From positions 1 through 45,642 of the forward strand of contig JALEXS010000036.1 in NCBI GenBank assembly GCA_022780025.1: 45,642 bases of DNA, written 5' to 3'. Shown here piece by piece: positions 1 to 45,642 of the stretch (its first letter is position 1; each line of letters opens with the position of its first letter). The stretch comes from Mollicutes bacterium. GTDB lineage: Bacteria > Bacillota_I > Bacilli_A > RFN20 > CAG-826. The notes below the pieces were generated by a model. That model was not told the origin of the DNA, ran no database searches, and worked only from the letters and a program-made list of their open reading frames with translations. The position numbers were made by a program, and so were the translations under genes.

Positions 1-63
1 CCTGTAGAATTTAGAAAACAAACATTTGCTGTTTGAATATAAGTAAAAATTTTGGGGTTCACA
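1..63 (+). mobile_element. Probable 3' end of an IS3-family (IS150-like) element: transposase C-terminus plus right inverted repeat
   Basis: Frame +1 reads PVEFRKQTFAV-TGA (1-36), like the IS3 OrfB C-terminal SPxEYR motif. It is followed by AAAAATTTTGGGGTTCACA, resembling IS150-group right ends. Truncated by the window edge. Confidence 0.5.
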
Positions 64-211
64 GGGGTTTTGCAAGGTTATTTATAAAATAAACGAGTTT
101 TTGAATATTTTTTTATTTTTAAAAACTTTAAATATTTTATATATAACTCTTATAAAAATATTATAAACCTAATTAATATTAATCTCACTTTAATTATTAA
201 TTGTTATTAAA

Positions 212-254
212 AAAAGACTAATTAAATCTATAATTTAGAAATAATTAGTCTTTT
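212..254 (-). terminator. Intrinsic terminator after the lipoprotein pair
   Basis: Inverted repeat AAAAGACTAATTA...TAATTAGTCTTTT, with a T-tract on the minus strand just after the stop at 270. Confidence 0.75.
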
Positions 255-269
255 AAATTTTAATTACAT

Positions 270-1064
270 TTAAGCTTTTTCACTATAATTACTAGGATTT
301 AATTTAGTTCCACTATATTCTTGATAAGTATCATAAGAATAATTAAATGTTGATACTGAATAATTATAATTTGTATTATCCATTAAACTATATAAAATTG
401 TTGATTTACTTTTAATAATTTTATTATTTTTAATAGTTAAATAATCTTCTCTTTCATATTTAACAACAACAGTTTTACTACTATATTGTTCATATATTAA
501 ATATAATTTAACTTCTCCATCTTTAGATAAATCTACATCATGATAGTTATATTCAAATTTATATTTTATTGATTCATTTGAATCAATAAAATTCTTACAA
601 ACATCATATCCACCACCAAAATAAGCTCTAGAAAATCCAACACTTAAATTATCTTCACTAAAGTTTTCATCGTACTTAGCATATATTACATAATTATTTG
701 GATCATCTTTCCCATAATCTCTAATTAAATAAAACTTATTATCTTTAATACCTACTTCTTCAGTACCATTAATTTTATCAGCATCTCCATAAGTTTGAAC
801 AAAATCAGCCTTAACAAAGTTATCTTTATATCTAATCTTTGTATTATCTTCTTTTACTGTAACAGTAATTGCTCCATAATAATTTTCATCAGTTTGAGTA
901 CCTTCTTTTTTAGAACAATCATCACTTAAAGATATTAATTTGTTTTTAAATTTAGTAATAAACTGTTCTTCTGTTTCAGGTATCTCTTCTTTATTCTTAT
1001 TACAAGAAGCTAAGAAATTAATAGATATTAAAGAAGTTAATAATAATAAATACTTATATTTCAT
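270..1064 (-). CDS. Lipoprotein of unknown function
   Basis: Start moved to ATG 1064 (MKYKYLLL), just after the upstream stop at 1069; lipobox FLASC; beta-rich, Tyr-rich mature region. Confidence 0.8.
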   Translation of the reverse strand: MKYKYLLLLTSLISINFLASCNKNKEEIPETEEQFITKFKNKLISLSDDCSKKEGTQTDENYYGAITVTVKEDNTKIRYKDNFVKADFVQTYGDADKINGTEEVGIKDNKFYLIRDYGKDDPNNYVIYAKYDENFSEDNLSVGFSRAYFGGGYDVCKNFIDSNESIKYKFEYNYHDVDLSKDGEVKLYLIYEQYSSKTVVVKYEREDYLTIKNNKIIKSKSTILYSLMDNTNYNYSVSTFNYSYDTYQEYSGTKLNPSNYSEKA

Positions 1065-1068
1065 ATTA

Positions 1069-2907
1069 TTAAGCCTCAATATAAAATCTATGGACATAAT
1101 CAGTTAAATTAACACTTAAAGTAATTAATTCACCATCTAAAGTAATTTCTCCTTCAGTATATCCAAAACTTGAGTTTTCTGAAGTAATATTTATATTAAA
1201 TGTAGTTCCACTAATACTATAAGTAAACTCTGTACTACTTATTAATTCATTAGTATCTCTATTATAATATTCAATAGTTCCATTAGTTTTACTACTAAAT
1301 TTCATAACTCCATCAAATCTATCATATATACTCTTATATCTATAAGTACTACTTAATACCTTATTAACTAATTCTTCATCAGTTAATTTAACTTTAATAG
1401 TATAAGTAACGCTTACTTTAATATCAGGATTAGATTCACTATAAAAAGTAATTACTAAATCTTTACTTTCTTTAATATCATTAACACTTAATTGATAATT
1501 AATAAATCCTTTACCTTCTTCAACTTTATTAATAGTAGCTAAAGAATCATCACTTAATTTAACTTTAATATCATTATAATCAACACCATTTACACTAGGA
1601 TATACATTAACTCTTAACTTATTATAAGTAGTATTAGTAAATATAACTTTATTTTTATTTCCACTAATAACACCACTATAAGTATCAGTAAATGTTAATT
1701 TAGTTAATTTAGGTCTAGCTACTTTAACACTTACATTAAAACTAATTCCAGTATTACTTTCTAATACAATATTAGCATCACCAAAATCTTTAATATATAA
1801 AGCATCTCCACTTAATTCATAACTAGTTTCATTATCTATAGATTTAACACTCATTGTTAAATCTATTGCTTTACTAGGACTATAAGATTTAGCTTCAAAT
1901 TTAATATATTTCTCAATAGGTAAAGCATCAAATTCGCAGTATATCTTTTGACCATTATCAAAATAATATGCACTAACTTCTTTAACTTCAGTTAAATAAT
2001 AATTCATTGGATCAGGACGAGATTCACCTAAAGTAGTTGAACTAGTTCTATCTTCATAACTTACTTCATAACTATAATTAACATTAACTTCATATTTATC
2101 ATTATCACCTCTAGTTTCACCAGTATAACTAGAGTAATTACTACTAATAAATCTACCTAAATTATCAAAATTAACTTCAAAAGAATAACTAATTTTAGTA
2201 TTTATTCCTTCTTCAGTATAACTATAAGAATAATCTGTTAATGAATAAGTAAGAAAATTATTATCTTTAATAATTTTTTTAGCCTTAATATTAGCTCCAC
2301 TAGCATTTAAATCAATATTATTAACTAAATTAGAATCAATAAAATTAGATGTATATAAACTAGCTTGCTTTGATAATTGACCAGGAACACTTTTTTCAAG
2401 TAAATAACTTAATCCATCTTCACTATTACTACCATTTTTATAAACAGGTAATTGAGAAGAGGAATCAACCCAAGTAGAAGCTTCTGTTCCATTTTTTTCA
2501 TAATCAGTAATTAAAAAGAACGCTCTAAAAGTATCTGTAGAAGATTCACTATTTCTATAAGTACCAACAGTAGCAAATTTTAAATAATTATCACTAATAG
2601 TTTTATTTTCTTTTTTATAAGTTAAACTTCTAGTTCCATTAGATATAGTCATCTCATCATTATAAATAGTAGTTTCTTCATCAATAACTTCTTTAGATGA
2701 TGTTTTATCTATTACTTCTTTATATTTAACTTTATTAGAACTATTAACCTCTAATTCATAAGCACTACTTAATTTATTAATAACTTCATCTAAAGCTACT
2801 GAAGTTTCTTTATTATCACCATTATTATTTTCTTCGTTTCTACAAGAAAATAATGAAATAGAAACTAAGCTCATTACTGGTAAAATTATTGCTCTTTTTA
2901 AATTCAT
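1069..2907 (-). CDS. Lipoprotein (N-terminal beta-sheet domain, Ig-like segments, C-terminal beta domain)
   Basis: 612 aa; SD AGGAGGAGG upstream; lipobox LFSC; architecture parallels 2988..5171. Confidence 0.85.
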   Translation of the reverse strand: MNLKRAIILPVMSLVSISLFSCRNEENNNGDNKETSVALDEVINKLSSAYELEVNSSNKVKYKEVIDKTSSKEVIDEETTIYNDEMTISNGTRSLTYKKENKTISDNYLKFATVGTYRNSESSTDTFRAFFLITDYEKNGTEASTWVDSSSQLPVYKNGSNSEDGLSYLLEKSVPGQLSKQASLYTSNFIDSNLVNNIDLNASGANIKAKKIIKDNNFLTYSLTDYSYSYTEEGINTKISYSFEVNFDNLGRFISSNYSSYTGETRGDNDKYEVNVNYSYEVSYEDRTSSTTLGESRPDPMNYYLTEVKEVSAYYFDNGQKIYCEFDALPIEKYIKFEAKSYSPSKAIDLTMSVKSIDNETSYELSGDALYIKDFGDANIVLESNTGISFNVSVKVARPKLTKLTFTDTYSGVISGNKNKVIFTNTTYNKLRVNVYPSVNGVDYNDIKVKLSDDSLATINKVEEGKGFINYQLSVNDIKESKDLVITFYSESNPDIKVSVTYTIKVKLTDEELVNKVLSSTYRYKSIYDRFDGVMKFSSKTNGTIEYYNRDTNELISSTEFTYSISGTTFNINITSENSSFGYTEGEITLDGELITLSVNLTDYVHRFYIEA

Positions 2908-2928
2908 AAATCCTCCTCCTATCTAGCC

Positions 2929-2955
2929 AAAAGACACGAATAAATCGTGCCTTTT
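2929..2955 (-). terminator. Terminator/stabiliser hairpin
   Basis: Minus strand AAAAGGCACGA-TTTAT-TCGTGTCTTTT; the G.U pair forms only on the minus strand. Confidence 0.7.
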
Positions 2956-2987
2956 AGTTTAACATATTTTCTTAATTAAAATCGATA

Positions 2988-5171
2988 TTAACTTGGCTTT
3001 GTTGCATCGTCAAGATTTGCGATTCTGTCCATATATTTGATTGTACAGCCTTTATCTGATCCTCTATATAAGAATTTTAATGATAAAGTTGTGTTACTTG
3101 TAGCTTGAACATCTGTAACAGTGTAAGAATCTACAGTTAATGCATCTCCACTAGTAGGAGTAATTGTAAATGTAAAGTCAGCATTAATTACATATGTAAA
3201 TGTTACTTGTGGATTTGTAGTTGGTTTTGGTTTACCACTTTGAGATGCAATATATGATCCAGTGCCATCTTCATTAAAGTTTATCCATCCACAATCAGTT
3301 GTGTATTGTTTACTTTGAACAAAAATTGTATGGGTTGTAATAAATGCTTTTACGCCTTCAACTGTAGGTTTTTTACAAAGATTTACATAAATTGTTTTAG
3401 TTTTAGCTGCATCTTCAGTACTTGTTGCTTTAATTCCGATCTCGCCTTCTGCAGTTGGTGTAACGTAATATCCGTCTTCTTTCTTTTCTAATGTAGCTAA
3501 TTCACTACCTTTAACTAATTCTACAGTACAATCTTGAGGTGCTAAAGAAGGTAAAATAGCTGTATTAACTTTTTGAGCACCATCTTCAATAAAGAAAGTT
3601 GAACCGCCATTTCCTAAAGTTAAAGTCATTTCATTAATAACTGGAGCTTCAGAAGTTACTTTAATTTCTTTCATATCACCTTTACCATTATCGAATAATA
3701 ATGTAAGATCGCCTAATTTATTTACTGTAAATGTTTTATCTTTTTCATTATAAGCTAAGCCACCTTCTTCAACTGATCCGACAAGTTGTGGTTCAACTAA
3801 TGGTGAACCTTTAACATTACTTAAATAAGGATATAAAGTTGAATTTCCAACAACTACATTATTTTCATCAACATCATACTTTTTATATTCTTTATATTTA
3901 ATGTATTGTAAATTAACATCATATTCAGTAGTAAATAATTTATCAAAGTCTAATTCACATTCACCTTGATTTTTATCAGCTGCTCTATTATAAACTAATT
4001 CATAGTTATATTCGGTATATTTTAAAACAGCATCTTCTTTTAAAACATTATTTGTTCTATCTAAACCACTACTATAATAATCATTTTTAAATGATAAAGA
4101 ATGTAAGAAATTATCGCCGTCAATACTAAACTTTAATGTATAAACATGGCATGAAGTATTAATAGTGCTTGTACTTGTTATACCACTCATTTCAACACTA
4201 TAAGTTTTGCCATCTTCGGCTAATGTAGGTTCACTAATTTTAATTGTTTCTGGAATCATAGTTGTCGAATAGAAAACTATATCACTATTTTCACCAAAAG
4301 CTTTATTGACAATACTTTCTAAATAGCCAGTTGATTGTGTATAAGCAATTGCTTCATCTTCGCTCATTGATCCAATACCGTTATAAGTTTCACCTTCTTT
4401 TAAAATTTTATTAGTTTTTACAGAAGTGCTAGTTGTTGGGTCAGATGATGGTGAATTATCACCAAATCTTGTGGTACGTTGATTATAGTTAAATGTATAA
4501 GCTTTACCTGGTATATAACCTTTTGTAGTGGTTTCTCTACTAAAGCCATTAGAGCCACCTTCACTTGTCCAACTATCTAAAGTAATAAAGTTATTATAAA
4601 CTTTTGCTTCATTAACTTGATGAGTTTTACTAGAACCATTATCAGCATCATAAGTTAAAGTAGCACTCTTTAATTTTTCTGCTTCAACTTCAGTAGCCAT
4701 ACGAAGTTGCATTGCTGCCCAATCTACTTTTTCAGCTACTTCTCCATCTTTGTTAAACTCAAGAGCGGTCAAGTCAACTGGAGTAACTTCATCTGCTGGT
4801 TCAACATATGGAGCATCTTTTTCAGCTACTTTAATAGTGACATTACTCTCTGGCATTGTGAAAGTATATTGAGCATCAGTTTTAACTAATGCTATTTCTT
4901 TTAAACCATCATAAAAAACTTTTACATAATCTAAAACATAGTCTGCACTATCACTTACAACATCAAAAGTAATAGTAGTTCCTGCTTCAACTTTGTCAGT
5001 AACATTTAAATTTTGCACTTTCAAATGAGTTGCATTTAATGTTTCGACTGCATATTTTGTTGCTTCTGGTTCAGGTATTGGTGGGCAAACTTGATTACCA
5101 CAGCTAGTTAAACCGCCAAAAGTCATAAAGGACGTTGCTAATAACGTTAAAAATAAATTTCTTTTTCTCAT
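2988..5171 (-). CDS. Lipoprotein with divergent InlB B-repeat (Flg_new-like) and Big_2-like domains
   Basis: Lipobox LTSC; YTFTMPESNVTI motif; ILPSLAPQ...GEIGIKATS Big_2-like motif; SD AAGGGGG. Confidence 0.85.
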   Translation of the reverse strand: MRKRNLFLTLLATSFMTFGGLTSCGNQVCPPIPEPEATKYAVETLNATHLKVQNLNVTDKVEAGTTITFDVVSDSADYVLDYVKVFYDGLKEIALVKTDAQYTFTMPESNVTIKVAEKDAPYVEPADEVTPVDLTALEFNKDGEVAEKVDWAAMQLRMATEVEAEKLKSATLTYDADNGSSKTHQVNEAKVYNNFITLDSWTSEGGSNGFSRETTTKGYIPGKAYTFNYNQRTTRFGDNSPSSDPTTSTSVKTNKILKEGETYNGIGSMSEDEAIAYTQSTGYLESIVNKAFGENSDIVFYSTTMIPETIKISEPTLAEDGKTYSVEMSGITSTSTINTSCHVYTLKFSIDGDNFLHSLSFKNDYYSSGLDRTNNVLKEDAVLKYTEYNYELVYNRAADKNQGECELDFDKLFTTEYDVNLQYIKYKEYKKYDVDENNVVVGNSTLYPYLSNVKGSPLVEPQLVGSVEEGGLAYNEKDKTFTVNKLGDLTLLFDNGKGDMKEIKVTSEAPVINEMTLTLGNGGSTFFIEDGAQKVNTAILPSLAPQDCTVELVKGSELATLEKKEDGYYVTPTAEGEIGIKATSTEDAAKTKTIYVNLCKKPTVEGVKAFITTHTIFVQSKQYTTDCGWINFNEDGTGSYIASQSGKPKPTTNPQVTFTYVINADFTFTITPTSGDALTVDSYTVTDVQATSNTTLSLKFLYRGSDKGCTIKYMDRIANLDDATKPS

Positions 5172-5368
5172 AAATCCCCCTTAAAAAGTAATCAATCGTT
5201 AATCTTTGATAACTTGTTAACTATTTTATATCGTTTATTTATCTTTTTTTGATTTGTTTTTATCGTTAATATTGCATTAATAAAAATTAAAAAATAACGA
5301 TTAAATCATTTATTTTTGTAATTATTTAATCTTAAATATAGCTAATAAATAATGGTATTTTTATAAAT

Positions 5369-7330
5369 TTACGCAATTCTAATAGTTAAAATACAATAAT
5401 ATCCGTAATAATCAACTAATTCTAAATTAACATTTATGTCATTGAACTTATAATTATCTTCATCTACTTTCGTATAATTTGCTTTAATTAAATCATTTTT
5501 ATAATTATTTATAGTTTCTTTAACAAGAGTTTCACTAGCTTCTTCATCGAATTTAATAAAGATTGATAAAGATTTTTCAGTTATACTACTTGGATCAAGA
5601 GAAATATTTAAAGCATTTTTAAAGAAAGGTAAATTATAATCTTTTCCTAATAAATTAGTTAAAGCATTATCGATTTGTTCGTCATAATCTTTCTAGCTAT
5701 TAAAATCAGTAAAGACATATTGAGTATTTTTTACTTCATAAAATAATGAATATTTATTACTCATATCATCATATAAAATAGATAAATTAATTCGATAATT
5801 ATTAGATTCATTTGTATATGTATATGTTTTATTTTCGTTATCTAAAAACGTTAACTTATATCCTTTATTAATTAATAAAGTTCTATAATCATTTAATATA
5901 TTATTAACAACTTCAATATCACTAATTAAATCAGTAAAAATTGTTATTAATCCAGTCTTTCTATTTAATGTATAATCATAAGTTATTCCATCTAAATAAG
6001 GTAAAGAATTAACGTCAATCATTACTTTATTAAATTCATCTTTATAACTATTATTATATTCATAAAACCCTTCTAAAGGTGTATATTTTGTTGCATTTTG
6101 AGTATCCAGGTTCATTATTTTATTATTTAAATCTTTAAAAATATATGTCAATTCACCATTTAATAAGCCTAGTAAAGAATACTCTAAATGTAACTCTAAA
6201 TTATTATCTTTATTAAATAATAAATATACACTTCCATCAATTGCGTTTTGTCCTTTATAATCACTAATGACTTCTTTAGTAAAATCATTACTAATTCCAT
6301 AAGGTAAATAATATTTATTATCTAATTTAGTAAATATTGCACTAGAAAAATTAAATGTAGGTACATCTACTTTAATTCCTTTATAAAATCTTTTCATTTC
6401 TTTAACATTATTTAATGAATCGATATCATAATATGACATTGTATTATCACTATTATATTTATAAAAAGATTTTACTAATATTTCATTATTATTATCATCA
6501 AAATCAATCTGCTCACTATAATAACTATCTTTATTATATTTATATAATGAATTTAATATAATTTCACCACTATACATTGAATCTATTACTTCTACTGTAT
6601 AATTGTTATTAGTCTTTATATTATTAAAAAAGTCTTCTAATTCCGTATATTTATTATCTAATTTAGAAATTACTTTGACATTATTTTTATTAACATCACT
6701 AACTTTTAAATAATATTCACTCATTACTTTAACACTATTTATTTCATATTCATCAGATACAATTTGAATTGTATCTAATGAATTATCTTTAAAATTAAAT
6801 ATAACCTTATTAACATCTAAATCATCATAAGTAATATGATATACTAAATCATTTTTATATTTACCAATATATTCATAACTATTATTACCATTATTTTTAA
6901 AATCTAATTTATTATTAATATAACTAGTAAAAGGACTTACTAAAAAAGAATCTTTATATAAAACTAATTCATCATTATAGTCATAAACAAATTTATGATC
7001 TATTTCGTTATTAATAGTTAAATAATCTTCATTAACATATCCATTATCATCTTTAGAATAATAATATTCATAATTAACAAAATTATCTTTATTATCATAA
7101 GATTAATAATATGCTTTATCTAATCCAATACTTGTAATACATTGATATTCAATTACTTCATTAGATTCTAATAATGTAATTGTATTATATCCAGTATATG
7201 TAATAGAAGTAATCTTATCTTCAATTAATTTATCAATTGGATCAATTTTATTAACATCTTCTTTATTACATGAAATTAATACACTAGATAAGCTAATAAT
7301 TAGTGAATATAAAATAAATTTAGTCTTCAT
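5369..7330 (-). pseudogene. Lipoprotein gene (654 codons) interrupted by two in-frame stops
   Basis: ORFs 7103..7330 and 5693..6724 share one frame. Reading through TAA (7103-7105) and TAG (5693-5695) gives continuous sequence to TAA at 5369-5371. Lipobox LISC; SD AAGGAG. Confidence 0.8.
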
Positions 7331-7393
7331 AAATTCTCCTTTTATACATTATATATATAAAATAAAAATTGACATTAAATAATTACATGAAAA

Positions 7394-7414
7394 AAAGTAG
7401 TTATTCACTACTTT
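7394..7414 (-). terminator. Intrinsic terminator at the end of the opp operon
   Basis: AAAGTAGT-TATTC-ACTACTTT overlapping the stop codon, followed by a T-run on the minus strand. Confidence 0.6.
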
Positions 7415-8273
7415 ATTCTTTTATTTTAATTGTTTTATCGATGTTACCATCAACTTCAATTACTTGATTTAATAAGAATTTACAATGCATATCATATGTA
7501 TTTTCAGATTCTTTTGATTCATATGTACCATCATAAATTAAATTAGTAATTACATTTTTATCATTAAATGAACAAGTAACATTACAATCAAAGATAATTT
7601 GTTGATAAGTAAATTGAACTGTTCCTTTTAAAGAAATTTCATCTTTTTTACTAATAAAATAAGTTTTATTATTAATACTATTAATAAAATCAGTAGTTGC
7701 TCGATTATTACTAATAGAATTATTAATCATATTAGCTAATCCGCTTTGATAAGAGGAAATAGTTTTTTCATTATTAATAGTTTGAGTTTTAAACTCTTCA
7801 TTTTTATAAGTATTAGTAATTAAAGTTTTATCTTCTTTATTAAGATAATTTTCTTCAAAAGTTCCACTTATTTCTTCACCTGGATTATTAGTAGATTTAT
7901 CAGTTATTTGACTAATACTTTCTTGATAACTATAAAGATCATCTTTATTAGAATCACCTAAAAATCCAAAGTAAGTAATTTGAGTAAAATCAAACTTAGT
8001 GTCTTTACCTTGTTCATCTTTAGTGTTAGATAAAATAGATAATTTAACGCCTTGTTTAAAAAATAACCTTGCAGAACTAAGCTCTTTTTCTTTATTTTCA
8101 TTAAAATAATTATTAAAATCTTCTTCAGTAATATCTTTCTTTTTATCTATTTTATTAACTAAATAATCTTTAAAATTAGAGCGAGCTAAAATCTTATTAG
8201 TTTCTTTTTTATCACAAGAAACTAATGTAAAAATTGAAAAAAGAATTAATACTAATGTTAGCTTTTTATTCAT
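7413..8273 (-). CDS. Lipoprotein of unknown function coupled to oppF
   Basis: Likely start ATG 8273 (MNKKLTLV), overlapping the oppF end; lipobox LVSC. Confidence 0.8.
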   Translation of the reverse strand: MNKKLTLVLILFSIFTLVSCDKKETNKILARSNFKDYLVNKIDKKKDITEEDFNNYFNENKEKELSSARLFFKQGVKLSILSNTKDEQGKDTKFDFTQITYFGFLGDSNKDDLYSYQESISQITDKSTNNPGEEISGTFEENYLNKEDKTLITNTYKNEEFKTQTINNEKTISSYQSGLANMINNSISNNRATTDFINSINNKTYFISKKDEISLKGTVQFTYQQIIFDCNVTCSFNDKNVITNLIYDGTYESKESENTYDMHCKFLLNQVIEVDGNIDKTIKIKE

Positions 8274-9978
8274 TATTATTTTTTCCTTCATCTAATTCAA
8301 TGATTTCTTTCTTATATTTATTAACTTCTTCAGTATTAGCCAAAATGAAATGTCCTGGAACAATTTCAACTAATTTAGGCTTTTCAACACTATAATCATG
8401 TGCCTTACTTGGTTCGTAAATTATACGTTTTCTATTTTTCTCTGAAATTGGATTTGGTTTAGGAATTGCACTTAATAAGCTCTTAGTATATGGATGAAGT
8501 GGATGTTTAAATAATTCATCACTACTAGCAAGTTCAACAATTTCGCCAAAATACATAACAGCAATACGATCACAGAAATATTTAACAACACTTAAATCGT
8601 GAGCAATAAACATAATTGTTAAGCCCATTTCTTCTTTTAAATCATTAAGTAAGTTAATAATTTGAGCTCTAATAGAAACATCTAAAGCACTAATTGGTTC
8701 ATCACAAATTAATAATCGTGGATTCATAATTAAAGCACGAGCAATACCGATTCTTTGGCGTTGGCCACCACTAAATTCATGTGGATAACGGTTAGCATAG
8801 TCAGCGATTAAACCAACCTTTTCTAATACTTCAACAACTTTCTTATGATTTTCTTCTCTATTATGATGTCCTTGAATTTTTAAACCTTCTTGAATAATAT
8901 CTTCAACAGTCATTCTTGGATCTAAAGAATCGATTGGATCTTGGAAAATCATTTGAATTTCACTCATGACTTTCTTATTATCTTTCTTTAATGGCTCTAA
9001 GATTTTATTGATTTCTTCAATCTTTTCATCTCTAGTCTCAACTAATTGAGCCATCTTTTGATTATGAGTTTCTTCATCTAAATTAGATTTATCTAATTCT
9101 AAAGAATTCTTTTTAAATTCTTCGTTGATATCTTTTAATTTAGCTTTTAAAATCTTGATTTTATCACCATTATTAGTTAATTTAGGAGCGTTCTTTTGAT
9201 CATATTTAATTTGCTTAATTTTAGCTTTTTGAACACGAACAATTTCATTACGTTTTGCTTCTTCTTTTTCTAAATTAAGCATTAAAATACTTTCTTTAGC
9301 TAAATAAGCATTTTCTAAATTGGTTTTACATTCATCTAATTGATGTTTAACTTCTTCTTGAGTTAATTTGCCTTCTTTTAAAGATGCTTCTAATTCTTTA
9401 ACTTTAAGAGCATAGGCATCTTTATTTGCTTTTTTAAGATCAGCAAGTTCTTTTTTAACACTCTTTTTATATTGATTAAATCTAATATTAGTAAATTTTA
9501 TTTCTTTTTCGTTCCATCTACTACCAGCACTAATTCGATAGCCATTATAGTAAACTGAACCACTAGTAATATCATAAAGTCTAATAATACTACGACCAGT
9601 TGTAGTTTTACCACATCCTGATTCACCAACAACGCCAAAACATTCACCTTCTTTTATTTGGAAAGAAATGTCATGGACTGCTTTAATCTTATATTTTTTA
9701 GGTCCTTTTCCGAAGAAAAAGAATTGTTTTAAATGATTAACACTTAATAAAACATGATTTTGTACTAATTCTTCTTTATAAGTACATTTACTAGTAATAT
9801 TTTTAATTTGTTCTTCTAAAGGAAGTTCACTTAAAGGGTTAATTTCGCTATCACTAGGTGGTACATGTTCACTATATTCATTAGAAGAATCAATTCTATT
9901 TTCATCTAAAACATCTGCTATTTCTTTAATAGCTTTACCTTCATCGGTGTTAGATATAGGATTTTTATTCTCCTTCAT
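8266..9978 (-). CDS. oppF: Oligopeptide ABC transporter ATPase with long charged insertion
   Basis: Walker A GESGCGKTT, QMIFQDP, YPHEFSGGQRQR, ICDEPISALD, HPLHPYT. Confidence 0.93.
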   Translation of the reverse strand: MKENKNPISNTDEGKAIKEIADVLDENRIDSSNEYSEHVPPSDSEINPLSELPLEEQIKNITSKCTYKEELVQNHVLLSVNHLKQFFFFGKGPKKYKIKAVHDISFQIKEGECFGVVGESGCGKTTTGRSIIRLYDITSGSVYYNGYRISAGSRWNEKEIKFTNIRFNQYKKSVKKELADLKKANKDAYALKVKELEASLKEGKLTQEEVKHQLDECKTNLENAYLAKESILMLNLEKEEAKRNEIVRVQKAKIKQIKYDQKNAPKLTNNGDKIKILKAKLKDINEEFKKNSLELDKSNLDEETHNQKMAQLVETRDEKIEEINKILEPLKKDNKKVMSEIQMIFQDPIDSLDPRMTVEDIIQEGLKIQGHHNREENHKKVVEVLEKVGLIADYANRYPHEFSGGQRQRIGIARALIMNPRLLICDEPISALDVSIRAQIINLLNDLKEEMGLTIMFIAHDLSVVKYFCDRIAVMYFGEIVELASSDELFKHPLHPYTKSLLSAIPKPNPISEKNRKRIIYEPSKAHDYSVEKPKLVEIVPGHFILANTEEVNKYKKEIIELDEGKNNNE

Positions 9979-11962
9979 TTTCTTTTACCCCCTTTAATGC
10001 ATTATTAATTCTTTCTTTAACAATACGTGGCATTTCAACTTTTGGAGCATCTGGATATAATAACCAAGTTGCTGCGTAGTGAGTATCACTTACTTTAAAG
10101 AAAGGTGGCTCATATTTAAAATCAATTGCCATCGCATATTTACTTCTTAAAGCAAAAGCATCTCCTTTAGGTGGGAAACGTAAATCAGGTGGAGTACCTG
10201 GAATTGCTTCAAGTTTTTCTTTAGAATCGATATCAGGAATAGATGATAATAAAGCCCATGTGTAAGGATGTTTTGGTTCGAAGAATACTTCACTTGATAA
10301 GCCATATTCAACAATCTTACCAGCATACATTACAGCGACACGATCAGCCATATTAGCAACAACACCTAAATCGTGAGTAATAAATATACAACTTAATCCT
10401 CTTTCATGTTTAAGTTTATTAATTAATTCAAGAATTTGAGCTTGAATAGTAACGTCAAGAGCAGTTGTAGGTTCATCACAAATTAAAATATCTGGATTAG
10501 CAGTTAAAGCAATTGCGATAACAATTCTTTGTCTCATACCACCACTAAATTCAAATGGATATTGCTTAAAACGTTTTTCAGGAAGAGGAATACCAACTTC
10601 TTTCATAACATCTAAAGCCATCTTTTTAGCTTCTTTTTTAGTAATTTTTGTTTTATTAACAAATTCTTCTTTAGCAGCTTCGATTTCTTTTTCTAATTTA
10701 GATATTTCTAATAAATAAGAAGCATAATCTTTATTTGGAATTTCTTCTAAAACTAATTCTTTTTTATCAGAAGTACGAGTTAAATTAATTTCAAAATTCT
10801 TCTTTTTCTCTTTATTAAATTTTTTAGTAGCTAATTCATTACGAGCTAAAATTTCATCAATTTCTTTAAGCAAATCAGGATTAGTTTGTTCTAATTCTCT
10901 ACGTAATAAACTAATCTTATTTTTATAATCGCTAATCTTATAATTGATAGAATCAACAGTTTCTTTTAACTTTAAAGTAATCTCAGCTTTATACTCAAGA
11001 TTATCTTTTTTAGCAACTACTTTAGCTTTCTTTAATCTAACTAATAATAATGGTTTTAATTCTAAATATCTGAGTTTAGCAGACTTTTTATTATTTTTAA
11101 TATAGTTTTTACGGTCTAAAATTCTTTTAAGATAATCAAATTCACCATCAATATTAAAATTCTTTTTATATTCTAAAATTTCTTCTAATGACTTTTGAGC
11201 ATGAGCTAATCTAATATCATAAACTTTATTTTTTTCTTCATCTTGAGATAAAGCTTTATGTCTATTAATATGATCGATTTGATAATTTAAATTATTTATT
11301 TCAACATCTAATAAATCATAAATTTTTCTAAAATGTTCTTTGATTTTTTCATCTAAAGTTAATTCATTTGTAGCTTCTTTAATTTCTTTATTTTTCTTAA
11401 TAAGTTTTTGTTCTTTTTTATAATCTTTTTCAAATTGATCTAATAAGCTTAACTCATTATCACATTTACTAATTTCATATTTATAATTAGCACGATTATT
11501 ACGGTAAGCAACTAATTCTTTAGAAATTAATTCATTATATCTTTTCTTTAAGATATTTGAATTAATCATTGTTGCTTCAATAATTTGTTTACCTACTTTC
11601 ATAATAGGATTTAAAGAACTAAGAGGATCTTGGAAAATCATTCCAATTTTATGTCCTCTAATACGGTGAAATTCTTCTTCACTAACTCTAACTAAATCTT
11701 CGCCTTCATAAAGAATTTGACCACTTTCAATAATAGCATTTTTAGGTAAAATACCCATGATAGTTTTACTAGTAACACTTTTACCGCTACCACTTTCACC
11801 GACAATGCATAAAGTTTCACCTTTATATAAATCAAAGCTTACACCTCTAACAGCATAAACCATCCCTGAATCGCTTCTAAAAGAAACTCTTAAGTTTTCT
11901 ACACTTAATACTTTTTCTTTATCTTTATATGTAATATTAACTCTTTTTTCCATATTATTCAT
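9965..11962 (-). CDS. oppD: Oligopeptide ABC transporter ATPase with ~300-aa charged insertion
   Basis: GESGSGKS, MIFQDP, YPFEFSGGMRQR, CDEPTTALD, HPYTWALL, IPGTPP; alternative start 11953. Confidence 0.93.
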   Translation of the reverse strand: MNNMEKRVNITYKDKEKVLSVENLRVSFRSDSGMVYAVRGVSFDLYKGETLCIVGESGSGKSVTSKTIMGILPKNAIIESGQILYEGEDLVRVSEEEFHRIRGHKIGMIFQDPLSSLNPIMKVGKQIIEATMINSNILKKRYNELISKELVAYRNNRANYKYEISKCDNELSLLDQFEKDYKKEQKLIKKNKEIKEATNELTLDEKIKEHFRKIYDLLDVEINNLNYQIDHINRHKALSQDEEKNKVYDIRLAHAQKSLEEILEYKKNFNIDGEFDYLKRILDRKNYIKNNKKSAKLRYLELKPLLLVRLKKAKVVAKKDNLEYKAEITLKLKETVDSINYKISDYKNKISLLRRELEQTNPDLLKEIDEILARNELATKKFNKEKKKNFEINLTRTSDKKELVLEEIPNKDYASYLLEISKLEKEIEAAKEEFVNKTKITKKEAKKMALDVMKEVGIPLPEKRFKQYPFEFSGGMRQRIVIAIALTANPDILICDEPTTALDVTIQAQILELINKLKHERGLSCIFITHDLGVVANMADRVAVMYAGKIVEYGLSSEVFFEPKHPYTWALLSSIPDIDSKEKLEAIPGTPPDLRFPPKGDAFALRSKYAMAIDFKYEPPFFKVSDTHYAATWLLYPDAPKVEMPRIVKERINNALKGVKENEGE

Positions 11963-13973
11963 CCGATCCTTTCAAAGATGGGTTAAAGGCATCTCTAAGC
12001 CCATTACCAAATAAATTAAACGAAATCATTAATAAAGCAATAATAATAGCAGGGACAACTAATAAATGAGGATAAGATTGAAGGAATTTTTGGTTATCAG
12101 ATAAAATAACACCAAGAGATTGTAATCCTTTAAGTCCAAGTCCTAAATAAGATATAGTAGCTTCACTAAAAATAACGCTAGGAATCATTAATACACTACT
12201 TGTAATAATAGTACCCATTGCATTAGGTAAAATGTGTCTAAAAATAAGTCGAACATTGCCAGCACCTAAAGTTCTACTAGCTAAAACGTATTCTCTACCT
12301 CTAAAACGATAGAATTGAGTTCTAGTAACAGCACTAGTTCCAATCCAACCAGTTAAACATAATGCTAAACAGAATATCCAGAATGATTGACCAAATTTTA
12401 AGATCATTAAAGTCATCATAACGATCCAAGGTATACCACTTAAAATATCAGTAAATCTTTCCATAAGTAAATCTGGTAATCCACCAAAATATCCAGCAAT
12501 AGACCCCCAAACTAAACCAAAGATAAAACAGATTGCACTAGATATTAAACCTAATAATAAAGATGTTCTTAAACCAATAAAAACAATTTTAAGTAAATCT
12601 TGTCCTACTTGATTAGTACCAAATAAGAAAGTAGGCATCTTGTCATAACCTAATAATTTATAATTATAAATACCACATTCAAATTTATAATAAACATTAC
12701 CAGTTTCATCACTAGATAACTTAACACTATTAACATAGACTATTGGAGTATCATCATATCCCATTTCATAAAGATTAACATTTATATAATTACTACGATT
12801 TGTAATAAAATCTTTAGGTAATTTACCTTTATCAATATAATTTTGAATACTACTTTGATCAATTGTCATTTGCTTTATACCATAGACTGCATCATAAGCA
12901 TCATAAGTAAAATCAACATAATAACAAGTAGCACCCTTAAGTTCACGGGCACCATTACCAAAACTATAAATATTCCAATAACTTAATTTATCACTACTAT
13001 CAATATATAATTTTTTACAAGCATCAGTAATAGATACATTTTCATCAGTAGTATTATTTACTTCATAGAAGAAATTCTTAATTGGAATAAATGTATTAGT
13101 TTTACTACTAGCTTTTAAATTAAATGAAATATAAGCATTTTCATATTTTGTAATTGTAGGAGCTTTTTCAGTTAATATAGAATTTAAATTAATAATTTTA
13201 TTATTTACTTTTTCATTAAAATCTTTTAAAACAATTTGATTTTCATTTAAAACTCCTGCTTCTTGAGTTTCACTAGGATATTCAAAAGTAATTGAATATT
13301 CACCTAATTCATAACCATCATAAGTATCATCACTAAGCATATAATTAATTAAATAATTATTAGTACTTAAATCAATAGATATTGAAGGAGAGAAATATTT
13401 AACTAAGTGGTTATTAATATATTCTTCACTATCATTACTTAATTTATCACTAGAAATAATAATACTTCCACCATTACCATAAGGAGAAGGAACATTAGTG
13501 ACACCTTGTTTAGGTAAAGATAATTTAACTATACTACTTTTTTCAAAACTAATTGTATATCCTTGAACTTTACTTTCACCAGGATACATATAACCATTAC
13601 TATCTTTAGTAGATGGATCAGCTATTTTATCTTTATATTCAACAGTTCCATCCCAAAAACCAGTACCAGCATCAAATAATTTAGGTGGCAAAAATTGTTC
13701 AACTGGATGTTGTTTTTCTGTATCATAAGTAATCGCTACAGGTAAAACAAAACTTAAAACAAGTAAAACACCTAAAATAACTGCGCCAGTAACACTAGAT
13801 TTATTCTTACAAAATCTTTTTAAAGCATCTTTAAAGAATGTGGTAGGTTTATTTTTAAATTTAGTATCATGAATTGATTTATCAATTTGAACTAATTTAA
13901 AATCATCATTATTTAATTTAACAGAATGAGAAACATTACCACTATCAATATATTGAAATTCTTTTTCTTCCAT
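11955..13973 (-). CDS. oppC: Oligopeptide ABC permease with large extracellular insertion
   Basis: DALKRFCKNK N-terminal motif, FLFGTNQVGQD, EYVLASRTLG, RHILPN, GLRDAFNP. Confidence 0.92.
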   Translation of the reverse strand: MEEKEFQYIDSGNVSHSVKLNNDDFKLVQIDKSIHDTKFKNKPTTFFKDALKRFCKNKSSVTGAVILGVLLVLSFVLPVAITYDTEKQHPVEQFLPPKLFDAGTGFWDGTVEYKDKIADPSTKDSNGYMYPGESKVQGYTISFEKSSIVKLSLPKQGVTNVPSPYGNGGSIIISSDKLSNDSEEYINNHLVKYFSPSISIDLSTNNYLINYMLSDDTYDGYELGEYSITFEYPSETQEAGVLNENQIVLKDFNEKVNNKIINLNSILTEKAPTITKYENAYISFNLKASSKTNTFIPIKNFFYEVNNTTDENVSITDACKKLYIDSSDKLSYWNIYSFGNGARELKGATCYYVDFTYDAYDAVYGIKQMTIDQSSIQNYIDKGKLPKDFITNRSNYINVNLYEMGYDDTPIVYVNSVKLSSDETGNVYYKFECGIYNYKLLGYDKMPTFLFGTNQVGQDLLKIVFIGLRTSLLLGLISSAICFIFGLVWGSIAGYFGGLPDLLMERFTDILSGIPWIVMMTLMILKFGQSFWIFCLALCLTGWIGTSAVTRTQFYRFRGREYVLASRTLGAGNVRLIFRHILPNAMGTIITSSVLMIPSVIFSEATISYLGLGLKGLQSLGVILSDNQKFLQSYPHLLVVPAIIIALLMISFNLFGNGLRDAFNPSLKGSDE

Positions 13974-13975
13974 AA

Positions 13976-15010
13976 TTAATTCTTAGCCCCCATTCTAATA
14001 CGTGGATCAATAAAGCCATAAGATAAGTCTACTAAAACGCCAGCAAGTAAACTAATAAGAGTAAATACAGCCATATCAACCATTAAGACGTTATAATCTT
14101 TTAAATTAATAGCATCTATAAATAAACTTCCAATTCCAGGGATAGCATAAAGTTGTTCAAGAATCATACTACCGCCTAAAACACTAATAAATGAAGAAAT
14201 AATTGATGGTAAAATAGGAACCATCGCATTTCTTAAAGCATGTCTAATAATTGATTGAGTTTTTGTTAAACCTTTAGTTCTAGCAAGTAAAAGATAATCA
14301 CTACTCATAACTTCACAAAGTTCAGCTCTAGTAAAACGTGTATAACTAGCAACAGAACCAAAACAAAGTGATAAAACAGGTATGACATAACCTGCTACTT
14401 TTGTACTAGTTGAGGCTGTTTCACTTGGCCATTGCATAGGTAGCCAATTATTAGAAAAACAAAGCCAAAGCATTAATAAAGAAATAACAACAAAACTAGG
14501 AACACTAATAAAAACCATAACAATAGTTGATATAAAGTGATCAGTTAATTTATTCTTTTTTAAAGCAGCGACTATACCAAATAAAATTCCTAAAGGAACA
14601 CTAATAAATACAGATATAATATTAATTCTTAAAGAATATGTTAATCTACCAGCAATAATGCTCATTGCATCGACATTAGGATCAATATCAGTTGATGTAC
14701 CCCAATCCCATTTTGTAAAAATGTTCCTTAGCCAGTTTCCATATTGGCTCATAACTGGTGTTGAATAATAATAATATGTACCAAAACCATAGTCATATTG
14801 CCATAAAAGTTCACCATAAGCTGGGTTAGGTTCACTGAAAGCTTTAACATAACCTAAAGCTACTTGTTTTTGATAAAAACCAAAAACAACACTAGGAAGT
14901 CCTGCTGGCTTAGAAATAGGAAGCATTTTCATAAATATAAAAGTTAAACTAAGAATAATAAAAGCAGTAACAACAGCTAATAAGATTCTTTTAATAACAT
15001 ACTTTGTCAT
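13976..15010 (-). CDS. oppB: Oligopeptide ABC permease
   Basis: KYVIKRIL, DYLLLARTKGL, RHALRNA, DLSYGFIDPRIR; SD AGGAGG. Confidence 0.95.
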   Translation of the reverse strand: MTKYVIKRILLAVVTAFIILSLTFIFMKMLPISKPAGLPSVVFGFYQKQVALGYVKAFSEPNPAYGELLWQYDYGFGTYYYYSTPVMSQYGNWLRNIFTKWDWGTSTDIDPNVDAMSIIAGRLTYSLRINIISVFISVPLGILFGIVAALKKNKLTDHFISTIVMVFISVPSFVVISLLMLWLCFSNNWLPMQWPSETASTSTKVAGYVIPVLSLCFGSVASYTRFTRAELCEVMSSDYLLLARTKGLTKTQSIIRHALRNAMVPILPSIISSFISVLGGSMILEQLYAIPGIGSLFIDAINLKDYNVLMVDMAVFTLISLLAGVLVDLSYGFIDPRIRMGAKN

Positions 15011-15072
15011 CCTCTTCCTCCTAAATATACTTTTAATATTATATCAATAATATTAAATATGAAAAAGAAGAA

Positions 15073-15103
15073 ATTAGCACAAGTATGATAAACTTGTGCT
15101 AAT
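15073..15103 (-). terminator. Hairpin between oppA and oppB (terminator or mRNA stabiliser)
   Basis: Perfect 12-bp stem ATTAGCACAAGT/ACTTGTGCTAAT, followed by a T-rich tract on the minus strand. Confidence 0.75.
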
Positions 15104-15131
15104 ATTCTTCAATTAATTAAATAATAACTAA

Positions 15132-17996
15132 TTAACCTTGATATGGGTTACGTTTTGTGTGTTTAACTTCAATATAACTTGATGAAGTTAATGTATCACT
15201 ACCACTAACAAATTGCATATCATAGTTAATTTGGAATGTAACTTTTGTACCAGTAATAATCTTGTCACTATTATCAGCATTAGTTGCATCATATTTGATT
15301 TTAAATGTAATAGTACCAGCATCACTATCTGCACCAGTAACTACTGCATCATTAACTAAATATGTAGCATAAGCAGTTTCAGATTGACTCTTATTATATT
15401 GGACGAAGACATAAATTCCATCATCACTATTAATAGCAACTTTTACATCTTTAGAACCACTAAGAATACTAGCTTTTGTCCAAGAAATAACTACATCATA
15501 AGATTTATCTTCTGAATTAAATTCCATCTTACTAACTTTTAAAGTAAATGGAGCAACGATTTGACCTTTAGAATCAATTGAAGTACCACTATTAGCAGCA
15601 GTAAATAAACTATCAAATGACCAAGTTTTACCTTCATAAACTAATGTATTATCAATGGTATCAGTTGGAACGCCCCAGTTAAGAGTAAATCCACTACTAT
15701 CATCACTCTTTAAAACTTCTAAGAAGTTTAATGGGTTTAAAGCATTACCAGAAATAGAACCAAATCCTAAATCGAAGTTACCAACTTGTAAATGTTTACT
15801 ATAAACATCTTCATAGTTACTAGTACCATCATGATTTACGACATCTAATTTAAATTTACCACCACTAACGGCGTTATCATTAAATGCACTTTCAATGTAT
15901 TCTTCAATCTTAGCACCATAGTTTTTAGTATCATCAGTATTCATCCAATAAATATCGATTGTTTCGTGATTTTTATTTGGATTAGTTAAGTCATAACTTC
16001 CTGCAGCAACACATTCTTGAAGAGCTTTTTTAAAGTGATTAATTGCAGCATCTTTATCATAACCATAAGTTTCTGGGAATCTAGTAGCTAAATTAGCTTT
16101 ATGATAAACTGTATCGTTATAAGATAAACCTGCTTCTGGATCATATAAATAAGCATCACCGAAGTAATCTTGTGAAGGAATTGTACCTAAACTTTCAGCA
16201 TATTCTTTTCTATTAATACATTCATTTAAACCTCTTAAGAAATTCTTATTAGACATAAGAGCTTTAACGGTGTATTTAACACTATTTGCTTTCTTTTTAA
16301 ATACTTTTTCATAGTGAGCATCCCATTGTGCTTGAGTTGCACTATTAACATTAAGTTTAAATGTAGAATCACCTAAAGTTTCATGTTTTCTAGGATCACT
16401 AGCATATTTTTCAAGTTGACCTTGAGGAATTGAAGAAGTATCAATTACTCCTTGTTCAAACAAATTTAAGACAGTTTGTTCATCTGCTCCTGCTTTAATA
16501 AAGCAGTGAATTCCAGGAATCTTATATCTAGATTTAATTGATTCATCATTATCTTTATAAATGTTATCGATATATTTATCATTCTTTTTAAAGACAATTT
16601 CATTTTGATCACTGTTCCAGCTTTCAAGCATATAAGGCCCCAAGCAAAGAATATTATCAACAACAGTTCTATTATGTTTACTATCGTTAGATCCGTAATA
16701 TGTCATACCACCGATTTCAGTAACAAAATCTTTTGGGAATGGCATTGTAAGATTACCAGCTAAACTATATTTAGCATAGAATGTTGTAGTTGATTTAGCT
16801 AATGTAAATACTAAAGTATCTTTTGTTCCTTCTTTAACTTTAATACCAACATTTAACTTTTCCCATAATTCATCATCAACACCACCATCACTTAAGTTAT
16901 AGTAAGCATTAGCACCAGCTAAAGTACCATCACTTGTAATAGAAGTCATTTCAGCACCACGGGATAAATTATTTTTCTTAGTTAATAATTGTTTATAAGC
17001 GTTGATATAATCTTCAATTTCAACTGGTCTACCATCATATCCTTTACCAGTAGAAGCATCATATTTTCCTAATTTTGTAGATGTTGTTCTATAAACTAAT
17101 CCACTATTTTCATATGTTTTAACTTTAACTTCAAATTGAGTAGCAAAGCCACTAGCATTAGCATTAGTTGGAACTGGATTTTCACTAATTGCTAAACTTG
17201 GATACCATTCATAACCAGTTTTAGTCTTATTCATTTTAGTTGACCATAAACCAGTAGAAATATAACCATATAAATCACCAGTAACACTACCTTGAGAATT
17301 CAAGTAATTAATATTACTTGGTTTAGTTGAAAGTAATGAGTGATAATATGACTTCCATTCAGTATTTTGTGAAGCATTAGCAAGTTCAGCAGGTTGAGTA
17401 ATTTCACCATCTGTTAAATTACCATAACCATAACCTGGAATATATTTATCAGCACCAGTTTTAACACGTGGATTATATAAAACATATCCACCATTTTGGA
17501 ATAAAGTAATACCCATTAAGGAATTATCTAAAGCCCAACCTTCAAGTTTTCCAATAATTTCAGCTTTTTCTTCATAAGATTTAGCTTGGAAATTATAACC
17601 ACCACTAGCTTGAGATGCACTTTCTTCTACTTTAATAGTAATTTTTTTACTAATACCACCATAAGTAGCTGTACAAGTAATAATTGCTTCACCAACACCA
17701 TTAGCAGTAATTTGACCATTTACTGGATTAACAGTAACGATACTAGGAGCACTTGAAACATATTCAAATTCTTTAGTAGCATTAGATGGGCTAATTTCCA
17801 TTGGAACTACAGAATTAATTTCTCCTTTATACATTAAATTATTACTAACACCAGCTTGTAAAGTGAAATCCTTAACATCTACTTTTTGAGTAGGTGATGG
17901 TGGAGTTGGTGTATCAGGGGTTTTTCGACAACTAGTAGCACCAAACGTGACTAAGCATAGAGTTGCAAATCCTAGTACAAACTTACCTTTTCTCAT
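15132..17996 (-). CDS. oppA: Oligopeptide-binding lipoprotein (SBP family 5) with N-terminal Big_2 domain and C-terminal extension
   Basis: Lipobox ATSC; LGPYMLESW...IVFKKNDKY, NKNFLRGL, GNFDLG family-5-like motifs; PSNAT...SSAPSIVTV...GVGEAIIT Big_2 motif; first gene of the opp operon. Confidence 0.85.
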   Translation of the reverse strand: MRKGKFVLGFATLCLVTFGATSCRKTPDTPTPPSPTQKVDVKDFTLQAGVSNNLMYKGEINSVVPMEISPSNATKEFEYVSSAPSIVTVNPVNGQITANGVGEAIITCTATYGGISKKITIKVEESASQASGGYNFQAKSYEEKAEIIGKLEGWALDNSLMGITLFQNGGYVLYNPRVKTGADKYIPGYGYGNLTDGEITQPAELANASQNTEWKSYYHSLLSTKPSNINYLNSQGSVTGDLYGYISTGLWSTKMNKTKTGYEWYPSLAISENPVPTNANASGFATQFEVKVKTYENSGLVYRTTSTKLGKYDASTGKGYDGRPVEIEDYINAYKQLLTKKNNLSRGAEMTSITSDGTLAGANAYYNLSDGGVDDELWEKLNVGIKVKEGTKDTLVFTLAKSTTTFYAKYSLAGNLTMPFPKDFVTEIGGMTYYGSNDSKHNRTVVDNILCLGPYMLESWNSDQNEIVFKKNDKYIDNIYKDNDESIKSRYKIPGIHCFIKAGADEQTVLNLFEQGVIDTSSIPQGQLEKYASDPRKHETLGDSTFKLNVNSATQAQWDAHYEKVFKKKANSVKYTVKALMSNKNFLRGLNECINRKEYAESLGTIPSQDYFGDAYLYDPEAGLSYNDTVYHKANLATRFPETYGYDKDAAINHFKKALQECVAAGSYDLTNPNKNHETIDIYWMNTDDTKNYGAKIEEYIESAFNDNAVSGGKFKLDVVNHDGTSNYEDVYSKHLQVGNFDLGFGSISGNALNPLNFLEVLKSDDSSGFTLNWGVPTDTIDNTLVYEGKTWSFDSLFTAANSGTSIDSKGQIVAPFTLKVSKMEFNSEDKSYDVVISWTKASILSGSKDVKVAINSDDGIYVFVQYNKSQSETAYATYLVNDAVVTGADSDAGTITFKIKYDATNADNSDKIITGTKVTFQINYDMQFVSGSDTLTSSSYIEVKHTKRNPYQG

Positions 17997-18150
17997 AATT
18001 TTTACCTCCTATAATAAAAATAAACAAAAATATTTCATTCTATTTATGCTTTGTAAATATATAACTTTTTAAGTTATATTTTTAAATATGAAATATCTAT
18101 TAATAAAAAATTAATAAATATTCAATAGTAATGATTATATCACACTTTTT

Positions 18151-18537
18151 TTATATACAAAAATATAAAATTAACGCAATTAATAAAAAAATAAAAGAAA
18201 TAAATATATATCCAAGGGGTGAAAGTTTATTTTCTTTACGATTTTTTTGCTTTTTTTCTTTATATTCATAAAGATCTTTATACTTTTTTTCTTTCTTAAT
18301 ACTTAATGAATATGGGATTACACTAAATCCATAACTAATAGAATCAAAAAATCCTTCATTATTAACATAAGATAATAAACCAATAATAAATACAAAAAAT
18401 CCAGCTAAAAATAATCCATCACAAGCGATAGCTAAATTCATATTAAATCTTATTAGATAATAAATTAAAAAGAATATAATTCCGATAACTAATCCAATAA
18501 GAGCACTAAATAAAATAACTTTTAATTTATTCTTCAT
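18151..18537 (-). CDS. Small membrane protein, DUF3899-like
   Basis: Three hydrophobic segments and GFFDSISYGF motif; position just upstream of oppA fits this family. Confidence 0.7.
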   Translation of the reverse strand: MKNKLKVILFSALIGLVIGIIFFLIYYLIRFNMNLAIACDGLFLAGFFVFIIGLLSYVNNEGFFDSISYGFSVIPYSLSIKKEKKYKDLYEYKEKKQKNRKENKLSPLGYIFISFIFLLIALILYFCI

Positions 18538-18557
18538 TTTTTACTTTTTAATAACAA

Positions 18558-18581
18558 TAAGGAGCTCAAACGAGCTCCTTA
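18558..18581 (-). terminator. Hairpin after the protease gene
   Basis: Perfect stem TAAGGAGCTC-AAAC-GAGCTCCTTA. Confidence 0.75.
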
Positions 18582-18603
18582 ATTATAACTTAATTTAAAC
18601 TAA

Positions 18604-21600
18604 TTATTTAGTTTTTTTCTTTTTTCTAATAGCTAATGTTGTAGCTAAACCACCAAGAGCTAAACTAGATAAGACAATTGAACTAGCAATAACGCTTCCG
18701 CCACAACCTTTTTTACCAGTTGAGTAACTGCTACTTGCTTGACCAACAATCTTAAATTGAGCATCTCTTAATCTAAATGAAATAGTTTGACCATCACTAC
18801 TTAAAGTGTAATTAGTGATTTCTGGAGTAAGTCCACTAGCTAAAATTCTATAAACTTTAAATCCAGCTTTGAAATCTTTAACACTAACTGTAACTATTTT
18901 ACTTGATTTAGATAAACTAATTGTTTGACCATTAGCATCTAATAAAGTTTCACTATAAGTTCTAGTTAATGTAGATCCTTCTAATTTATCAGTAATTTCT
19001 TCAGTTAATGAATAACCAGGAGTTAAGTTACTATCATTGAATAATACGCCACCTTTAGAAAGATTATTGACATTAAATAAGTATTTATTACTACCATAAG
19101 CAGCATCAACAGCTTCTAAATAAACCTTTCCATCTGGACTATTTTCTTTAATTTCACTTAATTTAACTTCAGCATAGTAACTTCCATCACTGACTTTTGT
19201 AAATTTACCATCTCCAATAAATCCACCATTGAAGCTAGCACTATATAAGTAATCTTCTTTGAAGTAAACTCTTAAATATTCAGTTCCTTTTACTTTAGTA
19301 ATTTCTACTTTAGTAATTTCTGGAGATTCACTATCAATAATAATTTTAACTTCTTTAGTAAATGTTTTTGTTTCACCAAATTTACCAGTTACACTTCCTT
19401 GATAAGTGAATTTCATTCTTAATGTGTATTCACCACTATCAAGCATTTCACTTCCACCTGCAGTTTTTGTTAATGGAATAAATGCATGAGCTCTATGAGC
19501 AATAAGATTTCCAAGCCAGCTAGCTCCAGCAAATGATTTTGCTAAGCCATCAGTAGAAGTACTAAATAATGGATCATAGAATCTTGGGTGATTTCTATTA
19601 CCACTAGCATCAGCTCCTAAAACATCAAGAGCATAATCTTTACCATCAGGTCCAATTAATTCAATATTTGAATTATTAATTGCTCTATTAACATAAAGTT
19701 GAATGAATAATCCACTTGTAGCACCACTAGCACCAACATAAAGTTTATTACCATCTACTTTATTAATAGGAGTTGTAATTTTCTTAATATTACTATTATT
19801 AAGCCACATTTGTTGCATATTAGTTAAGAATGCAGATTCTTTATAAATATCATTAATATTAATAGCGCCAATATATGAACCATAATCTGCTTCAACTAAA
19901 GATAATCTCTTAGCTAAAGTATTTAAGATATCACTACCATAGATTTTGCCTTCTTCTTTTTCAAAATCAAATGGTTCGACTGGTTCTTGAGCAAAATAAT
20001 CACCATAGAATCCCATATAAGGAATATTTAAATCAGTTAATTCAGTTTTAGATGTATCAACTGGTGATAAATATACATATCCTTCTAAATAAGTTCCGTT
20101 AGGGAATTTTTCTTCAATTGCAGCTTTTTCTTCAGTAGTTAAGCTAGTAGAAACATTAATTGTAGTTTCTCCATTACCTTTAATAACTACTTCATCTAAA
20201 TCAACTTTCTTAATTAATTTATCTTCAATTGATTGGAATTCTTTTCCCATATATTCTGGGAATTCTGGATCATTACCAGGTTGAACTTCTTCAGTATAAG
20301 TAACAGTATCTGGTTTTAAAACAAAGATTGAAGCTTTATATTTAACGTCACTAGTAAGTTCACTATGAGCTTTAAATGAGAATTTAATATTACCTTGAGC
20401 AATATCTTCATTATTATAAAGTTCAACTTTAGCTTTCTTTTCAGTTGTTCCTTCTAAATAAATCTTAGATTTAAGAGCTTCACCGACATCAACCATACCA
20501 GACCCACTTCTTCTAGGAGAATATAATGAATTAATACCTTCATCACTATCTTTACTTAAATCGACATAGCCTGTTTTACTACTTGTAACTTTAGCAGTAG
20601 ACATAGTTCTCATTGGAATAGTATCTTTATAGGCTTTAGTTTCTTCTTTAGTTCCAGTATTATTTTCACTTATTAATAAAGCAACAGCACCACTATAGTT
20701 AGGAGCACTCATACTAGTACCACTTAAATATTTATAAGCTGTTTTATCTTTAATAAATTCATAAGTTGTATAATCAGTTTTATCACCTGGAACTGGTCCT
20801 CTAATAGCACTACCTGGAGCAGTAATATCAGGTTTAATTCTTAAATCATAAGTTGCACCATCAGTAGAGAATTCACTCATTTTACCAACATTAGCATTAG
20901 CTCTATCGGTATTAGCAGCAATAGAAAGTACTTTATTAGATGCATTCTTTAAATTATTACGATCTTTTTGTAAAACCATTGCAACAGGAACTGTAATAGA
21001 TTCAACAAATTTAGAGAAATCCATTCTCATATTGAAATCTGTAGCACCTGGATCATTATTAACAATAATTACACCAGCTGCTCCATAAGTAATAGCATTA
21101 ATAATTTTGGTAGTAAAAGCAACACCACCACCTCTATCAACAACACAAATCTTATTAGCTAAAGGTCTAGCATCACTTCCTTCAGGGAAAGTTTTTTCAA
21201 AATCAGCAGTTTCACCAAATCCATCAATATAAACATATTCAATTTCAGTACCGATTTCATCAACTAATTTTGAGAAAGGTAAATCTTCATTTAAAGAATC
21301 ATTTCTTTCTTTAGTAGCTTGATCATCATAACTTACAGCATTACTTCCAACAATAAATGCTTTATCATAGTGTTGAATTTCAAGGTTACCACTACCAATA
21401 GTCATAACATCTTCACTATTTGCATAACTTCCTAAAGTACCATTATCAACAAAATCTTTTAAATAATTAGCATAAGGACCCATTGAATTATATAATTGAC
21501 GTCCGTTATTTCCAGCACTAACACTACAAATAGTTCCGTTTTCTTTTAATTTCTTAAATACTTTAAATGATTCACTCTTTCCGTCAAAATCATCTAAATC

Positions 21601-22659
21601 TTGGCCTAAAGACATATTTAAGACATCAACGTTAAGAGTTAAAGCATCATTTAATGCTTTTAAAATAACACTATCATTAGCACCAGTTGATGGAACAACA
21701 CTATTACTAACATCAATTGATAAAGGAACATTATCAGTAAAAACCTTCATTAAAGCAAGTTGAGCATCAGGTGCTACGCCTTGATAAGTAGGATCATTTC
21801 CAGCAATAATACCAGCAACGTGAGTACCATGTTCACTATAAGGTGAATAAGCATCAAAATCTGGAACATATTCAATTGAAGAATAGCTTGTATATTTTGT
21901 TTCTTTACCATCTTTTCTTGTATAATAAGCAATTACTTCGCCACTATCATCATTTTCAGTATAAACTGTACCACCATAATCATAGGCAAATGGTATTTTA
22001 CTATTTATATAAGTTGAGTGAGTTGTATCACTTTTAGCATAGAAACTATCACCAGCATTATTAATTAAAGTAGTAATTTCATCTTCAGTATATTTAACTT
22101 TAGATGCATCTAATGGTTGGAAAGCATTATGAGCAGTATAAAAACCACTATCTAATACAGCAACTAAAGTGCCTGCACCTTTATTAGATGAAGTAGGTAC
22201 ATTCATTGTATCTAAACTGTTATTAGAAACTGTACCAGTTCCACTACTACCACTATCTAAAGTAACTGATTCATTAATTGCATTATAATCAGCACCTTCA
22301 ATCTCACTATTTGTCATATCAGCAAAACGATATACCTTATCTTCAGTAACACTTTCAACTAAAGGCATATTTTCAATGACTGAGACTTTATCTTCATTAA
22401 CTCTTAATAACATTGCGTTAGTAGCTTTTGTGTAATTTTCAACAAATTCATAATTAAAACCAATGTAATTATGTAAAGCTTTTCTAAAAGCTTCTTGAGA
22501 AGCTTCAACATCACTTTCACTATTACTAAAAGGATCAACATTTAAAGAAACAATAATTGTTTTATTTAATGGATCTTTTGTTACTTTATTATAATCAGCT
22601 GAACTAATTGTAAAACTTAAAGCACCAAGAGTTAACATCATTAATCCTATTTTTTTCAT
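18604..22659 (-). CDS. Cell-envelope S8 serine protease (lactocepin/C5a-peptidase-like) with PA and Fn3-like domains and C-terminal anchor
   Basis: Catalytic motifs VAVLDSG, HGTHVAG, SGTSMSAP; SAGN oxyanion motif; KPDITAPG; PA insert (VVDRGG...GAAGVII); signal peptide; C-terminal TM plus basic tail. Confidence 0.93.
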   Translation of the reverse strand: MKKIGLMMLTLGALSFTISSADYNKVTKDPLNKTIIVSLNVDPFSNSESDVEASQEAFRKALHNYIGFNYEFVENYTKATNAMLLRVNEDKVSVIENMPLVESVTEDKVYRFADMTNSEIEGADYNAINESVTLDSGSSGTGTVSNNSLDTMNVPTSSNKGAGTLVAVLDSGFYTAHNAFQPLDASKVKYTEDEITTLINNAGDSFYAKSDTTHSTYINSKIPFAYDYGGTVYTENDDSGEVIAYYTRKDGKETKYTSYSSIEYVPDFDAYSPYSEHGTHVAGIIAGNDPTYQGVAPDAQLALMKVFTDNVPLSIDVSNSVVPSTGANDSVILKALNDALTLNVDVLNMSLGQDLDDFDGKSESFKVFKKLKENGTICSVSAGNNGRQLYNSMGPYANYLKDFVDNGTLGSYANSEDVMTIGSGNLEIQHYDKAFIVGSNAVSYDDQATKERNDSLNEDLPFSKLVDEIGTEIEYVYIDGFGETADFEKTFPEGSDARPLANKICVVDRGGGVAFTTKIINAITYGAAGVIIVNNDPGATDFNMRMDFSKFVESITVPVAMVLQKDRNNLKNASNKVLSIAANTDRANANVGKMSEFSTDGATYDLRIKPDITAPGSAIRGPVPGDKTDYTTYEFIKDKTAYKYLSGTSMSAPNYSGAVALLISENNTGTKEETKAYKDTIPMRTMSTAKVTSSKTGYVDLSKDSDEGINSLYSPRRSGSGMVDVGEALKSKIYLEGTTEKKAKVELYNNEDIAQGNIKFSFKAHSELTSDVKYKASIFVLKPDTVTYTEEVQPGNDPEFPEYMGKEFQSIEDKLIKKVDLDEVVIKGNGETTINVSTSLTTEEKAAIEEKFPNGTYLEGYVYLSPVDTSKTELTDLNIPYMGFYGDYFAQEPVEPFDFEKEEGKIYGSDILNTLAKRLSLVEADYGSYIGAININDIYKESAFLTNMQQMWLNNSNIKKITTPINKVDGNKLYVGASGATSGLFIQLYVNRAINNSNIELIGPDGKDYALDVLGADASGNRNHPRFYDPLFSTSTDGLAKSFAGASWLGNLIAHRAHAFIPLTKTAGGSEMLDSGEYTLRMKFTYQGSVTGKFGETKTFTKEVKIIIDSESPEITKVEITKVKGTEYLRVYFKEDYLYSASFNGGFIGDGKFTKVSDGSYYAEVKLSEIKENSPDGKVYLEAVDAAYGSNKYLFNVNNLSKGGVLFNDSNLTPGYSLTEEITDKLEGSTLTRTYSETLLDANGQTISLSKSSKIVTVSVKDFKAGFKVYRILASGLTPEITNYTLSSDGQTISFRLRDAQFKIVGQASSSYSTGKKGCGGSVIASSIVLSSLALGGLATTLAIRKKKKTK

Positions 22660-22679
22660 AAATTCTCCTTTCTTTTCAT

Positions 22680-22708
22680 TGAAAGACCATCCTAAAGGAT
22701 GGCTTTCA
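22680..22708 (-). terminator. Hairpin after the 22729..24192 gene
   Basis: TGAAAG(A)CCATCC-TAAA-GGATGGCTTTCA. Confidence 0.65.
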
Positions 22709-22728
22709 TATTGTATTTAATATATTAC

Positions 22729-24192
22729 TTATTTAGCAGTTGAATGTAAATAATTATATACTGGTTCAAATTCTACACCAAAGTGAGAATAGATAACTTC
22801 ATCATTTGGAATAATATAGCCTTCACCAATTAAATAATTTGTAAAGACTACATCGTCACTAATATCTTCTTCAGTTCCATTTTTGTTATAGTCATAAATT
22901 ACACCAGTTTCAAGATATCCTGTTAAAAGTAAAATAATATCAGTTGAATCTAAAGCAGTTCCAAAGCCAAAGCAATTTCCATAATCTATTGCGGCATATC
23001 CTTTATTACCTTTATTATCATATTCACCATAACTTCCGCCTAAAAAACTATAATTTGTGAAAGCAGAACCTGATTGTAAATATCCTAAACCAAATTTTGT
23101 TGCTTGATATTGTAAATATTGTTGAGCTTCCATACCAAGTTGTTTTAATTGAGCAGCAGTTGCTAAACGTTGAGATTTTAATTCATAATTAGTTCCTTGA
23201 GTAGCAGCTACTTGATATAAATCGCCTGCACCATTTACAGCAAAGAAACTATATTGATCTGTTGCAGTTGTTTCACCTTTAATTACATATCCCCAATATT
23301 CATTTGAATAATAAACATCAGCTTTATTTCCACCAGTTAATCCAACACCTCTAACTGAATATGTATTGCTATTAACCATTTCAGTAAATTTTTTAAAATC
23401 ATCGTGAGCTTCCATTTTTTTACTTTTAATAGTTTCGAGGAATTTAGTATTACTAAAATCTAAATTTGGTAAATATTCAGTTGATTCAGGCAAGAATGTT
23501 GTAGCAAATGATCCGCTAATTTTATATGTGCTATATTTTCCACCTAAACTAATTTCTAAAGATAACAATCCATTATTAGCTTTAAATGTCATATCAGTAA
23601 TATAACTTGTGAATGAACCAAGTCTTAACATACCTGATAAATATATCATTTCATAATATGCAGCTTCATTAGTAAATTCACCATCAGCATTAACAGATAA
23701 ATCTAATGAATATTCTTTAACATCAAAAGTACCTTCAGTTTTTAATTTTTGAGCTTTTTTTCCTTCAACAAATGTATTAAAGAAATCATTAAACGTTATA
23801 GCAAATTCATCATAGCTTTTTGCAACTGTTTGATCTACATAACCTGCACTATAAATACTTCCTTTTTCTTCAAAGAAGCTTCCAACTCCAAGGCCTTCTA
23901 AATTAACTAAACCGCCAGTTGTGGTATTAGCAGTTTCAGCATTTGTAGTTGCAGTATAAACACAAGCATCTTTACTAAATTCGACAGCTGAATTATAAGT
24001 AATTTCTTTTAATGAAGAATAAGTTCCAGCAGTTTCAATTCTAAGTTCACTAGCTTCAGCTAAAGTTTTCATTGCACTATGAACAGTAGTTGTATCTTCT
24101 TTTGGTTTTTCTGGTTCTTTTCCATTTTTACAGCTTGTAACACCAAGAACGAGTGCACTTAAACTTAATGCATATAACAATGTTTTTTTCAT
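22729..24192 (-). CDS. Lipoprotein of unknown function (two-domain, related to 26647..28308)
   Basis: Lipobox VTSC; SD AAGGAG; NSNTYSV...YYSNEYW and terminal YSHFG...VYNYL motifs. Confidence 0.85.
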   Translation of the reverse strand: MKKTLLYALSLSALVLGVTSCKNGKEPEKPKEDTTTVHSAMKTLAEASELRIETAGTYSSLKEITYNSAVEFSKDACVYTATTNAETANTTTGGLVNLEGLGVGSFFEEKGSIYSAGYVDQTVAKSYDEFAITFNDFFNTFVEGKKAQKLKTEGTFDVKEYSLDLSVNADGEFTNEAAYYEMIYLSGMLRLGSFTSYITDMTFKANNGLLSLEISLGGKYSTYKISGSFATTFLPESTEYLPNLDFSNTKFLETIKSKKMEAHDDFKKFTEMVNSNTYSVRGVGLTGGNKADVYYSNEYWGYVIKGETTATDQYSFFAVNGAGDLYQVAATQGTNYELKSQRLATAAQLKQLGMEAQQYLQYQATKFGLGYLQSGSAFTNYSFLGGSYGEYDNKGNKGYAAIDYGNCFGFGTALDSTDIILLLTGYLETGVIYDYNKNGTEEDISDDVVFTNYLIGEGYIIPNDEVIYSHFGVEFEPVYNYLHSTAK

Positions 24193-24290
24193 TTTTTAAT
24201 TCTCCTTTTTTAATGGTTATAAAAAAGTTATTTTCGCCATGAATAATAACTTGCCATATTTTACTTTTATTATAAATAAAATAATTAGAA

Positions 24291-24375
24291 AAAAAGCCTT
24301 CTTAATATTTAATTAATAAAATACTAATATATACGATTATATCAATATTTTATGCTATATTAAGATAGGCTTTTT
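24291..24375. repeat. Long imperfect inverted repeat (~85 nt)
   Basis: AAAAAGCCT-TCTTAATAT...ATAAAATA...TATTTTAT...ATATTAAGA-T-AGGCTTTTT. Confidence 0.7.
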
Positions 24376-24387
24376 ATAATAAATTAG

Positions 24388-26634
24388 CTAGATTTTTCTT
24401 TCTCTATATATACCAATATAGTTATGAGCAAAGCTATTTATGAAATAAAGTATTAATCCAGATTCATTTTTATAGAATGTTTGAGTGATAACTCCATCAC
24501 TATTATAGTTATAATCATAGACTGGCCAATCACTATTATTTTCAAATGCTTTTAAGATATTAGCATTTGCTAAAGCTGCATTATTCATAGCAGTATTTCC
24601 ATTTGATGCATGATATATAATATGAATTAATACACGATCACTACTACCATCATAATATTCACTAACTTCAAAATCTTTTTCATCTTGAATACCAGTTACT
24701 ACTGGAAGAGTTACTTCTTCTTGGAAACGATAATTAAGTAATTCTTGAACTTTGGAATATTCAGTAAGTCCGCTATAAGTCTTTTTATAACTAATAACCA
24801 TTACTAAATAAGAAATACCATATGTTTTATTAGTTGAATATAAGAATTGAATTGTAAATCTACCATCTTTTGAAGTCGCTTTATAAACTCCAGAAGTACT
24901 ATTTAAAGTAACAGTCCATCCAGCTTGTTCTAATTTTTCTTTATATTCACTAGATATATCATTACTCATTTCAATTTGTAATTGATAACTTGTTTCTGTA
25001 ACAGTTACTTTTCCACTACTAGCATCTTGGGTCTTATATTTTCCAAAATAATAACTTGTTCCATTAGTAATTTCAGGAATAGTTGGGATTTCTCCTCTAG
25101 TATTTTGATTTAAAAATGCATTTATATCATCTTTTGGGAATGAGGTAGCAAATTGAGCTAAGCCAACACTACAAGCGATTACACCTTTATTAACATTCTT
25201 ATATACAGGATATTCTTGTAAGAATGTAGTTTTAGAAAAATAAGTTAGGATAATGAAAGTTGTATCATTAGGATTAATTAAATAAGCATGTCCATTACCA
25301 ACTGATTTTGATTTCCATCCTTTTCTAACTAATTCTAAGAAATATGTTTCTAAATCATCATTACCTAAATTAATCATAAAATAATTTAGACCAATTCCAT
25401 TACGACTATTCATGTTATAGCCAGCTTTATAGAAGATTGTGTCATAAATTCTATTTTCTAATCTAGGAACACTTTCAAGTAATCCACCAAAATAAGTTTC
25501 TGATAAATCAACTGAACTATATTGGTAAGAAATATCACTATTAAGTAATGAATAAAGTAATACTTGAATACTTTTATTTTTAGTAACATATTGCATTTGA
25601 ATTCTAAATGTACCTAAAGGATCCATTGCTCCTTTACCATCACTATTTGAGAAATTAAATGTTGTTAAACCTAACTTTTTCTCTAAGTAATTTGCAAGAT
25701 AATTGACACCATTTGATGTATCATCTTCACCTACTTTTTTAGTAGTATCTGGCTTATAATATATAACACTTGCTGGTAATCCATTATTAGTTAAATAGGT
25801 TCTAGCACTCACTATATTCTTGCCAGAATCTTTTAAAACCCCGTCAAACGAAGATATTTTTGTTAAATTTACATAACGACCTTCACTAGCAAATATATGT
25901 ACAGGGAGCTTATCTTTTTCTTTATATTCTTTATCATCTAGATAACTTACTTTGACATAAAATTCTTCATTATTTGTTTCATCAACACCGAAATTTAAAT
26001 TGAATTCATAATTAGGATTTATTGCTTCATAATATTCATTCTTTTTAACTTCGTTAATTTTATAGCCAGCTTTTGTTAATTTATCTTTATAAACAAGAAC
26101 ATTAGAATAATCTAGATTTTCACCATAAATATAAAATGATCCATCACTACTTATTTTATGTGTATAAACTGTACTATAGAAAAATGGAACACAATCTGTG
26201 ACATAATAATTGCCTAAATAACTTCTAAGTCCAGCGACTTTTCCCATCTCTTCTTCATCACCATTACTAACACTATTATCTAATATAACTTGATTAACCC
26301 AATCACCAGTTTGTTCAGTTAATATCCAACCTGCATAAACGTCAATTGAAGCATTAACAATACTATTTTTATAGAAAACATTTTCTTTAGTTAAATTGGT
26401 TGCACTACTTTTATCTTTATACCGATTAACAAAAGTATATTCACCATTAACTCTACTAGGACTAAATAATTCAGTTATCTTACTACCTTTTTTATAAGTC
26501 TCTACTTTAGTAGTATTTAATTCATCTTCAAGATGATAAGTAATAGTAATATCTTTATTTTCATCATTACAACTTACTAATGAAAAACTACTTATAATTA
26601 ATGATAACCCTGCTAAAATAAATTTATTTTTCAT
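24388..26634 (-). CDS. Lipoprotein with N-terminal InlB B-repeat and repeated YxxxLxxxG[WY] modules
   Basis: Lipobox LVSC; ITYH...PSRVNGEYTFVN[CGG]YKD...DVYAGW matches the Listeria-Bacteroides repeat; YKDKLTKAGY, YFLELVRKGW, YKEKLEQAGW. Confidence 0.85.
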   Translation of the reverse strand: MKNKFILAGLSLIISSFSLVSCNDENKDITITYHLEDELNTTKVETYKKGSKITELFSPSRVNGEYTFVNRYKDKSSATNLTKENVFYKNSIVNASIDVYAGWILTEQTGDWVNQVILDNSVSNGDEEEMGKVAGLRSYLGNYYVTDCVPFFYSTVYTHKISSDGSFYIYGENLDYSNVLVYKDKLTKAGYKINEVKKNEYYEAINPNYEFNLNFGVDETNNEEFYVKVSYLDDKEYKEKDKLPVHIFASEGRYVNLTKISSFDGVLKDSGKNIVSARTYLTNNGLPASVIYYKPDTTKKVGEDDTSNGVNYLANYLEKKLGLTTFNFSNSDGKGAMDPLGTFRIQMQYVTKNKSIQVLLYSLLNSDISYQYSSVDLSETYFGGLLESVPRLENRIYDTIFYKAGYNMNSRNGIGLNYFMINLGNDDLETYFLELVRKGWKSKSVGNGHAYLINPNDTTFIILTYFSKTTFLQEYPVYKNVNKGVIACSVGLAQFATSFPKDDINAFLNQNTRGEIPTIPEITNGTSYYFGKYKTQDASSGKVTVTETSYQLQIEMSNDISSEYKEKLEQAGWTVTLNSTSGVYKATSKDGRFTIQFLYSTNKTYGISYLVMVISYKKTYSGLTEYSKVQELLNYRFQEEVTLPVVTGIQDEKDFEVSEYYDGSSDRVLIHIIYHASNGNTAMNNAALANANILKAFENNSDWPVYDYNYNSDGVITQTFYKNESGLILYFINSFAHNYIGIYRERKI

Positions 26635-26646
26635 ATTTCAATCTCC

Positions 26647-28308
26647 TTATTTAGCTAAATAAGCCTCAACACTTGCATAACTTGTAGTTCCAAAATTATC
26701 AAGAGTATGGTCTAAATAAATAAGACCTAAATAATTAAATAAATACCAAATATCTATTTTAGTAATATTATTAGCATCGTCTTTAGTTATTTTAAAAGCA
26801 CCACCATAACTTGCTTCTTCTAGTCCAAATCCATAATAATTAGCGAATTGTTCTGTAAAAGATGTATCTCTAGTTATATAAGCATCATTAGGTTCACTAT
26901 AAATCATAGTGTCAATGTAATTTAATACTTTTAATGATTTAGGATATCTTAAAAAGTCAGTTACACCAGCATCATATTCACTAAAATCACCTACTTTATC
27001 ACTAACTACAACTTGATCTTTATCATCTAAAGTAAATTTATAAATACCATTATATTCACCCTTATTTCTTAAGTTAATATAACCTTCAGTTTTTAAAGTA
27101 TTATCTTCTTCTAATCCTTCACTAGTAGGAATAGATAAATAATATTCATTAGTATAATATTCATTAGTTTTAGTAATAATTATAGCATTACCATCACCAT
27201 CTTTAACAATATTACCTTCACTATCATGCTTATTAGTAACTCTAATACCATGGAAATTATTATTTAATAATAATTCTTTAGCTTTAGATAATTCACTAGG
27301 TACTTCTTGAGCACTACCACCATTATTAACATAATCTTTAATTTCAGTTAAACTAACATTATCAAAATTATCAATTGTTCCATATAAATAACCTAATAAT
27401 TGTTCATAACAATCTAAAGTATAATCAATCGATGATATTGAATTATTTTCATAATTAATAGTTAAATAAATACAACTAATATAAGGAGCAATCTTTTCAA
27501 TAAATCTACTAGCAACTGCAAAAGATTTTTTAATCTCTAAATCAGTGATCATATATTGATGCTCACCAATTTTCATATTCTTTTGATAAGTTTCTATATT
27601 AGGAACATCTTTAAAAGTTGGTATTTGATTATAAATACTATTACTATAATCACCTTTATTATTAGTACAAAATTCATATGGAGTAATAGTTTTATCACTA
27701 TTTTTATAATATTTAAATACTTTATTATTATTATCTAAAGCATATCCATATGAATTACTATCATCATCAAGATGAGTTTCATAATAATATTGACCATCAA
27801 AATATCTATCTAATTTAAAAGTTGATCCTATTATAGTAGATTCTTGTAAAGCATGATAATTAGACTTAGTTTTAATTAAGTCAATTGCTGATTTAAGTTC
27901 AGTAGAGTTCTTTTCATCAAGGACAACTCCTGAATTACATAAAATTGGACAATAAGCTATTTTATTACCATCTTCTGTTGTAATTTTAGCAACTGTTTTA
28001 CCTATTTTATTAGCTCTAATAACATTATTATCAAGCAAAGTTGCAACACTTTCATCAATAATTTCAATCTTAACTTTTTGATTAGTAGCATTACTTGGTA
28101 ATATTTTATATCTAAGTTGAGCCTCTCCTAAATAAGCTAAAGTAATTGAATCATCTAAGAAATAAACGGCTTCTACTTTAACTTCTTTAGGAGGAACAGG
28201 AGTAGGTTCTTCAATATCTGGATCAATAATAGGAGGCAATGAATTAGAACTATTACAAGAAGCTAATGATAAAGTTAATAAACTTAATAATAATATATTC
28301 TTTTTCAT
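26647..28308 (-). CDS. Lipoprotein with Big_2 domain and internally duplicated domain
   Basis: Lipobox LASC; ILPSNATNQKV...GKTVAKITTEDG; repeat ends TIDNFDNVSLTEIKDYV and TLDNFGTTSYASVEAYL. Confidence 0.85.
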   Translation of the reverse strand: MKKNILLLSLLTLSLASCNSSNSLPPIIDPDIEEPTPVPPKEVKVEAVYFLDDSITLAYLGEAQLRYKILPSNATNQKVKIEIIDESVATLLDNNVIRANKIGKTVAKITTEDGNKIAYCPILCNSGVVLDEKNSTELKSAIDLIKTKSNYHALQESTIIGSTFKLDRYFDGQYYYETHLDDDSNSYGYALDNNNKVFKYYKNSDKTITPYEFCTNNKGDYSNSIYNQIPTFKDVPNIETYQKNMKIGEHQYMITDLEIKKSFAVASRFIEKIAPYISCIYLTINYENNSISSIDYTLDCYEQLLGYLYGTIDNFDNVSLTEIKDYVNNGGSAQEVPSELSKAKELLLNNNFHGIRVTNKHDSEGNIVKDGDGNAIIITKTNEYYTNEYYLSIPTSEGLEEDNTLKTEGYINLRNKGEYNGIYKFTLDDKDQVVVSDKVGDFSEYDAGVTDFLRYPKSLKVLNYIDTMIYSEPNDAYITRDTSFTEQFANYYGFGLEEASYGGAFKITKDDANNITKIDIWYLFNYLGLIYLDHTLDNFGTTSYASVEAYLAK

Positions 28309-28327
28309 AATCTACATTCCCTCCTAA

Positions 28328-31021
28328 TTAAAATGTTTTTTGTTCATAATTGAAATGCATGAAATCATTAGTTGGATTTTCAGTACTATACTTTTGGAAA
28401 ATAAGCTTTAATGTAGCATCACTTATTTTAATTAAAACACCACCATGATAATCATCATATGTTCCAGTATAATAAATTTTTCTTACTGTAGATCCTTTAA
28501 ATGAATCACTACTAACAGATAAATAAGTTCTACTTAAAACAGGATTATTAACAAATTTATTAAATAATAATTCTTTTAAAGCAGTAGTATCTTTGAATGC
28601 TCTAGTAGAAATAGTGTATAATTCTTCGTTAAATGAAACTTTATTTAAATAAGCGTTTCCTAAGAAAGCTTGAGAATAAATTGTTAAGGTTTTTTCAGGA
28701 ACATTATAGACTGAATCAGTCTTATTTGCAGGATAAGCAGCTAAATAACTATAAGTTGGATCTTTAGTAGCTAATTCAAATAAAACACCATCAACTGCTT
28801 TATATTTAGTATTTTCACTACCTACTGTAATAGATGTTAATCTCTTACAACCATAGAACATATAATCAGTTTCTCTAGATGAACTACTATTAACTTTAAA
28901 TGTAGTAACACTACTAGGAATATTAATAGTTTCTAATGATTCATCACCATAAAAGCATCCATAATCGACAGTTTTAAGACCTTCTGGTAATGTAATTTCT
29001 TTTAAACTTGTATATCCAGATAAAGATTTACTAGCTAATGATGTTAATTTTGAAGGTAATGTTAACGAAGTAACTGCACTATTACCATTAATCATGTAAG
29101 CTCCAATAGAAGTTAATCCATCAGGAAGTTTTAATGTCTTTAATTTTGCATTATTACATATAGCATAATTTCCTAATTTAGTAATTGAATCAGGCAAAAT
29201 TGCTTCAGTAATACCAGTATTCTTAAAAGCATTATCTCCGATACTAGTAATTCCATCATAGAAAGTAAAACCAGTAAATTTTTCACAATTTTCAAAAGTA
29301 CTAGCTGGTATATCTAAAATTGTAGTAGGCCAAGAAACAGTTGTTAATTCATTACAACCATTAAATACACCGTCATCAAGACTCGTTACAGCATGAATAT
29401 CAACACTTTCAAGATGAGAACCACTAAATGCATTTTCTGAAATTGCAGTTAAAGAAGTAGGTGCAGTATAAGTTTTTTCTTCTTTCATTGGAGGATAACA
29501 TAATAATTTAGATTTATCTTTATTATAAAGAATGCCTTCACTAGTTGAGAAATCAGCATTATCTTCACTAATTGTAATTTCTTTTAAAGCTTCATTACCT
29601 TTAATCGCATTAGGATCTAAGCCTTCATCATCATCTTTTGTAGATGTACCATTATCATTATAAGTTTTTAACGCTTTAGGTAAATTAATCTTAGTTAAAT
29701 TAGGATTACTACTTATAGCCATATTTCCTATATAAGTAACTGTATCTGGAATAGTTAATTCTGTTAAATAAGGTAAGCTTTGGAAACAAGAACCTTGAAT
29801 TCTTTCGAGCGCTTCAGGTAAAACAAATGATTTTAAATTATCGCAACTTGGAAACATTCTTTCGATAATTTTTATATTTTTAGGAAGTTTTACAGTTTCT
29901 AATGAAGTGCATTTAACAAATAAAGATTGTAATTTACCTTCTACTTTGCCTTTAGAATCAATACATCCCTTAATTGAATCAGGTAATGTAACTTTAACTA
30001 AACTTGAGCAACTGTTATATAAGTTCATACCAATATATTCAATACCTTCAGGTAAAGAACCATCTTCTAAGGATTTACAGTTATAGAAACAATTATATCC
30101 AATATCTTTTAAAGTTGATGGATAATGTAATGTATATAAAGATGTACAACTATAAAATGCAGTATTACCGATAGCAATGACACCTTCACTAATTTTAATT
30201 CTTTCAAGAGTTTGACTATTTTTAAAACAGTTATTACCAATTTTGGTTACTTTATAAGTTTCATTATTAGTAGGATTAACTACTTCAGTAGGTGTAATTA
30301 CAGCAGTACTAGTTCCTTTATATGTAGATAATGTAGCTTCTTTAGTTTCATCATCAAAAGTAACAGCAAAATCACCTTGTTCAGCAACTGTTAATGTTGG
30401 CATAACGTGAATTTTAATTTCATCAGTTAAAGTACCACATGTTGCAGTAATAATAACAAAACCATCACTTTCAGCAGTGACATTACCTTCTAAATCGATA
30501 GTTACATAACGATCATCATAACCTTCAATCTTTTTAATACCCCATGTTACTTCTTTATTTGTAGCATTTTCAGGTAAAACAGTTGCAGTTAATTTAAATG
30601 TATCACCAACTTCAACTTCTAAATTTTCTCCTTGATTAATAGTGATACTTTCTACTTCAATTGGAGCAACATTAATAACTATTGTATCTTCAAGTCCATC
30701 AACTGTTGCTTTTAAAGTGAGTGTACCACCTCCAGATGCAGTAAATTCACCTTGTTGAGAAATAGTACCAATTGTAGCAGGATCTGTAACTCCATCATCT
30801 ACAAAAGAAAATGCTACTTTTGAAGTAGTATCAGCTGGAGCAACTTCGACTTCAAATTTGTGTTTATCTCCTACTTTAAGAGTTAGACTATCGCCATCTT
30901 TGAAACTTATTGACGTCGCTTTGACTTCTTTTTGACAACTGGTCAAAGTATAAAAAGTTGTGGTAGATATCCCTAATCCTAAGATTAAAGAAGATAACCT
31001 TAAAATGTTAATTTTTTTCAT
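28328..31021 (-). CDS. BspA-type leucine-rich-repeat lipoprotein with two Big_2 domains
   Basis: Lipobox LTSC; ATVLPENATNKEVTW; many LxxIxLPxxLxxIGxxAF repeats; two [DE]G[IV]L[YF]...YP inserts. Confidence 0.92.
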   Translation of the reverse strand: MKKINILRLSSLILGLGISTTTFYTLTSCQKEVKATSISFKDGDSLTLKVGDKHKFEVEVAPADTTSKVAFSFVDDGVTDPATIGTISQQGEFTASGGGTLTLKATVDGLEDTIVINVAPIEVESITINQGENLEVEVGDTFKLTATVLPENATNKEVTWGIKKIEGYDDRYVTIDLEGNVTAESDGFVIITATCGTLTDEIKIHVMPTLTVAEQGDFAVTFDDETKEATLSTYKGTSTAVITPTEVVNPTNNETYKVTKIGNNCFKNSQTLERIKISEGVIAIGNTAFYSCTSLYTLHYPSTLKDIGYNCFYNCKSLEDGSLPEGIEYIGMNLYNSCSSLVKVTLPDSIKGCIDSKGKVEGKLQSLFVKCTSLETVKLPKNIKIIERMFPSCDNLKSFVLPEALERIQGSCFQSLPYLTELTIPDTVTYIGNMAISSNPNLTKINLPKALKTYNDNGTSTKDDDEGLDPNAIKGNEALKEITISEDNADFSTSEGILYNKDKSKLLCYPPMKEEKTYTAPTSLTAISENAFSGSHLESVDIHAVTSLDDGVFNGCNELTTVSWPTTILDIPASTFENCEKFTGFTFYDGITSIGDNAFKNTGITEAILPDSITKLGNYAICNNAKLKTLKLPDGLTSIGAYMINGNSAVTSLTLPSKLTSLASKSLSGYTSLKEITLPEGLKTVDYGCFYGDESLETINIPSSVTTFKVNSSSSRETDYMFYGCKRLTSITVGSENTKYKAVDGVLFELATKDPTYSYLAAYPANKTDSVYNVPEKTLTIYSQAFLGNAYLNKVSFNEELYTISTRAFKDTTALKELLFNKFVNNPVLSRTYLSVSSDSFKGSTVRKIYYTGTYDDYHGGVLIKISDATLKLIFQKYSTENPTNDFMHFNYEQKTF

Positions 31022-31063
31022 AATTTCCCCTCACAATATATTAAAACTATAGTTTAAAATAAA

Positions 31064-31096
31064 AAAATAAAGGATAAAAAAATATCTCTTTATTTT
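31064..31096 (-). terminator. Terminator after parB
   Basis: AAAATAAAG-GATA...TATC-T-CTTTATTTT. Confidence 0.55.
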
Positions 31097-31150
31097 GTAT
31101 TAATAAAATTAAAATTTATTCGATAATAGGTTATATTTTATGAATTTATA

Positions 31151-31957
31151 TCATTTATCTTTGATATTTAAGTTAAGTATTTTTTGGTATAAGTCTTCAA
31201 TTAAGTGTTCATTTTGAGATGTAATTACTATTTTATTTTTCTTAAGTGAAACCTTTAAATCATCGTTTTTAGTTTTACTTCTTACTAGGTCTTCTGTTTC
31301 TCTAACACTTAATTTATTCTTATAAATCTCGTTTTTAATATTAATAGCTTCAGATTCACTAAGTCTAGAAATAGCTTTAGCATGTCCATAAGATAATTTT
31401 TCATTGACAACATCTTTTAATATCTCTTTAGGTAAATTTAATAGCTGTAAAATATTAGATACTTGGGATGTAGATTGCTTTAATAATTTAGATAAATCTT
31501 TGTTTTTATAATTAAACGATTTTCTTAAATTATTAATTAAATATGCAACTTCTACAACATTATAAGATTTTTGTTCAAGAGTATCAGCTAATAAAACTAA
31601 TAAAGTTTCTTCATCATTAAAGTTAGCAATAATAACTGGAATTTCTTTTATTTTTAATATTTTACATGCAATAAATAAACGTCTACCAATGACAATTTCA
31701 TAATGATCTTTAACATGCCTAACAACCAATGGTCTAATAAAACCATTATCTAAAATATATTCTTTATATTCGCTTAAGTTTGATTCAGAAATACGTGCTT
31801 TTTTTAAAAATTGATTATCTTCTATTTCATTTAATGGAATATTAACAATAGATTCACGAGCATAATTTTGCTCTATTGTTGGAATAACATCTGTATTTGA
31901 AAACTTTTCTAATAAAGTTTTCAAATCATTATTAATAATTTTATTTTGATTTTTCAT
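31151..31957 (-). CDS. parB: ParB/Spo0J-family partition protein (divergent)
   Basis: GFIRPLVVR...YEIVIGRR, HTH STSQVSNILQLL, LSYGHAKAI, LSVRETE; overlaps parA; TGA stop. Confidence 0.85.
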   Translation of the reverse strand: MKNQNKIINNDLKTLLEKFSNTDVIPTIEQNYARESIVNIPLNEIEDNQFLKKARISESNLSEYKEYILDNGFIRPLVVRHVKDHYEIVIGRRLFIACKILKIKEIPVIIANFNDEETLLVLLADTLEQKSYNVVEVAYLINNLRKSFNYKNKDLSKLLKQSTSQVSNILQLLNLPKEILKDVVNEKLSYGHAKAISRLSESEAINIKNEIYKNKLSVRETEDLVRSKTKNDDLKVSLKKNKIVITSQNEHLIEDLYQKILNLNIKDK

Positions 31958-32717
31958 TTTGGATAATTTCTTTAGCTAATTGATTATAAGCTAAAGTTCC
32001 AGCACTATTTGGTCTATATAATATTGAAGGTAAGCCTTTTGCACTAGCTTCACTTAAAGAAATATTACGAGGAATAATTGTATGATATGTATTTTCTAAG
32101 AAATATTTACGAACTTGTTCTACTACTTCATTTCCTAATTTAGAACGAGGTTCAAACATTGTTAATAAGAATCCTTCTACTTGTAAAGCTTGATTATATT
32201 TTGATTGAACATTTTTAATAGTAGCTAATACTTGAGCTAGTCCTTCCATTGCAAAATATTCACATTGGATTGGAACTAATACACTATCAGCAGCTACTAA
32301 AGCATTTAAACTTAATATACCTAAAGATGGTGGACAGTCAATTAATATATAATCATATTTATTTTTTACATATATCATTAAATTCTTTAATAATTCAAAT
32401 GGTTTAGCTGAATTTTTAGAAATAATTTCGCTTTCTAAATTAGATAATTTTAAATTACTAGGAACTACTTCTAAGTTCTTCATTGCAGATTTACGAATAA
32501 TTTTTAAAATATCGCAATCTAAAATTAAAGCATCAAAAATAGTTTTATTAATTAAAGAGATATCAACACCAAGTCCACGAGAAGAATTTCCTTGAGGATC
32601 AAGATCTATTAATAATACTTTTCTTTTTAAATGTGCTAAAGAGGCGCCTAAATTAATAGAGGTTGTAGTTTTACCTACTCCACCTTTATGATTACAAATC
32701 GCAATTATTTTACCCAT
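31941..32717 (-). CDS. parA: ParA/Soj ATPase
   Basis: KGGVGKTTT, DLDPQGN, DCPPSLG, PIQCEYFAMEG, IPRNISLSEA. Confidence 0.95.
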   Translation of the reverse strand: MGKIIAICNHKGGVGKTTTSINLGASLAHLKRKVLLIDLDPQGNSSRGLGVDISLINKTIFDALILDCDILKIIRKSAMKNLEVVPSNLKLSNLESEIISKNSAKPFELLKNLMIYVKNKYDYILIDCPPSLGILSLNALVAADSVLVPIQCEYFAMEGLAQVLATIKNVQSKYNQALQVEGFLLTMFEPRSKLGNEVVEQVRKYFLENTYHTIIPRNISLSEASAKGLPSILYRPNSAGTLAYNQLAKEIIQNEKSK

Positions 32718-32725
32718 ATTCTTTA

Positions 32726-33424
32726 TTATAATGGTTTATTTAAAATTGTAGAATAAGAACGTGGATATTTTTTATCAGTTTTATTATTTTTAGTTATTAC
32801 TACAATATATCTATCTTGATTAATAAGAGGTAATGTATATTTAAATTCTAAATTTATACTACTATTTAATGCTTTTAATGTATTTTTTGCTTTTATTTCT
32901 TCTTCTTTATAACTTATTCCTTTATAAGCAAAAAATGTTCCATTTATTTTAATAAAAGGGAGTATTAATTCAGAGATAATTCTTAATTCTGAAACAGCTC
33001 TAGTAATAGCGTAATCAAAATAATTATGATATTTATCATCCAATTCTTCAAATCTAGAATTAATAACATATATATTATTTAAATTTAATTTTTCTTTAAC
33101 TAATGATAAAAATAAACATTTCTTTTTATTTGTTTCAACTAAATAAAAAGAAACATTAGGATATTTTATAGCTAAAGGAATTGAAGGAAATCCAGCTCCT
33201 GGTCCTAAATCAACTACATTAGTATTATCTTCAAATTCTTTATATAAAATTAAAGAATAAGAATCATAAAAATGTTTAATAATAAAGTCTTCTTCATTAA
33301 GAATTGCAGTTAAATTATATTTTTTATTTTCTTCAATTACAAAATTATAAAAAGTAATTAACTTTTCTTTATCATCATCACTTAAATTAAATACATTTAA
33401 TAAATCTAAATCTTTAATAATCAT
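32726..33424 (-). CDS. rsmG: 16S rRNA m7G527 methyltransferase
   Basis: YNLTAI, KHFYDS, DLGPGAGFP, TRAV, YKG, KYPR; ATGA overlap with mnmG. Confidence 0.93.
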   Translation of the reverse strand: MIIKDLDLLNVFNLSDDDKEKLITFYNFVIEENKKYNLTAILNEEDFIIKHFYDSYSLILYKEFEDNTNVVDLGPGAGFPSIPLAIKYPNVSFYLVETNKKKCLFLSLVKEKLNLNNIYVINSRFEELDDKYHNYFDYAITRAVSELRIISELILPFIKINGTFFAYKGISYKEEEIKAKNTLKALNSSINLEFKYTLPLINQDRYIVVITKNNKTDKKYPRSYSTILNKPL

Positions 33425-35298
33425 CTTAAATCACCTTTTTTAATATGAATTATTAAAGCATTAATATCACTTGGATTTACTCCACTAATCCTACTAGCTT
33501 GTCCAATATCTTTTGGTTGAACTTTATTAAATTTTTGTCTAGCTTCTAAAGCTAAACAATCTAATTTAGAATAATCAAAATTCTCAGGTAATTTAATTGA
33601 TTCTAATTTCTTAGCTTTTAAAGCTTCAACTCTTTCGTTTTCAATATATCCAGCGTATTTTACTAAAATTGATAATTGTTTTTCACCAATTGGATCTAAT
33701 TTAATGTCACTAGGATAATCAACCATATATTCTTTTAAACGAGAAAAAGTTACATTATTTCTTTTTAAAATATCTTCATAGGTAACGCCATTTTCAAGTC
33801 TATCATAACCTAGTTCAACTAGATAATCATTAACTTTACTAGTTCTTCCAAAGTGGTTATTTTTTAAATAATCCTGCAAAACCCCAATATTTTTCTTTTT
33901 TTTGATAAATTCATCATATCTAGATTGACTAATTAAACCTAACTTATAACCATATTCAGTAAGTCTTAAATCAGCATTATCATGTCTTAATAAAAGTCTA
34001 TATTCAGCTCTACTTGATAATAATCTATAAGGTTCTTTTGTTCCCTTTGTAATTAAATCATCAATCATAACACCAATATAAGCTTCATCTCTATTTAAAA
34101 TAAATGGAGGTAAATTTTTAATATATTGACCAGCATTTATACCAGCCATTAAACCTAATCCAGCAGCTTCTTCGTATCCACTTGTACCACAAATTTGACC
34201 AGCAATAAATAATCCTTTATATTTTTTAACCATTAAGGATGTATCAAATTGAGTTGGATCAAGAGCATCATATTCAATAGCGTAAGCGTATTTTAAAATT
34301 TTAGCATTTTCTAATCCAGGTAAAGAATGAACCATTTTATCTTGAACATCAATTGGCATAGATGTAGAAAAACCTTGTAAATAAATACTATTAGTATCAT
34401 AACTTTCTGGTTCTAAAAATAATTGATGACGTGGTTTATCGCTAAATCTAACTATTTTATCTTCAATTGATGGACAATATCTTGGACCAACACCTTTAAC
34501 TAATCCACTATACATAGCACTTTCAAGTAAATTATCTTTAATAATTTTATGAGTTTCAGGAGTTGTATAAATTAACCAACAAGGAATTTGTTCTGAAATA
34601 GGAATAAAATCATGATCTTCATAAGAGAATCCTTCATCTTCAACATTGCCTAATTGAATTATTCCTTTTGAAAAATCGATACTTTCTTTAGCAATACGTT
34701 GAGGAGTACCAGTTTTAAGTCTAATAATTTCAATACCCATTCTTTTTAAAGAATCGCTTAAACCAATTGATGGCTTTTCTCCATCAGGTCCACCTGATGT
34801 TTTATTATGACCTACAAGAATTTCACTATTCATATAAGTACCGGTTGCTAAAATAACAGCTTTTGAAAAAATATCTTGGTTTTGCGAGGTTTTTACTCCA
34901 AAAACAGTACTTTTATCATAAAGTAAATCCACAACCATATCTTCTAAAATATCAAGATTTTTAGTTTCTTTTAAATGTTCTTGAATAAAATGAGGATATC
35001 TTTTTTTATCAGCTTGAGCTCTTAAACATTGAACACCAGGACCTTTTTTAGTATTAAGCATCTTCATTTGTAAATATTCATGATCAGCTGCTTTACCCAT
35101 AAAGCCACCAAGAGCATCAATTTCTCTTACGACAATACCTTTTGCACTTCCACCAATTGATGGGTTACATGGCATATTGGATACCATTTTAAAATTTAAT
35201 GTAATTAAAAGAGTTGCAAATCCTCTATTTGCACAAGCTAAAGAAGCTTCAACACCTGCGTGTCCTCCTCCAACAACAATAACATCATATTTTTTCAT
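33421..35298 (-). CDS. mnmG: tRNA uridine-5-carboxymethylaminomethyl modification enzyme
   Basis: VVGGGHAGVEA, MPCNPSIGG, RLKTGTP, GPRYCPSIEDK, GTSGYEEAA, SRAEYRL. Confidence 0.97.
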   Translation of the reverse strand: MKKYDVIVVGGGHAGVEASLACANRGFATLLITLNFKMVSNMPCNPSIGGSAKGIVVREIDALGGFMGKAADHEYLQMKMLNTKKGPGVQCLRAQADKKRYPHFIQEHLKETKNLDILEDMVVDLLYDKSTVFGVKTSQNQDIFSKAVILATGTYMNSEILVGHNKTSGGPDGEKPSIGLSDSLKRMGIEIIRLKTGTPQRIAKESIDFSKGIIQLGNVEDEGFSYEDHDFIPISEQIPCWLIYTTPETHKIIKDNLLESAMYSGLVKGVGPRYCPSIEDKIVRFSDKPRHQLFLEPESYDTNSIYLQGFSTSMPIDVQDKMVHSLPGLENAKILKYAYAIEYDALDPTQFDTSLMVKKYKGLFIAGQICGTSGYEEAAGLGLMAGINAGQYIKNLPPFILNRDEAYIGVMIDDLITKGTKEPYRLLSSRAEYRLLLRHDNADLRLTEYGYKLGLISQSRYDEFIKKKKNIGVLQDYLKNNHFGRTSKVNDYLVELGYDRLENGVTYEDILKRNNVTFSRLKEYMVDYPSDIKLDPIGEKQLSILVKYAGYIENERVEALKAKKLESIKLPENFDYSKLDCLALEARQKFNKVQPKDIGQASRISGVNPSDINALIIHIKKGDLR

Positions 35299-36698
35299 TA
35301 ACCGACACTTCCATCCATATCTAGTTTAATTAATTGATTAAGTTCAACAGCATATTCCATTGGTAATTCTCTACTAAATGGTTCAATAAATCCCATGATA
35401 ATCATTTGGGTAGCATCTTGCTTTGAAATACCACGACTCATTAAATAATATAATTGTTCTTCATCTATTTTACTAACAGTTGCTTCATGTTCTAAAAATG
35501 AAGAATTATTCAAACATTCATTCTTTGGTATAGTATCACTTTTAGAAATATCATCTAAAATTAAAGTATCACATTCGACATGAGCTTTTGAATTTTTAGC
35601 ATTAGCTTTAATTCTAACAGTACCTCTATAATTACTTACACCACCATTTCTAACAATAGACTTAGAAATAATTTGAGATGTTGTATTAGGTGCTTCATGA
35701 ATCATTCTAGCACCAGCATCTTGAAATTGTCCTTTACTAGCTACTGCAATAGAAATACAAATTCCTTTAGCAAATGGTTCTTTTAAAATACATGCTGGAT
35801 ATTTCATATTAACTTGAGAGCCAATATTTCCATCAATCCATTCCATTTTACCATTTTCATAAACTGCAGCTCTTTTTGTAACTAAATTAACGATATTATT
35901 CGACCAATTTTGAATAGTTGAATAACGACATTTTGCATCTTTACATACAATAATTTCAACAACTGCAGCGTGTAATGATTCTTTTGAGTATATAGGAGCA
36001 GTGCATCCTTCAACGTAATGAACTTCTGCACCTTCATCAACTATAATTAAAGTTCTTTCAAATTGACCAGTTTTTTCATTATTAATTCTAAAATAAGATT
36101 GTAATGGTTTTTCTAATTTAACACCTTTTGGAACATAAATAAAAGATCCACCACTCCAAACAGCACCATTAAGAGCACTAAATTTATTATCTTGATAAGA
36201 AACAACAGTTCCAAAATATTTTTTAAATAAATCTGGATATAATTTTAAAGCTAAGTCAGTAGAAAGGAAAATAACTCCTTTTTCTCTAACTTCTTCAAGC
36301 ATATTATGATATACCATTTCTGACTCATATTGAGTAGCAGCACCTGCTAAATATTTTTGTTCAGCTTCAGGAATTCCTAATTTTTTAAAAGTATTTTTAA
36401 TAGTTTCAGGTACTTCATCCCAAGAATTTTCTTCTTTTTTACTATATCTTGTAAAATATGTATAACTATTAAAATCTAAATCAGTAACATCAGGTCCAAA
36501 ATTAGGAAACTTTAATTTTAAAAATGTTCTATAAGCTTGGAGTCTATATTCAAGCATCCACTCAGGTTCATTTTTAGCTTTAGAAATTGTTCTTACAACC
36601 TCTTCATTTAAGCCTTTTCCAGTATCAAAAATAGATTGAGAATCATCTTTAAAATCATATTTATAATCATCAGTTATAATATCAGTCTTTTTTGCCAT
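35298..36698 (-). CDS. sufB: Fe-S cluster assembly protein SufB
   Basis: Likely start MAKK at 36698; [44 protein letters not shown]. Confidence 0.96.
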
Positions 36699-37137
36699 CT
36701 TTCTCATCTCCATTCATCAACTCTTTTAAACCATTCCAACCTAAAGTAGCACATTTAATTCTAGCAGCTTGCTTATATGTGTTTTGAAAAACTACTGCTT
36801 CATCAAGAGTTTCTTCATCATATGGTTTTTCATAAATCATATTAAAATATTCATTAATAATTTTATTAGCTTCATCAAAGTTTTTACCTTTTACAAGGTC
36901 GCACATAATGTCAGTGCTAGATGTACAAATAGTACAAGCAACTCCATCAAATTTAACATCTTCAATCAAGTTATTTTTAGCTTTAAGATAAATAGTTATA
37001 TCATCAATACAACTAGTAGAGTCCATTCTAATTGTTTTATATTCATCAACATTTGTAGGAGTTATTTTATTATTAGGATTATTATAATGATCCATAATAA
37101 TCTCTCTCATCATAATAGGATTAAGCAAAGTAGGCAT
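36682..37137 (-). CDS. sufU: SUF system sulfur-transfer protein SufU
   Basis: [31 protein letters not shown]. Confidence 0.93.
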
Positions 37138-38350
37138 CTAAAAAATCTCCTCCAGTCTTTAAGGCTTCATATAAAGAATCAATTTCTTCTTTTGTATTGT
37201 AAAAATAAAAACTTATTCTTACAGTTGCTACAGTGTGTAAAAATTCATGTAAAATTTTAGCACAATGTTCACCACTTCTAACACATATGCCTTTACTATT
37301 TAAATAACTAGCTTCATCTTGAGCAAAGACATCTTTTACATTAATTGTAATAATTGAGCCTTCTGCATTTTCGTTATAAATAATGACGTTTTGCAAGGTT
37401 TTTAATTTATTTATGGCATATTTTCTTAATTCAGCTTCATATTTTTCAATGTTTTCCATACCTAAATTATTTAAATAATCTATAGCAGCACCTAAACCAT
37501 ATATACCAGCTAAATTCATAGTTCCAGCCTCAAATTTTGCAGGTGGTTCTAAAAATGCAACATTTCCACACATATCAAATCTAGCGTTATTTCCACCACC
37601 ACTCATAAATGGATCAGTCTTTCTTAATAAATCATATTTGCCATATAAAACACCAATTCCAGTTGGGCCACACATTTTATGGGCGCTGAAAGATAAGAAA
37701 TCACAATCTAAATCTTTAACATCGATTTTCATATGAGGGACACTTTGAGCTCCATCTACTACTAAAATAGCACCATGTTCATGAACTACTTTAGCAATTT
37801 CTTTAATATCAGCTAAGAAAGCTAATACATTAGTAATTTGAGCTAAAGCGACAATTTTAGTGTTTTTTGTTATAGCACTTTTTACTGCTTCAACTGTCAA
37901 TCTACCTTCTTTATTTAAAGGAATGTAATTGATTTTACAATGAGTCATTTCTTTAACTTTAAACCAAGGTAAAACATTACTTGCGTGTTCTGCTTCAGTT
38001 AATAATATTTCATCATTTTCAGTCATGTTTTTCATACCATAACCAAAGGCAACTTGATTTATAGACATTGAAGTACCACTAGTAAAAACAACTTCTTCTT
38101 TATTAGCATTAATAAATTTAGCAACTTTAGTTCTAACTTCATCAACTTTTTGATCAACTTTAAAAGCTAAATCATAATCTCCACGATGTGAATTAGCATT
38201 TTCATTTAAATAATATTCATCTCCACCTTTAATAACTGAATATGGTTTAAAAGTAGTAGCAGCACTATCAAAATATATTAAACTATGGCCTTGTTGGGTC
38301 TTATTTTCTAACATTGGGAAATCTTGTCTTATTTTATAAACATCAAACAT
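37121..38350 (-). CDS. sufS: Cysteine desulfurase SufS
   Basis: Likely start MFDV at 38350; YFDSAATT, EHASN, DGAQS, SAHKMCGPTG, RSGEHCA. Confidence 0.95.
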   Translation of the reverse strand: MFDVYKIRQDFPMLENKTQQGHSLIYFDSAATTFKPYSVIKGGDEYYLNENANSHRGDYDLAFKVDQKVDEVRTKVAKFINANKEEVVFTSGTSMSINQVAFGYGMKNMTENDEILLTEAEHASNVLPWFKVKEMTHCKINYIPLNKEGRLTVEAVKSAITKNTKIVALAQITNVLAFLADIKEIAKVVHEHGAILVVDGAQSVPHMKIDVKDLDCDFLSFSAHKMCGPTGIGVLYGKYDLLRKTDPFMSGGGNNARFDMCGNVAFLEPPAKFEAGTMNLAGIYGLGAAIDYLNNLGMENIEKYEAELRKYAINKLKTLQNVIIYNENAEGSIITINVKDVFAQDEASYLNSKGICVRSGEHCAKILHEFLHTVATVRISFYFYNTKEEIDSLYEALKTGGDFLDAYFA

Positions 38351-38354
38351 ATCT

Positions 38355-39158
38355 TTATAAGCTCCCATTAATTTCATTAAATATCTTTTCTTTTAAGTCA
38401 CCATCAAAATATTGAGTAATAGGTATTAAATAACCTGTAGTAATAAGTTTTCTAGCATCAGTAATATTTAAACCTCTACTTAATAAATAGAATAAATGAT
38501 CTTCATTTAATGCACCAATAGCACATCCATGACTTGCTTTAATATCATCACAATCAATCTTTAAAGTAGGTGAAGCAATAGCTTTACTTGTTTCATCAAA
38601 TAAGATTACTTTTACACTTTGTTTTGCACTAGATTTTATTGAATCTTTTTCAATATGAGATGTACCAATACACTTAATAGTTGCATTATTTTGAGATACA
38701 CCAAATCCAGTTAAGATTGACGATGTTCTTTCATTTAAATGTGAGAATGAAATACTATAATATTTATTATTATTATTTTTAGCTAATGAAGCAAAGCGGA
38801 ATTCACTTGCACTATTTTCACCATATAAAATAACATTACTATTTAATATAATATCTGTATCACTTAAATCAGCAAAATACGTATTAAATATGGCGTTTCT
38901 GCAAAGATTTGCTTTCAAATTAAGCCTTTTTTTAGTTTCATTATTTACAATTTTTAACTCTAAAGAAGCATTATTTTGAATGAAAAAATTAACATTTGTA
39001 TCATAAAAATCAGTCATAATAATTGATGCTTTTACATTACTTAAAACATCAATATTAATTTCTTCTATGTTTTCTTCTAATGATAAAATAACCTCTTCGC
39101 TATTTTTAATTGACAAAGTATTATTATTTTTAATTAAATCACTATTACTTATTTTCAT
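38355..39158 (-). CDS. sufD: SufD (short form)
   Basis: PTLKIDCDDIKASHGCAIG...LFYLLSRG; lies between sufC and sufS. Confidence 0.9.
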   Translation of the reverse strand: MKISNSDLIKNNNTLSIKNSEEVILSLEENIEEINIDVLSNVKASIIMTDFYDTNVNFFIQNNASLELKIVNNETKKRLNLKANLCRNAIFNTYFADLSDTDIILNSNVILYGENSASEFRFASLAKNNNNKYYSISFSHLNERTSSILTGFGVSQNNATIKCIGTSHIEKDSIKSSAKQSVKVILFDETSKAIASPTLKIDCDDIKASHGCAIGALNEDHLFYLLSRGLNITDARKLITTGYLIPITQYFDGDLKEKIFNEINGSL

Positions 39159-39990
39159 AATTTATTGCTTCTTTTGTTGCACATGCTCCAAGTGAAACTT
39201 TATTCATTGATGCATTAGTGTCTTCTTTTTCTATTTCAATACCAAGTTCTGTCTTAATCCATTCATAACCCATGGTATCTATTTTTTCAATTAAACTAGC
39301 ATCACCACTAGTAGCAATTCTTCCATTAATCATAACAAAACATTTTGTTGGATGAATTAAATCAAATAATCTAGCATAGTGAGAAATAACTAGGAAACTA
39401 ATATTTTGAGTTTCGAATTGCTTTTTAATACATTCACTAACGATATTAATAGCATCAACATCAAGACCACTATCAATTTCATCAAGCATAGCAAAACTAG
39501 GATTTAATAACATCATTTGTAAAATTTCATTTCTTTTCTTTTCACCACCACTAAATCCTTCATTAAGCATTCTATTCATCATATCAAATGGCATATGAAC
39601 TTCTTTACATGCATTTTCTAGTGATTTATAAAATTTGTATAAACTAACTTTCTTTTCATTATGAGAATTAATTGCGTTCTTATAAAAATCAGCAGTGATA
39701 ACACCAGGTATTTCACATGGATTTTGAAATGCTAAAAATAAACCTTTACGACTTCTTTCATCAATAGACATCTTCAAAACATCTTCACCATTATAAGTTA
39801 TTGAACCACTTGTAACTTTATATCTAGGATTACCCATTATAGCAGCCATAAGAGTTGACTTACCATGACCATTTGGTCCTAATAAAGCGACCATTTCATG
39901 ATCATTAATTTCTAAGTTTACACCCTTAAGGATTTCTTTATTTTCTATACTAACATGTAAATCTTTAATTACTAATTTCCCCATAATCAT
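39145..39990 (-). CDS. sufC: Fe-S assembly ATPase SufC
   Basis: GPNGHGKST, FLAFQNP, NEGFSGGEKKRNEILQ, LDEIDSGLDVDA; alternative start 39984. Confidence 0.96.
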   Translation of the reverse strand: MIMGKLVIKDLHVSIENKEILKGVNLEINDHEMVALLGPNGHGKSTLMAAIMGNPRYKVTSGSITYNGEDVLKMSIDERSRKGLFLAFQNPCEIPGVITADFYKNAINSHNEKKVSLYKFYKSLENACKEVHMPFDMMNRMLNEGFSGGEKKRNEILQMMLLNPSFAMLDEIDSGLDVDAINIVSECIKKQFETQNISFLVISHYARLFDLIHPTKCFVMINGRIATSGDASLIEKIDTMGYEWIKTELGIEIEKEDTNASMNKVSLGACATKEAINYENK

Positions 39991-40005
39991 TCCTCAAACG
40001 TTGAT

Positions 40006-40034
40006 ATTTTATATCAATTTGAATATGATAACAA
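40006..40034 (-). promoter_or_regulatory. Candidate sigma-A promoter of the suf operon
   Basis: Minus strand TTGTTA-17 nt-TAAAAT; overlaps the palindrome TTGATAT-N3-ATATCAA. Confidence 0.4.
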
Positions 40035-40094
40035 ATAATAAGACTATTTTTTTAAATAATTTTGATTACTAGCTCCAAAAACAACAAAAATCTA

Positions 40095-40123
40095 TTGAGA
40101 TATTTATACTATAAGTATAAAAT
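40095..40123 (+). promoter_or_regulatory. Candidate sigma-A promoter of the PrsA-like pair
   Basis: TTGAGA-17 nt-TAAAAT; contains the palindrome TTTATACT-N3-AGTATAAA. Confidence 0.45.
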
Positions 40124-40171
40124 AGAAAAAGCTATTTGAAAGGTAGTTATATTTTTAGGAGGAAAAACGAG

Positions 40172-42079
40172 ATGAATAAATGCAAAAAGGCATTATCAAT
40201 GTTAGTTGGTTTAACTTCTACTTTTTCTATGACTGCTTGTAATAGTATAAAAGCAACCAAGAAAGCTGGTTCTTTACTTGACTATACTACAAGCGATGGA
40301 ACTAAAGTAGACTTTACTACTAACGATCTTCTCATCAATTATTTTGAAGAAAATTCTGCTTCTACTAGCGATGTTTATAATATTGTCTACGAAGCAATGT
40401 TAAAGAAATACTTTGAAAAAGAAGAAAACAAAACAACCTTAACAGAACTTGAACGTAAAGCTAAAGACGACGTCAAAAAGAAAAAAGATGATGCTCAAAG
40501 TAACGCTGATTCAAACAAAACAAAATACAAAGATGAATGGGAAAAGATTCTTGATACTGAATTAAGTGATTATAAAGAAGGTAAAAGAACTGAAAAAGTA
40601 CTTTATAACAAATACTTAGTCACTGCTATGAAGTCTAAATTAAGTGATATTTTCTATGATGAATTCAAAGATTGGAACTGGAAAGATAAATATCAATCCG
40701 GAACTAAAGAATATGAATTACAAAAAGAATTCAATATCTTTAGCGGAAATAATGGTTATCTTGAAAAAAGAATTCCTTATCACGTTTCCCATATTTTAGT
40801 TAAAGTTGATGCTTCAAGTAATACAATTTATAATGGCGAAATTAGTGCTGATGATGCAAGTCAAATTTATAACGTCGTTGATCCATTAGCTCATGGCGAT
40901 TTCAAATTTGGTACTGTTGCTGAAATGAACTCTGATGACTCATCTAAATCAAGCTATGGTAATTTAGGTATTATGGATATAGCTACTAGCTTCGTTAATG
41001 AATTTAAATTAGGCATTTATATTTATGACGCTTTATTTAATGATAATGAACAAGTTAAAGAAGCAATCAAAGGTGATCCATTCAATATGGATGCTGAAAC
41101 AACTGATTATTTTGAAAAATTAGGTGTTAACTTTATCCCTTATACTGCTGTTGAAGATATTTATAAATATAGAAATACAACTTTAGATGCTCAAAATAGA
41201 CAAGTTAACGATGGTAATGCAAATTATTATCCACGTAATATCTTATTTAATAAATATTTTAATAGTCATAACATTTCCTTTATTACTAAAGAAAGTTCTG
41301 ATTTCGAAAATGCAGCTGCTTTAAAACTTAATGGTAAAACTGGTAATGATGGTAAAACTTATTACACAGATTTAAATGATCAAGGTAAATGGTCAAATGG
41401 TTCTAAACTTACTGATGCTTCATTAACTGGATTTAAAGAAATTACATTTAAAAATGGTGTTAAAAAAGAAATTTTATGTGATGAAAAAGGTAATCCAATT
41501 ATCGTTACAAGAGCTGGAACTAGTGATTATCAAGGAATTCACTTCATTGTTGTTGAACGTGATGGATTAGAAACTACTAAAGATGGTGTATCTCTTGAAC
41601 AATATTATGCAGCTGATACTCCATACTTAACAGATGGTACTATCAACCCTAACTTCCCATTAAATAGTGATAATCAACCTCTTAATACTTATATTAATAA
41701 TACAATCAGTGATTATAATACTTATAAGTCAAGAGCTGAAAACCTTAAAACAACTATTAAAGATTTCGATTCAACTTATGATGAAAGAGTCTACGAATGG
41801 TTATTACAAACTAGCGAACTTGGTCAAGCTGATATTATCGTAAAATATGGTGATAAAGAAGTTAATTGGACAGAAAAAATTAATAAATATGTTTATCAAC
41901 GTATTGAAAAGAATGCTTCAAGTTACACAATTAGTGAAGATACTTGGGAAGAATATATTGATTACTTAAAGAATCAAGAAACTCAAAGAGCTACAAAATT
42001 AATTCCTGAAACTTGTGCTGTTGGTTTCTCAAGTGGTACTGGCTATGATGCCGAAGGAGTTTGTTATTATGCAAAATAA
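40172..42079 (+). CDS. Large lipoprotein with parvulin-type PPIase motifs (PrsA-like foldase)
   Basis: ATG 40172 after SD AGGAGG; lipobox MTAC; YHVSHILVK...FGTVAEMNSDD...YGNLG...FVNEF, and later GIHFIVV. Confidence 0.75.
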   Translation: MNKCKKALSMLVGLTSTFSMTACNSIKATKKAGSLLDYTTSDGTKVDFTTNDLLINYFEENSASTSDVYNIVYEAMLKKYFEKEENKTTLTELERKAKDDVKKKKDDAQSNADSNKTKYKDEWEKILDTELSDYKEGKRTEKVLYNKYLVTAMKSKLSDIFYDEFKDWNWKDKYQSGTKEYELQKEFNIFSGNNGYLEKRIPYHVSHILVKVDASSNTIYNGEISADDASQIYNVVDPLAHGDFKFGTVAEMNSDDSSKSSYGNLGIMDIATSFVNEFKLGIYIYDALFNDNEQVKEAIKGDPFNMDAETTDYFEKLGVNFIPYTAVEDIYKYRNTTLDAQNRQVNDGNANYYPRNILFNKYFNSHNISFITKESSDFENAAALKLNGKTGNDGKTYYTDLNDQGKWSNGSKLTDASLTGFKEITFKNGVKKEILCDEKGNPIIVTRAGTSDYQGIHFIVVERDGLETTKDGVSLEQYYAADTPYLTDGTINPNFPLNSDNQPLNTYINNTISDYNTYKSRAENLKTTIKDFDSTYDERVYEWLLQTSELGQADIIVKYGDKEVNWTEKINKYVYQRIEKNASSYTISEDTWEEYIDYLKNQETQRATKLIPETCAVGFSSGTGYDAEGVCYYAK

Positions 42080-43964
42080 AAAAGTATTAGCCTTAGCTTT
42101 AGCTGCCTTTGCAACTTTAGGATTAACAAGCTGTGGTAAAAAAATCTATCCTGGACTTAAAACAGATAGTATCACTATTCAAAATGGTGAAGGTGTATTT
42201 TCTAAAGATGATTTAACTTATATTTATGAAAAATTACACGATAGCAGTTCTACTCCAAGTGAAGTTAGAGATGCAATCTTATCAGAATATGCTAAAAAAT
42301 ATATTGGTGACTTCAAACTTAATGATGAAGGTAATGGTGTTATCTTAGTAGGTTATGATAAAACTAAAGAAGGAACTGATGTTGATGATGCTGCTAAATT
42401 AGCATTTATTAAAAAACATGAAATATATCATGATAAAGATGCTACTACTGGTAAATATAAGACTGAAGATGAAACTTCTTCTTTAACAGATACTATTAAA
42501 GCTAGAGTTGCTACTATTAAAAACCTTATATATAAGAATATAGTTACTAAAATCTATAACGAAGCTAATAGTGATTCTTATAAAACAAACAATTATTTCT
42601 ATGAATATAAATTTGCTAGAGCAAAATTTGAATCAAGTAAAATCACTGGATTTGATGATGATTTAAAAGATGCTAGTACAAAAGTTAATATTTATGATAA
42701 GAAATATGAACAAGAATTAGTATTAAGTGGTAAAAAATACACAATTCCTGAAGGAACAGTATTTACTAATAAAATCTTAATTGATTCTTCAATTAGTACT
42801 GAAAATCTTGATTCTATTATCGGTAACGATAATTCTACTGGTGTTCAAGTATTACATTTAAATTTATATGTTGATTATATTAATAGATCAGTTATGCCTG
42901 ATATCTTAAATAATTTATTAATTGAACAATATATTTATGATAATCAATACACTACATTAAGTAGAACTCAAGCTAGAAAAATTAACTATATTGCAATTAC
43001 TACTACTTCTAATAATATAAATAGTGCTCGTAGATTAATTAATACATTTGTTACTAATTATATTATTAATGGCACTCCTGCTACTCAAGATAATTATACT
43101 CCAATTAATTTTGATATCTTAGCAGATGCTTGGAAGGGAGTTTATGATACTGATGGTGTCTTAAATATTTCTGGTTCTGAAGCTGGTGAAGCTTTATTAA
43201 CAGATACTAAATCTAGATATACTAAAGTTACTACTCATGATGAAGCTATTGGTTTAGCTAGCGGTAATACAACTTCTTATATCGATAAAGTTAATCACTA
43301 TTATTATCAAGATACACAATATGGTGCATTAATGGAAAACTTTGCAAAAATTAACCAAAATGCTCATGATTCTGTATCAAATGAACAATGGAATTCATTT
43401 ACTAATAGCGGAAGTTATAGCTATGAAAAAGGTTTAGAAATCAAAACTAACGATATCTTAGTTAGTGATTATACTAAAAATATTTGGGGAACTACTTCAA
43501 GTGGATTTAGTGATTTACCATCATCCGTTACTAGTAACTTATTCGATTACATGGTCTCTATTGATACTGATGTTATTCCTGGTGAAGAAGCTTCATTTAG
43601 TTCAGATTATGTTGTCTTAAAGAATGGTCGTTACTTCTTAAGAAGAAGCAATTCTCAATCAGATGATTTATTAGATAGTATCGTCATTAAAGATGGTGAT
43701 AGTACAACATTCTATATCGTTGAAATTGAAGCTGCTTTATCTCAAAAGAAAATGGCTTTAAGTGCTACTACTGAAAACGGTGGTTATGATCCAATTACTA
43801 AAGAAGAAATTGCTAGAGAAGTTGGTTATACATTAGCTAGTGGTGATACTTATAAAAATACTGCATATTTATATTACTTAGAAAAATGTAATATTAAATA
43901 TCACGATCAATCTATATTCGATTACATGAAGGAAACATATCCTGACTTATTCGATGAAGATTAA
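42069..43964 (+). CDS. Large lipoprotein, possibly a degenerate PrsA-like paralogue
   Basis: ATG 42069 (MQNKK) overlaps the upstream gene end; lipobox LTSC; ARKINYIAI, FDILA, FYIVEI and terminal IKYHD loosely echo the PrsA layout. Confidence 0.6.
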   Translation: MQNKKVLALALAAFATLGLTSCGKKIYPGLKTDSITIQNGEGVFSKDDLTYIYEKLHDSSSTPSEVRDAILSEYAKKYIGDFKLNDEGNGVILVGYDKTKEGTDVDDAAKLAFIKKHEIYHDKDATTGKYKTEDETSSLTDTIKARVATIKNLIYKNIVTKIYNEANSDSYKTNNYFYEYKFARAKFESSKITGFDDDLKDASTKVNIYDKKYEQELVLSGKKYTIPEGTVFTNKILIDSSISTENLDSIIGNDNSTGVQVLHLNLYVDYINRSVMPDILNNLLIEQYIYDNQYTTLSRTQARKINYIAITTTSNNINSARRLINTFVTNYIINGTPATQDNYTPINFDILADAWKGVYDTDGVLNISGSEAGEALLTDTKSRYTKVTTHDEAIGLASGNTTSYIDKVNHYYYQDTQYGALMENFAKINQNAHDSVSNEQWNSFTNSGSYSYEKGLEIKTNDILVSDYTKNIWGTTSSGFSDLPSSVTSNLFDYMVSIDTDVIPGEEASFSSDYVVLKNGRYFLRRSNSQSDDLLDSIVIKDGDSTTFYIVEIEAALSQKKMALSATTENGGYDPITKEEIAREVGYTLASGDTYKNTAYLYYLEKCNIKYHDQSIFDYMKETYPDLFDED

Positions 43965-43979
43965 TCTAAATTAATTTTA

Positions 43980-44005
43980 AAAAGGAGTTTGCAAAAACTC
44001 CTTTT
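43980..44005 (+). terminator. Intrinsic terminator
   Basis: AAAAGGAGTTT-GCAA-AAACTCCTTTT. Confidence 0.8.
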
Positions 44006-44030
44006 AATATAATTAAAGGAGTAAATATTT

Positions 44031-44459
44031 ATGGAAGAATTTGAAAAAAATTGTGTATTTTGTAATATTGGTTTACATTTAATACCTTCAAATATCATTT
44101 ATGAAGATGATGATATTTTAGCTTTTTTAGATGTTAACCCAGCAACTTATGGACATACTTTAATTATTCCTAAAAAACATTATGATAATTTCTTATGTTG
44201 TCCTAAAGAAGTTATGCATAAAATTATGGATTTAGCTCAAAGAATTGGTCAAGTTTCAATTAAAGAATTAGGTGCTAAAGGTGTCAATATATTAACTAAT
44301 TGTGGCGAAGCTGCTGGACAATCAGTTAAACATTTTCATGTTCATGTAATTCCTAGATATGAAGCTAAAGAAGGATTCCAAATTACAATGAAAGGTAATT
44401 TAAAAGATTTAAATTTACCATCATTAGCAATTCAAATTAAACAAGATTTGAAAAAATAA
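44031..44459 (+). CDS. hit: HIT family nucleotide hydrolase
   Basis: CVFC, AFLDVNP, GHTLIIPKKH, AGQSVKHFHVHVIPR. Confidence 0.95.
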   Translation: MEEFEKNCVFCNIGLHLIPSNIIYEDDDILAFLDVNPATYGHTLIIPKKHYDNFLCCPKEVMHKIMDLAQRIGQVSIKELGAKGVNILTNCGEAAGQSVKHFHVHVIPRYEAKEGFQITMKGNLKDLNLPSLAIQIKQDLKK

Positions 44460-44507
44460 TTGAATTCTGAAGGCTTTTCAAATTAAATAAGCATTTTTTA
44501 GAAAATT

Positions 44508-44533
44508 AAAACCATTCATTATTGAATGGTTTT
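44508..44533. terminator. Bidirectional terminator between hit and yhaM
   Basis: AAAACCATTCA-TTAT-TGAATGGTTTT between convergent genes. Confidence 0.8.
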
Positions 44534-44561
44534 TTCTTTATTTATTTAAATATATTATTTA

Positions 44562-45491
44562 TTAAATATCATGTCTTTTATAAAACGAAGCATTATCTAA
44601 AGCAAATATACGATCAGTATATTCACCATCATTAACATCTTTATAAGCTTTATCTAATACCATCATTTTAGCATCCATATCGTCAATCATTGATAATAAT
44701 AAAGCTTCTCTAGTTAAAGGAGTTACAGGTGAACCGTATTCTTGTTTACCATGATGAGCTAATATCATATGTTCAAGTAACATTGGTATTTCTCCAGTTA
44801 TATTTAAATTATCACATGTCTCTTTAATAATACTCATACCAATAGAAATATGACCTAATAAATTTCCTTCATTTGTATAACTTGGTGATATTGGATCACT
44901 AAATTCGATAACTTTACCAAGATCATGTAATAAACATCCAGTAATTAATAAATCATAACTAATATCATTATAAATTTTACATACTTGTTCAGCTACTTTA
45001 CACATACAGACACTGTGATGAATTAATCCATGATAAAATTCATGATGATTTCTTACTGCAGCTGGAAAAATAATATAATCATTATAATATTTATCAAATA
45101 TAGCATTTAATATTTGAACTAAAGTTTCATTATGAACACTATTTTTATAATAATTAAAATCATTAATAAGTTCTTCTTCAGGAATCGGACTACTCATTAT
45201 AACTGAAGAGAAATCGCTATATTCTTTATTAGCGATATTGTCAGAAGCAATTCTTAATTGTAATTTATCTTTAAAAGAAGTTACATCTCCATCAATTAAT
45301 AATAAAGCTCCTTTTTTAAAATTTTCTAAATCTTTAGCATCAATATCCCACTTCTTACCTTCTATTGTTCCAGATTTATCTTGAAGTAAAATAGACATGT
45401 AATTTTTTCCAGTAGTTGTTACACCTTTTGTAACATCTTTAACTAGGAATACTTGTGATATAGTTTCACCAATTTTGAAATCTTTAATCAT
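44562..45491 (-). CDS. yhaM: 3'-5' exoribonuclease YhaM/Cbf1 (OB fold plus HD domain)
   Basis: LQDKSGTIEGKKWD, PAAVRNHH, LLHDLGK, EGNLLGHI, HMILAHHG..EYGSP. Confidence 0.93.
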   Translation of the reverse strand: MIKDFKIGETISQVFLVKDVTKGVTTTGKNYMSILLQDKSGTIEGKKWDIDAKDLENFKKGALLLIDGDVTSFKDKLQLRIASDNIANKEYSDFSSVIMSSPIPEEELINDFNYYKNSVHNETLVQILNAIFDKYYNDYIIFPAAVRNHHEFYHGLIHHSVCMCKVAEQVCKIYNDISYDLLITGCLLHDLGKVIEFSDPISPSYTNEGNLLGHISIGMSIIKETCDNLNITGEIPMLLEHMILAHHGKQEYGSPVTPLTREALLLSMIDDMDAKMMVLDKAYKDVNDGEYTDRIFALDNASFYKRHDI

Positions 45492-45642
45492 AACTTTTTA
45501 TCTTGTATTCTAAATTTATCTCAATAATTGAGTAATTTAGAATTTCTCCTTTCTTGAGAATGTTGGAAAAGATCTCCATCTATTGTATAATGAATCTGCT
45601 GTGGATTTGTTTCTATAACCATACAGCGTTGACTGTTTAAGG

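Follow-up and report, generated by a model that had tools for sequence, protein, structure and literature searches.

The genome from which the 45,642-nt stretch of DNA analysed here (the window) derives, G000, belongs to a gut bacterium of Candidatus Onthovivens (GTDB UBA4855, order RFN20) that very probably decodes CGG as tryptophan, judging from sequence comparisons across the genus. This meaning of CGG is already known for the genus: it was predicted for a clade of 'uncultivated Bacilli', GTDB UBA4855 in order RFN20, by Shulgina and Eddy in 2021 (PMC8629427), and later papers call UBA4855 Onthovivens (PMC13092985; bioRxiv 10.64898/2026.05.03.722492). G000 is one more member and not a new discovery. 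A preliminary description of the window had guessed rightly that the organism may decode CGG as Trp; the precedent that it cited, the survey of Shulgina and Eddy, is real and concerns G000's own genus, and the checks that could be run all came out in favour, genome-wide.

G000 is 1.43 Mb long, with a GC content of 26.0% and an assembly completeness of 94.7%, and was searched together with 59 other species genomes of its genus (60 in all), of which four are named here: G023, the nearest sister genome without a tRNA(CCG) and around 74% identical to G000 in amino acids; G032, the closest relative; and G011 and G063. The names of the relatives, Candidatus Onthovivens and Bacillales bacterium UBA6877, lead to GTDB genus UBA4855. 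In a quick tree of a single gene, TsaD, G000 is grouped with L156 and G023 (support 97) inside a 25-row clade (support 95) with 10 W-type loci, and, within the 40-row genus clade (97), UBA6877 (L178) falls on another branch (99). UBA6877 is described as the arginine-decoding outgroup to the reassigned clade of the genus (PMC8629427), and G000 is nested among relatives whose CGG codons face tryptophan.

The codon that raised the question lies in a minus-strand gene at 24388..26634, which by the ORF list and its translation encodes a 748-aa predicted surface lipoprotein. Residues 1–22 (26569..26634, minus strand) read as a putative signal peptide ending in LVSC at residue 22, which we take from its pattern to be a lipobox, and the neighbouring genes encode further surface proteins, including an S8 subtilase, a BspA-type LRR protein and Big_2 proteins. 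Codon 71 (26422..26424, minus strand) is CGG, as the preliminary description had stated, in the context GEYTFVN-CGG-YKD; the minus strand reads GTT AAT CGG TAT AAA GAT, with CGG at 26424..26422. Among the 59 other genus genomes, orthologues of the lipoprotein were found only in G032 (95% amino-acid identity) and G023 (70%). Both carry TGG at codon 71 in an otherwise identical motif, GEYTF(V/I)N-W-YKD, so that the codon does fall on a conserved tryptophan, and comparison with the TGG of G032 makes it a young T>C change.

The lipoprotein's domain content depends on how this codon is read. Searches of Pfam and NCBIfam with the table 11 translation matched no family, and a Pfam search with Arg at position 71 matched no repeat family. 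With CGG read as Trp, residues 30–88 (26371..26547, minus strand), which contain codon 71, match the Flg_new (Listeria-Bacteroides) repeat PF09479 with E = 1.5e-5, at a score of 25.4 bits against a Pfam cut-off of 27. Misreading under table 11 can thus hide domain matches. The codon had been placed in an InlB B-repeat, which we take to be a member of the PF09479 family; that assignment is borne out in part, by a Flg_new-like match that is obtained with Trp, falls just below the cut-off and disappears with Arg.

In the ORF set of the window's contig, this is the sole in-frame CGG among 14,348 codons, and the other 62 tryptophan codons are TGG, as had been noticed by eye; counted in any frame, the same contig has 24 CGG trinucleotides on its plus strand and 43 on its minus strand. 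A single codon is insufficient to settle its own meaning, and the question of chance was judged genome-wide.

First, the CGG codons of G000 mostly face tryptophan across the genome. The gene set was a crude call of ORFs that do not overlap and are 100 aa or longer, and aligned residues were counted in reciprocal best hits against the whole genome of G023. G000 has 47 in-frame CGG codons versus 2569 TGG, a frequency of 1.09 per 10,000 codons and 1.8% of its Trp codons, in keeping with the low-usage stage that had been suggested. Twenty-five of the CGG codons align to G023, where 21 face W (TGG in every case) and one each faces F, M, Y and R; the corresponding figure for TGG codons of G000 is 1569 facing W of 1723. 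The other arginine codons of G000 face W at 4 of 9140 positions (AGA 1/6814, CGT 0/1582, CGA 0/310, CGC 0/143, AGG 3/291), and CGA, which faces R at 202 of 310, by this comparison stays arginine. The single Arg-facing CGG, codon 4 of the C14 ORF, lies opposite CGA in G023 and is itself doubtful because the start is uncertain, with an ATG at codon 23, where conservation begins. Of the other 22 CGG sites, 12 are without a homologue in the sets used and the remaining 10 can be compared with a paralogue or with a homologue in G011; W stands opposite six of these 10, F, I/G, L/A or V opposite the other four, and neither R nor K opposite any. The preliminary description had proposed tabulating the residues aligned to CGG, and the tally is Trp at 21 of 25 codons and at six more, with one Arg at a doubtful codon. 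As a replicate, G011 compared with G023 has CGG facing W at 19 of 28 positions and R at none of the 28.

AGG was considered as a second recoded codon and rejected: it faces R at 176 and K at 62 of 291 positions, and the three AGG codons that face Trp sit in variable stretches, although the tRNA(CCU) of G000 is odd.

Individual sites can be set against solved structures. Codon 6 of exonuclease III is CGG in G000, G032 and G063, and the equivalent residue is W in all three solved structures shown, including vertebrate APEX1; codon 233 of GlyRS, also CGG, corresponds to W in two of two solved relatives. Codon 142 of SecA, a further CGG, supports Trp only within the genus, as B. subtilis SecA has Gln there (2/2).

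Under the standard code, these codons would have arisen by ordinary missense change from W to R (TGG>CGG), or else would be sequencing or consensus errors in a genome assembled from a metagenome. In line with that reading, the change at codon 71 is private, with G032 retaining TGG in a protein 95% identical; seven of eight checked G000 CGG sites are likewise TGG in G032, a lack of sharing that mildly deleterious W>R changes would also produce if they accumulated; and a few real W>R changes do exist, as three AGG codons and one AGA lie opposite TGG of G023. But G023 has TGG opposite a CGG of G000 at 21 positions and G000 has TGG opposite a CGG of G023 at one, and CGG stands on an Arg column just once in 25, though an exchange of CGA and CGG would be silent under the standard code. 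Further, CGG codons occur in proteins that are 93–99% identical to their orthologues, and in exonuclease III at a Trp common to all the solved relatives shown; G011 repeats the pattern; and the sole tRNA that reads CGG has G73 and lacks A20. The sites affected, the imbalance between G000 and G023 and the tRNA together speak against such an accumulation, and we regard an unchanged code as very improbable. The caveat that one codon might reflect a missense change holds in so far as codon 71 is a recent T>C event, but it is one of many that are tolerated in G000 and not in its sister G023, 21 against 1.

Second, the tRNA set of G000 fits the reading of CGG as tryptophan. In the 94.7% complete assembly, ARAGORN found 49 tRNAs, with Arg-type anticodons ACG, TCT and CCT and a single CCG, and no tRNA(UCG). 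The tRNA(CCG) gene lies outside the window (G000:C55:26323-26396) and forms a full cloverleaf scoring 65.4 bits, with G73, A1:U72, G2:C71 and G3:C70. Its D-loop, AGUGGUA, has U at position 20 and not the arginine element A20, whereas the three Arg-type tRNAs of G000 have GGAUAG with A20; the molecule thus lacks the mark of a canonical bacterial tRNA-Arg(CCG). The A36 that we take to be normal for a Trp anticodon is replaced by G36, a departure that TrpRS would have to accept. The 2021 screen treats A20 in the D-loop as a major ArgRS identity element and takes a tRNA(CCG) with G73 and without A20 as a provisional Trp acceptor, with A/G1:U72 as support (PMC8629427). Trp identity of the tRNA(CCG), a point on which the preliminary description had expected the matter to turn, is therefore suggested by G73 and the missing A20.

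Related genes are widespread in the genus and their distribution is patchy. A looser anticodon-loop pattern, which replaced a narrower earlier one that had matched 7 of the 60 genomes, matched 33 of 60, against 4 control matches in 120 strand scans, and tRNA(CCG) genes were recovered from at least 31, all 31 with G73 and a short D-loop. The 31 recovered sequences are very diverse, and that of G011 is 85% identical to that of G000. An origin from tRNA-Gly(CCC), which is present in G000, was considered since BLAST in relatives matched Gly(CCC), alike in the D-arm and anticodon arm; overall identity favours neither source, at 62–74% to Gly tRNAs and 66–73% to tRNA-Trp(CCA).

The same tRNA bears on the idea that C-to-U RNA editing turns CGG into UGG and leaves the genetic code unchanged. 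Editing would produce an identical pattern in DNA, but no result supports it, and at least 31 genus genomes conserve a dedicated tRNA(CCG) that is well formed and has Trp features. We know of no such C-to-U editing system in bacteria, and consider this explanation exceedingly improbable.

It is also unlikely, in our view, that the capture of CGG is incomplete or its meaning ambiguous, the codon being read mostly as Trp but at times as Arg, by near-cognate tRNAs or with stalling. Such a state would explain both the rarity and the fast turnover of the codon: CGG makes up only a small share of Trp codons, most CGG sites are young, and in G023, without a tRNA(CCG), the few CGG codons lie opposite R or K. 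Shulgina and Eddy themselves leave room for ambiguous translation in their 2021 screen (PMC8629427). Nevertheless, no tRNA able to read CGG as Arg was found in G000, the exonuclease III Trp position has kept its CGG in three genomes, and AT pressure alone predicts that CGG should be rare.

The positions of the CGG codons, the tRNA features and the tRNA set, all established by sequence comparison, are consistent with a simple scheme for the decoding of CGG as tryptophan. A dedicated tRNA with anticodon CCG and Trp identity features would pair with CGG by Watson–Crick rules and would presumably be charged by TrpRS. CGU, CGC and CGA would be kept as arginine codons through tRNA-Arg(ACG), presumably with I34, and, with no tRNA(UCG) to provide an Arg reading of CGG, residual Arg decoding of that codon is probably absent. 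AT pressure, at 26% GC, would have made CGG very rare beforehand, and TGG>CGG changes, now synonymous, would come and go, codon 71 being one young example.

How stable this arrangement is within the genus is a separate matter, and we tentatively raise the possibility that CGG = Trp is labile in Onthovivens, the tRNA gene being subject to gain, relocation or loss among closely related species. No tRNA(CCG) was found in the whole G023 assembly, and where G000 and G032 carry the gene, G023 has an empty site; a search of the syntenic intergenic region of G023 for a tRNA remnant found none, with a local alignment score of 15 that was matched by 129 of 500 shuffled sequences. By sequence, the empty site may reflect an insertion in G000 and G032 or a deletion in G023, both being compatible. 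Of the 10 alignable CGG codons of G023, four face Arg, three Lys and one Trp. In G011 and G063, the tRNA(CCG) gene is at another locus, adjoining tRNA-Gln(CUG). The patchy distribution and diversity of the tRNA in the genus, and the youth of seven of the eight checked CGG sites of G000, point the same way. Should it prove true, lability would mean that a natural sense-codon reassignment had been reversed among the species of one genus, or had passed between them with a transferred tRNA gene.

Bacteria very rarely reassign sense codons, and the published cases all rest on computation. G000 is a further clean Onthovivens genome that contributes more sites and tRNA data without introducing a new principle. 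In practice, 47 Trp positions of its proteome are annotated as Arg under table 11, and the affected enzyme cores include W6 of exonuclease III and W233 of GlyRS. With opposite CGG usage, G000 and G032, which have the tRNA, and G023, which does not, offer a close pair for the study of codon gain and loss.

The closest comparison is the UBA4855 clade itself. The published table for that clade gives a GC content of 0.26–0.30, CGG frequencies of 0.1–2.5 per 10,000 and a tRNA set with ACG present, UCG absent and CCG present (PMC8629427). G000 agrees in genus, by its named relatives and the TsaD tree, in the codon and its new meaning, in low GC and about one CGG per 10,000 codons, and in having ACG, lacking UCG and carrying a CCG with G73 and without A20. 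The genus now counts 60 species genomes in the collection searched, whereas the 2021 table listed 6 species; and where G000 has its tRNA(CCG) gene, its sister G023 and the loci of the other relatives have an empty site.

The 2021 screen describes two further captures of CGG by tryptophan (PMC8629427). Anaerococcus resembles G000 in reading CGG as Trp, in low GC and in a tRNA(CCG) with Trp features, but it is an unrelated clostridial genus in which CGG is too rare for supporting conserved positions, whereas G000 has 27. Absconditabacteria are alike in that an arginine CGN codon has been captured by tryptophan; there, however, both CGA and CGG are read as Trp and UGA is Gly, while G000 keeps CGA as Arg. 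Finally, in Mycoplasma capricolum, an AT-rich relative of the Bacilli, the decoder of CGG has been lost and the codon is unassigned (Oba et al. 1991, cited in PMC8629427), a supposed intermediate stage that G023 resembles; G000, by contrast, has a CGG decoder and uses the codon.

The gene at 24388..26634 on the reverse strand encodes a 748-aa product which, as read from the translation, begins with a putative signal peptide with the lipobox LVSC at its end. Codon 71 of this lipoprotein gene, at 26424..26422, is CGG in the context GEYTFVN-CGG-YKD, as the preliminary description had observed. Its statement that this is the sole in-frame CGG of the window, with TGG for every other Trp, also holds for a set of non-overlapping open reading frames of at least 100 aa, used in place of gene-finder calls: 1 CGG and 62 TGG among 14,348 codons. 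In a search of 59 other genomes of the genus, orthologues came only from the closest relative, G032 (95% amino acid identity), and from G023 (70%), the nearest sister genome without a tRNA(CCG). Both have TGG at the position of codon 71, and the gene's five remaining Trp codons are TGG in all three genomes. Under table 11 the translation has no match in Pfam or NCBIfam; with CGG as Trp, residues 30–88 match PF09479 (Flg_new; E = 1.5e-5, 25.4 bits), just under the cut-off of 27. The B-repeat proposed earlier is plausibly present, on a sub-threshold match that hinges on the single residue 71. Around the gene runs a series of large surface proteins (15132–31021, reverse strand), comprising a Big_2 protein of 954 aa, an S8 subtilase of 1351 aa that carries a PA domain, a pair of proteins assigned to no family (487 aa and 553 aa) and a BspA-type LRR plus Big_2 protein of 897 aa; parB, parA, rsmG and mnmG follow the run.

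Codon comparisons across the genome that holds the window (G000; 1,427,138 bases, 82 contigs, 26.0% GC, 94.7% completeness) argue strongly that CGG is read as tryptophan there. Its 1140 ORFs contain 47 CGG codons, alongside 2569 TGG, 9056 AGA, 1985 CGT, 456 CGA, 198 CGC and 492 AGG. When reciprocal best hits against all 21 contigs of G023 were aligned (mean identity about 74%), 21 of the 25 alignable CGG codons fell opposite Trp, every one TGG, and the others opposite Phe, Met, Tyr and Arg, once each. Trp also stood opposite 1569 of 1723 TGG codons, and opposite 1/6814 AGA, 0/1582 CGT, 0/310 CGA (202 of which face Arg), 0/143 CGC and 3/291 AGG. This distribution supports the preliminary reading of CGG as Trp. 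The one Arg-facing CGG, codon 4 of an ORF on contig C14, may not be coding, because conservation does not set in until about codon 23, an ATG. That stretch (C14:218-290), upstream of a CNNM/CBS transporter gene, has a G+C-rich start, GTG GAT CCG CGG, which is conserved in G023 (GTG GAC CCG CGA) and after which 18 codons diverge between the two genomes; it may be a leader or regulatory RNA rather than coding sequence.

Another 22 CGG sites have no orthologue in G023; a paralogue or a homologue in a further genome of the genus, G011, exists for 10 of them, and 12 have no comparison. The 10 face Trp at six sites and Phe, Ile/Gly, Leu/Ala or Val at four, with Arg or Lys at none. Some sites are conserved far beyond the genus: codon 6 of exonuclease III aligns with the Trp of MK(L/I)(I/T)SWNV(N/D)G in 3/3 solved structures shown, including a vertebrate APEX1, and codon 233 of GlyRS aligns with Trp in 2/2. 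Codon 142 of SecA faces Trp within the genus only, the residue in B. subtilis SecA being Gln (2/2). G011 served as a replicate, covered over 1.05 Mb of roughly 1.3 Mb. Its 53 CGG codons there faced Trp 19 times, Phe three times and Arg never among 28 aligned to G023; among 26 aligned to G000 they faced Trp 20 times and one shared CGG. A single codon opposite TGG, such as codon 71, could be a private missense change or an assembly error; as an account of the CGG codons as a whole we consider this very improbable. RNA editing, by which CGG would be corrected in the transcript, seems scarcely credible.

A tRNA(CCG) with features of a Trp acceptor, for which the preliminary description had proposed to look, is present. 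ARAGORN found 49 tRNAs in G000, including ACG, TCT and CCT species with an Arg-type D-loop, tRNA-Trp(CCA) and one CCG; none of the 49, from this 94.7% complete assembly, has anticodon TCG. The tRNA(CCG), at C55:26323-26396, forms a full cloverleaf (65.4 bits against the Rfam tRNA model). Its acceptor stem includes the pairs A1:U72, G2:C71 and G3:C70; the discriminator is G73, the D-loop has seven bases (AGUGGUA; U at position 20), and U31-G39 closes a five-pair anticodon stem. G73, U20 and A1:U72 agree with the rule of Shulgina and Eddy for a provisional Trp acceptor: G73 and no A20, with A/G1:U72 as support (PMC8629427).

The best explanation is codon capture, as described for the Onthovivens clade. 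CGG would have been almost eliminated under AT pressure, tRNA(UCG) would no longer be present, and CGG would be read by a tRNA(CCG) of Trp identity, presumably charged by TrpRS, while tRNA-Arg(ACG), with what we infer to be inosine at position 34, would hold CGU, CGC and CGA as Arg. Among the rival readings, ambiguous decoding of CGG, with the codon read in more than one way, is the hardest to dismiss, though unlikely. Two further features of the tRNA set are recorded here. The tRNA(CCU) (C79:37897-37975; 79 nt, discriminator U73) is 67% identical to that of G023, whereas most other tRNAs are 93–100% identical between the genomes; recoding of AGG is not suggested, 176 of 291 codons facing Arg and 62 Lys. 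A second small tRNA cluster (C61:810-2203: Thr-TGT, a 92-nt 'Ile-TAT' call, Gln, Leu, Lys and Asn), which duplicates tRNAs elsewhere, may be mobile or phage-borne.

Within the genus, a pattern of YUCCGAA anticodon loop plus T arm matched 33/60 genomes, with 4 matches in 120 control strand scans, and a narrower pattern matched 7/60. ARAGORN recovered tRNA(CCG) from 31 of 32 examinable loci. All 31 combine G73 with a short D-loop, on highly diverse stems, and their first acceptor pair is A1:U72 in 25, G1-U72 in 2 and G1:C72 in 4. The copy in G011 (C13:6335-6403) is 85% identical to that of G000; it and that of G063 (C62, locus L288) lie about 0.45 kb from tRNA-Gln(CUG). In G000 and G032 the gene directly follows a small membrane ORF, ahead of a JetABC (Wadjet) operon. 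Among 80 loci fetched as relatives of the neighbouring TsaD gene, L156 alone has it at this position (99% identical), and neither a tRNA nor a significant remnant of one is present in the syntenic intergenic space of G023 (L107:16543-16828). The three genes straight after the tRNA (C55:26582-31816; L141:14583-19814) match the anti-plasmid system's JetA (E = 1.9e-57), JetB (E = 6.4e-38) and JetC (E = 1.2e-237); a fourth gene, of 399 aa, follows, and the block is syntenic in G023.

The same 80 named TsaD loci place the genome. Relatives at 77–85% identity include Candidatus Onthovivens sp., Candidatus Onthovivens merdipullorum, 'uncultured Mollicutes bacterium' and Bacillales bacterium UBA6877. 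Typed by the residues opposite their own CGG codons in G000, G023 or G011, 18 loci are W-type and 10 R/K-type, the rest having no informative site. In a quick single-gene tree of 67 of 82 rows (15 Bacillus, Neobacillus and Mesobacillus rows left out, two retained as outgroup), G000, L156 and G023 group as one clade (support 97) within a larger one of 25 rows (95) in which W-type loci are plentiful; UBA6877 falls on a separate branch (99) of the genus clade of 40 rows (97), and rows further away are R/K-type. Two Candidatus Onthovivens sp. records (L176 and L181), L165 and L214 have CGG opposite Arg or Lys at one or two sites each, yet nest among W-type relatives; the reassignment may be absent from these species too, unless the sites are uninformative.

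G023 shows the opposite CGG pattern to G000. Its 41 tRNAs include neither CCG nor TCG, in a set that is incomplete, tRNA-Gly(UCC) also being missing. Opposite its 10 CGG codons alignable to G000 stand four Arg, three Lys, one Gly, one Trp and one gap; opposite the six compared with G011 stand three Arg, two Lys and one Gln. The exchange is asymmetric: TGG in G023 stands opposite CGG in G000 21 times, the reverse once. The lack of these tRNAs and the mostly Arg- and Lys-facing CGG codons of G023 could reflect loss or reversal of the reassignment. Of eight G000 CGG sites looked up in G032, seven are TGG and one, in exonuclease III, is CGG; a DUF402 site with CGG in G000 is TGG in L156. The data on G023, tRNA position and site age fit fast, neutral turnover between TGG and CGG, and tentatively suggest that the CGG decoder was gained, moved or lost inside the genus.

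Because CGG reassignment is already known for this genus, the case is of modest interest apart from this within-genus contrast, where the side results on G023, tRNA position and site age tentatively go beyond the published picture. The clade is named Onthovivens in two 2026 papers (PMC13092985; bioRxiv 10.64898/2026.05.03.722492). In the clade table of Shulgina and Eddy (PMC8629427, fig4-data1 sheet 2), UBA6877, as species UBA4855 sp002451465, is an Arg-decoding outgroup beside the five-species 'Bacilli CGG->Trp clade', for which that study gives a GC of 0.26–0.30, CGG at 0.1–2.5 per 10,000 and, in four species, tRNA ACG+ UCG- CCG+. Judged from the TsaD tree and this table, the window's genome lies inside the published reassigned clade, and the profile of G023 resembles that of the fifth species, which is listed there without tRNA(CCG) and with a Codetta call of '?'.
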